Assembly (NCBI GenBank): GCA_039815185.1
Contig: JBCBZT010000015.1
Span: forward strand, 32,001 to 96,000
Origin: Cyanobacteria bacterium P01_A01_bin.123
Lineage (GTDB): Bacteria; Cyanobacteriota; Cyanobacteriia; Phormidesmidales; Phormidesmidaceae
Direction: 5' to 3'
Length of the DNA: 64,000 nt
The position numbers were made by a program, and so were the translations under genes. The notes below the pieces were generated by a model. The model saw only the letters and a program-made list of their open reading frames with translations. It made no database searches and was not told where the DNA came from. This document shows, piece after piece, positions 1 to 64,000 of this stretch (position 1 is the stretch's first letter; each line of letters opens with the position of its first letter).

Positions 1-1
1 T

Positions 2-184
2 GACAAAGATGCAGTTGATTTTGATCAACTACGTCGCGAGAATCTCGACAAAGATGCCCTTTCCGATGATCAGTTGGGTCAAGTCGCTGGCGGTGTCAAC
101 TTTGACCAACTGCGTCGCGAGAATCTCGACAAGGATGCCGCAAACCTTGACGAACTACGTCGCGAAAACTTGGACAAGGACTAA
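2..184 (+). CDS. 3' end of a repeat-peptide gene (5'-truncated by the window); RiPP-precursor-like, with an internal double-glycine leader motif
   Basis: Frame +2 reads DKDAVDFDQLRRENLDKDALSDDQLGQVAGGVNFDQLRRENLDKDAANLDELRRENLDKD* (TAA 182-184). The repeats differ mostly at synonymous third positions in this frame. A terminator follows. Confidence 0.8.
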   Translation, partial: DKDAVDFDQLRRENLDKDALSDDQLGQVAGGVNFDQLRRENLDKDAANLDELRRENLDKD

Positions 185-242
185 AGTCCAACCCACTTGA
201 AGCCCTATGCCATCTCGGCATCTAGTTCTCAGGTAAAGAAAC

Positions 243-277
243 CGCCCCTCAGCCAATATCGACTGAGGGGCGATTTT
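243..277 (+). terminator. Rho-independent terminator, probably bidirectional
   Basis: CGCCCCTCAG (243-252) / CTGAGGGGCG (263-272) stem, followed by ATTTT and preceded by an A-run; lies between convergent genes. Confidence 0.75.
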
Positions 278-291
278 ATGGGTAAGTGTTT

Positions 292-363
292 TATAGCGCT
301 GGCCAGATTACTTAACGTCTCTAGGATCGCTGGGATGCTCAGCACACAAGCAATCTGGCTATA
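292..363 (+). mobile_element. MITE-like dispersed repeat family A, short copy
   Basis: TATAGCGCTGGCCAGATT...GCAATCTGGCTATA; homologous to copies at 12933, 41557, 43407 and 51688. Confidence 0.7.
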
Positions 364-1515
364 TTAAATCTGGTTCAATGCCGCATCCACAGCCTTTTGC
401 TGATCGCGATGGGTAATCCAGCGGTGATAGGTACGATTGTGAACGGCTACCGAGTGACCCATCATGCGAGCTGAAACTGTGTCTGGAAGCCCCATGTGGA
501 TTGTGCGCACCGCCCAGGCATGGCGTAAATCGTAGGGAGAAAACGGCATTTTGTAGCGGCGAAATTGGGTAGACACCTGCTGACCGATGCGTTGCAGTGT
601 GGTTTGACTCAGATCGGTTTTGACGGGTGGCAGATTGATGGTTCGTAGATTGAAACGATCAATCCACTCGGGATAAAAAGGCCAGACTTCATGAAAGCCT
701 GTTTTGGTCGTTTCTTGAACGGCGATCACCGCATTGGCATCACCATGGGCTAGGGCAGTGTAGTCGCAAAAGAACACTTCGTGGTTTCTCAAGCCGTAGG
801 TGGCCAGCATCGCGTAGACAAACTGCCAAGTAGGGTTAGGAATTTGTTTGTAGCAGGCCAAAATCTGTTCATCCGTTGGCAAACGGCGCTGCTGGGTTTG
901 GCTATTGCCGTAGGTACCCCAAAAGGTTTTGAGGTCGATGGGCAATTCTAAGTTCAAGAAGTTAGCAAATGCATTCAGTGCGGTACAGCACACTTGGCGA
1001 CTGCGGGAATTGGCCCGAGTGGATTTGACCGTGGCGTAAATCAGTTCAGGTAAGTTGTGTTTGGGATGCGCTTGGGCGATCGCATTGAGTTTCCGCAAAT
1101 AGGGGGCATAAGTCTTTTCCCAAGTTGTGAGGATTGCATCAGGGCGCTTGGCCTGGGTTTTATCAGCTAAGAAATACTGATGAAAGGCCTCAATTTTCGC
1201 CACCAATTCCTGCTGTGCCAAAGGCTTGCCTCCGGCATAGAGCAAATAGGTGCGCCAATCAAAGGTTTGCTGAATCAGTTCCGCTGCAATCACCTTAGCC
1301 TGCTGTTCGATTTGCTTAAGTCCGGCTTTCGTGGCCGGAATACCCAAGGGAATACGCTGCTGGTGGGGACGCAATCGATTACTCTCAGGGCGGGGGGGCA
1401 AGGTGCCCCTGAGGTTCAACTTGGTCCCTCGCCGCTCAATCACAAGCCCTAATTGGGCTGCTTTGAGGCGGGCGTTGACTTGATCAATTTGGCGGTTCAC
1501 ATCGAAGACTGGCAT
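364..1515 (-). CDS. Tyrosine recombinase, cyanobacterial XisA/XisC-like site-specific integrase
   Basis: TYGLRNHE (catalytic R), TKTG (K), YDLRHAWA and MMGHS..VHNRTY (H, Y) motifs; N-terminal ERRGTKLNLRGTLPPRP arm. Confidence 0.85.
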   Translation of the reverse strand: MPVFDVNRQIDQVNARLKAAQLGLVIERRGTKLNLRGTLPPRPESNRLRPHQQRIPLGIPATKAGLKQIEQQAKVIAAELIQQTFDWRTYLLYAGGKPLAQQELVAKIEAFHQYFLADKTQAKRPDAILTTWEKTYAPYLRKLNAIAQAHPKHNLPELIYATVKSTRANSRSRQVCCTALNAFANFLNLELPIDLKTFWGTYGNSQTQQRRLPTDEQILACYKQIPNPTWQFVYAMLATYGLRNHEVFFCDYTALAHGDANAVIAVQETTKTGFHEVWPFYPEWIDRFNLRTINLPPVKTDLSQTTLQRIGQQVSTQFRRYKMPFSPYDLRHAWAVRTIHMGLPDTVSARMMGHSVAVHNRTYHRWITHRDQQKAVDAALNQI

Positions 1516-1775
1516 CAAAGACTAAATCACCTGCAGTTTAACTAGGGGTAGTGAATCATAGAGCGTCCGCGACAATATTTTGAATAGTCTTTAATAGCGG
1601 TTAAGATTGTCTATACTGCACCGTTTAATCCCATCATCCAATTTGCTTAAATGGACTTAAAGACGAAGTCCATCGTTACAGTTATACACAAATGTAATCA
1701 GGTCTACGAAGTTATCTGATTGGGTTGTTACAATCGGAAAAGAATGTTAAGAGATTTAGGAAGTCGGGAATCATT

Positions 1776-2939
1776 ATGGGGCGAGTAGGGGTTCTGTTGC
1801 TAAATTTGGGCGGGCCGGAGCAATTAGAAGACGTACGCCCGTTTCTGTTTAATCTATTTGCGGATCCTGAAATCATCCGCTTACCGTTTCCTTGGTTGCA
1901 GAAGCCCCTGGCTTGGCTCATTTCAACCAACCGGGCCAAAACATCTCAAGAAAACTACAAGCAGATTGGTGGGGGTTCTCCGTTACGCAGGATCACAGAG
2001 GAACAAGCCACTGCGTTGAAGCATTCCTTGGTAGACAAAGGTCACGAGGCTGAAATCTATGTTGGCATGCGGTATTGGTATCCATTTACCGAAGAAGCGA
2101 TCGCGCGGATTAAACGCGATGGGATCGACCAATTGGTGATTTTGCCCCTGTACCCTCAGTTTTCCATTAGCACCAGTGGATCTAGCTTTCGGTTGCTAGA
2201 GCAAATTTGGCTGGACGACCCAACCCTGGATCGAATTAACTACACTGTGATTCCTTCTTGGTACAATCGCCCCGGCTATGTTGACGCCATGGCTGATCTG
2301 ATTCGCCAAGAACTTGACAAACTCCCCAATCCTGACCAAGGCCATATTTTCTTCAGTGCCCACGGCGTCCCAGTGAGCTATGTCGAAGAGGTGGGTGACC
2401 CCTATCAGCAGGAAATTGAACACTGCACTGAGTTGATCATGCGGTCGTTAAATCGGCCCAATGCCCATACCTTGGCTTATCAAAGTCGGGTAGGTCCGGT
2501 GGAGTGGCTACAGCCCTATACTGAAGATGCCATTGAGACCTTGGCTGAGGAGGGAGTCAATACGCTAGTAGTGGTTCCTATTAGCTTTGTCTCAGAGCAC
2601 ATTGAGACCCTACAAGAAATTGATATCGAGTATCGGGAAATTGCTGAAGAAGCCGGGATTGAAAACTTCTGTCGGGTGCCTGCACTCAATACCCACTCAG
2701 GCTTTATCAACGATATGGCTGATATGGTTTTAGAGGCCATGGAGTCCCCGCGTAAACGCTTCTCTCAAGTCGTACATCCCGACAAGCGAGTTAAGATTTA
2801 TCCCCCAGAGCGTTCTGCTTGGGGGATGACCCCCATTGCCGAGATTTGGAACGGGCGACTGGCAATGGTTGGATTCTTAGCCCTGCTATTAGAACTGGTC
2901 AGTGGTCACGGACCTCTTCATTTAGCGGGATTGCTATAG
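1776..2939 (+). CDS. hemH: Ferrochelatase with C-terminal CAB/HLIP domain
   Basis: [38 protein letters not shown] and [11 protein letters not shown] motifs; C-terminal [12 protein letters not shown] motif; ATG at 1776. Confidence 0.97.
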
Positions 2940-3032
2940 CGCTTATTGACAGTAGCCCAGTCCCTGGCATCATAGGGGGGCACCGTTCGACTAGAACGCG
3001 TGGCTCTGGCTCAGTTGTCTTTCAAGATCGCC

Positions 3033-4421
3033 ATGGTTAATTGGGTTTGGCAAGGGTTCACCCTAAATCGATTCGCGTTAGAACAGTGGCGCGAAGTCAG
3101 TTACTTGCATCGGGTTTTAACCCCGTTTCGCAGTTGGCGTCAGGGCAGTTGGCTGTTGCAGTGGGCTGATTTGATCGGTCTTCTGCTGATTGCCTTGGTG
3201 TTTGCCCTAGCGCCCTTTGTCTCCACTGCATTGACTGGGGTGTTGCTGATCGCCTGTGGCGGCTTTTGGCTGCTGCTGACCCTTTCTGATGACGCGATCG
3301 CTGGGTTGACCCCCATTCACCTCATGGTGGTGCTGTATTGGGGGGTGATGGTATTGGCGACTGCCGTTTCTCCCGTGAAGGCAGCAGCCATCCAAGGATT
3401 AATTAAGCTGACGCTCAACCTCCTGTTGTTTTTACTCATGGCGCGGGTATTGCGACAGCCCCAGTGGCGGGTTGGCTTGACCGGGGTGTATCTGCTAACG
3501 GCTTTGGTCGTATCAGTTTATGGGTTACGGCAGTGGTTCTTTGGGGTTGAAGCTTTAGCGACCTGGGTCGACCCAGAATCTACCCTGGCCGACACAACCC
3601 GGGTCTATAGCTATCTGGGCAATCCCAACCTGCTGGCGGGATACTTAATTCCGGCAATCATGTTCAGTGGGACAGCGATATTTGCTTGGCCCCGCTGGGT
3701 GCCGAAACTGCTGGCGGCTGTGATGGTGATGGTGAATACGGCCTGCCTGGTTTTGACGTTTAGCCGGGGTGGCTGGATTGGGTTTGTAGTGGCGGGATTT
3801 GTCATGTTGGCGCTACTGGTTCATTGGTGGAGCCGGGGATTTAATGCCCGCTGGCGGCAGTTAGCCCTACCGTTGTTTTTAGGGAGCGCGGCGGCGTTTG
3901 TCGTCGCAGCTGTGATGGTGGTTGATCCCCTACGCGATCGCGTCATGAGTATTTTTGTGGGTCGCGAAGACAGCAGCAACAACTTTCGCATCAATGTGTG
4001 GGCAGCGGTGGTTAATATGATCCGCGATCGCCCTATTCTTGGAATTGGCCCTGGCAATGATGCCTTCAACCAGGTGTATCCCATCTATGCCCGACCTAAC
4101 TATACGGCCCTGAGTGCCTACTCAGTTTTCTTAGAAATTGCGGTAGAGGCGGGGTTGATCGGTTTGGGCTGCTTCATCTGGATGATGCTGGTGGTCTTTA
4201 CCCAGGGTTGGCAACAGATTCAGCGGCTGCGAGAAGCGGTGGATAGTCAGGGGTATTGGCTGATTGCGGCGATCGCGTCTCAAGCCGGCATGTTGATGCA
4301 CGGCTTGGTCGATACCGTATGGTATCGCCCGCAAATTAGCACGTTATGGTGGCTGATGATGGCCCTTGTGGCTAGCTACTATGCGATTACACCCCGCCGA
4401 GAATGGCGGGTTCAAACATAA
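3033..4421 (+). CDS. ictB: IctB-family O-antigen-ligase-like membrane protein
   Basis: Polytopic; RVYSYLGNPNLLAGYL, TFSRGGWIG, GREDSSNNFRINVW, GIGPGN and DTVWYRP motifs. Confidence 0.9.
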   Translation: MVNWVWQGFTLNRFALEQWREVSYLHRVLTPFRSWRQGSWLLQWADLIGLLLIALVFALAPFVSTALTGVLLIACGGFWLLLTLSDDAIAGLTPIHLMVVLYWGVMVLATAVSPVKAAAIQGLIKLTLNLLLFLLMARVLRQPQWRVGLTGVYLLTALVVSVYGLRQWFFGVEALATWVDPESTLADTTRVYSYLGNPNLLAGYLIPAIMFSGTAIFAWPRWVPKLLAAVMVMVNTACLVLTFSRGGWIGFVVAGFVMLALLVHWWSRGFNARWRQLALPLFLGSAAAFVVAAVMVVDPLRDRVMSIFVGREDSSNNFRINVWAAVVNMIRDRPILGIGPGNDAFNQVYPIYARPNYTALSAYSVFLEIAVEAGLIGLGCFIWMMLVVFTQGWQQIQRLREAVDSQGYWLIAAIASQAGMLMHGLVDTVWYRPQISTLWWLMMALVASYYAITPRREWRVQT

Positions 4422-4480
4422 TTCATGGTTGGCAATTGAATTTGAGTAGTATGCTAGTTGGTGCATAAGAGCACTGAGCT

Positions 4481-5653
4481 ATGAGCGCACATCAATCCCG
4501 CGGATCGCTTCAAGATAAACCCCTCTGGCTGTTAATTGGCGCATTATTATTTGTTGGCGGAGTAACATTTTGGACAGCGCGATCGCTGATCCAAACCCGT
4601 CAGGCTACTGAAGACGAAATTGTCATACCACCCCCCCAACAGGTCAGCGTTGCCGCTTTAGGTCGCATCGAGCCCCAGGGGCGAGTTGTGGATGTGGCGA
4701 CCTCAGAAAATGGTCGCCTCGATCGATTGTTGGTGAATGAAGGCGATCAAGTTAAAGCGGGCGATATTCTAGCTTACTTGGATCTCTACAGTGTGCGATT
4801 AGCCGAACGCGACTACGCTGCCAGCCAACTCTCAGAAGCTCAAGCCCTGCTAGAAGCTGAAACCTCTGCAGGACAGGCTCAAATTCAAGAAACGGTTACT
4901 CGGATCGGCCAACTCGATCGGCCCCAAGCCTATGCCATTGACGCTCAAAAGGCCGCTGTGGAAAGCTTAAGGGCTGAACTTAATCTTGCCAAGCTCGATC
5001 TCAACCGCACCCAGCAGCTCTATCAACAGGGCGCGATCGCTGAGCAAGACCTCGACCGTCAACGGGCCACTGTTGATCGCCTGACTCAAGATTTAGAGAA
5101 CGCGATCGCCACCCAACTGCGACTTGAAACCAACCGGACTGCCGATCTTGACAACGCCATCGCTCAAGTGGGCACTGCCGAAGCCAACATGCAACGCTCC
5201 CAAGTTGATGTAAAAGTTGATTCAGCCGCTCGCAACCTGGCCTTAGCAGAGTCTCGTTTAGAGTTGACCCTTGTCCGTGCGCCTCAAAACGGTCAAATAT
5301 TGCAGATTTTTGCCGAACCGGGTGAAGCGGTCTCAACGACTAATCCCCTGATGGCCTTGGGCAATACCGACCAAATGACAGTCGTGGCCGAGGTGTACGA
5401 AAGTGATGTGGGCCTGGTAGAGGTGGATCAAAAAGCCACCATCACCAGCCGCAACGGTGCTTTTGAAGAAACCTTAGTGGGCACCGTTGAACAAATTGGA
5501 CTGCAAATTTTCAAAAATGACGTTCTTGATGATGACCCCGCTGCCAACGCCGATGCTCGGGTGGTCGAAGTCCGTATTCGCATTGAGCAAAGCGATGTGG
5601 TGAAGCAGCTTACCAATTTACAGGTCGATGTGGTGATCGACATTGAGTCCTAA
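4481..5653 (+). CDS. devB: DevB-family membrane fusion protein (HlyD)
   Basis: N-terminal TM, ALGRIEPQG, LLVNEGDQVKAG, coiled coil, AEVYESD, DARVVEVRI and TNLQVDV. Confidence 0.9.
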   Translation: MSAHQSRGSLQDKPLWLLIGALLFVGGVTFWTARSLIQTRQATEDEIVIPPPQQVSVAALGRIEPQGRVVDVATSENGRLDRLLVNEGDQVKAGDILAYLDLYSVRLAERDYAASQLSEAQALLEAETSAGQAQIQETVTRIGQLDRPQAYAIDAQKAAVESLRAELNLAKLDLNRTQQLYQQGAIAEQDLDRQRATVDRLTQDLENAIATQLRLETNRTADLDNAIAQVGTAEANMQRSQVDVKVDSAARNLALAESRLELTLVRAPQNGQILQIFAEPGEAVSTTNPLMALGNTDQMTVVAEVYESDVGLVEVDQKATITSRNGAFEETLVGTVEQIGLQIFKNDVLDDDPAANADARVVEVRIRIEQSDVVKQLTNLQVDVVIDIES

Positions 5654-5682
5654 GCCTCATCGGATGGGAAACGTAGGAATTT

Positions 5683-6831
5683 ATGGGTCGTACTCCCCTG
5701 GCACTCTACAATCTGCTCCACGATCGGACCCGGCTAGTCGTGGCGATTTTTGGGGTGGCCTTCGCTGTACTGCTGATTTTTATGAATTTGGGGTTTCGCG
5801 GGGCGCTACTTTCTACGGCTACCAACATCTACACCCAAATCAATGCCGATATCTTTTTAATCTCTCCTCAATCCTTAGAACTTAGCTCCACTACGACCTT
5901 TCCCCGAGAGAGGTTATATCAAGCGGCGGGCATTGAAGGGGTGGTTCAGGTGATGCCCCTCTATTCAGAATATTTGCTTTGGCGCAACCCAGAGACGCGC
6001 ATCAGCCGGGCCATGTTTGTTTACGGCATTAACCCCAGTGACCCCGTGTTTCTGATGCCCGAAATGCAGACGGCAGCGGCCATCAATCTCCTGCAAAAAC
6101 CCGATGCTGTGTTCATCGATACGCTCTCTCGACCCGAATTTGGTCCCCAAACCACTGGATTAGAAACGGAAGCCGACCGCCGTCGCGTCACTATCGTCGG
6201 TCAATATACCCTAGGCGGCGGTTTTGCTGCCGACGGTACGCTAATTATGAGCGATCAAAATTTTCGTCGTCTCTTTTCCCCCCGCCCCCTAGATCAAATC
6301 GATGTTGGGTTGATTCGTTTGGCACCGGGTGCTGATATTGCCCGAGTCGCCGCTGCATTAGCTGATCACCTGCCAAAGGACGTGACTGTTTATACCAAGG
6401 CAGACGCGATTGTCAATGACCAAAAATATTGGCTAGAAACAACCGCTATTGGCTTTATTTTTGGCCTCGGGGTCACGGTGTCGTTCATTGTTGGCACCGT
6501 GATTGTGTACCAGATTCTTTACACCGATATTCGCGACCACCTGCCAGAGTACGCCACCTTGAAAGCCATGGGCTATCGCAATTTCTATCTGTTTCAACTG
6601 GTTTTGCAAGAGTCCGTGATTTTAGCCTTTATGGGCTATATTCCAGGGTTGATTGCCTCACTGGGGCTTTATCAACTGACGGTTAATGCCACCGCAGGCA
6701 GCTTACCCGTTACCATGAATCTACCCCGGCTGGTTTTCGTGTTTATGCTGACGTTTGTGATGTGTAGTGGTTCGGGGTTGATTTCGGTACGGCGGGCCAT
6801 GACTGCCGATCCGGCTGATGTATTTGCGTGA
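5683..6831 (+). CDS. devC: DevC-family ABC exporter permease, copy 1
   Basis: GVAFAVLLIFM, YQILYTDI..HLPEYATLKAMGY and C-terminal ADPADVF. Confidence 0.9.
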   Translation: MGRTPLALYNLLHDRTRLVVAIFGVAFAVLLIFMNLGFRGALLSTATNIYTQINADIFLISPQSLELSSTTTFPRERLYQAAGIEGVVQVMPLYSEYLLWRNPETRISRAMFVYGINPSDPVFLMPEMQTAAAINLLQKPDAVFIDTLSRPEFGPQTTGLETEADRRRVTIVGQYTLGGGFAADGTLIMSDQNFRRLFSPRPLDQIDVGLIRLAPGADIARVAAALADHLPKDVTVYTKADAIVNDQKYWLETTAIGFIFGLGVTVSFIVGTVIVYQILYTDIRDHLPEYATLKAMGYRNFYLFQLVLQESVILAFMGYIPGLIASLGLYQLTVNATAGSLPVTMNLPRLVFVFMLTFVMCSGSGLISVRRAMTADPADVFA

Positions 6832-6843
6832 AGGGGCCAGCCC

Positions 6844-8016
6844 ATGTGGAAACGTACGCCTCTAGCCCTGCTCAACCTAACTCACGATCGGCGTAAATTT
6901 GTGACCTCGTTGGCCGGGGTTGCCTTTGCCGTCCTGCTGATGTTTTTGTTCACCGGGTTTAAAAACGCCCTGTATGACAGTCAACTCCAACTGCTCACCA
7001 AGCTCAACGGCGAGATCGTGATGATCAATCGGCTCAAATCAAACATGTTTGTGCCGATTTCCTTTGCCCGTCGTCGGCTGTATCAAGCTCGGTCCTTTGA
7101 AGGGGTAGAGGCAGCCTACGCGCTCTATACCAGCGATGCCAACTGGCAAAATCCTGAAACCCAAAAGACTCGCCCCGTCAGAGTGCTAGCGTTTAATCTA
7201 GCCGATCCGGTGTTGCCGTTGCCGGACGTGACGGCCAGTTTAGAGAGGCTACAGTTGCCCAATACTGCCTTAATTGATACTCGAGCGCGGGCTGAAGTCG
7301 GCCCTACAGAAACGGGCATCATCACCCAACTGGCAGATCGGGAAATCCGCATCGTGGGCACCTTTAGCTTGGGTACAGACTTTGCCTCAGGCAATGGTAA
7401 TTTGATCATGAGCGATCAAAACTTCTTGCGCTACTTTGCCAATCGAGGCCCATCGGAAGATGAACGCAGTTTTGCTACCGCCGATGTAGGTTTGATCAAG
7501 CTCAAACCTGGGGTAGATGTCCAACAGTTAGCCACGACCCTCAGCGAAAATCTGCCCAACGATGTGCTCATATTGCCGCGAGATGGCCCCGGAGGATTTG
7601 TCATACGCGAGCGGCAGTATTGGGAAGAAAATACCAACATTGGCTTTGTGTTTTCGCTGCTGACGGCTATGAGCTTTGTGGTTGGCATTATTTTGGTTTA
7701 TCAAATTCTCTATACCGATGTGGCTGATCACTGGAAGGAATATGCCACGCTAAAGGCCATGGGTTATACCAACTGGTTTTTGCTAGGCATCGTCGTTCAA
7801 GAAGCGCTGTTTTTGTCGGTGTTGGGGTTTATTCCGGGGGCCTGCGTGGGCATGTTGCTCTATCGAGGAGCCGGAAATGCGACGGGGTTATTGTTTCAAC
7901 TCACGACAGAACGGGTGGTAAATATCTTGATTCTCACCTTCGTGATGTGTTTGATTTCGGCAGTAATTGCCGTCCGTAAAGTGCAAGCGGCCGATCCGGC
8001 GGAGGTGTTTTCTTAA
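6844..8016 (+). CDS. devC: DevC-family ABC exporter permease, copy 2
   Basis: GVAFAVLLMF, YQILYTDVADHWKEYATLKAMGY and ADPAEVF. Confidence 0.9.
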   Translation: MWKRTPLALLNLTHDRRKFVTSLAGVAFAVLLMFLFTGFKNALYDSQLQLLTKLNGEIVMINRLKSNMFVPISFARRRLYQARSFEGVEAAYALYTSDANWQNPETQKTRPVRVLAFNLADPVLPLPDVTASLERLQLPNTALIDTRARAEVGPTETGIITQLADREIRIVGTFSLGTDFASGNGNLIMSDQNFLRYFANRGPSEDERSFATADVGLIKLKPGVDVQQLATTLSENLPNDVLILPRDGPGGFVIRERQYWEENTNIGFVFSLLTAMSFVVGIILVYQILYTDVADHWKEYATLKAMGYTNWFLLGIVVQEALFLSVLGFIPGACVGMLLYRGAGNATGLLFQLTTERVVNILILTFVMCLISAVIAVRKVQAADPAEVFS

Positions 8017-8870
8017 TGGAACCTGTTTCAAATCCCCCGGCTCAATTTCACAATGCTGCCCCTGGTGACCCTCAGTTGCGTCAACTAGGGGCTGACCAGT
8101 CCCCGGCTCACGCTGAACAATTACCCAAAGACTCAGAACTGGCGGTTAAAATTCGAGGACTGAACTACTACTTTGGCCGGGGCGATTTGCGTAAGCAAGT
8201 GCTCTACAATATCGATCTCGATTTGCCCCGAGGACAGATCGTGATTATGACCGGGCCTTCAGGGTCGGGAAAAACGACGCTTTTAACCTTGATTGGGGCG
8301 CTACGCTCTGCTCGGGAGGGCAGCCTTGAGGTATTAAGCCGAGAAATTATTGGTTTGGCCAAGCACCAGCTGGTGGAAGTCCGGCGCAATATTGGGTTTA
8401 TCTTTCAAGCTCACAATTTATTTGAATCTCTGACAGCGGTTCAAAATGTTGAGATGGCAGTGGAGCTAATTGGACAGTTTAAAGATAAGCGCACGCAGGC
8501 GACTGCTATCCTCAACCAAATTGGGTTGAGCGATCGCGTCAAGTACAAACCAGAAGCACTTTCTGGGGGGCAAAAACAGCGGGTTGCCATTGCTCGGGCT
8601 CTTGTTAATCAGCCCCAGTTGATTTTGGCTGACGAACCCACCGCCGCGCTCGACAAAAAATCAGGCCGAGACGTGGTCACGTTGATGCAAACCTTGGCTA
8701 GGGAACAAAACCGCACTATCTTAATGGTGACCCACGACAACCGCATTTTGGACGTGGCCCATCGCATCATAAACCTGGTCGATGGCCACCTCGAATCCGA
8801 TGAAAATCTAGCCCAGTTTGTGCAAACTCACGACCCCAAAACCCTCGATCGTCGAATGTTTATTCTATAA
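8016..8870 (+). CDS. devA: DevA-family ABC ATPase
   Basis: Walker A GPSGSGKTT, signature LSGGQKQR, Walker B LILADEPT, VTHDNRI. Confidence 0.93.
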   Translation: MEPVSNPPAQFHNAAPGDPQLRQLGADQSPAHAEQLPKDSELAVKIRGLNYYFGRGDLRKQVLYNIDLDLPRGQIVIMTGPSGSGKTTLLTLIGALRSAREGSLEVLSREIIGLAKHQLVEVRRNIGFIFQAHNLFESLTAVQNVEMAVELIGQFKDKRTQATAILNQIGLSDRVKYKPEALSGGQKQRVAIARALVNQPQLILADEPTAALDKKSGRDVVTLMQTLAREQNRTILMVTHDNRILDVAHRIINLVDGHLESDENLAQFVQTHDPKTLDRRMFIL

Positions 8871-8874
8871 AGCA

Positions 8875-9354
8875 ATGCCCATTGATTTTGCTAACCCGGT
8901 TCAAGCCACGACTTACACCAAAGTCGCCGACTACCTCAATGGGTCGTCCCTATTTAAACCATCGTTGCGGACCTACGACGGCCAGCCCAAATTTGATATC
9001 CTCTACGGTTCAACTTTAGTGGAAATTGAGGTATTGCCCTGGGAAGTTCATCCCTGGGAAGAAGCTGACCTAGCCACGGTTAGAGCCACAAGCTGCGTCA
9101 CCATTGGTAGCCACATCAATGCCGATTTGATGCATTTTTTGCTCACTGAAAATCGACGTATGCGCTTTGGGGCCTTTAATTTAGACGACGCCGGACAAGT
9201 TCTTTTTGCTGAAAGTGTCCTGGGGGGCGACAGTATGGATCTAATGGAACTGCAAACCTGCATTTTGTCAGTTGTCACCATTGCCGATACCTACGATGAC
9301 CTGATCGCCGAGAAGTTTGGTGGAAAGCGGGCAGTAGATTTGCTATCCGCGTAG
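8875..9354 (+). CDS. YbjN/T3SS-chaperone-like domain protein
   Basis: Acidic ~159 aa; LLTEN..MRFGAF and IADTYDDLIAEKFGG patterns; ATG at 8875. Confidence 0.7.
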   Translation: MPIDFANPVQATTYTKVADYLNGSSLFKPSLRTYDGQPKFDILYGSTLVEIEVLPWEVHPWEEADLATVRATSCVTIGSHINADLMHFLLTENRRMRFGAFNLDDAGQVLFAESVLGGDSMDLMELQTCILSVVTIADTYDDLIAEKFGGKRAVDLLSA

Positions 9355-10258
9355 GGGGAAGCGCTGCTAGCCTATATCGGCTTGGCAATGCTGATTCGGA
9401 TGCGCTGGGGTATTTGCTAAGCGGCGTTGAAGATAGCTATATTTGCGTGGTGCTCATATGATCATCAGCAAATTCTCAGAACAAACCGCTAGTATTGATC
9501 GTCATAAACCCCATCCGATTGGCAAACTTGAGTTTTGAGCTGAGGGAAGAACCCTTGAGCTTGTGGCTCGGGAGGGCTACGGATCTAGATGTGGCGGGTT
9601 TAGTTGTTAGTCATCAGCTGTGGCTTAGGGTCTAGACCAATCGCGTTCAAACCGCAATTGACCAACCGGCTCGGGTCGAAATGGCTGAATTAAGCTGTGC
9701 TGTGAGAGAACGTTCGGTTTTCTGGTTAGGGTTAACCGCCCATATTCACTTTGTTGAGTATGGGATTATATGTTCAAATGACTTTTCCAGAAACTGACAT
9801 TGACACTCGAATTAAGAGGAACTTGGAACCATTGCCCTTTACGGCATCGATAGATTGCCATATTATGGAGAAACAAACTCATAACGATTTCGACTTTGAG
9901 ATTTTAGCGTTTGGATGTGCCAGATAGTTTTATCTGTATGCTTAACTAGCCAAATAAACGCCTTGAGTTTTAGGAACACCAAGCAAGTGCTGTGTGAGGT
10001 CTGTTGACATCGGTGTTTCAAACTTAGTTAGCAATCTATGCTCTGCAACCCTGATCCGGTTCTGTTTAAGACTGACACTTTCCTATGATCTAAGCTAACA
10101 GACCTGGACTCGGATAAGGATTTAGATGGTCTTATTCAGGTAGTGCTTGCTTAGCAGCACTTAAACGTTCTGCCATTGATCACCGCAATGGTTGGTTCCC
10201 AATTTCTTTGCATTCGCTCAAGACACAGTCAGCATTTCCAGCGGAGGCGATTGATTCC

Positions 10259-11248
10259 ATGCCTAAAACCACCACCAAGTCTAAAAGTAAAACGACCAAG
10301 CCCCTCTACACTACAGATACTGTTCGCACCTACCTCCATGAGATTGGTCGCGTACCGCTGTTGACCCATGAGGAAGAAATTGTCCTGGGCAAGCAAGTTC
10401 AGCAGTTAATGGCTTTGCTAGCTCAGAAGGAAGCGCTCCAAGAAATCCTTGATCGCGTCCCAACTGATGTTGAGTGGGCGGAGGCGATGACCCTGAGTGA
10501 ATCAGCCCTGAAGCAGCAACTGCTCCAGGGGGAGAAGGCTAAGCGCAAGATGATCGAGGCTAATTTGCGTTTAGTCGTCGCGATCGCAAAGAAGTATCAA
10601 AAGCGCAATCTAGAATTCCTTGACCTGATTCAAGAAGGCACCTTGGGACTAGAGCGTGGCGTTGAAAAGTTTGACCCCACTAAAGGTTATAAGTTTTCAA
10701 CCTACGCCTACTGGTGGATTCGGCAGGCGATTACCCGCGCGATCGCTCAGCAAGCGCGAACCATCCGACTGCCCATTCACATCACCGAAAAGCTCAACAA
10801 AATTAAGCGCGTTCAGCGTGAACTTTCACAGCAGTTAGGGCGTAGTCCTACCCCAGGTGAAATTGGCGCAGCTTTGGAGCTGGAGCCTAAGCAAATTCGG
10901 GACTACTTGCTGTTGGCTCGTCAGCCCATCTCGTTAGATGTGCGCATTGGCGATAACCAAGACACCGAACTGCAAGATCTGTTGGAAGACGATACTGCGT
11001 CTCCCGAAGACTTTACTGTTCAAGAGTCTCTCAGACAAGATATTCGCAATATGTTGTCTGAACTTACCCCCCAGCAGCAAGAAGTGATTCGGTTGCGGTT
11101 TGGCTTAAGCGACGGCAATGAACTTTCTTTAGCCAAGGTAGGGCAACGCATGAGCATCAGTCGGGAGCGAGTTCGTCAGCTCGAACAGCAGGCCCTCAAA
11201 CACCTGCGTCGCCGTAAAGCCAACATCAAAAGTTATCTGGCAAGCTAA
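10259..11248 (+). CDS. Group 2 RNA polymerase sigma factor (SigB/RpoD2-like)
   Basis: [40 protein letters not shown] and region 4 SRERVRQLE; lacks region 1.1. Confidence 0.93.
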
Positions 11249-11267
11249 TCAGTGCTTTAAGGTAAAT

Positions 11268-11307
11268 TCAGCGGCGTCCGGTTCTCAAGAGAATCGGACG
11301 CCGCTGA
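11268..11307. terminator. Bidirectional stem-loop between convergent genes
   Basis: TCAGCGGCGTCCGGTTCTC-AA-GAGAATCGGACGCCGCTGA, near-perfect 19-bp stem. Confidence 0.75.
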
Positions 11308-11346
11308 GTTGGTTAATGGGATGGCATGGAGGTTGGCGATAGCAAG

Positions 11347-11604
11347 CTACTGGTAATACCGTCCTTCGATCAAGAATGACCATCCGCCTTGGTGGATATC
11401 CGTATCATGGCGGTCTCGGGAAAGCTGTTTACGGAGAACCGAGGGTAAGGTTAACGGCCAGAATAGCGAGGCAGCAATCAGCGCAATCCAGCTCATAACG
11501 TGAGTCTTGGGAGTCGTTTTATCTCTAAGAAAAAGACTGAAGAGATAGACAAATAACATTGACATGATCAATGCATAGAAAATTAAGGCTCCGTTTGGAA
11601 TCAT
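11347..11604 (-). CDS. Small two-TM hypothetical protein
   Basis: Two hydrophobic helices with a D.TTPKTH..SW...ASLFWP pattern. Confidence 0.65.
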   Translation of the reverse strand: MIPNGALIFYALIMSMLFVYLFSLFLRDKTTPKTHVMSWIALIAASLFWPLTLPSVLRKQLSRDRHDTDIHQGGWSFLIEGRYYQ

Positions 11605-11807
11605 CAGTATCTTGCCTCAGGGTGGGAGCTAGCAGACAGAAGCGGGGACAAAAATTCTATGTCAGCATCTCGCTTGCGGATCCTGACTCATTTGATTTGA
11701 GTAAGGACGTAACAGGAACATCGAGCTAAATTACACAAAAAATCAGGCTCATTCCGCAAAGACATAAACACGCTGACAACCCATGAACCGATATGGCTTT
11801 GATCACG

Positions 11808-12836
11808 TTATGGAAGGGGTAATCGGGATGCAGCTTTTTCGCACAGTAGCTGGGCTGCCTCTAGACACGATAAGCCGCTTACATCAATTTCCGGAATCGT
11901 TTGCCTGCGGCGGTTGAGGTCGTGAAGATAGGCGCGATCGTAGTAGTTGAGAATAATCGCAACGGCCTCCCTGAGGTTGCCTAGCTGAATCAGCGCGATC
12001 GCGTTTTGGGTGCGTTCTCCGCCGAGTCGCTTACGAATCCGTTCGGTGGCTTCAATCAGGTCGGCAATATCGGCTTGACCATAGATTTCAACCAGCAAGT
12101 CTAGGCGTTCGGATAGCGATCGCGTGATGGCCAGCGTTGAAGCCGCTGCCATTTGGTCAAAGAGTTCCGGGGGAATGCGACAGGTACCGATGCGTTTGCT
12201 TTCGGCTTCGATCCAAATGGATTGAGCCTGACTTAAGGAGTGCCATGCTAGGGCGACGAGATTTTCAAAATGCTCGGTGCTGGGTTGAGGCGGTAGTCCC
12301 AGGGAGCCAAAGCTGCTGCCCCGATGGTTGGCTAATCCTTCTAGATCCAAAACTTGTTCCCCCAACTGCCGCAGCTCGAGTAAGATATCGGTTTTGCCTG
12401 TACCCGTCATGCCCCCTAGCAGCATAATTGGCTTGGGTTGGGCTACCGTTGCCCGAACCCAACGGCGAAAGGCTTTATAGCCACCCGCTAATGTCGTTAC
12501 CTGCAAGCCACCCATGCGCAGCAGCCAAGCCATTGATTCACTACGCATGCCGCCGCGCCAGCAGTGGAGTCGAATTGGGTTACCCGCCGCGATCGCTTTG
12601 GCCCGGCGCAAAAAATCCGCCTGCTTTGGCCCTGCCAACTCAAACCCCAATTCCACTGCCAGATCTCGGCCCTGCTGTTTGTAGCACGTGCCCACCTGCG
12701 CCCGTTCGTCATCCGAAAAAAGCGGAAAGCTGACCGCTCCAGGAATATGACCCTGGGTAAATTCACTGGGGCTGCGAACATCTAGGAGTGGGCCTGGGGC
12801 GGTTAAGAATGGGTCGATGGGGAGGACGTGAGACAC
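11808..12836 (-). CDS. mnmH: tRNA 2-selenouridine synthase
   Basis: Rhodanese DVRSPSEF..GHIPGA, CWRGGMRS, P-loop GMTGTGKT and DLEGLANHRGSSFG; lies next to selD. Confidence 0.95.
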   Translation of the reverse strand: MSHVLPIDPFLTAPGPLLDVRSPSEFTQGHIPGAVSFPLFSDDERAQVGTCYKQQGRDLAVELGFELAGPKQADFLRRAKAIAAGNPIRLHCWRGGMRSESMAWLLRMGGLQVTTLAGGYKAFRRWVRATVAQPKPIMLLGGMTGTGKTDILLELRQLGEQVLDLEGLANHRGSSFGSLGLPPQPSTEHFENLVALAWHSLSQAQSIWIEAESKRIGTCRIPPELFDQMAAASTLAITRSLSERLDLLVEIYGQADIADLIEATERIRKRLGGERTQNAIALIQLGNLREAVAIILNYYDRAYLHDLNRRRQTIPEIDVSGLSCLEAAQLLCEKAASRLPLP

Positions 12837-12837
12837 G

Positions 12838-12882
12838 AGGAGGTGAGGAGTGGGGGAGTGAGTGAGTGGGGGAGTGGGGGGA
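12838..12882. repeat. Short G-rich tandem repeat (GGGGAGTG-type, STRR-like)
   Basis: gaggagtgggggagtgagtgagtgggggagtgggggga; complementary tracts near 29237-29300 and 45185-45212. Confidence 0.55.
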
Positions 12883-12932
12883 CTCAGATCAAATGGGCAC
12901 CATCAATCAATTGCTAATAACCGATTGCCGAT

Positions 12933-13000
12933 TATAGCGCTGGCCAGATTGCTGAATGCACCTAGTATCGCTGGGATGCTGAGTCTACAGGCAATCTGGC
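12933..13000 (+). mobile_element. MITE-like repeat family A copy
   Basis: TATAGCGCTGGCCAGATTGC...GCAATCTGGC; may extend to about 13036. Confidence 0.7.
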
Positions 13001-13082
13001 TTGCAGTCTTGTCCTAAACGGACTGGTGCCTGCTACATTCATCACGATTAGCTAATTCAAAATCCAAAATGGGTTCTACTAT

Positions 13083-15437
13083 TCACCACCTATTGATTGT
13101 AATTGGCGCGCTTGCGTTAGTTGGAGGGATGACTTCGCCGATCGTACAACTTTGGGCATAACCCAGGTGTTTTAGCGCGTCTAAACAGGCCGCAGCGCGA
13201 TCGCCAGGCACAGTCGCCAACAATCCCCCTGCCGTTTGCGGATCAAACAGCAGGGGCCAATTTCGATGACCGCTGACCGCCACCCGGTTCTCAATGGTCT
13301 TGGCGGCTTGCAGATTGTCTGCATAGAGGCTGCTGAAGATGTCTTGGGCCACTGTGTCGCGGGCACCGGGTAAAATCGGTAGGTCAGTTAAGTCAAGCGC
13401 CACAGAAACCTGGGCAGCCTGCACCATTTCTAGTAGGTGGCCGATTAGACCAAAGCCGGTGATATCAGTGCAGGCGGTGGCTTGGTGGTGTTGCAAACAG
13501 TGTGCTGCCGCTTGATTGGACTGGAGCATGGCCTCAATGGCAGCTTCAATCCAACGGCCCTTGGCTTTGAGCCGCATATCGGCAGCAAATAGAGTGCCTG
13601 TGCCCAGGGGTTTGGTCATGATCAGTACGTTACCCGGCTGCATTCCCCCTTTGCGCAGCAGGTGATTCGGGTCGGCAATGCCATGACAGGCAAAGCCTAA
13701 AGCCAATTCGTTACCTTGGGTCGTGTGCCCCCCGACTAATGCTGTTTTAGCCTGACTCAAGGCTTGGTTGACCCCAGCCAGCAGTTGATACAGCAAAGAA
13801 GCTTGGGGTGTCCCTGTGGCATAGGGAATGACGGCGATCGCGAGGGCGGTTTGGGGGATTGCCCCCATGGCAAACAGATCGCTGAGACAGTGATTCACAC
13901 AAATTTGGCCGAAAATGAAGGGATCATCCACCATGGCTCGAAAATAATCGACGGTTTGCACCGCGACATATCCCGACGGTATCCTGACCACGGCAGCATC
14001 ATCCGGAGCACCCAGGCCAATTAAGATGTCATCCATCTGGGGCCAATGGGCTGACTGAGCGTTTTCCTGCTGGATACGCTGGAGCACTTGAGTCAAGGTT
14101 TGACTCCCCACTTTTGCCCCACATCCGGCACACAGTTGCGCTGAGGATAGCGGTGCTGTTTTTTCAGAAACGTTCGCTCTAGGCAGTTGAACCTTGGCCT
14201 GAGACCCAGATCCTATCGATAAAGTATCCATTGACGGGAACTTGTTGAACAGGCCCATAAATGTTCGATCGATGTGATCTTTCCAGCGGCGTGCTAGGGA
14301 AGATTCCCAGCAGAAGGGGCCACGGGACGCGATCGCGGTGCCAGTCCCCGTATCAATAATGTTGAGAAACTGAGTTTGGGGGCGAAAAGGCCGCAGCCGT
14401 TCCCCTTTGAGATAGCGTTGCAGGTTTTTGAACAGGGGTGGCCCCTGACGCACGGCAAAGACCCCTGCTTTAGGACGGGGATGGTTGACCATGGTGGCCA
14501 CATCCCCAGCGGCAAAGACTTGGGGATGGGAGAGGGCCTGCAAATAGTCGTTGACTTGAATAAAGCCGTGGTCGTCTAACGACAAGCCTGCACCCTGAAT
14601 CCACTCAGGGGCCGAGGCGTTGGTGACCCAAAAGACGCGATCGCAGGCTACCGTCAACCCAGATTTGCACTGCACGATCGTCGGTTCCCCATGAGTCGCT
14701 TGCTCCGTTGCGGGTTCGGCTGAGGGGCGATCAAGGGCGGACACCGTTTCTTGCAGGTGCATTTGAATGCCGCGTTTTTGGAAAAGATTGTGCAGGTGCG
14801 ATCGCGTCCAGGCATTGCGCCCCTTGGCCAGTTCTGCCCCTCGGTGAAATAAGTGAATGGTAAGTTGTTCAGGCGATCGCCCCAAATCTTTCAACACCCG
14901 GTGCAGTCGGGCCTGCATACATAGGCTCAGTTCCACGCCAGCAACGCCACCGCCCACAATCCCCAAACTGATGGGTTGATCGGGGTGTTGTTTTACCTGG
15001 TCGATCAAGGCAGCCCACTGTTGCAGCAGTGCGGGTACGGGCTTAGCAGGCGTCGCATAGGCGGCAGCGCCGGGGATAGCTAACGTGGCCGGGGTGCTAC
15101 CTGTGTCAATGGAAAGGACATCAAAGGCAATCGGGGGATGGTTCGCACACTTGACCTGTTGACGTTCTAGATCCAAACCGATTGCTTCATCCATCACCAA
15201 GCGACACTGGGCAAAGCGGCTGAGGGGGCGCAGATCAATGTGGGACTCATCAAAGTCATACAGTCCAGAGATATGACAAGGCAACATGCCTGAATAAGGC
15301 GTATCCACCAAATTCGTGATCAGGGTGAGCTGTACCCCCGGTATCGGATGCATGGCGAACTGTCGCAGCACAATCGCGTGGGTATGGCCGCCCCCAATGA
15401 GAACGAGGTCTTTGACGATGGGTTGGAGACTTTGCAT
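13083..15437 (-). CDS. selD: Selenide,water dikinase fused to an N-terminal FAD/NAD pyridine-nucleotide oxidoreductase domain
   Basis: N-terminal LIGGGHTH, GGGVAGVE, FAAGD and PKAGVFAVRQG; C-terminal CAGCGAK (Cys form), DDAA, GGHT, TDITGFGL and DPQTAGGLL. Confidence 0.95.
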   Translation of the reverse strand: MQSLQPIVKDLVLIGGGHTHAIVLRQFAMHPIPGVQLTLITNLVDTPYSGMLPCHISGLYDFDESHIDLRPLSRFAQCRLVMDEAIGLDLERQQVKCANHPPIAFDVLSIDTGSTPATLAIPGAAAYATPAKPVPALLQQWAALIDQVKQHPDQPISLGIVGGGVAGVELSLCMQARLHRVLKDLGRSPEQLTIHLFHRGAELAKGRNAWTRSHLHNLFQKRGIQMHLQETVSALDRPSAEPATEQATHGEPTIVQCKSGLTVACDRVFWVTNASAPEWIQGAGLSLDDHGFIQVNDYLQALSHPQVFAAGDVATMVNHPRPKAGVFAVRQGPPLFKNLQRYLKGERLRPFRPQTQFLNIIDTGTGTAIASRGPFCWESSLARRWKDHIDRTFMGLFNKFPSMDTLSIGSGSQAKVQLPRANVSEKTAPLSSAQLCAGCGAKVGSQTLTQVLQRIQQENAQSAHWPQMDDILIGLGAPDDAAVVRIPSGYVAVQTVDYFRAMVDDPFIFGQICVNHCLSDLFAMGAIPQTALAIAVIPYATGTPQASLLYQLLAGVNQALSQAKTALVGGHTTQGNELALGFACHGIADPNHLLRKGGMQPGNVLIMTKPLGTGTLFAADMRLKAKGRWIEAAIEAMLQSNQAAAHCLQHHQATACTDITGFGLIGHLLEMVQAAQVSVALDLTDLPILPGARDTVAQDIFSSLYADNLQAAKTIENRVAVSGHRNWPLLFDPQTAGGLLATVPGDRAAACLDALKHLGYAQSCTIGEVIPPTNASAPITINRW

Positions 15438-15605
15438 GGGTGTGGGGAGATTGAAATATAAACCCAGCTAGGGCACTTCCAGGTGACTGGGCGTCTCCTT
15501 ACTCTAATTGGAGTAGCTGAAAAGAGCCTGAGGATGGCATGGGAGGGCACATCAGTGCCTGAAAATATGTAGAAAGTTTCTTGCGATCCACCCAGATCTG
15601 GATAG

Positions 15606-15726
15606 TATGCGGAAAGTTTCTCGCGATCTTCGTTATTGGGGATGATATGCCGACAATTTCCGCATATCATCCCCAATAGGGTAGATTAGATATACGGAAA
15701 CTGTCTATCTAATAAGATTGTTAGGC
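15606..15726 (+). promoter_or_regulatory. Integron attI-like site and upstream region
   Basis: ATCTAAT-AAGATT-GTTAGGC (core GTTRRRY at 15720-15726); upstream TAGATTAGATATACGGAA and TATGCGGAA...TTCCGCATA inverted repeat; AT-rich cassette begins right after the core. Confidence 0.6.
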
Positions 15727-15860
15727 GTCAAAATCGACTTGCAAAGCGTGACCAGAAAGACGCTTGCTTGCTGATATTAAAAGTTACATTTCTTTGGTTT
15801 ATTTTTAGTAGAAAGCAAATACACTCTTTGTAGATTTTGGAATCTTTGAAGTGACTATAT

Positions 15861-16868
15861 ATGAAAAGTAAGATTAAGTTTTTAGTTTTTTTCGTTACAA
15901 CTATATTCATTTCATTTTCCAGTAGTCTTTATTCCCTTTCTACCCAAGCACAGGGAGTTAATCAAACTGGTGGATCGACTAGTCAAGTTCCTCTTATATC
16001 TAATGAATTGCTAAACGGGATAATCCTCGCAGTAGTTTCTGCAATTTTTGGTTTTCTCGCAAGTTTTTTAATTGAACGTATCAATAAAAGAAGTGAGCCT
16101 CGAGCACAAATTTCATACAGCAAAATTATTAAAAGTGGAATTATAGGAATTCTTGAAAAAGATATTGAAGATAAAATTTCTGTTTTATATGCTGGAAAGC
16201 CAGCAAAAAATATGTTTTATGCTCTCTTTGATATAGAAAATACAGGCAACCAACAAGTTAAAAATCAGGAAATTAGATTTGAGTTTACGGATAATAGTGA
16301 GATTCTTGATGTATTCTTTGAACCTCCGAAAATAGAGCCTGAGATGGAGTTTAAAGAGCTTCTAGAGTCGGGATTAGGAAAACATGAGAAAAAGTACAGA
16401 ATAGGTATAATAAAACCATCAGAGAAATTAGGTTTTCGCTTTATTGTTCAAGATTCTGGGAGTAATTCCATAAAGTTTTTACATCATACGAAAAACGAAA
16501 GTGATGTAACTTTTACTGAAAGAGAGTTAAAGAGAGTCGCCGATGATATTGAACAAGTAAAAATTTTTCTAACATTGTGCATTGTATTTTTTGTGTTAAT
16601 TCCTTTATTTGAGAATACTATTTCTCCCTTTTTTCCGCTGGCCAGCTCATTTTTTTCATTGATTATGCTGAGTGGCTTTGTGTTTCTTATTTTCCCTCGC
16701 TTTGAAGCTTTTATACGAACTACTGTGAATTTAATATCTGAGCTCAGACAAGAAACAGGGATAGCCGGGAGAATGGCAGATAAAGTAGGGGTTGTCGTAA
16801 TGGGTGGCTCAGCAAATATAGAGGCTATGAATATTACACATCCTTCTGAAGAAACTGAGAATGGTTAA
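15861..16868 (+). CDS. AT-rich orphan membrane protein (integron cassette 1)
   Basis: 335-aa ORF with signal/TM segments at the N-terminus, a soluble middle and two C-terminal TMs; strongly AT-rich; attC directly after the stop. Confidence 0.8.
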   Translation: MKSKIKFLVFFVTTIFISFSSSLYSLSTQAQGVNQTGGSTSQVPLISNELLNGIILAVVSAIFGFLASFLIERINKRSEPRAQISYSKIIKSGIIGILEKDIEDKISVLYAGKPAKNMFYALFDIENTGNQQVKNQEIRFEFTDNSEILDVFFEPPKIEPEMEFKELLESGLGKHEKKYRIGIIKPSEKLGFRFIVQDSGSNSIKFLHHTKNESDVTFTERELKRVADDIEQVKIFLTLCIVFFVLIPLFENTISPFFPLASSFFSLIMLSGFVFLIFPRFEAFIRTTVNLISELRQETGIAGRMADKVGVVVMGGSANIEAMNITHPSEETENG

Positions 16869-16872
16869 TTCA

Positions 16873-16959
16873 GCCTAACAATTCAAATGCGGCGGATTAT
16901 TGAGCGTTACTACTGCTGAGTGTAAGGTGCCAAGCGACCGCTGATTTGACACGTTAGGC
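16873..16959 (+). other. attC site 1
   Basis: R'' GCCTAAC 16873-16879 and R' GTTAGGC 16953-16959; inner arms TCAAAT(G)CGGCGG / CCGCTGATTTGA with one unpaired base; 87 bp. Confidence 0.85.
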
Positions 16960-17006
16960 TTACATCTTGCAGTGCATAGATCTATGACCCCAAAATCCAT
17001 TTTGGA

Positions 17007-17906
17007 TCATCGCTTTTGATAAGCTTTGGGTGTTACCCCTGTCATCTGACGGAAGACTTTTGTTAGATGAGTCTGGTTTGCAAAGCCACAATCTAGGGCA
17101 ATGGTGCTGATTGGAATCGATTGCTGTTCCAGCAATTGCTTGGCTCGTTCCACACGTTGTTGCATCAAATACCGATAGGGTGCAATTCCCATTGATTGCT
17201 TGAAGCATCGGCTAAAGTGGGATTCGCTCATGCTGGTTAGGGTCGCCAAATCCAAAATCGACAAATCTTGTGCCAAATTCGCCCTCATGTAATCAATGAC
17301 TCGGGCCAACTGTGACTGGGGTAAACCGTTGGCTTTGCGTTCAAGTGAAGGCGGGGGCTTGCTGACAGCATAGTTCTGCACCAAACGAGCGGCAAGCGCT
17401 GTTCCCAATGACTCGCCATATAACCTGCCAGACAGACAACCCGTTTGGATTTCCGTCTTGAGTGCGAGGGCTAATTGCTGGATTACCGGATCAGCGATCG
17501 AAAACTGTGGAATTAGTTCCACTTCACGCTGCATCAATTCCTGAGTGGCTTGATTCAGCAATGTTGGACAAATCGCAATCACCGAAAATTCGACTTCCTG
17601 ATTCCAGTTTGTTTGATGATTTAGAAATGCTGGAATCACATCTACGCCACCGTTGCCGTGGGCATAGTGTTTAAACTTGCCGTTCAAACGACGTTCTGCC
17701 TGAAAGCGACTTTTGGGATGTGTGATCACCAGTGAATGTTGTAAAAGGCAATGCTCCACCGTTTCATGAGGAGGATGGCAATAGTGGGTGAAGGTTAACC
17801 CTTTCCATCCAGTACCATAGCTGGCGACCAGGGGGGCTTGTGGAAGCACTCGTGCTACTTCCGCTTGGTTTGTAAGATCAATTTTGGCGGTTGCATGATT
17901 CACCAT
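17007..17906 (-). CDS. AraC-family transcriptional regulator (cassette 2)
   Basis: C-terminal double HTH: SESHFSRCFKQSMG and IALDCGFANQTHLTKVFRQMTGVTP. Confidence 0.93.
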   Translation of the reverse strand: MVNHATAKIDLTNQAEVARVLPQAPLVASYGTGWKGLTFTHYCHPPHETVEHCLLQHSLVITHPKSRFQAERRLNGKFKHYAHGNGGVDVIPAFLNHQTNWNQEVEFSVIAICPTLLNQATQELMQREVELIPQFSIADPVIQQLALALKTEIQTGCLSGRLYGESLGTALAARLVQNYAVSKPPPSLERKANGLPQSQLARVIDYMRANLAQDLSILDLATLTSMSESHFSRCFKQSMGIAPYRYLMQQRVERAKQLLEQQSIPISTIALDCGFANQTHLTKVFRQMTGVTPKAYQKR

Positions 17907-17937
17907 AGGCTTTACCCCGTCAAGCTTTCACACCCCA

Positions 17938-17967
17938 AGCAGGATTGAGACAACTTTAGCAGAATTG
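17938..17967 (+). promoter_or_regulatory. Putative AraC direct-repeat operator
   Basis: AGCAGGATTG (17938) and AGCAGAATTG (17958), 20-bp spacing, in the divergent intergenic region. Confidence 0.45.
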
Positions 17968-18030
17968 GATGAGACGGCAGGTTACGGCTACGCCTACGGT
18001 AAGGGTGTTGGCCATTTCCTGAACCTACTT

Positions 18031-18414
18031 ATGCCAAATCAACCTGCATCAGAAATCGAGCTACTACGCTCAGCCTACGCGGCCTTCAACGCCCGTGACC
18101 TTGATGCCGCCCTCGCCCTCATGACTCCCGACGTGCATTGGCCGAGGGCGTTCAAAGGCGGTTTTGTCCGTGGGCCGGAAGAAGTCCGCGCTTACTGGAC
18201 GGAGCAAGGAAGCGAGATTGACGCACACGTCGAGCCGGTTACCTTTAACCCGGAGGAGGGTGGGCAGATCCTGGTTGAGGTACATCAGGTCGTGCGCGAT
18301 CTGGCTGGAGCTGTGCTTGCTGATGAGCACATCGGCCACCGTTTCACCTTTAAGGATGGCTTGATAAAAGCCATGGAAGTCTGCTCACTCTCATCGTCCA
18401 GCCCCAGTGCCTAA
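18031..18414 (+). CDS. SnoaL/NTF2-like domain protein (cassette 2)
   Basis: YAAFNARDLDAALALMTPDVHW, GPEEVRAYW and HRFTFKDGLI; the stop codon lies within the attC R'' box. Confidence 0.88.
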   Translation: MPNQPASEIELLRSAYAAFNARDLDAALALMTPDVHWPRAFKGGFVRGPEEVRAYWTEQGSEIDAHVEPVTFNPEEGGQILVEVHQVVRDLAGAVLADEHIGHRFTFKDGLIKAMEVCSLSSSSPSA

Positions 18415-18496
18415 CAATGCCCATGCGCACTGACCGTTGAGAGTTGATCGGTATGCTACAAAGGTGATCTACGGCGGGTGATGGGCAACGTTATGC
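18409..18496 (+). other. attC site 2
   Basis: R'' GCCTAAC 18409-18415 and R' GTTATGC 18490-18496; arms GCCCAT..CCGT / ACGG..ATGGGC; 88 bp. Confidence 0.8.
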
Positions 18497-18505
18497 GCAC
18501 TAATC

Positions 18506-18916
18506 ATGAGACTGTGGGCTTATCGTCTTTTCTTTTCCAGAGGCCCAATAGGTTTGTGGATCACGCCTCGTGACGATGGTTCAGCCATGCTCTGGGAGAC
18601 CACGATCTACTTTGGGCTGACCGGTCGGGGAATTATTTCCTCGTGGTCATATGAATCCGACAGATCGGAGGCCTCCTTTCGGTGGCGCCGAGTCGGTTAC
18701 CTGAAAGTCGAAGTGCGCGTCGAGGCCAACCCAGCATGGGAGCGCATCGAGTACAACTTCATCCTTGTCCCGCAAGCCTACACTCGTTCGGCAGTCTGCA
18801 TCATCCAACAGAACGTAAAAGAGGGGCTAGACGATTTGCATGGTTCACATTTCTGGTGTGCGGGAGAGCCGCTCAAGTATGGAGGGCCGGCACCTCTCCA
18901 CCCAAGCCTCGGATGA
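18506..18916 (+). CDS. Orphan hypothetical protein (cassette 3)
   Basis: ATG 9 nt after the attC2 R' box, typical cassette geometry; 136 aa, Trp/Tyr-rich. Confidence 0.6.
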   Translation: MRLWAYRLFFSRGPIGLWITPRDDGSAMLWETTIYFGLTGRGIISSWSYESDRSEASFRWRRVGYLKVEVRVEANPAWERIEYNFILVPQAYTRSAVCIIQQNVKEGLDDLHGSHFWCAGEPLKYGGPAPLHPSLG

Positions 18917-19038
18917 CTACCAAACGAAGACGACGTCGGCCCACCCTCGGTATATTGGGGTTATGGCTGTACTTAGTCGCCTGGAAGTGGCAATGCTGGA
19001 TAGGTTACGGTTGTGATGATGATCAAAGCGGCCTAGCT

Positions 19039-19257
19039 ATGACTGATTTACTTGAGCGTGCGATCGCGAGATTGCAAACCTTGTCTGAGCGTGAACAGGA
19101 CGCGATCGCTTCAATTATTTTGGAGGAAATTGAGGATGAGCAGCGTTGGGACAAAGCATTCTCTCGTTCTCCAGATACCCTTGCAAAACTCGCAGCTTCG
19201 GCAATTGCTGAATACCATGCGGGTGAAACCCAAGAACTTGATCCTGATAGCCTGTGA
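19039..19257 (+). CDS. Putative antitoxin
   Basis: 72-aa acidic protein MTDLLERAIARLQTLSEREQDAIA...WDKAF; its stop overlaps the toxin start (GTGA). Confidence 0.8.
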   Translation: MTDLLERAIARLQTLSEREQDAIASIILEEIEDEQRWDKAFSRSPDTLAKLAASAIAEYHAGETQELDPDSL

Positions 19258-19523
19258 AGTCACGCACGACTGTCCAATTCCGCAAGCTGTTTGCTGATCT
19301 GCCCAGACAAGTTCAACAACAAGCTCGGGCAGCCTATCGTCAGTTTCAGCAAGACCCAAGCTATCCAAGCCTACGTTTCAAGAAAGTGCATCCGGAGCTA
19401 CCGATTTACTCTGCCCGCATCAACAAAAGCTACCGAGCAGTAGGACAGATGGAGGGAAATACGGTGATCTGGTTTTGGATAGGTTCGCACGCAGAATATG
19501 ACAGGTTGCTAGCGCAGATTTAG
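19254..19523 (+). CDS. RelE/ParE-superfamily toxin
   Basis: 89-aa basic protein: FRKLFADLP, DPSYPSLRFKKV, SARINKSYRA and WFWIGSHAEYD. Confidence 0.85.
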   Translation: MKSRTTVQFRKLFADLPRQVQQQARAAYRQFQQDPSYPSLRFKKVHPELPIYSARINKSYRAVGQMEGNTVIWFWIGSHAEYDRLLAQI

Positions 19524-19553
19524 TCGAGCAGCGTAACTACTCCCTGATAAGGG

Positions 19554-21854
19554 CTAAGACACAAATACCCAAACCGGAACGCGTTTGTAGGCGGGCGTCC
19601 CCGATCGCGTTTCGATTCGTGCTTTCATCAGCACATTCGCTTCGGGGTAAAACATCAACGCTGCGCCCCGGCGGACATCGCCAAAAATGATTTCAATGTT
19701 GTCGAGCTGTCCCCCATCCCCGCGTACCGAGACCCGCTGATGTTCAGCGAAGTTGGCTGCCGCAGCATCGGCGGGATGCATCAAAATACAGTGGCGGTGG
19801 GGCATACCGCGATATTTGTCGGCAATGCCATAGACTACGGTGTTGTGCTGGGCGTAGCTGCGTCCGGTAATCAACACCAGCACAAGGCCCTTTTCCATAG
19901 GCGTCACACCAAAGTTGGCCGGGGTGGGTAAGGTCAACTCCGGCAGCGGAGTCACGTGCATTTGAGCTTTGCCAGAGGGGGTGGCAAAGTGGGGTTGGGT
20001 AAAAATGCGCCCGTCGATGATGAACTCTTGCTGGGTGTCGTCAATCTGGCCAATTTTGCTGTAGCCGGGAATGGTTTGGGCGATCAGTTGGCGGACGTAG
20101 CGGGTGTCTTGGAGTTTGCGCCAGTCAATCGGCGTATCGCCATGGATGCGATGGGCCAGTTCGGTCAGAAAGGTGACTTCGGCAATCAAGTCAGCCTGTT
20201 TCAGATGGCTTTTGCCTTCGCTGTTGAGCCGCACAAAGTTATTGCCGGACTCGGTAGTGGTTTTGTGGGGATTTTCAAACCGATTCAGCACTGGAATGAT
20301 AATCGTCTGACGTTGGCCCAATCCGTGGAAGTGGCCCAGGTTGGGTTTAGTAGCCAAATAAATCACCGTGTCGATTTTCCCTAGTGCCCGTTTCGCCTGG
20401 GTCAAATCGGGGTTGGCCGCATAGAGGTTGCCGCCCAAACACAGCAGCGTATCAATTTTTCCGGCATCAGCGGCTTCGATCAGGGCGCGGGCATCGTAAC
20501 CCGGTTCTCGGCTGAGCGGTTTGCCCAGCAGGGTTTCTAGGGCTTCGCGAATTTCGGTTTTAAGCCGAGCGGTGACCCCCATGGAGCCAAACCCCTGGAC
20601 GTTGGAGTGACCCCGAATCGGCATTAACCCGGCCCCCACTTTGCCCGCGTTGCCCGTGCAGAGGGCAGTATTGGCGATCGCGAAAATATTGTCCACACTG
20701 TTGGCCTGCTGGGTAATGCCCATGGCCCAGGCAAATACGACTCGGCTTGACTGGTGAATGATCGCTGCTGCCGCTTCGATGTCGGCTTTGTTAACCCCGC
20801 AAGTCTCAACCAACGTGTCCCAATCCATCGATCGGGCTTGATCGAGCACCGCTTGCCAGTTGTCGCAGTGGGCTTGGAGAAAGGCTAAATCGACCCAGTC
20901 GCGTTCAATCAGCGCTTTTTGAATACCTAGGAAAATTGCCACATCGCTACCGGGGATGGGTTGCAAAAATAGATTGGCAATGTCTGACCCCGACAATAAA
21001 GATTTGAGCGGAAAGGCTGGGGAGGCAAACTTGACCAGCCCCACCTCTTTTACCGGGTTGATCACAATAATGCTGCCACCGCGATCGCGAACTTTGATCA
21101 GCTCATTCATCAAGCGGGGATGGTTAGCCGGGGCATTTGAACCAATCAGCACCACACAGTCTGACTGCTGTAAACTTTCCAAACTCACTAAGGAAGTACC
21201 CGTGCCAAACACCTGCTTCAAACTCACCGACGACGGGGCATGGCAGAGATCAGAACAGTCAGCCAGGTTGTTGGACCCCATGGCTCGCATCATCAGTTGC
21301 AGTAGATAGGCTGCTTCGTTAGAGGAACGGCCTGAACTATAAGAGGCAACTCGTTCTGGAGGCTGACGAAACGCGGTTTCGGCAATGGCGTAAATCTCGG
21401 CCCAGTCAATCCGTTGATAGTGGCTTTGGCCTGCTTGCAAAATCACCGGAAAGCTGAGCCGACCCAGACGATCGGCTTCCATTGACGTGAGCTGTTGCAG
21501 GTCTGCGATTGTATGACGATCAAAAAAGTGGTCAGACACAGGCGGCTGTAACTCCGCCATGATGGACTCCACACTCTTCATGCAGCGCTGCATGCTTTCA
21601 CCCACTTCGTTAGTGAACCCCCCCTTTTGCCCGCCCGTACCCCAAGCGCAAGAGAGGCAGGCACTTTTGTGCAGCAGCGTTTGCCACAATTTTGGCCCTT
21701 GGGGCGATAGGGTTTTTTCGGCCCAGTATTGGATGACGGGCAATCCGCCCCCTTTTCCAGGGGTGTTGGCGTTGGGGATATTGGCCTCAGATATTAGGGA
21801 AGGGCTGGGTTCAGAGGGCTGAGAAGATTGGGGCTGGGGAGTGTGATCTGACAT
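19554..21854 (-). CDS. FdhF/YdeP-family molybdopterin oxidoreductase
   Basis: CLSCAW, SGRSSNE, NNLADCSDLCH, NHPRL, PIRGHSNVQG and C-terminal TGRS..QHNT. Confidence 0.9.
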   Translation of the reverse strand: MSDHTPQPQSSQPSEPSPSLISEANIPNANTPGKGGGLPVIQYWAEKTLSPQGPKLWQTLLHKSACLSCAWGTGGQKGGFTNEVGESMQRCMKSVESIMAELQPPVSDHFFDRHTIADLQQLTSMEADRLGRLSFPVILQAGQSHYQRIDWAEIYAIAETAFRQPPERVASYSSGRSSNEAAYLLQLMMRAMGSNNLADCSDLCHAPSSVSLKQVFGTGTSLVSLESLQQSDCVVLIGSNAPANHPRLMNELIKVRDRGGSIIVINPVKEVGLVKFASPAFPLKSLLSGSDIANLFLQPIPGSDVAIFLGIQKALIERDWVDLAFLQAHCDNWQAVLDQARSMDWDTLVETCGVNKADIEAAAAIIHQSSRVVFAWAMGITQQANSVDNIFAIANTALCTGNAGKVGAGLMPIRGHSNVQGFGSMGVTARLKTEIREALETLLGKPLSREPGYDARALIEAADAGKIDTLLCLGGNLYAANPDLTQAKRALGKIDTVIYLATKPNLGHFHGLGQRQTIIIPVLNRFENPHKTTTESGNNFVRLNSEGKSHLKQADLIAEVTFLTELAHRIHGDTPIDWRKLQDTRYVRQLIAQTIPGYSKIGQIDDTQQEFIIDGRIFTQPHFATPSGKAQMHVTPLPELTLPTPANFGVTPMEKGLVLVLITGRSYAQHNTVVYGIADKYRGMPHRHCILMHPADAAAANFAEHQRVSVRGDGGQLDNIEIIFGDVRRGAALMFYPEANVLMKARIETRSGTPAYKRVPVWVFVS

Positions 21855-22348
21855 GGGGCGATGGACAGAGGGGACATGCTAAACCTTAACGAAGTTTTCG
21901 GCGAGGGAACCGTCCATCAAATAACCAGTCTGATCACCACTACCGGAGAGTACGGTATTAACTCCGCAATCTCCCGGAAACTGCTTTCAAAGAACTCGGA
22001 ATTGCTTAACTTTTATATGTAAATTTACAGGTTTAGAAATATATTTCGATAAAACAAAATGCATAAATAATAAGCGATAAATTCTAATCCTAAATTGAGT
22101 TTTTTCAATAGGTCTAAATACTCAACTTTAAGGCGCTAAATAATCAGCAACATTGTGGACAGTTGCAGAAACTGTCTTACTCCTATGCACTTTTCGCAAT
22201 TCGAGGTAAGAATGGTTAGGGCTGAACAGTTTAGTAGCTGTTACAGGAATTAATGTTCTTGGGCAGACTAATGTAACGCTGAACTTTACCTGAGCTTTAG
22301 CAAACAAACCGTCTTTTTCTTGATTGCTTTAACTGTTTGTTTGGCCCA

Positions 22349-22720
22349 ATGTCTAACGTAGATCTAGTGACTAACCAGTTCTCCAAATCGTCTAGTGTGA
22401 GTGTGATGAACTATTCCCTGTCCGGAACCCTGGGTTCCACCGGAGCGCCACAACGCAGCGAAAATAGCATCCTCAAGTATTTTCGCCGCCGCATCGACAA
22501 CATCTCAATCCACAGCGCCAAATCCGCCCGCTTGTTTGCCCGCTTGATTCCGGGTCAATGCCCCTTTGAGCGCGATATTAAAATCCTTGGTCGCAAGATT
22601 GCCCACATTCCCCCAATGTGCAAGCTCAACCCCCTTTATGAAGAGTTTGTTGGGTTGCGGTTCCGTGCCCTCTGCTACTTGGCTGATACCTGTGGTGAAG
22701 ATATTTCCGCGTTTATCTAG
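22349..22720 (+). CDS. Mo-nitro_C domain small protein (not a nitrogenase)
   Basis: IPGQCPFERD...IPPMCKLNPLY...LRFRALCYLAD.CGED signature; start uncertain. Confidence 0.85.
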   Translation: MSNVDLVTNQFSKSSSVSVMNYSLSGTLGSTGAPQRSENSILKYFRRRIDNISIHSAKSARLFARLIPGQCPFERDIKILGRKIAHIPPMCKLNPLYEEFVGLRFRALCYLADTCGEDISAFI

Positions 22721-22729
22721 ATAAACATC

Positions 22730-22774
22730 CAAATCAAGACCCCAGGGTTTTTGAAAAACCCTGGGGTCTGTCAC
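22730..22774 (+). repeat. 45-bp palindromic repeat family B, left copy
   Basis: CAAATCAAGACCCCAGGGTTTTTGAAAAACCCTGGGGTCTGTCAC; 43/45 identical to 25154-25198. Confidence 0.9.
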
Positions 22775-22786
22775 GTCACAGCCAAC

Positions 22787-24907
22787 TCAAAACAACCCCA
22801 AAATCATTGGCAGCAGGGTTTTGCAGGCGGTTGCCAGTTTTGACGCATCGGTGAGGCTTTCGGCAATCGACTTGAGCGTCGTCGTCGCCCGTTTTGCCAT
22901 CCGCTGCATGGCGTTTTCTTTAGGATTACCGCCTGCTTTAGCCAGTTTAGCCACTTCGCCCAGGGCCTCGGCTTTTTCGTCGTCGCTGAGTTCGCTGTCG
23001 GTTTCGACGGCGGCTTTGAGTTGGGTGAGGAGGTCTTTGAGGCTGGGTTGTTCGGGATTGGAGGCAGCGTCGGGGAGTTGGTTGATTTGGTTGGTGACCT
23101 GGCCGCTGATTTCGCCCAGGTTAACCAGGTTGCCTTGCATGTCGCCAGTGTTGACGAAGCTGCCCTCGCCTGTGGTGATGTTGGGGTTGTTGCTTTGGTT
23201 CATGGCGGTGGTATTGACAGTTAGGTTGGGGGACATTGGGCCAAGGCCCAGCATAATCGCTTTAAGATCATCGGCCCGTTTACGTTCACCTTCTAGCAGT
23301 CCTTGGGTTCGTGCTGCTGCCAGCTTGATCGCTTGCCGTTCATCAAAGTCTTGTTCAAATTGACCTTTATCCGTTTCTGGGGGGACGGCCACGGTCAACA
23401 GCACATCCTCACCTTTTTTTTCAAACCCTTGGATGGCATCGGCAGACAAATCGTATCTGGCCATCAACTGTTCCACCGTTTCCTTAAAAATCTGGGGATG
23501 AATCCCCTGGCGAATCAAGATTTGCACGGTGTCGAGCATTTCTTTGAAGAACTTTTCAAAGTCGCCGGGTTGAAAGGTTTTGTCGGGATTGTGGGGGCGA
23601 CGTTCGCGACTGCCTTGGGCGTTGGGGTGTTCGAGCAAATAGACGAACTGGCAATCGACGTCTTTAAGGATTGTGGTGGAATCGATATTCCAGGCTTCGA
23701 GGGTGGCTCCGGTGAGGTGGGCAGCGGTGAAGTCGGTGCCGATACAGTTGGTTTCGGTGAGGTTAGCGTTGTGGAGTTCGGCAGCTTGGAGGGTTGCGCC
23801 TTTGAGGTTAGCGCCTTTGAGGTTGGCGTTGTGGAGTTGGGCACCTGCGAGGTTAGCGCCCCGGAGAACGGCGTTGGTGAGGTCTTGGTTGGTGCCCTTG
23901 AGGGTGGTGAGGAGATTGCGGACGCGGGGATCTTGGAGGTTAGATGTGCCAAGGCAGGCGCGATCGAGGTTTTGGGTGTGGTGCCAGCGGGTATGGGTGA
24001 GGACTGTGGCGCGCTGGCGGGAGTTAGCAAAGTTGGTGCTTTTGAGGGGGGCTTGGGCAAAGGAGGTGGCGGTGAGATCTGCGCCGCTAAAGGTGGTGCC
24101 GCCGAGGGCGGCGAATGCTAAGCCGATGGTGCGAAGATTTTCAAACTTCGGATCACCTCTATGAATACGGCGATTAATATAGATAGAAAGCAATAAACTA
24201 GTGCTAGCCCCAGTAAAAGCGCTAGCGAAAGCGCCAGCGAAAGCGAAAGCGCCAGCAAAAGCAAAAGCAAAAGCGCCAGCAAAAGCAAAAGCAAAAGCGA
24301 CAGCGCCAGCAAAAGCGACAGCAAAAGCGACAGCAAAAGCGACAGCGCCAGCAAAAGCAAAAGCAAAAGCGACAGCAAAAGCGACAGCAAAAGGGACAGC
24401 GACAGCGACAGCAAAAGCAAAAGCAAAAGGGACAGCGACAGTGACAGCAAAAGCAAAAGCAAAAGCGACGCTCCCCAGTGCTTTGAGAGTGAACCCTTTG
24501 CGGGCGAGCGCAAAGAAAACGATGGCAGCCGCAACTAAGCCTGCGATTCCAGCAGCGACAATGCTCGGATCAGAATCAACTAAAGCTGAACCGATAAGCG
24601 CTCCAGCAAGTGCTTGAAGAAACCCAGCCAGGGCTGCAATTATTCCTACCAGTAATAACTGCCCCATACACCATCGCCGCTGTAGCCCTGCCCTGACACC
24701 GCAAAACTTCACCCTCCGCAACGTCGCATCCACAAACCGCGCACTGCGAATATCCGCGCCACTAAAGTCCACCCCAGACAAATCCGCCCCGCGAAAACTA
24801 CAGCCGCGTAAAATCGTGCCGCGAAAGTCACGTTCTCCCGCTGCGTAGAGACGCAATACATCCTTAGCTTTGAGTCGCTGCCCGTGGTACTTGCCCGTTT
24901 CTGCCAT
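22787..24907 (-). CDS. Pentapeptide-repeat membrane protein with an Ala/Phe/Val low-complexity segment and a helical C-terminal domain
   Basis: YAAGERDFRG start and A(D/N)LxxA pentapeptides on both sides of a TM block; AFAFAVAVA tract at about 24215-24470. Confidence 0.9.
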   Translation of the reverse strand: MAETGKYHGQRLKAKDVLRLYAAGERDFRGTILRGCSFRGADLSGVDFSGADIRSARFVDATLRRVKFCGVRAGLQRRWCMGQLLLVGIIAALAGFLQALAGALIGSALVDSDPSIVAAGIAGLVAAAIVFFALARKGFTLKALGSVAFAFAFAVTVAVPFAFAFAVAVAVPFAVAFAVAFAFAFAGAVAFAVAFAVAFAGAVAFAFAFAGAFAFAFAGAFAFAGAFASAFTGASTSLLLSIYINRRIHRGDPKFENLRTIGLAFAALGGTTFSGADLTATSFAQAPLKSTNFANSRQRATVLTHTRWHHTQNLDRACLGTSNLQDPRVRNLLTTLKGTNQDLTNAVLRGANLAGAQLHNANLKGANLKGATLQAAELHNANLTETNCIGTDFTAAHLTGATLEAWNIDSTTILKDVDCQFVYLLEHPNAQGSRERRPHNPDKTFQPGDFEKFFKEMLDTVQILIRQGIHPQIFKETVEQLMARYDLSADAIQGFEKKGEDVLLTVAVPPETDKGQFEQDFDERQAIKLAAARTQGLLEGERKRADDLKAIMLGLGPMSPNLTVNTTAMNQSNNPNITTGEGSFVNTGDMQGNLVNLGEISGQVTNQINQLPDAASNPEQPSLKDLLTQLKAAVETDSELSDDEKAEALGEVAKLAKAGGNPKENAMQRMAKRATTTLKSIAESLTDASKLATACKTLLPMILGLF

Positions 24908-24925
24908 CACCCCATCACCCCTAGC

Positions 24926-25083
24926 AAAAACCGGGTTTCTGGGGGTACGAGTTAAGCATCCTGACCCAACCCGAGGAGAAACCCGGTTTCTTGGAATATT
25001 GCGTTGCCCTAATTTAAGCCCAAGTTGCGGGAAAGGGGCAAAGGGAACGATTTTGGATGTTGGATTTCAGAAACCGGGTTTCT
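24926..25083. repeat. Cluster of short AGAAACC(G/C)GGTTTCT palindromes
   Basis: Copies near 24926, 24977 and 25070; related copies at 38108-38207. Confidence 0.6.
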
Positions 25084-25153
25084 GGGGTTTCCCCATCCTG
25101 GTCTAACACTGATGGGGAAACCCGATTTCGTTGAACATTTCGAGAATTATTAG

Positions 25154-25198
25154 CAAATCAAGACCCCAGGGTTTTTCAAAAACCCTGGGGTCTGCCAC
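25154..25198 (+). repeat. 45-bp palindromic repeat family B, right copy
   Basis: CAAATCAAGACCCCAGGGTTTTTCAAAAACCCTGGGGTCTGCCAC. Confidence 0.9.
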
Positions 25199-25206
25199 CT
25201 TGTAGA

Positions 25207-26052
25207 TCACGACTGAATATTTAGCGCCCAGTCGTAGTCCAGATACTTGACTTCGTAATTCCCTTCCCTCAGGTAAGCGGCATCTTCCTCACTGACGTAG
25301 TTCGTAATAAAGTTGAGCACCGCCCGTTCAGCGTCATTCCCCGTAAAGCCTTCGTCAACGCCATAGGTCGGGATCCAATCTTGCCCAAACCAGTTAAAGA
25401 TCATGGAGAGCATTACCTGGTTATTGTCTCGATCAATCTGTAAACCCATGGGGCTGTCGATAAATTTCTGGGATTGATCCTCTAGTTGGGCATCAAGGTC
25501 ATCACCCCGAAAAGGTTCAGCGCGTAAGGGCGGGCAGCTGATGGCGGCACACACTAAGGCAGCATGGATGCGAGGTTCATTATGATTGGCGCGCAGGGTG
25601 TTGTGCTCGATATCATCTAGCGTCTTGGACTGATCAAGCACCGAGTGAGTGGTGATCCGCCATACCCCCAGGATGTCTTTGATGCTGCCCTTGAGCGGCT
25701 CTTGATTGACAATCGACTGGAGCGTAATCGCGTTGTACGCATTCACCCAGTAGGCAATTTGTTCAGCCTCTGTCCAGGTTTCAAAGTCGCTGGGGGTAAC
25801 GGCGGCAAAAGAGGCCACAAAACTATCAAGCTGTTGCCGATTGGCTTGGAGTTGGGCGTAGTCGATCAGACCTTGGTCGTCAACATAGGTCTCTAGCACT
25901 TCTGCATAGTCGTCATAGGTCTCTGGGATGGCAGCGACCTCAGATTGAGATTCGGTTTGAATCGCCTGGTTTTGAGAATTAACCGATGCGACACAACCCG
26001 TCATCAAGGCAATAACGGGTAGCAGCGCTAAAAGAGAAGAAGATTGACGCAT
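25207..26052 (-). CDS. DUF547-domain lipoprotein
   Basis: Lipobox MTGC; AYWVNAYNA, LDDIEH, EPRIHAALVCAAISCPPL and YLDYDWALN. Confidence 0.9.
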   Translation of the reverse strand: MRQSSSLLALLPVIALMTGCVASVNSQNQAIQTESQSEVAAIPETYDDYAEVLETYVDDQGLIDYAQLQANRQQLDSFVASFAAVTPSDFETWTEAEQIAYWVNAYNAITLQSIVNQEPLKGSIKDILGVWRITTHSVLDQSKTLDDIEHNTLRANHNEPRIHAALVCAAISCPPLRAEPFRGDDLDAQLEDQSQKFIDSPMGLQIDRDNNQVMLSMIFNWFGQDWIPTYGVDEGFTGNDAERAVLNFITNYVSEEDAAYLREGNYEVKYLDYDWALNIQS

Positions 26053-26167
26053 AGTATTTGACGTTGCCTGGGTTTGCTTAAGCGTTCAAGGGTTAAACAG
26101 GATTTCTAACTGTTTTCATTTCACCAAGCAAACCTGAAAAGTCGCTGAGTTCCCCATGAAAACTACC

Positions 26168-27775
26168 CTAGGAATCGGGTCTTTTGAAGCCTTGATACGG
26201 ATAGCTTTCTAGAGCTGGTCGCTGAGTATCGCGCCATCCTAAAAATGCCAACAGCCCCAGCCCAAAGGGAAGCCACAGCCCCCAGCGTTCTAACGGGCTG
26301 AGGTACCAACTGCCATCACCCAAGACACTGCGATAGGGCAACACAAAGTAAACAAAGGCTGATAGACCCATCAACCGGGAACCCCAGTTGCGGCTGATCA
26401 CCGCAAAGGGCATCAGCCAGGCAAAATACCAGGCATGAATAATCGGCGACAGGGTCAATAGGGCCAGCAGATACCACTCAGCAAACTGCCAAAATGTCTG
26501 GGCCCGCAGCAACAGCCACACCACCGCCAAAGTTAGGGGGAAAGCAAACAACCAGTTTTCCCAGCGGGAGGCGGGCCAAACTTGCTCAACCAAAAACGGG
26601 ATCAGCTCTGCACTGCGACCATAGGCGACAAAGCCAGAGTCGGTAGGCACCAGCGGGCAAGCCGTTGGGGAACAAAAGGGCAGAGCACTGAGCCCGATCG
26701 GCATCAAGCCGCTCAGCAAAACGCCAACGGCAAGCACTGGGCCAAATCGCCGCAGCGATCGCCACACGAGAAACGCCAACACAGGTAGGGATATCCACTT
26801 GACGGCAATGCTGATGCCCACCAAGGCAGCGCTGATTAGCCAACGCCAGGGGTGGGGAGTTGGGGTGAAAGTGGGCGATCGCCCGATGACCTTAAATACA
26901 TTCTGAGCTGCCCCCTTGCTGCCCAAGTCTGGCGGGTTCTGAAGTTCAAAGTCCTCCAAACTTGGGGGATTTAGGGGGCGAATGCAGCGTGCTGGAGGCG
27001 CTTCAAACGGCTTTTGATTAATCAGCGGCTCACCCGTGGATGTCTTAGCCGACATTAATAACACCCCAGCTGCCACCAGGGGGAGTAAAAACCAGCTATC
27101 GTAGTGCCCTCCACTCGCAAAGCTATAAATCACCAGTGGATTCCAAGCATAAAGCAGGGTTGCCCCATAGCCCGTGTAACGACTCAGCACCCCACAAATA
27201 CCCAAATCTGCCGCGACAAACGCCAACTTAAACAGCCAAATGGCTGGCGTCATCATCGCCAACACCCGAAACCCAAACTGAGTCATGGGGGGATAAATCG
27301 CCGACACATCGGGATGGTTGATTTGCGACCACCACTCAGGGCGAAGATTCACCAACTCCCAAGCGTTGGGGGCAAACGCATAGGGGCTAATGCCCTGGGT
27401 TTGTAAGTAGCCTTCCCATAGATATCGCCAAATGTCGCTATTGGGCGCCATCCCGAGCAGCAGCAACCGGGTCAAAACGGCTACGACCCAAAACCAACGC
27501 GCCCCAATATTGCCCATTTGCCAAGACAGGACATATCCCGCCCCCATCACCGCTGCCCCCAGCCAAAATTGGGGAATTGCTTCAGCGTGCCGCAGAAAGT
27601 CGCCGTAGCGCACCATCCACAGCGCCCCGATCAACAGCAACGCTGCACTAAGACTCCGCACTATAGGTTGGGGCAGCCAAGATTGAGGCAGCCAAGATTG
27701 AGGCAGCCAAGATTGGGGTGGCCAGCGCAGCCTTTGCAGACTGCCTGATATGCGCTTAGACACAGATTTATTCAT
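26168..27775 (-). CDS. GT-C (GT87/DUF2029-like) polytopic glycosyltransferase with an in-frame repeat insertion
   Basis: SDIWRYLWEG, INHPDVSAIYPP, YAWNPL, GGHYD and IHAWY; Pro-rich insert at about 26850-27050. Confidence 0.8.
   Translation of the reverse strand: MNKSVSKRISGSLQRLRWPPQSWLPQSWLPQSWLPQPIVRSLSAALLLIGALWMVRYGDFLRHAEAIPQFWLGAAVMGAGYVLSWQMGNIGARWFWVVAVLTRLLLLGMAPNSDIWRYLWEGYLQTQGISPYAFAPNAWELVNLRPEWWSQINHPDVSAIYPPMTQFGFRVLAMMTPAIWLFKLAFVAADLGICGVLSRYTGYGATLLYAWNPLVIYSFASGGHYDSWFLLPLVAAGVLLMSAKTSTGEPLINQKPFEAPPARCIRPLNPPSLEDFELQNPPDLGSKGAAQNVFKVIGRSPTFTPTPHPWRWLISAALVGISIAVKWISLPVLAFLVWRSLRRFGPVLAVGVLLSGLMPIGLSALPFCSPTACPLVPTDSGFVAYGRSAELIPFLVEQVWPASRWENWLFAFPLTLAVVWLLLRAQTFWQFAEWYLLALLTLSPIIHAWYFAWLMPFAVISRNWGSRLMGLSAFVYFVLPYRSVLGDGSWYLSPLERWGLWLPFGLGLLAFLGWRDTQRPALESYPYQGFKRPDS
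26910..26979. repeat. Cyanobacterial GC-clamp palindromic element inside a CDS
   Basis: GCCCCCT...AAAGTCCTCCAAACTTGGGGGATTTAGGGGGC with terminal inverted repeats. Confidence 0.65.
27672..27716. repeat. 15-bp tandem repeat x3 (encodes PQSWL)
   Basis: GGCAGCCAAGATTG(A/G) three times. Confidence 0.9.
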
Positions 27776-28511
27776 GGCCTTGGGACTGTAGACTAAATCG
27801 TCGTCGCAACTGCTGCCAGTAAAGCCAACCCAGGGTGCTCAAGATAATGGTGCCCGCTTGCACACTGCCTTTGAGCGTCCCCGAAATCTTCGAGCGCCCG
27901 CCTTTACGGGGATAGTAGCCCACGGGCAGTTCACAGATGCGGAGGCCACATTCGATCGCTCTAGCCTGCATTTCTACCGTCCAGCCAAAGCCGCGATCGC
28001 GCATCTGAATTCGCCCCAACGCATCTCTTCGAATCAAGCGCAGGGGGCCTAAGTCGTGATATCGATATCCCCAGCCCCAGTGGATCAACGTTGTGGCTAG
28101 GGAATTGCCAAAATTTTGGATCGCCGTCATCACCCGTCGTCCGGCCAGGGTTGCCCGTCGGTTACCCAAAATTAGGTCATAGTGGCGGCGCTGGGCCAAC
28201 ATGGCAGGCACTTGGGCGACATCGTCACTGCCGTCTCCATCGCAAAACAAAATCCACTCGACGGTCTCTGGCAAATCTTGTAAACCGCGCCAGCAAGCTT
28301 GGCCATAGCCCTGCCTGGGTTCAAAAATGACCGTTGCCCCCCCGGCGGTTGCCACCGCACCACTGCGATCGTGGCTGCCATTATCAATCACGCGAATGTG
28401 GGTCAGCCCTAACGTGCGTAGTGCTTGAACCACAGCGCCAATGGTACCCTCTTCATTCAACACAGGAATGATCACGAAGACGTTGTCAAAGCGGTTAGGC
28501 GCTGGGGTCAT
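27768..28511 (-). CDS. GT2 polyprenyl-phosphate glycosyltransferase-like protein
   Basis: IIPVLNEE, VIDNGSHD, GYGQAC, FCDGDGSDD, DLGPLR and SKISGT. Confidence 0.9.
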   Translation of the reverse strand: MTPAPNRFDNVFVIIPVLNEEGTIGAVVQALRTLGLTHIRVIDNGSHDRSGAVATAGGATVIFEPRQGYGQACWRGLQDLPETVEWILFCDGDGSDDVAQVPAMLAQRRHYDLILGNRRATLAGRRVMTAIQNFGNSLATTLIHWGWGYRYHDLGPLRLIRRDALGRIQMRDRGFGWTVEMQARAIECGLRICELPVGYYPRKGGRSKISGTLKGSVQAGTIILSTLGWLYWQQLRRRFSLQSQGHE

Positions 28512-28646
28512 AGAATCCAGGGTCAGCTAGTGGAGCTTTGAGCCCGCGAGGTTAGAACCCCTCGCAGATCAAAACACTTCGCAGTAGCCTAATCCAGCCC
28601 TACAACTCATACATTAGAAACAAATTAAACCTGAGAGAGTACAACA

Positions 28647-29255
28647 TTAAAACCTGAGGGCATACATCAGCTGACTCGCCAAAGTGGCCGGCAATCGCAG
28701 CCGTTGGTGAAAGTGAGCAAAGCTTTGATAAGGGCCAAAAGCCTGACGTTGCTGTACAATCTGGCGAGCCAAATATAGGTCAATCCCCGGTATCTGGCTC
28801 AACTGCTCTACCGTGGCATGATTGGGATTAATCAACACAGGCTGGACGCAGCTCTGCGCATCGTAGTGGTAAAACCGCAGCACCGGCTCCCACAATCGCA
28901 GGGCTTGGAGGGGTAAACTCAACGCCGCCGCCAAATCTTCTAAGCAGTAAAACTGAAGACCTGACTGACTCAACTCAACCAGCGATCGCGCTTGGTGAAT
29001 CGACAACCCCGGTAACCGCAACCAATCGTCCACCGTCGCCCGATTGGCATCAATAGTAATGCCTGCTTCAGCCGCGATCGTCACATCCTCAGCCGACTCA
29101 AACCGTGCATAGGGATTCGCCAATAATTGACGCCGCCGAGGAGAAACCCGATCCCTGAGATGCTTTGACCATCGGCCCCATGGAGCTAACGTTTCACCCC
29201 GGAGCGATCGCCCAGAATACTGCCCCTTAGAAAACATCTCCCCCATCTCCTTCAT
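28647..29255 (-). CDS. ComEA-like helix-hairpin-helix DNA-binding protein
   Basis: Two HhH modules (DANRATVDDWLRLPGLS; NPNHATVEQLSQIPGID); start uncertain. Confidence 0.8.
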   Translation of the reverse strand: MKEMGEMFSKGQYSGRSLRGETLAPWGRWSKHLRDRVSPRRRQLLANPYARFESAEDVTIAAEAGITIDANRATVDDWLRLPGLSIHQARSLVELSQSGLQFYCLEDLAAALSLPLQALRLWEPVLRFYHYDAQSCVQPVLINPNHATVEQLSQIPGIDLYLARQIVQQRQAFGPYQSFAHFHQRLRLPATLASQLMYALRF

Positions 29256-29300
29256 CCATGACTCCCTCTCTCCCCAACCCCCACTCCCTTACTTCCCCAA

Positions 29301-29738
29301 TCACCCCAACCGATCCAACAAACTTCGCCGCTTTTGCTCAAACTCGTACTCTGAAATCAGTCCCTCTTGACGCAGCCGTTCAAGTTCCCGCAAGGCGTTA
29401 GCGATCGCGCCGACTTGTTCCGCAGGCAAGGCGTTAGCTGAGGCAGATTGGGGAGGGGCAGGGATGTTTGAAGACCGTCTTTCAGCGGTCATCGCCACTG
29501 TTGAGGCCAAAAATCGCTGCCCAAACCCTTGATCACTATGGGACAGATACCAAATGCCTTCAATCGCGCTGGCAATGCGAGGGATTTGAGTCCAACCCAA
29601 CAGCAAATATAAAGTCCCCCATACGGGTTGGCCGAGATAAAACTTGTGGAGGCCAGAAAGGGGTAACGGTGTTGGCTGAAATGCCCCTAATAGCGCTAAT
29701 CCCGCCGCAACTTTGCGATTTTTCTCAGAACCCATCAT
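29301..29738 (-). CDS. TM2 (NINE) + SHOCT domain protein
   Basis: GLHKFYLGQ..WG.LYL; C-terminal LRELERLRQEGLISEYEFEQKRR. Confidence 0.85.
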   Translation of the reverse strand: MMGSEKNRKVAAGLALLGAFQPTPLPLSGLHKFYLGQPVWGTLYLLLGWTQIPRIASAIEGIWYLSHSDQGFGQRFLASTVAMTAERRSSNIPAPPQSASANALPAEQVGAIANALRELERLRQEGLISEYEFEQKRRSLLDRLG

Positions 29739-30360
29739 GCTGCTAAACCTGCGAAGTCGACTTTACCCTCGACTTTGACTTGCCCCATTAGGAGGCTGTT
29801 TGAGGTCAAATTGAATATTCTCCCCAGTCTACTCCTGATGTTTCAATAGAAGACAGGTAAATAAGGGTTAGCTAGAATGATAAACGCTGATCTATGCTTA
29901 GGGTGCTATCGGTGAGAACTGCTGATGCTGGAACTTTTTGGGCGGTTTAAATCGGGCTTTTTCAAGAAAACAACGATACGGTGACTGGACTAAGATAAAA
30001 AGACACCCGTGTGTCTCTGGAACTTGCATGAAAATACTAAGTCCAAGATGGCGGGGTCTTGATATTTTTTCCACCATCTAGGGTTAATTTAGAGTCTGGT
30101 TTTGACTATCAACTCAGTCCTATGCAGGGGAAGACTGTAATAATGGCGAATGCTAACGCTTATCATTGCCCAGGGGATTCCAGATAGCTTCAACCGCGAT
30201 CGCCCTTACCATACCAGCTGATTCCAACAGATATACATCCGCAAATCTACTAGGAGAAATCGCGCGGCTCCACGCTAGCATCAGATGCTCTACTGATTCC
30301 TCGATACCATGGGTAATGCCCATATGCACCATAGCTCACGGCCCATCGCATCAAGTTTGA

Positions 30361-31296
30361 ATGGCACCCGAACCTCTGTCTCATGACTGGCTCAAGCAAT
30401 TTTCTGACCCTTACGCGACTTTGGGGCTCTCGGTCGCGGCAGATGAACGACGTCTACTTAAGCGGTATCGTCAAGTTGCCAAACGTTTGCATCCAGACGT
30501 TCAAGCGAACAATGACGAATCAACTCAGGAACTTGCCAGGCAGATTATTACTCGGTTGGTCAACCCAGCTTATCAACGGCTCAAGATCGATAAAAGTCGT
30601 TCAGAAACCCTGGCAACCCTGCGCTTCAAGGTGCGTCGTTTGACCCGCCAGTCTCAACTCAATCCCACCAGCGACCTGGCGAAAGCGTTATTCAAGGCAG
30701 CTGATACCGAGGTGGATGTGTTCTATGAACAAGCCCTTGATCAGCTGGCAGAGGGGCAGTATGAATCAGTTGAGACCTTTGAACAAATTACCCCCCAACT
30801 GGCCGAGCTCAATTTGGTCTACCTGCGGCGCAAAATGGGAGAACCCGTTATTCGTGAAAAACGAACCGGCCTTGTGGCAGCGTCCACGGTTCCTACAGCA
30901 CCTGTGGGTCAGCCCAAACATCAGCCCAATGATGCTCAGAGCAACGGCAAAGCACCCCTACCGCCCAATTACGCTGAACGACACATTGAACGCGCCCAGG
31001 AATATCTGCAAAAAGGGAATCACAATCAAGCGGTACAAGAACTCCGCGATGCCATCCGAATTGAACCTAGCAACAGCCATTTCCATTCCCTACTGGGGCG
31101 GGCTTACCTGATGCAAAAGCTAGAGGGTATGGCTAAGGTTCATTTCCGTCAGGCGCTCAAGTTGGATTCCAATAATGCGCTGGCCCGCAAATATGCCCCG
31201 CGGCTCGGTATTGAGCTGCAATCTGCTCCAAATGGCAATACCAAAGGCAAGCGACAAGGCAACCGTGGCTTTTTTGGCCTATTCCAAAAGAAATAA
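30361..31296 (+). CDS. J-domain + TPR protein
   Basis: DPYATLG...YRQVAKRLHPD; C-terminal TPRs. Confidence 0.88.
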   Translation: MAPEPLSHDWLKQFSDPYATLGLSVAADERRLLKRYRQVAKRLHPDVQANNDESTQELARQIITRLVNPAYQRLKIDKSRSETLATLRFKVRRLTRQSQLNPTSDLAKALFKAADTEVDVFYEQALDQLAEGQYESVETFEQITPQLAELNLVYLRRKMGEPVIREKRTGLVAASTVPTAPVGQPKHQPNDAQSNGKAPLPPNYAERHIERAQEYLQKGNHNQAVQELRDAIRIEPSNSHFHSLLGRAYLMQKLEGMAKVHFRQALKLDSNNALARKYAPRLGIELQSAPNGNTKGKRQGNRGFFGLFQKK

Positions 31297-31305
31297 TTAA
31301 ACCCG

Positions 31306-31986
31306 ATGGCGTTTCAAAACCCTGAAGAGATTGATCTCGCCCCGTTGATTGACCAGGCCCTGCTGACCCCGGCAGTGATCCCGGTAGCCGTAGTTGAAGC
31401 CTGTGATCTAGCCGTTCGATATGGCTTTGCCTCAGTGTGCGTCTATCCTAACGCCGTGCGTCAGGCTGCCGAACAGCTCCATGGCAAAGCCCCTAATGTC
31501 TGTACAGTGATTGGATTTCCCTCTGGGGCGAGTACCGCTGCTGTCAAACTCTACGAAGCCCAAGAAGCGACTGAAAACGGGGCGACAGAATTGGATGTGG
31601 TGCTTAATCTCAGCTGGCTCAAAACAGGCAATACTAAGGCCCTACATCGAGAAATTGCCGAAATTTGTGACGCAACGGGGCAGTGTGTCAAAGCGATTTT
31701 AGAAATGGCCCTGTTGAGTGAGGCTGAAAAGCGCCTGGTGGCCGAAATTTGCCTCGATGCTGGCGTCGCTTTCCTGAAAACCAGTACGGGCTGGTTTGGC
31801 GGGGCCACCGTTGCTGATGTCAAGTTACTGGCTGAGATCACTCGGGGACAGGTAGGCATCAAAGCCTCTGGCGGCATCCGCACCCGAGCCCAGGCAGTGG
31901 ACTTAGTTTTGGCTGGTGCCACGCGCTTGGGTACCTCTCGGGGGCCAGATATTGTGCGTGATCAAGGGCAAGAACCACAATCATGA
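31306..31986 (+). CDS. deoC: Deoxyribose-phosphate aldolase
   Basis: [30 protein letters not shown] and GATRLGTS. Confidence 0.95.
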
Positions 31987-32993
31987 GTCGCACCTACAAA
32001 GCCATTGGCATCAACCTCAAAACCCAACCGATGGGCGAGTCCGATCGATTACTCACGATTTTGACCCAAGAGCAGGGCTTAATTCGCGCGATCGCCCCCG
32101 GTGCCCGCAAACATAAATCAAGCCTGTCAGGACGTAGTGGCCTATTTGTGATCAATGATTTGCTGATTGCCAAAGGCAAATCCCTCGGTAAGGTCACCCA
32201 GGCCGAAACCCGCCAGTCTTTTCCTAAACTGAGCAGTGATTTAGCTAAGCTCACTGCCAGTCAGTATTTAGCCGAGTTAGTGCTGTGCCAAGCCCTCAGC
32301 GATCAATCCCAGACCGATCTATTTAACTTGCTAATAGAGCATCTAGAACGGTTAGAGCGGGCGTCTAAAGCATCGGTATTAGCCTGTCTGGCCCATGCCA
32401 CCTTTCATTTGCTGGCGCTGGCTGGGGTTGCGCCCCAGGTTCATCAGTGCTGTGTATCCCGCAGTCCACTGGTGCCCGATTTGAGCAATCCTGACTGGCG
32501 CGTGGGCTTTAGCCTGGTGGCAGGGGGGACAGTACACCTAGCTGAACTGACTCGGCTGCATGCCTCTAACTCCGTTACAAACTCCGTCACAAAGGTTGAA
32601 GCAGCATCGGCAGCTGACCAACCCATGTCATCAGGTTCTTCCCCTTTGACAGCCAATACAGCCCCTACTTCAGGAAAATCCTCAAAAGAGCTTGCCGTCC
32701 ACGACGACACAGCCCGTTATGATACTGGAGGGGGATTTGTCGCCCGAGGCAGATCTGCCTCAGCACAGGTGTTTCAGTTGACTGCAACAGAGTTGGTGCT
32801 CTTGCAGCAGTTAAATCAGGCTGACCTAATTGCCGCTCTGCCAATTACGGAGCCATCCCCAGCCCAGATTCAGATTGGTCCCCATCGCTACTGGTATCGG
32901 ATAGAACGAATCCTCCGCCAATATGCTCAATATCAGTTTGATCGACCTATTCGGTCAGCGGCGCTAATTGATACTTGTTTTTCGCCCCCTTAG
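31983..32993 (+). CDS. recO: DNA repair protein RecO
   Basis: [36 protein letters not shown] and QYLAE; overlaps the deoC stop (ATGA). Confidence 0.92.
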
Positions 32994-33018
32994 ATGTCAG
33001 CCCAGCCAGCTAAGTTTT

Positions 33019-34524
33019 ATGCTTCGAGAGTTTGATGCCGATGCGGCTAACACAACAGAGAAGGCCCCATCGTCTTCCGGATCAGACCGCGCTCCGTTCT
33101 ATGGGGACGAGAGTCTTGAGACAGTCGGCACAACTCAGGCTCAAGTCAATCAATCTAAAACGCTAGGCGAAGCCAATCATCATCCGTCAACTGAAGCTAA
33201 GGAAGACGCTTCGTTTGAAGCCGCTTCAGAAGGCTTTTGGCCTGTCTTGCAGAATCGCAATTTTCTGACGCTGTGGCTAGGGCAGGTGTTTTCTCAACTG
33301 GCCGATAAGATTTATCTAGTGTTGATGATTGCTATCATCGCTAGCCAGTTTGAAGCACCAGGACAAACTATCAGCGGCTGGGTCTCGGCCATTATGATTG
33401 CGTTCACCATCCCGGCAGTCTTGTTTGGCTCTCTGGCTGGCGTGTATGTTGATCGCTGGGCCAAGAAACCGGTATTGGTCTTGACCAATCTGTTCAGGGG
33501 GGGGCTGGTGATTGCGATCCCCGTGCTGATTTGGGGGTTTCAAGATTGGGGAACCCTCCGGGGGTTGCCCATTAGTTTTTGTGCCTTGTTAGCAGTTACC
33601 TTTCTAGTCTCGACGCTGACCCAATTTTTTGCCCCGGCAGAGCAAGCCGTGATTCCGCTGATTGTCAAAAAGACCCATCTGCTATCGGCTAATTCTCTCT
33701 ACACCACGACGATGATGGCATCGGTGATTATTGGCTTTGCTGTGGGTGAGCCGCTACTGGAAGTGGCCGATCGGCTACTGGCTCCCCTTGATCAGGGTAG
33801 TGGTATTGGCAAAGACGTATTGGTGGGGATCGCTTATGCGATCGCTGGTTTGATTCTCCTGCTGATGCAAACTCAAGAACGTAGCCCAGCAACCGTGGAT
33901 GAGCATCCTCATCCCTGGCAAGATATCCGTGAGGGCTTGCGATACATCAAACATCATGCCCAAGTACGCAGTGCCTTAATTCAGCTTGTGATGTTGTTTT
34001 GTGTTTTTGCAGCTTTAGCGGTGCTAGCCGTACGCTTGGCTGAGGTGATTCCCACCCTGCGCTCATCCCAGTTTGGTTTCCTACTGGCCGCGGGCGGGGT
34101 CGGCATGGCTATCGGGGCAGTGCTAGTCGGACAGTTTGGCCAGCAGTTCCGTCGACTCCACTTAGGGACTGTCGGCTCGTTCGGCATGACTGGAGCTTTA
34201 GTCGGCCTTGCCTTTACGACCGAACAACTGTGGCTATGTTTGGGGCTCATTGGTTTGCTAGGGCTCTCCGCCGCCGTCGTCGGCATTCCAATGCAAACGA
34301 CGATTCAAGAAAAAACCCCAGAAGAGATGCGCGGCAAAGTTTTTGGTCTGCAAAATAATTTAGTCAATATCGCCCTCAGCTTACCTTTGGCCTTAACTGG
34401 GTTAGCTGAAACGGCCTTTGGATTAACCCCTGTTTTTCTAGGATTAGCGACCTTCGTTGCTGGAGGGGGGCTGTTGACCTGGTATGTTACCCATACAGGG
34501 GCTTCGGCCACCGATGCCCTGTAA
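33019..34524 (+). CDS. MFS transporter
   Basis: NFLTLWLGQVFSQLAD, AGVYVDRW, FFAPAEQA and MRGKVFG; about 12 TM. Confidence 0.9.
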   Translation: MLREFDADAANTTEKAPSSSGSDRAPFYGDESLETVGTTQAQVNQSKTLGEANHHPSTEAKEDASFEAASEGFWPVLQNRNFLTLWLGQVFSQLADKIYLVLMIAIIASQFEAPGQTISGWVSAIMIAFTIPAVLFGSLAGVYVDRWAKKPVLVLTNLFRGGLVIAIPVLIWGFQDWGTLRGLPISFCALLAVTFLVSTLTQFFAPAEQAVIPLIVKKTHLLSANSLYTTTMMASVIIGFAVGEPLLEVADRLLAPLDQGSGIGKDVLVGIAYAIAGLILLLMQTQERSPATVDEHPHPWQDIREGLRYIKHHAQVRSALIQLVMLFCVFAALAVLAVRLAEVIPTLRSSQFGFLLAAGGVGMAIGAVLVGQFGQQFRRLHLGTVGSFGMTGALVGLAFTTEQLWLCLGLIGLLGLSAAVVGIPMQTTIQEKTPEEMRGKVFGLQNNLVNIALSLPLALTGLAETAFGLTPVFLGLATFVAGGGLLTWYVTHTGASATDAL

Positions 34525-34612
34525 TTTACTTAAACTTGTTAAATTCTTATCAAGTCATGACTTCATCAATTCATGGCTTGTTTTTAACAACCCTTTATAT
34601 TCGCTTAATTGA

Positions 34613-35761
34613 ATGCATATCGCGTGGCTTGGCAAGAAATCTCCATTCTGCGGCAATGTGACTTATGGACGAGAAATTACCAATGCTCTCCTCGACCGGG
34701 GGCATCGGGTAACGTTTCTCCATTTTGCTCAACCCGATGGCTTAGATGACCAACATCCTGAGTGTCAAGAGGTGTCACTGCCCTTCTTCTTCAAATCTCA
34801 AATTCTGACGATTCCCTCTTTTCGCACTGGCAAGTTGCTGGTAGAGACACTCCAGCGCTTGAAGCCAGATGTGGTTCATGCCTCCTTGACCCTTTCACCC
34901 TTGGATTTTCGGCTCCCCGAGATTTGCCAAGCTCTTGGTATTCCGCTGATTGCTACGTTTCATCCCGCCTTTGATCGCAAACGACGAAATTTATCATCGG
35001 GCACCCAGCATTTGACTTACCAATTTTATGCCCCGTGTTTAGCTCACTATGATCAAGTCATTGTATTTTCTCAGCTTCAGCGCGAGCTGTTGGTTAAACT
35101 CGGGGTACCTAACCAGACGGTGGTCGTGATTCCCAACGGGGTAGACATTCGCAAGTATTCCCCAGGGCCATCACCCATCAAAGCTGAATTCAACACCGAT
35201 CGCTTATTTGTTTATCAGGGCAGACTCTCGATTGAAAAAAATGTGGAGTCTCTACTACGCGGCTGGAAACACGCCAAGATGGGCAATCAATGCCGTTTGC
35301 TGATTGTGGGCAGTGGCCCCATAGAAGCCTCTCTGAAAGCGTTCTATGGTTCGGGAGATAACATTACCTGGTTGGGTTTCGTTGCCGATGAACAGCGACG
35401 GATTGAAATTTTGCGTGGCGCCGATGTGTTCATTTTGCCTTCCCTGGTTGAAGGGCTGTCGTTATCGCTACTAGAGAGCATGGCCTGTGGTACTGCCTGT
35501 GTCGCTACCGATGCTGGCGCTGATGGAGAGGTGCTTGAAGCCGGGGCCGGTATTGTCATTGATACTCACAAAGTTTCAATCCAGCTCCAGACCTTGTTAC
35601 CCGTCTTTCGCGACCATCCGGAGATGACGACTCTGTTGGGGCAAAAAGCGCGCCAGCGAGTCTTAGATCGATATACTTTGAGCACTAATATTAGCCAATT
35701 GGAAACGCTATACAGCAAGGCCTTAAGGGCTCCACGGTTATATGCTCGGCAGGGGGCTTAG
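34613..35761 (+). CDS. dgdA: GT4 glycosyltransferase, probably digalactosyldiacylglycerol synthase
   Basis: GT4 motifs IPNGVD, GRLSIEKNV and PSLVEGLSLSLLESMACG; the N-terminus MHIAWLGKKSPFCGNVTY matches my recollection of cyanobacterial DgdA/Ycf82. Confidence 0.7.
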   Translation: MHIAWLGKKSPFCGNVTYGREITNALLDRGHRVTFLHFAQPDGLDDQHPECQEVSLPFFFKSQILTIPSFRTGKLLVETLQRLKPDVVHASLTLSPLDFRLPEICQALGIPLIATFHPAFDRKRRNLSSGTQHLTYQFYAPCLAHYDQVIVFSQLQRELLVKLGVPNQTVVVIPNGVDIRKYSPGPSPIKAEFNTDRLFVYQGRLSIEKNVESLLRGWKHAKMGNQCRLLIVGSGPIEASLKAFYGSGDNITWLGFVADEQRRIEILRGADVFILPSLVEGLSLSLLESMACGTACVATDAGADGEVLEAGAGIVIDTHKVSIQLQTLLPVFRDHPEMTTLLGQKARQRVLDRYTLSTNISQLETLYSKALRAPRLYARQGA

Positions 35762-35896
35762 GGCGTATGAATTTCAAGTGTGACTGTTCTGGTGCCCTCT
35801 AAGCAGCGTAAAGGATTTGAAAAGGAACAGTCCCTTACGCTTTGTAGATAATAGAGGGAGTCTGTGCAGCGTTTTCCCTAACCTGCTTGTTGATTT

Positions 35897-36781
35897 ATGC
35901 CGCCTCGCTTCATCACCACATCTCAAGAGGTTGAAGCCGTTTTTTCGGGGCCTCCCCTGATTACTACGGGGGGATTTCAGCATGGGTTGCACATTGATTG
36001 TCGTTGGGAACCTGCTTCGGAAGTTGAGGAAGTCGCGACTCCCTGGCATGTGGCTGTGGTGTTTACATCTCTGGCAGAACCAGCGGTGGCAGAACGTAAG
36101 CTGGATGGTCGAGTCAAGATTGAACAAGTTCACCCAGGCGATGTGATAATTGTGCCTGCCCATGTGGGACATGGGGCTAAATGGAATGCGTCGGGCGAGT
36201 TTATTTCTTTTGCGTTTGAGCCAACTGCTTTGGTACATGCCGTTGACCCAGCGATCGCGCCGAGTCAATTAACCCTGGTTCCTCAATTTGCGACTCAAGA
36301 TCTGCTGGTATTACAGCTAGGGCTGACGTTGAAGCGACTGTTGGCCAGCGGAGAGCCTATCGAGGGCCTCTACATGGAGAGCCTCACCCATACCTTAGCG
36401 GTTCATCTATGCCAACAACATGGCACCCGTCAGTTGCCCGCCAAAGCTTATACCGATGGCCTTTCCCAACATTGCCTGACTCAGCTGATGGATTATATCT
36501 ATGCTCATTTAGACAGCGATTTGAGCCTTAACCAACTGGCTCAACTTGCCGATATGAGTCCCCATTATTTCTCGCAGTTGTTCAAACAATCTACTGGACT
36601 CAGTCCACACCAATACATCATTCAATGCCGGATCAATCGGGCTAAAGCCCTGCTCAGCAATACCCAAAAGCCCATTGCTGAGATTGCCTATCAAGTCGGT
36701 TTTGCGAACCAAAGTCACCTCAACCGTCACTTCAAACGGACTGTGGGAGCAACGCCGCGTCAGTTTCGCGCTCAAGTCTGA
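35897..36781 (+). CDS. AraC-family transcriptional regulator
   Basis: MSPHYFSQLFKQSTG and IAYQVGFANQSHLNRHFKR. Confidence 0.93.
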   Translation: MPPRFITTSQEVEAVFSGPPLITTGGFQHGLHIDCRWEPASEVEEVATPWHVAVVFTSLAEPAVAERKLDGRVKIEQVHPGDVIIVPAHVGHGAKWNASGEFISFAFEPTALVHAVDPAIAPSQLTLVPQFATQDLLVLQLGLTLKRLLASGEPIEGLYMESLTHTLAVHLCQQHGTRQLPAKAYTDGLSQHCLTQLMDYIYAHLDSDLSLNQLAQLADMSPHYFSQLFKQSTGLSPHQYIIQCRINRAKALLSNTQKPIAEIAYQVGFANQSHLNRHFKRTVGATPRQFRAQV

Positions 36782-36911
36782 CATCGGCAATTTTGGATTT
36801 TGGGCCTCTGCAGTTCTAGTCCGGTTTGTACAAAATAACGGAGAAACCTACAAGACACTGGCGCTTTGAATTTTGATACTAGAAGCAATCTCATTGTATG
36901 GAGACGCTTCT

Positions 36912-38096
36912 ATGCCACAGATTGAGACTCGCACTGATCCGATGGTGATCAACTTTGGGCCTCACCATCCTGCCATGCACGGGTGCTTTCGCATCATGGT
37001 TACCCTGGATGGTGAAGATGTGGTGGATTGTGAACCCGTGATTGGCTATTTGCACCGGGGAATGGAAAAGATTGCGGAAAACCGCACCACCACTATGTAC
37101 ATTCCCTACGTCAGCCGTTGGGACTATTACGGTGGCATGTTCAATGAAGCGGTGACGGTGAATGCGGTGGAAAAGCTGGCCGATATTGAGGTGCCCAAGC
37201 GGGCCAGCTACATTCGCGTGATCATGTTGGAGCTCACTCGCATTACCAATCACCTGCTCTGGATGGGGCCATTTATCAGCGACCTGGGCAACCATGCGCT
37301 GTTTTTCTATACGCTGCGCGATCGCGAGATGATTCTCGACCTGTTTGAAGCCGTCACGGGCTATCGCATGGTCAACAACAACTATTTTCGAGTCGGGGGC
37401 GTGGCGGCAGACTTGACCTATGGCTGGGTCGATAAGTGCCAAGAGTTTTGTCAGTTAATGGCCACCAGCATTGATGAGTATGAACGATTGGTCAACAAAA
37501 ATCCCATTTTTCTGAGGCGGACTGAAGGGCTAGGTGTTTTGACCCGTGAAGACGCGATCAATTGGGGCTGCTCTGGGCCGATGTTGCGGGCCTCTGGGGT
37601 GAAGTGGGATCTGCGCAAAGTTGATCACTATGAATGCTACGACGACTTTGATTGGGACGTGCAGTGGGATACCGCAGGCGATTGTCTGGCCCGTTATAAA
37701 GTCCGGTTGGCAGAAATGCACGAGTCACTCAAAATTCTTCAGCAGGCCCTATCGGCCTTACCCGGCGGTCCTTGGGAAAATCTAGAAGCGAAGCGACTAA
37801 CAGAAGGTCCCAAGTCTATCTGGGACGACTTTGATTATCAGTTCATGGCCAAGAAAATCCCACCCACGTTCAAAATTCCTGCGGGTGAGCACTATGTTCG
37901 TGTTGAATCAGGGCGTGGAGAGTTGGGCATTTTTGTTCAGGGCAATGACAATAGCTTCCCCTGGCGCTGGAAAATTCGCCCGGCTGATTTCAACAATTTG
38001 CAGGTGCTGCCCCAGCTAATTAGGGGTCAGAAGGTGGCGGATATCTTCGTGATTCTGGGTAGCGTTGATGTTGTGATGGGATCTGTCGATCGATAG
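36912..38096 (+). CDS. ndhH: NAD(P)H-quinone oxidoreductase subunit H, divergent variant
   Basis: [37 protein letters not shown] and C-terminal MGSVDR; GGAG RBS upstream. Confidence 0.95.
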
Positions 38097-38107
38097 GTAC
38101 TGGGCTA

Positions 38108-38207
38108 GAGACCGGGTTTCTAGTCACATCATTCCAGCTTAGAAACCCGGTATCTAAGCTGGTTTTTGCTTGAAATTCAGAAGCTTGACACTAGAAACCC
38201 GGTATCT
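38108..38207. repeat. Three AGAAACC(C/G)GGT(T/A)TCT palindromes
   Basis: Copies near 38108, 38141 and 38193. Confidence 0.6.
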
Positions 38208-38247
38208 TGAAATGCCTTAAATTGTGAATAGCAGCGCTTGTCTGACT

Positions 38248-38526
38248 ATGGCTAAATCCCTAGATCCATTAAACGAAGACGCTTTAATCAAAGAAGTCTG
38301 TCGCCGCATCCGCGTTGCCAGAAGCTATTGGGATGCCCACAACAATCGGGCCTGTCGCAAGGAGCGAGAAAAAGCCTTGGCCCTCTACAACACCTTGACC
38401 AAGGCCCAGAAGGATAAAATCCCTCAAGTTTTGCGCGTCTGGCTACGCTATCGCAGCGAAAAATATTTTGGAGCCCATCGCACGCCACCAGGGAAAGGTA
38501 AGCGGCAGGCCAAGAAGAAGCGATGA
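38248..38526 (+). CDS. Small basic hypothetical protein
   Basis: 92 aa, protein-like: EVCRRIRVARSYWDAHNN..C and WLRYRSEKYFG. Confidence 0.7.
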   Translation: MAKSLDPLNEDALIKEVCRRIRVARSYWDAHNNRACRKEREKALALYNTLTKAQKDKIPQVLRVWLRYRSEKYFGAHRTPPGKGKRQAKKKR

Positions 38527-38648
38527 TTGAGTACTCAAGGATTTTGGGGATGACGAGCAGATGATGAGTCTGGTTCATCAGAAATCTGCTTAGGCTAATG
38601 TGTATCACCTGATGAAAGGTCAATCGCCAACATCTCACTTCAGAAGTT

Positions 38649-38990
38649 ATGGCAAATTATGATCCTGACAGGCGTAAGGTTTTATCCGCATTGTGTCACG
38701 GAGCTTGCTTTTTCAGCTCCACAGTTTTTGCTGTCGGCATCCCAATCGTCATATTGGTGCTCACAGATGATCCGGTTGTGAAAGCCAATGCTAAAGAGGC
38801 ACTCAACTTTCAGATATCGATCTTCATTTGGGGAATTATTAGTATTTTACTCGCTATCCTTTTAATTGGATTCGTTATGTTCTTCATTCTTTTGATCTTT
38901 AGCTTTATAGCCCCAATCATCGCAATTGTGAGCGTTCTCAGCAATCCTGATCGGCGTTATAGATACGACGGTATTTTTCACTTTCTGTAG
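38649..38990 (+). CDS. DUF4870 membrane protein
   Basis: SALCHG, DPVVKANAKEALNFQ, three TMs and a YRY C-terminus. Confidence 0.85.
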   Translation: MANYDPDRRKVLSALCHGACFFSSTVFAVGIPIVILVLTDDPVVKANAKEALNFQISIFIWGIISILLAILLIGFVMFFILLIFSFIAPIIAIVSVLSNPDRRYRYDGIFHFL

Positions 38991-39169
38991 ATTAAAACAG
39001 TTGTGTGATGAGCGATGGAAAAGTTTTTTCGCGATCGCTTTTTGAAAGAATAAGATAAAGATAACTGATAGACAGCGATCGCAAATGCTATCCAGTATCA
39101 GCAAACGGAGTGACCGCCGATCTGATTTACAATTGTATCTTTAGTCTTTGAGAAACTCTAGGAGAGCTT

Positions 39170-39547
39170 ATGAGTTGGTCAGACTATGTATTCGATTCAG
39201 ATTATAAACAAAGACGAGACTTACTCAAGCAAAGAGATGAAATTGATTCTCTCAATAATTCGCTATACGCAAAATCCGATAAGCTGGCATTACGAATTAA
39301 GCAGCTAGAGCACGAAAATGCTGAAATTAAACTGGTTTGTCTGACGCTTCTACGTACGCTAATCAACCATGACCTGATTACTGAGGAAGGGTTTATTCAG
39401 TTATCTCAACAAGTTAATGCAGAAACTGATGTCCAGCGTAGACCGTCTGAGGTCAGAATTTTGCCTAAGCCAGAGCCGCCTCCAAAACAAGACATCAAGA
39501 TCGATTTTAGCTCTGCACGGCAGAAGCCTAAGAGCTTCGATCTGTAG
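39170..39547 (+). CDS. Hypothetical coiled-coil protein
   Basis: AGGAG RBS; 125 aa. Confidence 0.7.
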   Translation: MSWSDYVFDSDYKQRRDLLKQRDEIDSLNNSLYAKSDKLALRIKQLEHENAEIKLVCLTLLRTLINHDLITEEGFIQLSQQVNAETDVQRRPSEVRILPKPEPPPKQDIKIDFSSARQKPKSFDL

Positions 39548-39569
39548 CGTTAGTCTTTAAGGCTATTGT

Positions 39570-39601
39570 GTTGGGCTTCGCTTCACTTAACACCAATCTA
39601 C
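39570..39601 (-). repeat. Degenerate GTAG-family REP-like element
   Basis: Reverse strand reads GTAGATTGGTGTTAAGTGAAGCGAAGCCCAAC. Confidence 0.4.
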
Positions 39602-39844
39602 AAGAATTGGATAGCTTTATGGCTGGCAGAATTGCTCTTGATACATTTCAGTTTGATCCTGATGAGCCAAACATACCCCGTTTGTTTCGAGAGCAAACGG
39701 GGTATGGCAATCCCGATGTTGCCCTTGATGATGAATTGCTCGGAAGGTGATTTCCTAGTTGCGATCGCATCTGTAAAGACCAAAGATCCCAGGGTTTTAT
39801 GTGGCTATAACCAACGGTATTGGCTACATCGAAAACCCTGGGAT

Positions 39845-40414
39845 CTAAAACACCTGAGCAAAGTAGGTTAATCCTAAATGCAGGGCCGCGATCGTGCCAG
39901 ACACGGCAATCTCTCCCTGCAAAATCTTGGTATTGATTTGATCAACAGGCAACTTAACCAGGTCAATATCTTCGGTGACATCAAGCGCTTGTTCTCCCTG
40001 ATACTGCACGGGATAAGCCAAAAACATATGGATCCTATTGGTTTCTTTCACCGGGTTGTCATATAGCGTAGCGAGATGAATTAACGCTTCAGCACTGTAG
40101 CCCGTTTCCTCTTGCAGTTCCCGTAGCGCTGCCGTTTCAGCAGCTTCTTGTTGCGGATCAAAGGTTCCTGCTGGGAGTTCGAGCAGCACTTCCCCCGCCC
40201 CGTGGCGATATTGGTGGACAAAAATTACCTCTCGGTCAACCGTAATCGGCAGCACTAAAGCAACATCAGGGCGAACGCTGACGAAATAGTCGTCAATAAT
40301 TTCGCCATTGGGCAATCTGACTTCGTCTTGCCGCACTTTGTACCAGTGATGGTCGAATACGAGGCGCGATCGCAGCAATGTCCAACGTTTATCATCAGGG
40401 TTGGCAGTAGCCAT
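39845..40414 (-). CDS. NUDIX hydrolase (ADP-ribose pyrophosphatase-like)
   Basis: QYRHG, ELPAG and Nudix box AALRELQEETGY. Confidence 0.93.
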   Translation of the reverse strand: MATANPDDKRWTLLRSRLVFDHHWYKVRQDEVRLPNGEIIDDYFVSVRPDVALVLPITVDREVIFVHQYRHGAGEVLLELPAGTFDPQQEAAETAALRELQEETGYSAEALIHLATLYDNPVKETNRIHMFLAYPVQYQGEQALDVTEDIDLVKLPVDQINTKILQGEIAVSGTIAALHLGLTYFAQVF

Positions 40415-40572
40415 AGGGTTATCCGCAGTCTGTTGTGCGTAAGTCTTCCGTTAAAGTAAGAGAGGGGCGTGATGGCGCTGAGATTTGCTTTGCAGTATCC
40501 TTCCAGGGGAGCAAGCCAGCTATCTGGAACAATCCGCGATTACCTTAGCAAAGGTCAGGTGTAAAACGAGCG

Positions 40573-41280
40573 ATGACAGAAGCCGCAGAACAAACAGGAA
40601 ATGTCTTATTAGTGGATGACGAGCCAGGGCTGCGGGAAGCCGTTCAGGCTTATTTGGAAGACAGCGGTTTTACGGTGCGGGTTGCCAGCAACGCCACAGA
40701 AGGTTGGGAACTGCTCCAGCAAGGCACCCCTGATGTGTTGATTTCAGACATTATGATGCCCCAGGTAGATGGGTATCAGTTTCTCCAGCAGGTGCGTGAA
40801 GATCCCCGGTTTAAATCATTGCCCGTGGTGTTTTTGACGGCGCGGGGCATGACCAGCGATCGCATCCAGGGCTACAACGCTGGTGTAGATCATTATCTGT
40901 CTAAACCCTTTGACCCCGAAGAATTGGTCGCCATTGTCACCAACTTGACCCAGCGCCGCACCGCTGCTGTTGCTAGCGGTGATGTCAACCCTGACATCGC
41001 GGCTATGGCGCGCCAAATCGAAGAAATTCGGGCCCTATTAACCCAGCGCGGCACCATTGCCCAAACCCCCGCCCCAATTCGCATTGATCTCACTCCCCGT
41101 GAACAAAGCGTGTTGGATTTGGTGGCCGAAGGGCTGATGAATAAAGAAATTGCCCGCCAGCTTGAAACCAGTGTTCGCAACGTCGAGAAATATGTCAGCC
41201 GCCTGTTTAGCAAAACTGGTACGAACAGCCGTACCGAACTCGTGCGCTACGCCCTAGAACATGGCTTGGTGACGACCTGA
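40573..41280 (+). CDS. ycf29: NarL-type response regulator (Ycf29/Rre1-like)
   Basis: REC domain (LVDDE, SDIMMP, KPF) plus LuxR HTH GLMNKEIA..LETSVRNVEKYVSRLFSKTGT. Confidence 0.85.
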   Translation: MTEAAEQTGNVLLVDDEPGLREAVQAYLEDSGFTVRVASNATEGWELLQQGTPDVLISDIMMPQVDGYQFLQQVREDPRFKSLPVVFLTARGMTSDRIQGYNAGVDHYLSKPFDPEELVAIVTNLTQRRTAAVASGDVNPDIAAMARQIEEIRALLTQRGTIAQTPAPIRIDLTPREQSVLDLVAEGLMNKEIARQLETSVRNVEKYVSRLFSKTGTNSRTELVRYALEHGLVTT

Positions 41281-41330
41281 ATCTAGTCACGACTTGAAAT
41301 TGGGTAAAGACTTGAAATTGAGAGACTACT

Positions 41331-41561
41331 ATGGCTTCTAATCCCCGTGAATCACTGAGTCTGGCCCACGGTGCGACAATTACTGTCACGCTCAACCCTG
41401 ACTTATTAGCTGAGGTTGATCAGTTGACCGACGATCGCGATCGCGCCATTGAAGATGCCCTCGAACTCTGGTGCCGCCAACAACATCAGGCTCGGCTGCA
41501 TCACTTGGCCGAAGTTCACCAGCAACGCCACAATGATGACGAAACAGGTTGGCTAGTGTAG
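41331..41561 (+). CDS. Small RHH-like hypothetical protein
   Basis: ITVTLNPDLLAEVDQL..DRDRAIEDALELW. Confidence 0.7.
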   Translation: MASNPRESLSLAHGATITVTLNPDLLAEVDQLTDDRDRAIEDALELWCRQQHQARLHHLAEVHQQRHNDDETGWLV

Positions 41562-41664
41562 CCGTAGTCACCAAGCTTTGTGCGCTACGGCAAGCCAGAT
41601 TGCTTAGATGCTGCTGAAGATTTCATCGCTACCCGGTGCATTGAGCAATCTGGCCAATGCCATA
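41557..41664 (-). mobile_element. MITE-like repeat family A copy (reverse orientation)
   Basis: Reverse-complement homologue of 43407-43511; overlaps the TAG stop of the upstream gene. Confidence 0.7.
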
Positions 41665-41831
41665 TCACCTGGCTCAATCCGGATGGGCTATCTGGCCTAA
41701 GAACTATTTATTTGGTTAGAGAATTGGCCTTTAGGCTAGCTTTGGCTTGCCCTGGCTAGGTAAACTTTTGAAAGCAGTGCAGCGTCGTTCTTAGCGTACA
41801 CAAACAGCATTAAATACACAGGATTATTACC

Positions 41832-43295
41832 ATGGCGGTAGCTCTTTCTCCGGCTTCTTTCATCGATAAGCCGATTAAGTTTGGCACAGACGGTTGGCGT
41901 GGCGTGATCGCAGCGGATTTCACCTTTGGGCGAGTGGCTCAGGTGGCAGGGGCAGCGGCTCAAGTGCTGAAGCAACAGTTTGCTGACACGGGGAGCAACA
42001 CTGTGATCGTGGGGTACGACCGACGGTTTTTGTCTCCCGAGTTTGCCCAGGTAGCCGCAGACGCGATCGCAGCGTTGGGCTTTACCGTTATGCTGTCGGC
42101 TTCCTATGCCCCGACCCCTGCCTTTAGCTGGGCTGCAAAAGCCAACAATGCTTTGGGAGCCATTGTGATCACCGCCAGCCATAACCCAGCAGCCTATTCG
42201 GGATTAAAGATTAAGGGAGCCTTCGGTGGGTCTGTCTCTCCAGATGTCACCAAATTGGTAGAAGCCCGCTTGGGGAAACCTGAACCAAAGGCAGCAACCC
42301 CAGGCGAAGTGACGCAGTTTGATCCCTGGCCTAGCTACTGTGGTGGTATTCAGGCCCAGGTTGATATTGAAGCGATTCGCACTGCCGTCGCTAATGGCAA
42401 GCTGACCGTATTTGCTGACGTCATGCACGGATCCGCAGCCAGTGGGGTAGAGCGGATTTTAGGTCTACCGATTCATGAACTGAATGGTGATGCTGATCCT
42501 CTGTTTGGTGGTGGTGCACCGGAACCACTCCCCAAGTATCTGGGGGAGAGTCTAGCCACGATCAAAGCCTACGAACCCGAAACCCCTGGAGGGCAAATTG
42601 TGGGTTTGGTGTTCGATGGCGACAGTGATCGGATTGCTGCCATTGATGGAGCAGGCAATTTCTTGAGTTCCCAAATTTTAATTCCCATTTTGATTGAGCA
42701 CCTTGCTGTTCGCCGGGGACTCAAAGGGGAAGTGATCAAAACCATTAGTGGCTCTAACTTAATGCCCGCAGTGGCCAAGCTTTTTGATCTATCTGTGTAC
42801 GAAACGCCTATTGGCTACAAGTACATTGCCGACCGTATGTTAGAGTCTCACGCGCTAATCGGCGGTGAAGAATCGGGCGGGGTAGGCTATGGTCACCATA
42901 TTCCAGAACGAGATGCGCTGCTGTCTGCGATGTATGTGCTAGAAGCCGTGGTTCTAGCCGGAGCAGACTTGAGCGATCTTTACAGCAAGCTGCAAACCGC
43001 TACCGGTTACTCCTCAGAGTACGACCGGATTGATTTGCCCCTAGCCAATATGGAGGTACGGGCCAAGCTACTGGCTCAACTTGAGCAAAATCGACCTCAA
43101 GCAGTGGCAGGTAAAGCGGTGAAAGATTGCCTTGCCATTGATGGCTACAAGTTCACCCTCGAAGACGGCAGTTGGCTGCTAATTCGCTTTAGCGGCACGG
43201 AACCCGTTCTCAGACTGTACTCTGAAGCGCAGACTTTAGAAGAAGTACACAAGCATTTAGCTTGGGCAAAAGACTGGGCCAACGCCATTGGCTAA
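41832..43295 (+). CDS. Phosphoglucomutase/phosphomannomutase
   Basis: FGTDGWRG, TASHNP, FDGDSDR, GGEESGG and RFSGTEP. Confidence 0.95.
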   Translation: MAVALSPASFIDKPIKFGTDGWRGVIAADFTFGRVAQVAGAAAQVLKQQFADTGSNTVIVGYDRRFLSPEFAQVAADAIAALGFTVMLSASYAPTPAFSWAAKANNALGAIVITASHNPAAYSGLKIKGAFGGSVSPDVTKLVEARLGKPEPKAATPGEVTQFDPWPSYCGGIQAQVDIEAIRTAVANGKLTVFADVMHGSAASGVERILGLPIHELNGDADPLFGGGAPEPLPKYLGESLATIKAYEPETPGGQIVGLVFDGDSDRIAAIDGAGNFLSSQILIPILIEHLAVRRGLKGEVIKTISGSNLMPAVAKLFDLSVYETPIGYKYIADRMLESHALIGGEESGGVGYGHHIPERDALLSAMYVLEAVVLAGADLSDLYSKLQTATGYSSEYDRIDLPLANMEVRAKLLAQLEQNRPQAVAGKAVKDCLAIDGYKFTLEDGSWLLIRFSGTEPVLRLYSEAQTLEEVHKHLAWAKDWANAIG

Positions 43296-43354
43296 CGCCA
43301 AAGTGCCTTAGATAACCATCTCTTGGTTATGCCGTCGCTCTAATCAACGTCGAG

Positions 43355-43387
43355 GCCACCCAGTTTATTGCTGCTGGGTGGCTTTTT
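43355..43387 (+). terminator. Rho-independent terminator
   Basis: GCCACCCAG...CTGGGTGGC followed by TTTTT. Confidence 0.8.
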
Positions 43388-43406
43388 GTCGTCGCGATCG
43401 CCAAAA

Positions 43407-43511
43407 TATAGCGCTGGCCAGATTGCTTAATGCACCGAGTACCGCTGGGATGCTCAGTACACAAGCAATCTGGTTCGCGGTAGCGCACAAAGCTTTGTGG
43501 CTACCGCTATA
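43407..43511 (+). mobile_element. MITE-like repeat family A, full-length 105-bp copy
   Basis: Termini TATAGCG...CGCTATA; internal CCAGATTGCTT/AAGCAATCTGG and GCGGTAGC/GCTACCGC stems. Confidence 0.75.
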
Positions 43512-44031
43512 AATGTGACCAAAATCACCTGCGAGCCCTATCTCAATTACGTCAAACCCTGCTGAAATATCACGTCAGTGTCAAAATCTCCATCACCCCA
43601 CAAAGCTGCTGTTTCGCCGATGATGAAACTAGTGGTAGCAAATTAATCGGCCTATTCCTCAGCAGCCACCATCACTATATTTCTGAATCGGAATAACCTA
43701 TTGAGATTTGCCTTACCTGGGCTGCAATCACAGCATACTGAACAATTAACAAGAATTTTTACTTCGCCATTCGTAATTGCACGGAGACGCTGTGCAGCTG
43801 GAGTTAACCCGTGAAATGTTCAACCCATGTGGCTTTGAGCCGTATGGGTTGAATTCAAGCTGAGAAGGGCGCTGATGAAGTGCTGCTCCATGTCAGGATT
43901 TTCCGCATTGTCTTAGCTAACCTAGATCGCCCAACATAGTCTTGACAGCAACTTTTCATAAAAAGTTCCTACTTGTCACGCTCTCGCGTTCACCCTATTT
44001 AACCGTTCGCCCCTTACCCTGAGAAATCGTT

Positions 44032-44223
44032 ATGCTGCATCGCCATCATCCCTGCTGCCGAAAACGTGTTGTCCGCAACAGTTTGCTTCTGTTCTTCCTT
44101 TGGATTACTGCGCTATGGACCCTTTACGACGTGCGGTACTCTAACATGGGCGGCACAGCCCAGTATCAAAAACTTCAGCGTTTAGCGTGGTACGGTGTGG
44201 TGCTGAAAGCAAATCAGCCCTAG
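44032..44223 (+). CDS. Possible small single-TM protein
   Basis: 63-aa ORF with one hydrophobic helix; no recognisable family. Confidence 0.35.
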   Translation: MLHRHHPCCRKRVVRNSLLLFFLWITALWTLYDVRYSNMGGTAQYQKLQRLAWYGVVLKANQP

Positions 44224-44314
44224 TTCTAGGTCAATCCCGTTATTCCAAATGCCTCGCGATCGCGTTTCAAAGCAGGCTAAACTGCCCAAGGAGCACCCTG
44301 CAGTTGAAACACCT

Positions 44315-45184
44315 ATGGCTTCTGGTTTGACTCGCACTCAACAGCACGCTTGCTTTGGCGGCACTGTTGAGTATTACACCCATCCTTCTAACGAATGCAG
44401 CTGCGATATGCAGTTTGCCGTTTTTGTGCCACCCCAAGCTAGCCATGGGCCTGTGCCCGTGGTCTACTACCTGTCTGGATTGACCTGCACCGAAGAAAAC
44501 TTTACGGCTAAAGCTGGAGCCCAGCGCACTGCCGCTGAACTTGGGTTGATGGTGGTCGCGCCCGATACCAGTCCGCGGGGTAAGGACGTACCCGACGACG
44601 CAGAGGCTTGGGACTTTGGCAAAGGGGCCGGATTTTATGTCGATGCCACCCAAGCGCCTTGGGATTCCAATTACCGCATGTACAGTTACATCACGGTAGA
44701 ACTGCCTGCTTTGATTCAGCAGCATTTTCCGGCTAGAGGCGATCGCCAGGGAATTTTTGGCCATTCCATGGGGGGGCATGGTGCCCTAGTTTGTGGCTTG
44801 CGCAACCCCGATAAATATCGCTCAATCTCAGCCTTTGCCCCGATTGCTGCTCCGATGCAGTGCCCTTGGGGCGAAAAAGCCTTTGAGGGATATCTCGGTA
44901 GCGATCGCGCCACTTGGTCAGCCTATGACGCTACTGAGCTCGTCAAACACCATGCCGATCCAACTCGCCCAATTTTGATCGACCAGGGCACTGCAGATAG
45001 CTTCCTAACTCAAAAGCAACTCCTCCCCGACGTGTTTGAAACCGCCTGCAAAGCCGCTGGACAACCCCTCACCCTCCGCATGCAGCCCGACTATGATCAC
45101 GGCTACTACTTTATGGCTACCTTCATGGCCGATCACCTGCACCACCACTTTGCCGCTTTAAGCCAGTCAGTTGTCAGCCAATAA
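44315..45184 (+). CDS. fghA: S-formylglutathione hydrolase
   Basis: LSGLTCTEENF, PDTSPRG, GAGFYVDAT, GHSMGGHG and YDHGYYF. Confidence 0.95.
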   Translation: MASGLTRTQQHACFGGTVEYYTHPSNECSCDMQFAVFVPPQASHGPVPVVYYLSGLTCTEENFTAKAGAQRTAAELGLMVVAPDTSPRGKDVPDDAEAWDFGKGAGFYVDATQAPWDSNYRMYSYITVELPALIQQHFPARGDRQGIFGHSMGGHGALVCGLRNPDKYRSISAFAPIAAPMQCPWGEKAFEGYLGSDRATWSAYDATELVKHHADPTRPILIDQGTADSFLTQKQLLPDVFETACKAAGQPLTLRMQPDYDHGYYFMATFMADHLHHHFAALSQSVVSQ

Positions 45185-45238
45185 CCCCCTTGCTCCTGCT
45201 CCCCCCATCTTCCTAATCAATTTGCAACTCCATCCCAA

Positions 45239-45910
45239 CTATTTCCCCACCAGTTTGCCAGCCCCTGGCAACTCAGGGCGTAAATGCATCGGTAAGTGAA
45301 TGCAGTCATTGAATACTTCTACAAAGGGGCCGTAGCTGGCCATTGAGATTACGGTGAGGCCAGCGACAGGCATGGCCAGGCGATCGCGGTAACGCCCTGT
45401 ATCCACACCCAACAGTGTGCAGAGCATAATCCGCAATGTCGCTTTGTGGGACACAATCAGGACATTACCGGTCGGGTAACGATTTTCAATTTCGTCTAGG
45501 ACTGCTGAACTGCGGTGGGCTACCCGCACCCCCTTTTCACCAGCTGTGGGTGCATTCCACCCCGGATCGGCTAGCCAGCGCATGTAGTCGTCGTGGAATC
45601 GTTGATCCACGGTCGCAGGGGATAACCCTTCCCATTGACCAAAATCCAGTTCTCTGAGTCCGTCACGCTTTTGGATGTCTAGTCCCGATGTTGAAGCCAG
45701 GGATTCATAGAGGGGCTTGACCGTTGCGATCGCATGGCTAAGCGGGCTACAAAAAATTGCTGTCCAAGGCAATTGGTAATAGGCTTTGGCAAAGTGATCA
45801 GCCATTCCCTGTCCCCGAGTAGTCAGGGGCACCCCATCATGGCTGCAATAACAGCCTGTCCGGGAATATTCTGTTTCTCCGTTGCGCAACAGGTAAAGCT
45901 TTAAGCTCAT
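45239..45910 (-). CDS. Histidine phosphatase-family protein with a degenerate active site
   Basis: RNG replaces RHG; SPLSHA replaces SPL.RA; ELDFGQWEG and VSHKAT retained. Confidence 0.85.
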   Translation of the reverse strand: MSLKLYLLRNGETEYSRTGCYCSHDGVPLTTRGQGMADHFAKAYYQLPWTAIFCSPLSHAIATVKPLYESLASTSGLDIQKRDGLRELDFGQWEGLSPATVDQRFHDDYMRWLADPGWNAPTAGEKGVRVAHRSSAVLDEIENRYPTGNVLIVSHKATLRIMLCTLLGVDTGRYRDRLAMPVAGLTVISMASYGPFVEVFNDCIHLPMHLRPELPGAGKLVGK

Positions 45911-45923
45911 GGTGATGACTCAC

Positions 45924-46568
45924 TCAAGTACTCGGTAAGGCTCGCAATCGTTCCCCCAAGTGTGATCGATCGGCAATCCGGTGAAATCGTGGCCCCCGAG
46001 ATGCCAACTCTACAATGCTGACGGCGGCAACGGGCATATCCATGCGATCGCGATAGCGCCCCACATCAATGCCCAGCAGCAAAGACAACATAATGCGGAT
46101 AGTGGCCTTGTGGGACACAATCAACACGTTGCCATCGTCATAGGTTTGCTCGATGGTGTCGAGCACCTGCGACGCCCGTCGAGCAATATCCACCGCCCTT
46201 TCACCCCCAGTTGGTGCAGACCAGGCCGGATCAGTCAGCCAGCTTAAATAATCATCGTGAAATTGGATATCTACGACATCCGGGGGTAACCCTTCCCACT
46301 GGCCATACATGACCTCGCGCAACCCTGCTTGCAGCTGCATGTCCAATCCCACTTGTTGACAAAAGGGGGTGGCCGTTTCAATCGCCCGTCGCAGCGGACT
46401 CACATAGGCTGCTCGCCAAGGTAAATGGGCATAGGCATCCGCAAAAGCCTCTGACATTTGATGCCCCTCTACCGTTAAACCCGGATCATTTTCTGGGGTG
46501 CCGCAATAGCCCCCGGTCAAGCTGTAGGCCGTTTGACCATGGCGCAAAAAATAAAGAACGGCTCCCAT
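45924..46568 (-). CDS. Histidine phosphatase-family protein
   Basis: LRHGQT, SPLRRA, EVMYGQWEG and VSHKAT. Confidence 0.92.
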   Translation of the reverse strand: MGAVLYFLRHGQTAYSLTGGYCGTPENDPGLTVEGHQMSEAFADAYAHLPWRAAYVSPLRRAIETATPFCQQVGLDMQLQAGLREVMYGQWEGLPPDVVDIQFHDDYLSWLTDPAWSAPTGGERAVDIARRASQVLDTIEQTYDDGNVLIVSHKATIRIMLSLLLGIDVGRYRDRMDMPVAAVSIVELASRGPRFHRIADRSHLGERLRALPST

Positions 46569-46759
46569 CGTGCAGCAACCTGAAATATAGGCACACTGCC
46601 AATCTACCCGATTAAACTGCGAAATGGGTTAAGGGTGAACCGATGAGGCGTTCATAATGCCTTGATTCGGGATTGGCGTGGCGTCTGCAACCCGTTCGAT
46701 CGCAACCAAAACATTGCGGAATTTAACCATCTGTCTTTGTATATTTTAGTGACTCTGTT

Positions 46760-47275
46760 TTGGAGAGCTTGCTTGTGAAGATTGTTCTGCGTTCTAATCG
46801 TCTGGCGCTGTTTGTATTGTTTGGTATGACGGTTTTAATTGGCTTTGAGGCTGCTACGGCTGCCGCTGCCTTAGCCCAGGGGCAAGACACCCAAGCTTGC
46901 CCTTACGAATGGCAAGCGCTGCAACCCTATGCTGAGGTGATTACCCAAAATGATCCGTTGTCGCTACGAGAAACCCCTGGTGGACGTATCATCGGTGTCA
47001 TCCCTAAAGGCTGGGCAGTGGTTACGCTGGCGCAGAGCTCAGACGGTCAATGGACGCGGGTGACCAATCAATATGGCTACATCGGTCGCTTCACGTTTGA
47101 CGACACTAACCTCGATAGCGCCTGGGTATCGACTCGCTATCTGCAAGATTTGGGTGAATTTTGCGAAAAGCCAATTTCGATGTTGCAGACATCATTGAGT
47201 GCTGCCAGCCAAGCTCAGCAATACGCGGTCAATGAAGATTGGCTACACTTGGGCGATCGCATTGCCCTCTCCTAG
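46760..47275 (+). CDS. Secreted SH3b-like domain protein
   Basis: Signal peptide; PLSLRETPGG..IG.IPKG, GQWTRV and AWVSTRYL; start uncertain. Confidence 0.7.
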   Translation: MESLLVKIVLRSNRLALFVLFGMTVLIGFEAATAAAALAQGQDTQACPYEWQALQPYAEVITQNDPLSLRETPGGRIIGVIPKGWAVVTLAQSSDGQWTRVTNQYGYIGRFTFDDTNLDSAWVSTRYLQDLGEFCEKPISMLQTSLSAASQAQQYAVNEDWLHLGDRIALS

Positions 47276-47283
47276 CTGCAAGC

Positions 47284-48021
47284 TTAGAACAGCGATCGCA
47301 GATACTCGCGGCGCATCCGCGCGATCGCGCTAATTGAGATGCCCTTGGGGCACACCGCTTCACATTCACCGTGGTTTGAACAGTCGCCAAATCCCTCAGT
47401 GGCCATTTGCTCAGTCATCGCGACAACCCGTCGTTTGCGTTCTGGTTCACCCTGGGGCAGCAGTGACAGATGGGCAATTTTCGCTGCCGTAAACAGTGAG
47501 GCTGATGCATTGGGGCAGGCCGCAACGCAAGCACCACAGCCAATACAGGTGGCATAGTCAAAGGCGAGATCGGCATCAGCTTTAGCCACAGGTAGTGCAT
47601 TGGCCTCAGGGGCTGAGCCAGTTTTGATAGAGATGTAGCCTCCGGCAGTGATGATTCGATCGAAGGCAGCGCGATCGACCACAAGATCTTTAACCACAGG
47701 AAACGCCGCTGCCCGCCAAGGTTCCACTAACAGCGTATCGCCGTCTTGAAACGCACGCAGGTATAACTGACAGGCCGACGTTTGTTGTTGAGGCCCGTGG
47801 GCTTGACCATTGATCATCATGCCGCAGGAGCCGCAGATGCCTTCACGACAGTCGTGGTCAAACTCAATTGGCTCTTCACCCTGGTGGATCAACTGCTCGT
47901 TCAGCACATCTAGCAGTTCTAAAAATGACATGTCAGGTTGGGCATTGGGCACCGTGTAGTGCGCAAACTGTCCGGGCTGATCTGCCCCTGGCTGCCGCCA
48001 TACCTTCAAGTGGAGTTTCAT
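47284..48021 (-). CDS. sdhB: Succinate dehydrogenase/fumarate reductase Fe-S subunit
   Basis: [22 protein letters not shown] and [12 protein letters not shown]. Confidence 0.93.
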
Positions 48022-48204
48022 CACAGGTGTTGTTGCCAATCCCAACCCATCATGGCTTAGCCTAACGCAAGGGGCTATTCTAATAGCCGGATTATAAGCA
48101 TCCCTTTGGGTTGGTGTATCCGCTCGTCTGAGTCTGGATAGACTAAACTCTGATTACTGTTAACGTACAGCGATCGCATCAACTGCACCCTTCGTTACCC
48201 CTAT

Positions 48205-49545
48205 ATGTCTCCAGTTATTCCCCTCCAGTTTGTCAACGCCGAAGATCTCAAACAACAACCCGATACTGTACGCCTTTGGGCCAGCACTGCTGGCTTCAAG
48301 GCTGACCCCGGCAGCCACTGCCTGGTGCCTGATAGTCAAGGTGCAATCGCAACTGTATTAGTTGGCACTCCTGCCGCATTGGATACTTGGACGTTAGGGA
48401 AACTAGCCCAAAGCTTGCCGCCCAATCGTTATACCTTAAGCGTAGATCTCGATGGCGAAACCGCTACCAAGTTGTGCCTCGGCTGGCAATTGGGGCAGTA
48501 TCGATTCACTAAGTATAAAAATGGCTCAAGTGCGTTACCAGAATTGGTATTTCCGGCTGGGGTAGACGATGCTTACGTTCAAGCCTCAGTAACCGCTACT
48601 ACCCTTGTCCGCGATCTGATCAATACGCCCGTCAATGACATGGGGCCAGACCAGCTCGAAGCTGCTGCCCAAACCCTGGCCCAGCAGTACCAAGCCGCTA
48701 TTCAGGTCACTGTGGACGAGGCACTCCTAGCCCAAAACTACCCGATGATTCACGCCGTAGGTCGCGCCAATGACCAACCCCCGCGCTTAATCGACCTGCT
48801 TTGGGGTGACCCCAATCACCCCAAAGTTACCCTAGTCGGCAAGGGGGTGTGCTTCGACACGGGCGGACTCAATATTAAGAACAGCAGCGGTATGAAGCTG
48901 ATGAAAAAAGATATGGGCGGAGCCGCTCAGGTCTTAGGCTTAGCCAGCTTAATCATGCAGATGCAGCTACCTGTACAGCTACGCGTGTTGATTCCCGCTG
49001 TAGAGAACAGCATTACGAATAATGCCATACGTCCCTCAGATATATTGCCGTCGCGTAAAGGCGTCACCATAGAAATTGGCAACACTGACGCCGAAGGCCG
49101 CTTGGTGTTAGCTGATGCCCTATGGGAAGCCGTGAGCGACCCCCCTGATCTGCTGATTGACTGTGCGACCCTGACAGGTGCTGCCCGTGTTGCCCTAGGC
49201 GCTGAACTCCCCGCCTTCTTCTGCAACCATGGGCCAACGGCTGAAGCCCTTAAAGCGGTTGGAGAGGCTTGCGACGATCCATTATGGCAACTGCCACTGC
49301 ACGCCCCTTATCGAGAAATGCTCTCAAGCAAAATCGCCGATCTCAATAATATTTCCAATACCTCCTACGGTGGCTCGATTACGGCAGCACTGTTCTTACA
49401 GGAATTTGTCAAACCAGACGTCCCCTGGATTCACATCGACTTCATGGCCTGGAACCTGCGTGCCCTGCCCGGACGTCCCGAAGGCGGTGATGCTATGGGT
49501 ATGCGGGCATTGTTTGCATTGATTCGAGATCAAGTAGTGGGTTAG
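48205..49545 (+). CDS. M17 leucyl aminopeptidase
   Basis: GKGVCFDTGG, MKKDMGG, NTDAEGRL and ATLTGA. Confidence 0.95.
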   Translation: MSPVIPLQFVNAEDLKQQPDTVRLWASTAGFKADPGSHCLVPDSQGAIATVLVGTPAALDTWTLGKLAQSLPPNRYTLSVDLDGETATKLCLGWQLGQYRFTKYKNGSSALPELVFPAGVDDAYVQASVTATTLVRDLINTPVNDMGPDQLEAAAQTLAQQYQAAIQVTVDEALLAQNYPMIHAVGRANDQPPRLIDLLWGDPNHPKVTLVGKGVCFDTGGLNIKNSSGMKLMKKDMGGAAQVLGLASLIMQMQLPVQLRVLIPAVENSITNNAIRPSDILPSRKGVTIEIGNTDAEGRLVLADALWEAVSDPPDLLIDCATLTGAARVALGAELPAFFCNHGPTAEALKAVGEACDDPLWQLPLHAPYREMLSSKIADLNNISNTSYGGSITAALFLQEFVKPDVPWIHIDFMAWNLRALPGRPEGGDAMGMRALFALIRDQVVG

Positions 49546-51665
49546 GACTCCTGCCCAAACCACTTTTGGTAAATTTCGTCATACTGTTCGGTTTCAAAAA
49601 GTTTTAGCAGGCTGGCGTTAATTACTTCTCGATAGTCGCTATCTTGGGCCATGGCAATGCCGTAGCTAAGTTCTTTGTGAAACACAGGGCCAACGACTTT
49701 GACTTTACCTTGACCGTCGTGGGCGGCATAGTGCTGAAGCACAGGGGCATCGTAGACTACAGCATCAAATTGGTTATCAATTAGCCCTTGAAACACTTCT
49801 TCTTGGGTCGCATAGTCGCGAAAAAACAGTCCGGGTTGGCGGGCTAAGTAGTCGGCAGCGGCGCTGTTGGCGATCGTGGCGATGCGTTTACCGGGTAAAT
49901 CTCCTGGGCCGCGAATGTTGCCTTGGAGTTCTTGCACGGTGAAGGAGCTGGCAATGGTCGCCGTGAAGTAAGCGAGCACAAAATAACCAAAAAACATCCA
50001 TAACAATCCAAAAACGCGGCCCAATGCCCGTTGGGGTACCTTGTCGCCATAGCCCACGGTGGTTACGGTTACCGCAGCCCACCAAAAGGCTTCCCAAATA
50101 CCGGATAGGTAACGGCTAGGAAACTGGGCATTGTGGCGATGTTCCGACAGCCATAAAATATGGGCCACCCCCAGCAAAATGAAGACTAAAATGCCGATCC
50201 CGTAATACAATCTGGGCGATCGCAGGACAGCAATCACCACACCAAAGACTTCGGTTAAGGCCGTATCACCCTGGCTAGAGACCAAAACCTGTAACCCCGA
50301 CTCAAAGAACGCATGGGAAAAATCTAGGGATTCTTCTCCATAGGAGGTAATGCCAATCCCTGCCACGGCTAGGTCGGCGGCCCCCCGCTCGACGTCGTCG
50401 AGCATTTTGGCCAGGGAGTTAACCCCCACAAGCTCATAGGTGATGTTGAGATCGGCCGCGATCGCTTTCCAGAGGTCAATACTAAAACCGCTGTAATCTT
50501 GACTTTGATAAGTGACAAAGGGCTCAAACTGCTTCGTCACAACCCTCAGGGTCTGACCTTCATAGGGGGAAGTTGTGGGTTCAGGGTCCGGAACTGCCGC
50601 AGACGAGGGAGGGCTGGTCTCGGCAATTTCCTGAGCAATCGCCAACCAAGGATCAACGCGATCGCGGTTAGCCGCAATCCACTGACGGGCATGGTCGCGA
50701 ATATCAGCTTTAGAATCTTCTCCTGAGAGCATTTTGGCGTTTTGGCTGGTGATCTCCGCTAGGGGAATTTCAATCTGTTCCAATAGCGCTCGCACTGCCG
50801 GGTTAGTCTGCAGGAAGGCACGATTAGCTACGGCTCGAATGTCGTTGGGCGGAAACCCCATGGCGCAGGGATCAGCCACACAACCCGGCACCCCTGGCAC
50901 GACCGTTTCACTCTCTAAAGATTTTTGAGCCACAGGCAGACTCGGAAAAGGCACCTCCAACCACACCACATCTTGCCCCGGCACCAGCTGACTAATAGTC
51001 CAGTTGGGTGTCCAGGAATAAAACAGCATGGATTCCCCCTGGCGATAGCGATCAATGGCGTTTTTTAGCATGGGGGTATAGTCGCCGTGGAGATGCTCAA
51101 CCGTTTCGGTTAACCCGTAGGCGTCCAAATGCTGATCGATGATCTCGGCGCAGCTCCAGTCCTGGTTGCAGCCGATTAGATCTGCCTTGCGATCGCCGTC
51201 ACGGTCAAACTGCTTGGCAATATCGGGATCAGCCAAATCCTCTAAATTGCGGATGTTGAACTGATCTGCTGTGGTCTTGTCGATTAAGTATCCCTGGAGT
51301 GCTCCCCCAGGAACCTCAAACCCCACCACCTCGACCTGATCCGCAATGTCATCGCGGTTGAGAAAGCTGTTATGAGATGGAAACCAGCCGTTGGCCCACA
51401 GATCGACCTCGCCTTCAGCAACAGCAGTGTAAAACGCTTCATTGTCTAAGGTGCGTGGTTCACTCACGCTGTAGCCCAACTCTTGCAGTAAGGCCCGAAA
51501 GATCTCTGTTTGAAACCAGCCCGTATCCCAAGTGGGTCTGGCAATGTTGATCGGGGATGCTGCCTTTACCTCAGATACTGCTGATAGGCTCAATAGCCAA
51601 GCCAGAGCCAAGCCCAACAACACCCATCCCAAAGCTTTGAATCGAGATCCCATGATCAACCACAT
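49542..51665 (-). CDS. Fusion of a ProX-type betaine-binding domain and a GluR0-like ligand-gated K+ channel
   Basis: Signal peptide; ProX motifs NGWFPSH, GCNQDWSC and YSWTPNW; Pro linker; S1 (FEPF, GFSIDLW); M1; pore TTVGYGD; M2 AYFTATIAS; S2 (DAPVL, YGIA, KWF). Confidence 0.9.
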   Translation of the reverse strand: MWLIMGSRFKALGWVLLGLALAWLLSLSAVSEVKAASPINIARPTWDTGWFQTEIFRALLQELGYSVSEPRTLDNEAFYTAVAEGEVDLWANGWFPSHNSFLNRDDIADQVEVVGFEVPGGALQGYLIDKTTADQFNIRNLEDLADPDIAKQFDRDGDRKADLIGCNQDWSCAEIIDQHLDAYGLTETVEHLHGDYTPMLKNAIDRYRQGESMLFYSWTPNWTISQLVPGQDVVWLEVPFPSLPVAQKSLESETVVPGVPGCVADPCAMGFPPNDIRAVANRAFLQTNPAVRALLEQIEIPLAEITSQNAKMLSGEDSKADIRDHARQWIAANRDRVDPWLAIAQEIAETSPPSSAAVPDPEPTTSPYEGQTLRVVTKQFEPFVTYQSQDYSGFSIDLWKAIAADLNITYELVGVNSLAKMLDDVERGAADLAVAGIGITSYGEESLDFSHAFFESGLQVLVSSQGDTALTEVFGVVIAVLRSPRLYYGIGILVFILLGVAHILWLSEHRHNAQFPSRYLSGIWEAFWWAAVTVTTVGYGDKVPQRALGRVFGLLWMFFGYFVLAYFTATIASSFTVQELQGNIRGPGDLPGKRIATIANSAAADYLARQPGLFFRDYATQEEVFQGLIDNQFDAVVYDAPVLQHYAAHDGQGKVKVVGPVFHKELSYGIAMAQDSDYREVINASLLKLFETEQYDEIYQKWFGQES

Positions 51666-51687
51666 CCGATTTAAAAACTTGAGTTTT

Positions 51688-51792
51688 CGTAGCGCTAACT
51701 AGATTGCTGCATCCACCGAGGATCGCTAAAGGTCTTAGTCTACAAGCAATCTAGCTCGCAGTCGCGCACAAAGGTTGGTGGCGACTGCTATA
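51688..51792 (+). mobile_element. MITE-like repeat family A copy (105 bp, diverged)
   Basis: CGTAGCGCTAACTAGATTGC...GCAATCTAGCTCGCAGTCGCGCACAAAG...GCGACTGCTATA. Confidence 0.7.
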
Positions 51793-51897
51793 GCTTAAGG
51801 GAAAACGATAAATCTAGATGTCATCAAAACTATTTCACAAAAAATAAACCCCCAGAGAAATCTGGGGGCAAAACACCAACCAAGTCTAGTTCAAAAC

Positions 51898-52053
51898 TCA
51901 AATATCATTAGCATTAATCCATTCCGAAAGGGGCTCACCATCAAATGGCTGAACGCCAATATTGGGATATTCATCATCAATTGGGCTAAAAATTCGACCA
52001 AAGCCCTCTGAAAGGTATCGTGCGACGCCATCTAGCATTTCGGCAATTTTCAT
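51898..52053 (-). CDS. atpT: Small protein, probably the ATP synthase inhibitor AtpTheta (Norf1)
   Basis: 51 aa; amphipathic N-terminal helix then RIFSPIDDEYPNIGVQPFDGEP, matching my recollection of the family; GAGG RBS; terminator-like stem at about 51849-51868. Confidence 0.6.
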   Translation of the reverse strand: MKIAEMLDGVARYLSEGFGRIFSPIDDEYPNIGVQPFDGEPLSEWINANDI

Positions 52054-52487
52054 AACAGTTACCTCTTCTAGGTTGATGGAAATCAAGCGCCAAAAGCTGT
52101 CAAAAGCGATGCAAGTTTCAGAATCTTCCACAATTGGAAATCTTACCTTTCGACATCCATTGACTTCACCTAAATCCTAAGGCAATTTATCTTCTATGTT
52201 GGCTATAGCTAATATTCTTCACAGCTTAGGGGTAGCCGCAGCCTTTTTTAATGAAGAAAGATTTATTAGTTTAAATGATTATCACAGCGTAACCACGCCA
52301 TGCTTAACTCACGTTAATTCCAAAGTTATAGACGTAGTTTGAAGAGCCTATACTACAGAATAGATAACCCTACATCAATAAAGTTCCAGAGATTGTCATC
52401 ATGACTGATACAGTCTCTCCATTGGTGGTTTAGTCTGAGCTTGCCAAGCATAACCTTAGCTGTCATAAAAGGCGCTGGAGTTTTTCT

Positions 52488-53021
52488 ATGTTTAAAAAAA
52501 TATTGGTTGCTGTCGATGATTCCGAAATTACCCCCGATTTAGTCAGTCGCGCGATCGCATTAGCCAAAGCGACCCATGCCCATCTCAAATTTTTAACCGT
52601 ACTGTATCCGATCAGTGTCGGCTACCCAAACCCGATTGATCTGACTGTAGACGGTATACCCTCAACGGTCTCTACCGAAGCCTTTCAGCGCTACCTGGAC
52701 ACCTGGAAGCAAGCTCAAGCTGAATCCTTAAATCGGCTAGTCAATTGGGTTAAACAAGCTGAGACCGCCGGGGTTGAAGCCAGTTATGAACAAGAATTGG
52801 GAGAGCCGAGTCGGCTCATCTGTGACATTGCCGCCTATTGGCAAGCTGATGTTATTTTGATCGGGCGACGGGGTCGGGTTGGCATTAGCGAATTGCTGCT
52901 GGGCAGCGTCAGCAACGCCGTCATGCACCATGCCTCCTGCTCTGTGTTGACTATCCAAGGACACACCAGCCGCTCATCTCCCTCGACAGTCACTGCCGAA
53001 CAAACTGCAACTGTTGAGTGA
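52488..53021 (+). CDS. Universal stress protein
   Basis: MFKKILVAVD and GRRGRVGISELLLGSVSNAVMHHASCSVL. Confidence 0.93.
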   Translation: MFKKILVAVDDSEITPDLVSRAIALAKATHAHLKFLTVLYPISVGYPNPIDLTVDGIPSTVSTEAFQRYLDTWKQAQAESLNRLVNWVKQAETAGVEASYEQELGEPSRLICDIAAYWQADVILIGRRGRVGISELLLGSVSNAVMHHASCSVLTIQGHTSRSSPSTVTAEQTATVE

Positions 53022-53097
53022 GTCATTGGGTAGGTTAGGCTGGTCGGGGTATGGTTAATCTTTCTGATTCTTTTATTTACTGGAAAGTGCGGGTTTC

Positions 53098-54411
53098 ATG
53101 CGGCTACTTTGCATCAGTCATGGTTATGCAGAAGACAGGGCTGCACTGAAAGTTTTGGAAGCGCTGCGCCATCTGCCCCAAGCCCCTGAGCTTTTTGCCC
53201 TGCCTCTGGTTGGCTCGGGACAGGGCTACCTCAATGCAGGCATACCCGTAATTGGCCCAGCCCAGGATCTAGAGCCGGCTCGCCGAACCTATGCGAAAGG
53301 GGATGACCGTGGGCAAGCTCTGGGCCAGGGCTTCAGGAGTTTGCCAGGGCTTCTGGCTCAGTTTCAGGCCGTGAGGCAATGGGCTAAGACGGGACAAGGG
53401 ATTTTAGCGGTTGGCGGTTGGTTCCCATTAATGTTGGCTTGGGCCAGTGGTTTGCCCTACAGCGTTGTAGATACCACCAAATCAGACTATTGTTTTCGAG
53501 ATGAAGCCGGTAACTTATCTAAACGTCCTGGGGGCGCTAGGCTAGCGACCTGGGCCAAATCTGTTTACTTACCTTGGGAACGCTGGCTGCTGAGTCGGCC
53601 CCGTTGTCGGGGAGTTTTTGTCCGAGACGCGTTGACCGAAGCGGGGTTGAAGCGTTGGCCCATACCCGTGATGCATTTGGGGAACCCGGTCATGGATGGG
53701 TTGCAGCCCACCAGTAAAGGTTCGCTGGTGCCCATGGCCGCCTTGCCAGAAGAAAAGCAACTTTTGACCGGAGTCCTATTACCGGGGGAGCGATCGCCGG
53801 AGGTACAGCAAAACTGGAACCGCATTTTAGACGCCATTCAAGGGTTAATGCGGGGGAAAACCGAGCGGGTGCGACTGCTGGCGGCGATCGCCTCTGACCT
53901 CAATTTAACCCCGTTTCGAGAAGCTTTATTGAAGCGGGGGTGGCACCTGCACCCTTCCAATCTGCCCATTCCTGACAGCACGGGCATGGTGATGGCAACG
54001 GTACACCAAGTTGCCACCTACCCGACCTATACCTATGGCAAAGCTACCCTGGCGCTAGTGCAGAATGCTTTTCCAGACTGTTTGCACCAGGCCGACTTTG
54101 CGATTTCCATGGCTAGCACTGCCACCGAGCAATTCGTGGGTTTAGGTAAACCTGCCATTACCCTAGTGGGAGATGGCCCCCTTTTTACCTTGCCCTTTGC
54201 CCAGGCCCAGGCGCGGTTATTGGGCCCCTCAGTCATTTTGGTGAAGCAACCTGAGGAAGTCGGGCCTGCCATGCGATCGCTGCTGCAAGACCCCGATCAT
54301 CTACAAATGATTAGCGACAACGGTAAGCGGCGGTTGGGGCCCCCCGGTGCCACCTACCGCATTGCCCAGGCCTTGATGGAAAAAATGGGCTGGGCTGAGG
54401 CGTTAACTTAA
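53098..54411 (+). CDS. Lipid-A-disaccharide-synthase-related cyanobacterial protein
   Basis: LCISHGYAED, LPLVG.G, LGNPVMDGL and TATEQFVGLGKP. Confidence 0.8.
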   Translation: MRLLCISHGYAEDRAALKVLEALRHLPQAPELFALPLVGSGQGYLNAGIPVIGPAQDLEPARRTYAKGDDRGQALGQGFRSLPGLLAQFQAVRQWAKTGQGILAVGGWFPLMLAWASGLPYSVVDTTKSDYCFRDEAGNLSKRPGGARLATWAKSVYLPWERWLLSRPRCRGVFVRDALTEAGLKRWPIPVMHLGNPVMDGLQPTSKGSLVPMAALPEEKQLLTGVLLPGERSPEVQQNWNRILDAIQGLMRGKTERVRLLAAIASDLNLTPFREALLKRGWHLHPSNLPIPDSTGMVMATVHQVATYPTYTYGKATLALVQNAFPDCLHQADFAISMASTATEQFVGLGKPAITLVGDGPLFTLPFAQAQARLLGPSVILVKQPEEVGPAMRSLLQDPDHLQMISDNGKRRLGPPGATYRIAQALMEKMGWAEALT

Positions 54412-54824
54412 AATCTTCTGCCAAAGCCAAAGGACGGATCGCCCATGGTGTCGTAGAAAGTCAAGCCCAAGGGTAAATTAACATCGCCGTTGTCGTCCAC
54501 CAAATTATCAATCAACGCGTCTAACTCTGGAGACCCCAAGGCATCCAGAATGTCAGGCTCCGTATCTGCTTCCCCTCGGATTGAACGGTTAATCTGACTC
54601 GCAACTGTAGTGGTCAAAGTGGCATCGGTTTCAATTTCCATTTCCCGCATTTCTAGGGGATACAGCACTGCTGCTGAGTTGGATTGTGGCTGCGTCGAAG
54701 TTTGGGGTGTATCGGCCCAAGCCGGAACCGCTATCCCCACGACTATACCCATCGCTAGGGTAGAACAGGTTGCAGCTACAGACGCCGTGATTGGAAATGC
54801 CGTCGAGGGGAATGCAAAGTTCAT
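54408..54824 (-). CDS. Hypothetical secreted acidic protein
   Basis: Signal-like N-terminus (PAWA); C-terminal Phe. Confidence 0.65.
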   Translation of the reverse strand: MNFAFPSTAFPITASVAATCSTLAMGIVVGIAVPAWADTPQTSTQPQSNSAAVLYPLEMREMEIETDATLTTTVASQINRSIRGEADTEPDILDALGSPELDALIDNLVDDNGDVNLPLGLTFYDTMGDPSFGFGRRF

Positions 54825-55294
54825 TAGGGTACTCCCTTACAGAATTGGCGTTAACACATGGATCTTTGATCGCGCGGGTAGTGCTGCCCGTTCACTCCTG
54901 TTTGGAAATCGAGTCAATGGATAATGAGACTCAATGGGTAAATGACTGTCTTATCTATTCGTACCCAGCTTCACCTAACACTCAACATTTCCTAGGCAAG
55001 TTGGCAAGAATCTTAATTGGCCTGGCAACATCCCAACATTCGCGTGGTCAGGCTTAAAACTTTATGTAAAACTTCAGGGCCTTATATCTCTGATGGCAAA
55101 ATTCAAGACTGAAAGCGGCATTTTATGCCCTTAGCTTAAGAAACATGGGGCTTAGCGAATATGCGATCGCTGCAAACGCATCAACTTGATTGTCCCTTGA
55201 CTAAACGCTGACTTTCATCCCCCATAGGTATGCATTCCTGTCTAGGGGGCTTCAATATATATTGAGAAACCTCAACCCTGTGTCACGGTGGTTT

Positions 55295-55309
55295 ATAACT
55301 TTTAGTTAT
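55295..55309. promoter_or_regulatory. Putative LysR-type (CbbR/CmpR-like) operator upstream of rbcL
   Basis: Palindrome ATAAC-TTTTA-GTTAT containing T-N11-A. Confidence 0.45.
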
Positions 55310-55574
55310 GAATATATACAGATCTTCCAAAACCAGACTTATTAGTTAGCTGATAGTATTCTTAGTGCAGAAGGTACTGCATAGAGCTGAAGTTTAAGTG
55401 GGGCGGCTATTATAGGTTTTGCCCTGTTTTAAGTTGCCTATTTAAGGCCTGTTTGTTTCGAACACCTACCCAGCGCTTACCTCAGGTTTCCAGCCACATT
55501 TGGCCTGTTGAATTCCTTGGGTTGAGGTGTGGAGGGTTCGTGCGTGGTTTTGTTGGATTCACAGGAAGGGAGAT

Positions 55575-57005
55575 ATGTCTTACTCGCAGACATCGACTCA
55601 GTCAAAGGCTGGATATAATGCCGGGGTTCAGGATTACAAACTGACCTACTACACTCCGGATTACACACCTAAAGATACGGATATTTTGGCCGCATTCCGG
55701 ATGACCCCACAGCCAGGGGTACCGCCAGAAGAGTGTGCAGCAGCAGTTGCAGCAGAATCCTCCACAGGTACTTGGACCACCGTATGGACTGACCTTTTAA
55801 CCGATATGGATCGGTATAAGGGGCGTTGCTATGACATCGAGCCAGTGCCTGGCGAAGATAATCAATACATTTGCTACGTTGCCTATCCGTTGGATTTGTT
55901 TGAAGAAGGTTCAGTTACTAACTTATTAACCTCCTTAGTCGGCAACGTGTTTGGGTTTAAGGCCCTGCGCGCCCTGCGTCTAGAAGATTTGCGGATTCCG
56001 GTTGCTTACCTCAAGACGTTCCAGGGACCGCCCCACGGGATTCAAGTTGAGCGCGACAAGATCAACAAGTATGGCCGTCCCCTCCTGGGCTGCACCATTA
56101 AGCCCAAGTTGGGTCTGTCTGCTAAGAACTATGGCCGCGCGGTTTATGAGTGTCTGCGGGGCGGGTTGGACTTCACTAAGGATGACGAGAACATCAACTC
56201 CCAGCCTTTCCAGCGCTGGCGCGATCGCTTCTTGTTCGTTGCTGATGCCATCCATAAGTCTCAGGCAGAGACCGGCGAAATCAAAGGTCACTACTTAAAC
56301 GTGACTGCTGCCACCTGCGACGAAATGATGAAGCGGGCCGAGTTTGCCAAGGAACTCGAAATGCCCATTGTCATGCATGACTTCTTGACTGCGGGTTTCA
56401 CAGCGAACACCACCCTGTCTCACTGGTGCCGTGACAATGGTTTGCTGCTGCATATTCACCGTGCCATGCACGCAGTCATTGACCGTCAGAAGAACCACGG
56501 TATTCACTTCCGCGTTTTGGCTAAGTGCTTGCGCATGTCTGGGGGTGACCACATTCACACCGGTACTGTGGTGGGTAAGCTTGAAGGTGACCGGGCTGGC
56601 ACCTTAGGTTTTGTTGACCTCCTTCGCGAAAACTACATTGAGCAAGACAAGTCTCGTGGGGTTTACTTCACCCAAGACTGGGCTTCGATGGGCGGCGTCA
56701 TGGCTGTCGCTTCCGGTGGTATCCACGTCTGGCACATGCCTGCGTTGGTTGAAATCTTCGGCGATGACTCTGTTCTCCAATTTGGCGGTGGTACACTGGG
56801 TCACCCTTGGGGGAATGCACCGGGTGCAACCGCTAACCGCGTAGCTTTGGAAGCCTGTGTTCAGGCCCGTAACGAAGGTCGCAACCTGGCCCGTGAAGGT
56901 GGCGATATTATTCGTGAAGCCTGCAAGTGGTCTCCTGAGTTGGCGGCAGCTTGCGAACTTTGGAAAGAAATCAAGTTCGAATTCGAGACTGTGGACACGA
57001 TCTAA
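55575..57005 (+). CDS. rbcL: RuBisCO large subunit, form IB
   Basis: [17 protein letters not shown] catalytic motif; ATG at 55575 after GGGAG. Confidence 0.99.
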
Positions 57006-57011
57006 TGCCCC

Positions 57012-57049
57012 TATTTGGGATGGCAGTCTTCAAATTGCCATCCCAAATA
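57012..57049 (+). terminator. Stem-loop after rbcL (mRNA stabiliser/attenuator)
   Basis: TATTTGGGATGGCA...TGCCATCCCAAATA 14-bp stem without a U-tract. Confidence 0.7.
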
Positions 57050-57180
57050 CTGGAGCTCACATTGCTTTTGTGCTGAGGTAATCTCCATTTACCGAATGTT
57101 ATCGGCAGTGTGCCTACAGCTACAAATAAGCGGTTGATATTCGCTTTAATGTCGGTTAATCCCTCATTGGAGAGTAACCT

Positions 57181-57594
57181 ATGGATCTCAAGCGAATTGC
57201 TAAAGATACGGCAAAGGTGCTAACGAGCTACTTAACCTATCAAGCGGTTCGCACGGTCATGATGCAGCTCCGGGAAACCAATGTTCCATTATCCTATCGG
57301 CTCAACGAGTTTGCGACTCGCGATAAGTTACAGGATGGTGAAGTTTTCCTCGAAGACTTGTTTCAAGAGCAGCCGGAATTGGCATTACGGGTCATGACGG
57401 TACGCCTTCATCTTGCGGAAGAAGTTGCAGAATTTCTCCCAGAGATGGTGACGACAGGGATTCAACAAGCCAATATGGAACACCAGAAAAAGCATTTAGA
57501 GCGAATTACCGGCATGTCTGTTCGGTCAACTGCAACGGAACCGTCGTCGGAACCCGATATCTCTAATCGAGAAGCGGACGATCCGTCGGATTGA
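57181..57594 (+). CDS. rbcX: RuBisCO assembly chaperone
   Basis: IAKDTAKVLTSYLTYQAVR and LALRVMTVR.HLAEEV; lies between rbcL and rbcS. Confidence 0.97.
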   Translation: MDLKRIAKDTAKVLTSYLTYQAVRTVMMQLRETNVPLSYRLNEFATRDKLQDGEVFLEDLFQEQPELALRVMTVRLHLAEEVAEFLPEMVTTGIQQANMEHQKKHLERITGMSVRSTATEPSSEPDISNREADDPSD

Positions 57595-57649
57595 CTCAAC
57601 TTTCTCTAGAAAGTTTCTCACTGTAAACTGACATCTTGCGAACGAAATT

Positions 57650-57997
57650 ATGAAAACTCTGCCAAAAGAGCGTCGTTACGAAACGCTGTCCTATTTGCCC
57701 CCGTTAACTGACGCCCAAATCGAAAGACAAATTCAGTACATTCTTGCCCAGGGTTATTTCCCAGCAATTGAGTTCAACGAAACATCTGATCCTGAAGTTT
57801 ATTATTGGACGATGTGGAAATTGCCGTTGTTCAACGTTAAAAGCACTCGCGAAGTTTTGGACGAAGTTCAAGCTTGCCGCTCTGAGTATCCCAATTGTTT
57901 TATTCGCGTTGTTGGGTTTGATAATGTTAAGCAGTGCCAAATCCTCAGTTTCATCGTGCACAAGCCTGGGTCTAGTAGCAGCGGTTATCGCTATTAA
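57650..57997 (+). CDS. rbcS: RuBisCO small subunit
   Basis: [23 protein letters not shown] and IRVVGFDN. Confidence 0.99.
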
Positions 57998-58071
57998 ATC
58001 TTGTCAAAGTCAATGTGTGAGCAACTCACGCGAACGCTTTTGTTGAGCGGTTAGTACGAATGACTAGTGCT

Positions 58072-58100
58072 AAAGGGTGAACTTTGGTTCACCCTTTTTT
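58072..58100 (+). terminator. rbc operon terminator
   Basis: AAAGGGTGAAC..GTTCACCCTTTTTT. Confidence 0.85.
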
Positions 58101-58339
58101 ATGCGAGAGTTTCCTCTTGTAGTGTATTAATATATCTACCTGCTTTTTTAGAACCGTCATGACCTATAGTCGATAATCGCGACAGAGAACATCTCGGACG
58201 GGATATCGCGCGGAGCAAACGAATATTAAGCAACAGGCCCATTGATCATGGTAACTACTTTGATATAAAAGGTATTGCTAAGAAAATAGCTTGTGAAATC
58301 ATTCAATATTAACCCGTTGCTACAAATGGATTGGTGGCT

Positions 58340-59116
58340 ATGGCGCGATCGCATGTTTTATTTTCTCTGCTGTTGTCGCCCTCATTTATGTTGATTGGGT
58401 GTCAACCCCCCGCGCTCGTCGCCATCACATCACGACCCTTAGGCATCTCCTTTGAGGCAGCATTGCTCAAGGTGCCTGACACCTTTTACCCCACCCCTTC
58501 TGCCGAAGACAAAGCTAGAGCAGCCGCTTTGCGTGCTGAGGGTATTGCGCTGCGTAATCAGGGCCAGCGTGAGGCGGCGATCGCCACCCTACAAGAATCG
58601 GTAACGCTTGACTCTGAAGCCCTGGATGGATACGTCATTTTAGGTTGGACTCAACATTTAGCCGCTCAGCGCGAGGCTGCCGCTGCTACCCTACTTAAAG
58701 CCCTGAATCGAGATGCCAATCACGTCCCGGCCTTGAATGCCCTAGGCATTGTTTACTTAGTCGATGGTCAGCTTGAGGCTGCGGTCGAAACCCACCAACA
58801 AGCCCAAACGCTCACCCCAGACAACGAAATCGCAGCCTACAATCTCAGCCTGGCCTACCAGCGCTTACAAACCCTCGACCAAGCCATTGAACAGGCCAAT
58901 CGAGCTACCCAGCTGGAACCCAATAACCCTCATCCCTGGGTGGCTTTAGCGATCGCGTATTACAGCAACAACAACATCGACCAAGCCCGGCAAGCCTATG
59001 GTCAAGCCCTACGGTTAGATGGTCGCTATGGCGATCGCAGCTTTTTAAGCCATCTTGAACAAGCTGGATTTAGTCCAGAACAAATTGAACTGACTTATGA
59101 AGTTGCTGGACTGTAA
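58340..59116 (+). CDS. TPR lipoprotein-like protein
   Basis: LIGC lipobox-like motif; several TPR repeats. Confidence 0.85.
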   Translation: MARSHVLFSLLLSPSFMLIGCQPPALVAITSRPLGISFEAALLKVPDTFYPTPSAEDKARAAALRAEGIALRNQGQREAAIATLQESVTLDSEALDGYVILGWTQHLAAQREAAAATLLKALNRDANHVPALNALGIVYLVDGQLEAAVETHQQAQTLTPDNEIAAYNLSLAYQRLQTLDQAIEQANRATQLEPNNPHPWVALAIAYYSNNNIDQARQAYGQALRLDGRYGDRSFLSHLEQAGFSPEQIELTYEVAGL

Positions 59117-59244
59117 CCCTACTCCTCCTGATTCGACCTTTATTCCTTTATTTCCAAAAACTTTATCCTCTGACGCTCTCCCGAACTTAAGTTTTTTATC
59201 CTAGGAGGTAATAATTAAGTGGAAAGTGAAGTCTTCATATCTAT

Positions 59245-62200
59245 ATGCACCTTCGTTCTACGGCGCTCACTCCAGTCGAACTCAAGTTTTCAATTGTTCA
59301 GGATCTCTTTGTAGTTTCGCCTGATACGTCGGTGATGACGGCGATCGCTGAAATGAGTCGCGTTCACCCAGGAGCATCAGACTGCCCCCCCGCTGAAACA
59401 GCAGATGGGCAACGGGAAGGCCTTCATCGAGAAACGCAGGCAAGCTGTGTAGTAGTAGCGACCAACGAGCAGTTCATGGGGCTGCTAACGGAGCGAGAGT
59501 TACTCTGCTTAAGTGTCCAGCATTCGACTCTTGAGCACTTGTTACTCAGAGAGGTCGTTGTACCGCCAGCCGTCATTTTGCGTGAGTCTGACTTTACGAC
59601 TGTCTCATCTGCCCTTGACTTGCTTGAGCAATATCCGATTCATCATTTACCCATTGTCAACGACCAGGGGCAGTTGGTGGGCGTGGTGACCTGTGCAAGC
59701 TTACGCCAAACGGTACTGACTCACCAATTAAATCGATCGCAACATCACGAAGCTGTGATCGCCGAAGTGGCCCTGCGAATTCGGCAGCACGTTGGGTTAG
59801 ATACCATTTCAACCGCCATCGTGCAGGAGGTGCAAAAGGTTCTAGGCGCAGATCGAGTCATTGTCTATCGATTCAACCCTGATATGAGCGGCACGATTGT
59901 TGCTGAAGCTATCGTGCCCCCATGGACACCTTGCCTAGATGTTCAGATCATTGACACCTGTTTTCAAGACAATCTGGGTGGGGCCTACCAACAGGGCCGA
60001 GTCTCGACCATCTCAGATATCTATGCTGCCAACCTGACAGACTGCCATTTGCAAATGCTGGCCCAGTTTCAGGTACGGGCCAACCTCGTGGTGCCGATTT
60101 TGTTGCCGGAGGCTGAGACCCAACCGCTTTGGGGCCTGTTGATTGTACATCAGTGCATTGGCCCCCGACAGTGGGCGGTGAGAGAGATTCGCCTGCTTCA
60201 ACAGCTATCGGTACAGTTGGCCATTGCCCTACAGCAGGCTGAACTCTATCAATCGCTGCAAACGCTCAATGCCTCCCTAGAGGAGAAAGTTGAGGCTCGC
60301 ACCCAAGCCCTGCATGCCCTAGCTAAACGGGAGCGAATACTGGCTGACACGGCAACCCGTATTCGCTCCTCACTCGAACTTCAGGTGATTATGGAGACGA
60401 CGGTGCAGGAAATTCACTCCCTTCTCAAGTGCGATCGCGTCAACATTTGGCAATTTGAAGCTGACTGGCAGCTACGGGTGGTGGCTGAGTCCACCGACTC
60501 CATAATGTCTCTGTTGGGTGAAAGGGTTCAAGATACCTGCCTGCAAGACTACAACGAAGTTTACCGTCAGGGGCGGGTCCGCGTTGTGCCAGATATCTAC
60601 GCCACAGAAATGTCGGACTGTCACCGGGAGCTGCTAATCCGTCTCCAAACCCGGGCCAAAATTTTGGTGCCGCTTCTATGTGGGGATCAGCTGTGGGGGG
60701 TGCTGAATGTGAGTGAAAGTCAATCTGCCCGTGATTGGCAACCAGAAGAAATAGATCTACTAAAAGCGTTATCGGTGCAGCTCGCGATCGCGCTGCAACA
60801 AGCCACGATCCACCAGCAGTTACAGGAAGAACTGGAGATTCGACGGCAGACCGAAGCGCGTTTGCTAAAGAGCGAAGCCCACCATCGAGCTTTAGTCAGT
60901 GCGTTGCCTGACTTAATTATGCGTATGAACCGCGAAGGCATCTATCTGGAGTGCAGAGCCAATCCTAACTTTCAGGTCGTGGGCGATCGAGTGGAAATGA
61001 TCGGAGCTCATGTATCAAACATTCTGCCGCCTGAAGCTGCGCAAAAACGCTTAGCGTCTATCCAGCTAGCGCTGCAAACTAATGCTGTCCAGATTTACGA
61101 ACACGGCCTTTTAATTGATGGCAGAACCCAAACCGAAGAGATTCGGGTCATCCCCTACGACAAGGACGAAGTATTGCTGCTAGTGCGCGACATTAGCGAT
61201 CGCAAGCGGGCTGAGCGCCAATTGCAAGATCTGATTGCGGGGACAGCCGCTACTACAGGCCAAAACTTCTTTCCGGCGTTAGTGAGTCACCTCGCAACAG
61301 CCCTAGAGGTTACCTATGTCTCAGTCACTCAACAGGTTGAGGGGCAACTCCAAACCTTAGCCGTTTGGGTCAACGGTGGCTTGCAGCCTGATTTTTCATA
61401 CCAACTCGCAAAAACGCCCTGCGAACAGACCCTGCGAAACGGCAAGTTTTATTGCGAATCCTCGCTCCAGCAGCGCTTCCCTGAAAATACAGATTTGGTT
61501 GCGTTGGGGGCCGAGAGCTATTTGGGCATTGCCTTGTGCAATAACCAAGGCCAAGCTATTGGTAGCCTATGCATTCTTGATCAAAAACCGATTCAAGATC
61601 CAACATGGGCAGAAGAAATTCTACGCGTATTTGCAGCCCGCGCTGCCGCTGAACTAGAACGCCAACGGGCCAGTATCCTACTAGAGCAGCTCAATCAAGA
61701 TCTCGAAGCCAAAGTTGAAGCCCGCACGGTTGCCTTGCAGATTAGCGGAGCTCAGATGCGCGCCATGATCTCAGCCGTCCCCGACTTACTTTTGCGAGTC
61801 AGACCCGATGGCACCTGTTTGGAATACCGTGCTTCCCATAGTCGGTTCGGTGACTTTCTGCCCATTGAGCGGTATATCTCAGAGGTTTTACCCCCCGCAT
61901 TATTGCAGCAGCAACTGGACAGGGTTAAGCAAGCGATCGCGACCGATACGCTGCAAGTCTATGAACATCAAGTTGAGATAGGGGGTTGCCTAGTTTACGA
62001 AGAGATTCGGATTAGCAAAATCAGCCCAGACGAAGCCTTGGTCATTGTGCGAGATATTACCGATCGCAAACAGGCTGAGACTGCCCTATCTGAATCTGAA
62101 CAGTTCATTCAAACAGTGCTTAATACTATCCCCATCCCTGTATTTTGGAAAAACCGAAACTCCGTCTTTTTGGGCTGTAATCAGCAATTTGTCAGTGCTA

Positions 62201-64000
62201 TGGGGGTGCAATCTGCAACTGAGCTGCTCGGTAAAACAGATTTTGACTTTCCAGCCACCCAAGCGAAAGCCAATGACTACCGGGCCGATGATCGGTGGGT
62301 GATGGAAGCGGGCAATGCCAAATTTGGCATTCAAGAAACGCTAATGCGCTCCAACGGTGAACAGCGGTGGCTTGAAACTCACAAGGCCCCTTTACGAGAC
62401 TGGACGGGCGACATTGTTGGGGTCGTTGGGATGTTTCAAGATATCACTGCCCGTAAAGAAGCCGAATCAGCCCTCCAAGCCAGTGAAAGCCGCTATCGAG
62501 CAATTTTTGATCAGGTTGCCGTGGGCATTAACCAGGCTGATCCTTCAGGGCGATTTATCGCGGCCAATCAAGCCTTTTGTGACATGTTGGGCTACACCGA
62601 AGCAGAGCTCTTCCAATTGACCTACTGGAACCTCACCCATCCCGAGGATATCGAGAAGAACAAAGTCACATACGAGCAACTCCTTGCGGGACAAATTCCC
62701 TTTCGCTTATATGAAAAACGCTATCGCCACAAAAAAGGACATTACCTCTGGGTGGAAATTGCCATTTCTATCCTGCGCGATCTGGATGGTCGAATGCTTT
62801 CAGATGTTGCGGTAGTGGTGGACATCGATGATCGCAAGCAAGCCGAGCAAGCGCTAATTCAAGCCAAAGACGCGGCCGAAGCTGCTGCCCGCGCCAAAAG
62901 CATCTTTTTGGCGACGATGAGCCATGAAATCCGTACGCCGATGAATGGCGTTATCGGCATGTTAAACCTCCTGAAGGGGACGAAATTGAACCCTTATCAG
63001 AAGATACAAGCCAACATTGCCCAATCTAGTGCTGAATCACTCCTGACCTTAATCAACGATATTCTTGATTTCTCTAAGGTTGATGCTGGCAAGCTGGATC
63101 TGGATATCTTGGAGTTTGATTTGTGTCAGCAAATGGGAGAGTTTGCTCAAGCTATGGCCTTAAAGGCTCAGGAAAAAGGCTTAGAACTTGTGATAGATCT
63201 GCGTGGCATTAAGCACGCTAGGGTCAAGGGTGATCCGATGCGTTTGCGACAAGTCTTCACTAACCTGGTTGGTAATGCCATCAAATTTACGGAGCAGGGG
63301 GAAATCGTTATTCGGTGTTGCCTCGAAGCAGAAGACGCGGCGCTGGTTTTGAAGGGATCAGTCAAAGATACTGGCATTGGCATTGCGCGGGATAAACTCG
63401 CGGATTTATTTACCCCCTTTTGCCAGGTCGATGCCAGCACAACCCGTAAGTATGGTGGCACGGGGTTAGGCCTGGCCATTACCCAAAAGCTTTGTACCTT
63501 GATGGGGGGCACCATTCAGGTGCAAAGTGAACGAGGCAAGGGCAGCAATTTTGAATTTTCCCTCAAATTAGAGCCTGGTGAACCACCTCAACTGGGTTTG
63601 CCCCATAGAGATTTTCGCTCTCTAAAGGCGCTGATTGTCGATGACAATGCCACCAACCGGGCAATCTTAATCGGCCAGTTGATGAGCTGGGGGATGACTG
63701 TGGTCGCGGCATCAGACGGATACGATGCCTTAACCCTCTGCGAAACTCAAGTGAAGCGACAGGATGAAGCCTGCCAGCAACCCTTTGACATCATTTTGAT
63801 AGATGCAGATATGCCGGGAATGGATGGGGTCGAGTTAGCTCGATACCTCAACTGTGATCCGCGTTTTCAAGCCATCCCTCGAGTGATCATGACCCCGATG
63901 GGTGCCTATGGTGACGCCCGTCGATTTGCTGAACTTGGCTTCAGCGACTACTGCACAAAGCCCATCATTCCTTCAGACTTATTACAGATGCTGACGAGAG
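59245..64000 (+). CDS. Hybrid histidine kinase, CBS-GAF-GAF-PAS-GAF-PAS-PAS-PAS-HisKA-HATPase-REC (3'-truncated; absent from the ORF track)
   Basis: Frame +1 open from ATG 59245 to the window end: GAF DTCF...DCH, FLATMSHEIRTPMNG, NLVGNAIKFT, DTGIGI, GGTGLGLAI and REC VDDN...DADMP...KP. Confidence 0.93.
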   Translation, partial: MHLRSTALTPVELKFSIVQDLFVVSPDTSVMTAIAEMSRVHPGASDCPPAETADGQREGLHRETQASCVVVATNEQFMGLLTERELLCLSVQHSTLEHLLLREVVVPPAVILRESDFTTVSSALDLLEQYPIHHLPIVNDQGQLVGVVTCASLRQTVLTHQLNRSQHHEAVIAEVALRIRQHVGLDTISTAIVQEVQKVLGADRVIVYRFNPDMSGTIVAEAIVPPWTPCLDVQIIDTCFQDNLGGAYQQGRVSTISDIYAANLTDCHLQMLAQFQVRANLVVPILLPEAETQPLWGLLIVHQCIGPRQWAVREIRLLQQLSVQLAIALQQAELYQSLQTLNASLEEKVEARTQALHALAKRERILADTATRIRSSLELQVIMETTVQEIHSLLKCDRVNIWQFEADWQLRVVAESTDSIMSLLGERVQDTCLQDYNEVYRQGRVRVVPDIYATEMSDCHRELLIRLQTRAKILVPLLCGDQLWGVLNVSESQSARDWQPEEIDLLKALSVQLAIALQQATIHQQLQEELEIRRQTEARLLKSEAHHRALVSALPDLIMRMNREGIYLECRANPNFQVVGDRVEMIGAHVSNILPPEAAQKRLASIQLALQTNAVQIYEHGLLIDGRTQTEEIRVIPYDKDEVLLLVRDISDRKRAERQLQDLIAGTAATTGQNFFPALVSHLATALEVTYVSVTQQVEGQLQTLAVWVNGGLQPDFSYQLAKTPCEQTLRNGKFYCESSLQQRFPENTDLVALGAESYLGIALCNNQGQAIGSLCILDQKPIQDPTWAEEILRVFAARAAAELERQRASILLEQLNQDLEAKVEARTVALQISGAQMRAMISAVPDLLLRVRPDGTCLEYRASHSRFGDFLPIERYISEVLPPALLQQQLDRVKQAIATDTLQVYEHQVEIGGCLVYEEIRISKISPDEALVIVRDITDRKQAETALSESEQFIQTVLNTIPIPVFWKNRNSVFLGCNQQFVSAMGVQSATELLGKTDFDFPATQAKANDYRADDRWVMEAGNAKFGIQETLMRSNGEQRWLETHKAPLRDWTGDIVGVVGMFQDITARKEAESALQASESRYRAIFDQVAVGINQADPSGRFIAANQAFCDMLGYTEAELFQLTYWNLTHPEDIEKNKVTYEQLLAGQIPFRLYEKRYRHKKGHYLWVEIAISILRDLDGRMLSDVAVVVDIDDRKQAEQALIQAKDAAEAAARAKSIFLATMSHEIRTPMNGVIGMLNLLKGTKLNPYQKIQANIAQSSAESLLTLINDILDFSKVDAGKLDLDILEFDLCQQMGEFAQAMALKAQEKGLELVIDLRGIKHARVKGDPMRLRQVFTNLVGNAIKFTEQGEIVIRCCLEAEDAALVLKGSVKDTGIGIARDKLADLFTPFCQVDASTTRKYGGTGLGLAITQKLCTLMGGTIQVQSERGKGSNFEFSLKLEPGEPPQLGLPHRDFRSLKALIVDDNATNRAILIGQLMSWGMTVVAASDGYDALTLCETQVKRQDEACQQPFDIILIDADMPGMDGVELARYLNCDPRFQAIPRVIMTPMGAYGDARRFAELGFSDYCTKPIIPSDLLQMLTR

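Follow-up and report, generated by a model that had tools for sequence, protein, structure and literature searches.

The window, a stretch of 64,000 nucleotides from a marine cyanobacterium, encodes on its minus strand a protein in which a ProX-type binding domain precedes a potassium channel of the GluR0 type (Table 1). This arrangement raises the question whether the osmolyte glycine betaine controls the channel, as an earlier note on this DNA had proposed.

Gene and domain architecture

Pfam assigns OpuAC to residues 38–331 (E 8e-51), SBP_bac_3 to 375–705 and Ion_trans_2 to 520–575. The AF2 model of the whole protein has a pLDDT of 85.8 and a pTM of 0.71. All features listed in the earlier note were recovered: the signal peptide, the ProX-like domain and the order S1-M1-pore-M2-S2. 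TVGYGD (50060–50043) corresponds to residues 536–541, three Trp motifs (W94, W170, W218) align with E. coli ProX, C166-x3-W170-x-C172 is present and neither proV nor proW is found among the neighbouring ORFs. The signal peptide was read from the sequence and coincides with a helix (residues 5–28) in the AF2 model. Met5 is the likelier start, because a database record comprises 703 aa and the first ATG lies within a dispersed repeat. The Atlas record of the fusion begins at residue 5.

Table 1. Features of the ProX-GluR0 fusion gene (positions in the window).
Feature	Position	Strand	Remarks
Whole gene, ProX-GluR0 fusion	49542..51665	-	707 aa; 703 aa if Met5 (51653) is the start
Signal peptide, aa 5–35	51561..51653	-	Basic n-region, hydrophobic helix, V-K-A-type cleavage site
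ProX-type quaternary-amine binding domain, aa 36–345	50631..51560	-	Profile, alignment and structure matches
Linker, Pro/Ser/Thr-rich, flexible, aa 346–371	50553..50630	-	pLDDT <50 at 353–366
S1 half of iGluR-type ligand-binding domain, aa 372–466	50268..50552	-	Pfam, alignments; Gly438, Gly443
Docking patch on S1 (predicted), fusion-specific, aa 413–429	50379..50429	-	Conservation contrast and predicted interface
Transmembrane helix M1, aa 484–508	50142..50216	-	Model helix; Lig_chan and Ion_trans matches
Pore helix and K+ selectivity filter TTVGYGD, aa 519–541	50043..50111	-	Ion_trans_2 E 5e-15
Transmembrane gate helix M2, aa 547–582	49920..50027	-	Model; aligns with the iGluR SYTANLAAF segment
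S2 half of ligand-binding domain, aa 583–705	49551..49919	-	S601, Y638, D639, Y668 retained
Two nested dispersed repeats directly upstream of Met5	51653..51820		Cover first ATG and likely promoter region

An assembly artefact, the first objection considered in the earlier note, is ruled out. In run X2, which belongs to the same study as the possible source, and in run X5, from another study, one contig covers the stretch from end to end. The X5 contig differs from the gene stretch by 90 other letters and one 9-nt insertion, which lies in frame in the linker. Run X3 covers the whole gene and run X8 covers it in pieces. Furthermore, cyanobacteria, deltaproteobacteria, Anaerolineae and Acidimicrobiales all include members with this fusion. 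The best 120 database matches all contain OpuAC and channel domains, and OpuAC is present in 12 of 12 proteins longer than 600 aa among the 150 best representatives. A search for longer multi-domain forms gave one weak match to an insect iGluR, which is weak evidence. The Atlas gave only two clusters of the same fusion, listed under the name ProX and without a structure. Databases label the fusion proteins as transporter binding proteins, and the channel is therefore hidden by its name. The literature search found no description of a ProX-GluR0 fusion, and a potassium channel with an outer betaine-binding domain appears to be an unstudied design.

None of the 26 linker positions is conserved at 90% or above and the spacing between W340 and R374 ranges from 29 to 45 aa (115 rows). 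Thus, the linker is unlikely to carry a signal. The GC content of the gene (0.51–0.54) resembles that of its flanks and gives no sign of recent transfer. Upstream, the repeats have 222 further blastn matches in the same genome, about 45 of them to 51653–51690 and most others to 51690–51795; assemblies of four runs have loose ends at the same repeat places. These repeats are not part of the mechanism discussed below. A scan for promoters and terminators gave one promoter-like and two terminator-like sites, no more than in shuffled sequences. Rfam returned nothing meaningful over 49000–53000 (one match at E 0.86). A look for expression gave no RNA data set that contains the gene.

Binding pocket of the ProX domain

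The domain scores 366 bits with the NCBIfam ProX equivalog NF008334 (cut-off 215) and 173.5 bits with PF04069 (cut-off 21.2). In a structure search it matches ProX (1R9L) with a Z score of 36 and an r.m.s. deviation of 2.3 Å over 306 residues; this betaine-bound structure is by far the best match in both sequence and structure. The domain contains W46, W94, H98, W170 and W218, and there are two Cys pairs (C166/C172 and C262/C267). The ligand contacts of E. coli ProX, W65, H69, W140, C142 and W188 (PMC10087775, Table 2), correspond to W94, H98, W170, C172 and W218. The Trp cage, the carboxylate-binding His and the Cys/Gly backbone contact are thus all present. W46, W94, H98, W170, C166, C172 and W218 are kept in 119 of 120 aligned rows and the remaining row has a gap. 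Position 171 is Ser here, with Gly in 71, Ala in 44 and Ser in 3 of the 120 rows.

Compared to E. coli ProX, the binding protein of the ProU ABC transporter (PDB 1R9L/1R9Q), the identity is about 40% and the three Trp, His and Cys contacts are common to both. The fusion domain, on the other hand, is attached to a channel, contains the additional W46 and a second Cys pair, has Ser in place of G141 and lacks a cognate proW in its own genome. Further relatives are OpuAC, ChoX and TmoX. Judged by these residues, the domain probably captures glycine betaine or proline betaine in the Trp box.

Pore and inner ligand-binding domain

S1 and S2 flank two transmembrane helices and a pore loop, as in GluR0. 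The K+ selectivity filter TVGYG (residues 536–540) is conserved in the 172 fused proteins: T536, V537 and Y539 are each found in 170, and G538 and G540 in all. Two relatives (P0260, P0286) have a filter that is not of the K+ type. GluR0-type channels form the 'Group 1' of PMC2950845, which have no amino-terminal domain before S1; here a ProX domain of 310 aa occupies this place.

The best solved match of the S1S2 part is 2PYY (E 3e-42, Z 25.2). Asp639 of the amino-acid recognition residues is retained. Gly443 is found where 2PYY, GlnBP and GluA2 have Arg, Gly438 replaces a second contact (Ser in 2PYY, Thr in GlnBP and GluA2), and Ala602 stands where unfused GluR0s mostly have Thr. The earlier note had described the loss of the S1 Arg (ITSYG, codon GGA) and had asked about homologues. 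The loss holds for this gene, whereas as a family trait it is ruled out: among the 172 fused proteins position 443 is Arg in 142, Gly in 24 and Ala in 6. Gly and Ala are confined to the cyanobacterial branch that includes this gene, with residues other than Arg in 23 of 44 near (cyanobacterial) but 0 of 91 far relatives. A compensating basic residue in S2 was considered and rejected, since R621 occurs in just 11 of the 23 Arg-less proteins and is absent from this one. Asp639 is kept in 167 of the 172. Gly438 is present in 115 of 172 fused proteins; the 222 'unfused' rows, which include some fusion fragments, have it in 13 cases. The modelled S1S2 is nearer to open than to closed GlnBP (r.m.s. 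deviation 2.0 vs 4.3), although a predicted conformation is no evidence of state.

Predicted docking of ProX on S1

Two-chain predictions of ProX with the channel part scored 0.69, 0.69 and 0.71, whereas the best control scored 0.00; 116 of 157 solved pairs reach the docking score mark, as do 2 of 215 mismatched ones (rough counts, own alignment). The runs agree in at least 93% of contacts and the partners have a pLDDT of at least 87. Accordingly, S1 is the predicted docking site of the ProX domain, with contacts such as the pairs 420–47 and 423–72. The predicted surface on S1 comprises N416, A419, K420, D423, R427 and A429 (within 413–429) as well as 379 and 386–389.

This patch is specific to the fusion. 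K420 is present in 170 of 172 fused but 19 of 222 unfused proteins. When the 333 channel positions are ranked by fusion specificity, 8 of the first 10 belong to the 17 interface positions, both for all rows and for non-redundant rows. The fused proteins are largely one clade, so that these counts are not independent and the hypergeometric P for the patch is overstated. The patch had been noticed in the fused-versus-unfused comparison before the docking prediction was collected; the model used an alignment made for this analysis and therefore depends in part on the same conservation signal. The patch is missing from three fused relatives (P0240, P0241, P0242). On the ProX side, P198 is found in 109 of 120 fused rows and, by hand count, in 0 of 22 free-standing ProX domains, with two split fusions left out. 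Free-standing ProX proteins encoded beside proVW share the motif around W46/D47, and thus only the S1 side is clearly fusion-specific. In the one-subunit model the predicted contacts involve S1 and none of S2; a direct lever to the gate is therefore not seen in it. PDB searches returned no solved ProX-iGluR complex.

Gene neighborhood

Of 34 non-cyanobacterial fusions, 29 have a transporter gene of the betaine (BCCT) family at a distance of at most 5 kb, as against 0 of 57 unfused GluR0 genes from the same groups. A metagenome control scan, kept outside this count, gave 12 usable, partly redundant unfused loci, none with a BCCT. A count of 'any betaine gene' near the loci includes self-hits and was set aside. 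The TM3 GxGxG motif and the TM4 aromatic motif (TM4 residues as given in the accessible part of bioRxiv 2020.05.29.123752) are present in 29 of 31 linked BCCT loci. In cyanobacterial fusions the linkage is absent (0 of 22). The present gene is flanked by an M17 peptidase, a small ORF and Usp, and the BCCT gene of the same genome lies on another contig. At the level of genomes a BCCT is found in 11 of 13 fusion-bearing and 39 of 127 other genomes; as the 13 represent two genera, this co-occurrence is not counted as support.

No cognate ProVW/OpuA ABC permease is adjacent to the gene or found as a close match in its genome. A close ProU-type proW was missing from this genome (G000) and from G012 and G021, where the best matches have E values of 6e-16 (27–29% identical), 4e-22 and 8e-10, respectively; G005 and G016 contain matches of 58% identity. 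The same contig contains, beyond the window and at a distance of about 22 kb, an ABC operon of another type, presumably OpuC/OsmF-like. Its binding protein is a different protein from the ProX domain, with no tblastn match. For betaine synthesis or catabolism, the genome gave no match to a GSMT motif or an MttB query, which is a weak test.

Proposed mechanism and alternatives

We infer the following from these observations, and consider it somewhat more probable than not that the protein is a GluR0-type K+ channel under allosteric control by periplasmic betaine. A GluR0-type channel of inverted topology, presumably tetrameric, would have acquired an additional sensor on the outer side of the periplasmic part. 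This ProX domain would trap its ligand, glycine betaine (or proline betaine), within the Trp box while the mouth of its cleft rests on the S1 surface that evolved with the fusion (413–429, 379, 386). It would be held chiefly via the first lobe (45–50, 72, 312–322), with the second lobe (192–202) touching. Closure of ProX on its ligand would alter this contact and shift the S1S2 layer, and the pull on the M1 and M2 linkers would change the open probability, the floppy interdomain linker serving as a tether only. In most of the family the inner S1S2, which has the Arg and Asp, may still bind a second ligand. The branch studied here lacks the Thr, Arg and S2 Thr contacts, and S1S2 is therefore probably mainly a transducer with betaine as the main trigger. 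Activation by betaine is mildly favored over inhibition. The role would be a fast response of K+ flux or membrane potential to external betaine, coordinated with uptake by BCCT.

Of the proposal in the earlier note, the architecture and the link to betaine thus gain from the predicted docking patch and the BCCT linkage. The term 'osmolyte-gated' does not: neighbors in other phyla encode glycine cleavage (gcvT/gcvP), an MttB-family methyltransferase, PutA and a cyclodeaminase, which makes nutrient sensing of betaine no less possible than osmotic control.

The same neighbors are compatible with docking and allostery in response to another methylated onium compound (TMAO, DMSP, choline, carnitine or dimethylglycine), that is, with nutrient or host sensing instead of osmotic control. 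The record titles of several hosts point to anaerobes of sediments or symbionts of animals. W46 sits at the 'WD' position of OpuAC, absent from E. coli ProX, and the spacing of W46/W94/W170/W218 also fits W55, W102, W177 and W222 of TmoX (PMC10087775, Table 2). TmoX, however, has Phe in place of the carboxylate-binding H98, and betaine-bound 1R9L remains by far the best match. Moreover, the linked BCCTs have Gly at the TM3 position at which choline transporters have Asp. A ligand of this kind is unlikely.

Improbable, too, is a ProX domain that acts as a tethered binding protein for a BCCT or ABC transporter, with the channel as a membrane anchor that gates independently of betaine. Deltaproteobacterial loci have a free OpuAC gene between BCCT and fusion and no ABC permease, which hints at cooperation of a binding protein with BCCT. 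Chloroflexaceae contain the same ProX subtype free or in tandem beside proVW, and at two loci (L020, L068) the ProX and channel domains are in separate ORFs. The predicted S1 contact, on the other hand, occupies the mouth of ProX, the face of a binding protein that a permease would need. In addition, three genomes lack a close proW (see above), the fusion persists in cyanobacteria without BCCT linkage, and BCCTs are single-component transporters according to the accessible part of bioRxiv 2020.05.29.123752.

We give little credence to a third explanation, in which ProX scavenges betaine and hands it over to an S1S2 pocket retuned for N-methylated glycine, gating being ordinary closure of the ligand-binding domain. 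The change from Thr to Gly438 would make room for methyl groups, Arg443 would hold the carboxylate and Asp639 the cation. This would fit the enrichment of Gly438 in the fused proteins, the mostly retained Arg443 and Asp639, and a docking patch that includes 418 and 379, which by alignment with GlnBP we take to flank the pocket mouth. Against it, the Arg for the carboxylate is missing here and from 22 further near relatives, ProX has no predicted contact with S2 and no new aromatic cage is evident in S1S2.

Very improbable is a cyanobacterial branch that is decaying or no longer ligand-gated: three canonical contacts are replaced, BCCT linkage is absent and one cyanobacterial relative (L066) is frameshifted, but T377, F380, E381, G436, T440, S601, Y638, D639 and Y668 are invariant in the 23 Arg-less proteins, in which position 443 is exclusively Gly (18) or Ala (5). 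Of the 36 strain differences listed within the gene, 31 are at third codon positions (hand count), and Gly443 survives a GGA-to-GGG change. In two genera, moreover, the gene is present in 2 of 2 and in 11 of 12 genomes.

The allosteric reading can be extended to a natural family of two-layer iGluR-type K+ channels. Their outer layer, a ProX domain with an origin separate from that of the eukaryotic ATD, would gate the pore through the S1 patch; in the cyanobacterial branch the amino-acid site would be a pure transducer and betaine the sole agonist. We regard this as possible rather than probable. If true, prokaryotes would have an ion channel gated by betaine, and the family would show in living form how an added N-terminal clamshell captures the gate of a glutamate receptor.

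Comparison with known systems

GluR0 (Synechocystis Slr1257, PDB 1II5; Nostoc punctiforme core, PDB 2PYY) shares with the fusion the signal peptide, S1-M1-P(TVGYG)-M2-S2 and the absence of M4. The fusion adds the ProX domain and the S1 patch, and has Gly438/Gly443/Ala602 where GluR0 has Ser or Thr/Arg/Thr.

Eukaryotic iGluRs with an ATD, especially NMDA receptors, have in common with it two stacked clamshells over an inverted, K+-channel-like pore. The S1 patch lies just before and on the helix aligned with GluA2 'MVGELVYG', which we take to be the neighborhood of loop 2 of GluN1. In NMDA receptors the NTD couples to this S1 loop (residues 489–496) and tunes gating (PMC10871359, accessible part). 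The fusion differs in the K+ signature of its pore and ends after S2, without M4. Its N-terminal domain has no Pfam match to the ANF_receptor/ATD family; it is ProX-like, which indicates a separate acquisition. The two-layer layout suggested earlier therefore stands as an analogy and not as homology.

Betaine-gated channels of nematodes have the pentameric Cys-loop fold. They share betaine as a channel ligand (PMC9860315 and PMC8747062, accessible parts), but are animal proteins and unrelated. In the engineered EhuB-GluR0 chimera, as described in the accessible part of bioRxiv 2021.01.27.428399, an osmolyte-binding protein controls the GluR0 pore, as proposed here; the chimera is artificial and EhuB replaces S1S2, whereas ProX is added outside.

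In their accessible parts, PMC11479355 and bioRxiv 2021.01.27.428399 describe GluR0 as devoid of any N-terminal domain, and the amino-terminal domain as lacking in prokaryotic iGluRs and arising later in eukaryotes. The present bacterial family carries an outer clamshell that originated differently and that appears to be coupled to S1. New here are the predicted docking of ProX on a fusion-specific S1 patch and the BCCT linkage of the non-cyanobacterial fusions. Natural variants with and without the inner Arg or the docking patch offer a ready-made series on how a second sensor layer captures the iGluR gate. GluR0 itself has recently been implicated in osmoadaptation (PMC13099474), and the fusion would connect the K+ arm of this response directly, at the molecular level, with the compatible-solute arm.

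Gene structure and start site

The ORF at 49542-51665 (minus strand) is uninterrupted and encodes 707 aa. It carries OpuAC, SBP_bac_3 and Ion_trans_2 domains (see table) and passes the NCBIfam ProX equivalog (366 bits, cut-off 215). The closest solved relative of the outer domain is E. coli ProX (1R9L, E 2e-68) and that of the channel part is the Nostoc GluR0 core (2PYY, E 3e-42). In the AF2 model (115-row alignment, pLDDT 85.8, pTM 0.71) a signal helix is followed by the ProX domain, a disordered linker, S1, M1, the pore helix, M2 and S2; M4 is absent. The coordinates and motifs that the earlier note assigned to this ORF are right. None of the 26 linker positions between ProX and S1 is conserved and the spacing around the linker is 29-45 residues across relatives.

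Met5 (51653) is the likelier start, since database records begin there and a genome-wide repeat overlies the first ATG. A dispersed repeat of ~75 nt, whose 3' part has some 45 matches in the genome, is split by a second one of ~100 nt (well over 100 matches), and these nested miniature elements may supply or disturb a promoter. The gene is solitary locally, with a convergent M17 peptidase gene on one side; on the other lie a small ORF, which has a terminator-like site, and then a Usp gene. At 45239-46568 (minus strand) two tandem histidine-phosphatase-like ORFs were read from the sequence, with RHG at the catalytic His position of the upstream copy and RNG in the downstream copy. Judging from rbcLXS in the window and from the nearest named relatives, the host is a cyanobacterium. 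Sequencing runs that contain half or more of the words in the stretch are marine metagenomes from one study, and one of these runs may be the source of this DNA.

Coordinates of features in the protein, in the window and at genome loci (L; G000, own genome; C19, contig of G000)
Feature	Position	Strand	Remark
OpuAC	aa 38-331		Pfam
SBP_bac_3	aa 375-705		Pfam
Ion_trans_2	aa 520-575		Pfam
Nested dispersed repeats	window 51653-51820		immediately before Met5
Terminator-like hairpin	window 51869-51848		follows small ORF
Small ORF	window 51898-52131	-	77 aa from GTG, 51 aa from inner ATG; upstream of fusion gene, same strand
Four-gene compatible-solute ABC operon	L073:8881-12819 (G000:C19 104.9-108.8 kb)		ATPase, two permeases, binding protein; outside window
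BCCT > free OpuAC > fusion cassette	L012-L016, L019, L020, L022, L033, L068, L071, L072, e.g. L015:4214-8999		L012 ends before BCCT
Split or frameshifted fusion copies	L020:2832-4364, L068:5857-8012, L066:5920-8080		natural split or sequencing error
Chloroflexaceae tandem or SBP_bac_3-joined ProX	L040:2-2218, L046:5713-9135, L067:1427-4966, L045:3167-5380 and 8023-10362

Distribution of the fusion

The ProX-channel fusion is real and conserved. The entire stretch is spanned by a contig from a second study, which shows 90 differences and a single in-frame insertion, of 9 nt in the linker. By hand count among the differences listed, 31 of 36 in-gene strain differences fall on third codon positions, and Gly443 is retained despite a GGA to GGG change. 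This contig and the recurrence of the fusion in relatives rule out an assembly artefact.

The protein search gave 759 matches among 8000 scored candidates, with OpuAC and channel domains in all 120 matches listed. Among 67 genome loci, hosts of the fusion are cyanobacteria, Desulfobacterales and other deltaproteobacteria, Anaerolineae and Acidimicrobiales. The 150 best representatives of the channel part at 50% identity include 12 proteins longer than 600 aa; each of the 12 has OpuAC ahead of the channel part, and one has two copies of it. Within the window's family the fusion occurs in 13 of 140 genomes and is confined to two genera (2/2 and 11/12). When 203 non-redundant channel parts are placed on a FastTree tree, one branch of 78 rows contains all 65 fused rows; its other 13 rows are unfused and represent fragments or losses. 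A single origin is likely.

Chloroflexaceae also have this ProX subtype: two or three copies stand in tandem in one chain, and in two cases it is joined to SBP_bac_3 without a channel. Two divergent fused proteins, P0260 and P0286, have REGWG instead of the TVGYG filter and are possibly non-K+-selective members; P0286 in addition carries a tandem pair of ProX domains.

The outer domain and its ligand

The E. coli ProX ligand contacts W65, H69, W140, G141, C142 and W188 (PMC10087775, Table 2) correspond to W94, H98, W170, S171, C172 and W218. Apart from position 171 they are present in 119 of 120 aligned rows, the remaining row being a fragment. A further Trp, W46, is invariant too and stands where OpuAC has its 'WD' Trp. 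Overall, the outer domain appears intact. The four Trp have the spacings of the TMAO-binder TmoX, which would suit another onium ligand in place of betaine, but TmoX has Phe where the ProX-type His stands (same source); we regard such a ligand as unlikely. Since the ProX contacts are kept and TmoX differs at the His, glycine or proline betaine is the best guess.

That ProX serves as a tethered binding protein for a transporter is also unlikely. The best match to a ProU-type proW in the own genome is only 27-29% identical, and genomes G012 and G021 are alike; a separate ProU-type proW is present in G005 and G016. At ~22 kb from the gene, the same contig carries a compatible-solute ABC operon whose binding protein is a different one. 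The only BCCT (betaine-family single-component transporter) gene of the own genome is on another contig. No transporter partner is evident in this genome. At the BCCT locus (L005, G000:C94:52295-56758) an FAD-dependent oxidoreductase (DAO family) comes after the BCCT and a divergent Rieske protein before it, which hints at catabolism of betaine or sarcosine.

Outside the cyanobacteria, 29 of 34 fusions have a BCCT gene no more than 5 kb away (two duplicate loci removed, two split loci taken as fused; many linked loci are close kin), and four of the five misses have less than 1.3 kb of upstream sequence. Where at least 4 kb are available on both sides, linkage is 22/23. For unfused GluR0 genes from the same three groups it is 0/57 (0/42 with full flanks). 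For cyanobacterial fusions it is 0/22, 8 of these with full flanks. The gene order varies by phylum (BCCT upstream with free OpuAC between, divergent, or downstream) and the link has therefore outlasted rearrangement. In 29 of the 31 loci read, the linked BCCT has retained its TM3 and TM4 motifs. Free OpuAC, gcvT/gcvP, an MttB-family methyltransferase and putA also recur in the neighbourhood of the fusions; the neighbour genes point to betaine as a nutrient as much as an osmolyte. The deltaproteobacterial cassette is conserved and has no ABC permease, which suggests that its free OpuAC is a binding protein partnering the BCCT or the channel.

The inner S1S2 site

Alignment to 2PYY, GlnBP and GluA2 places the Ser/Thr and Arg of the amino-acid motif (T480 and R485 in GluA2) at positions 438 and 443. 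With partial fusions and rows of fewer than 300 aligned residues excluded, position 443 is R142/G24/A6 in 172 fused proteins and R211 in 222 unfused rows, and position 438 is G115/S42/A10 and T101/S93/G13, respectively. After near-duplicate removal, 23 of 44 near relatives lack the Arg versus 0 of 91 distant fused proteins. The S1 Arg loss described in the earlier note is hence real here but not general, and marks a cyanobacterial branch. The 23 proteins use only Gly or Ala at 443 and nine other pocket or core residues, D639 among them, are invariant; on this residue pattern, the loss is not decay. Gly438 is the more family-wide change. Judged by these positions, the inner domain of fused proteins is retuned, and in the Arg-less branch it is unlikely to bind ordinary amino acids. 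Hand-over of the ligand from ProX to this inner site would be conceivable, and we consider it improbable. That the protein is a relic is very improbable, given such conservation.

Predicted docking of ProX on S1

Among 162 fused and 77 unfused proteins, K420, D423 and R427 are invariant in the fused and variable in the unfused ones. A later two-chain prediction of aa 36-348 with aa 369-707 scored 0.69, 0.69 and 0.71 (best control 0.00); the mark is reached by 116/157 solved and 2/215 mismatched pairs and is roughly applicable to the custom alignment used. Contacts agree to at least 93% between runs and partner pLDDT is at least 87. The predicted interface comprises residues 379, 386-389, 413-420, 422-423, 427 and 429 of S1 and 45, 47-48, 50, 72, 156, 192-202 and 312-322 of ProX; its most confident pairs include K420-D47 and D423-T72. 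When 333 channel positions are ranked by fusion-specificity, 8 of the top 10 are among the 17 interface positions, both in all rows and in non-redundant rows (64 fused vs 138 unfused), though the model shares data with the conservation signal, and kin and helix neighbours are non-independent in the ranking. The model supports a dedicated ProX docking site on S1. The ProX-side motif is also present in free ProX proteins. No ProX-S2 contact is named in the predicted one-subunit interface, so a path from ProX to the gate would have to run through the tetramer.

In the fused proteins P0240, P0241 and P0242 the docking patch is missing and the inner site is canonical; much of the ProX domain is gone in P0241. 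P0147 and P0144 likewise combine a partial, eroded ProX domain with a canonical inner site and an absent patch, and these two and P0241 look like reversions to an ordinary GluR0. At L068, ProX and channel are encoded by separate ORFs that lie next to each other, and the docking residues are retained in both.

Proposed mechanism

We give a slightly better than even chance to betaine-driven ProX closure changing the open probability of the channel via the docked S1. Binding of betaine would close the ProX clamshell, the docked mouth of ProX would then move on S1, and the rearranged S1S2 layer would alter the open probability of the gate. Betaine is modestly favoured as an activator rather than an inhibitor, the simpler reading because ordinary amino acids are unlikely ligands of the inner site in the Arg-less branch. 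Which way K+ flows depends on the membrane potential. Synechocystis GluR0 acted as a passive influx path (PMC13099474). The hypothesis is directly testable.

Comparison with known systems

Full-text literature searches, with most subscription journals outside coverage, gave no paper on a ProX-GluR0 fusion. The available part of PMC2950845 has no match for betaine or OpuAC, and its supplementary lists of 100 sequences could bear on priority. The fusion is apparently undescribed in print. Pore and topology are those of GluR0, whereas the N-terminal domain is additional and the amino-acid motif is altered. Because of these two defining differences the ProX-channel is a variant of GluR0 and not a plain member. 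In NMDA receptors, contact of the N-terminal domain with an S1 loop tunes gating (PMC10871359). By analogy, this tuning is comparable to the proposed ProX-S1 coupling, although the outer domains are unrelated.
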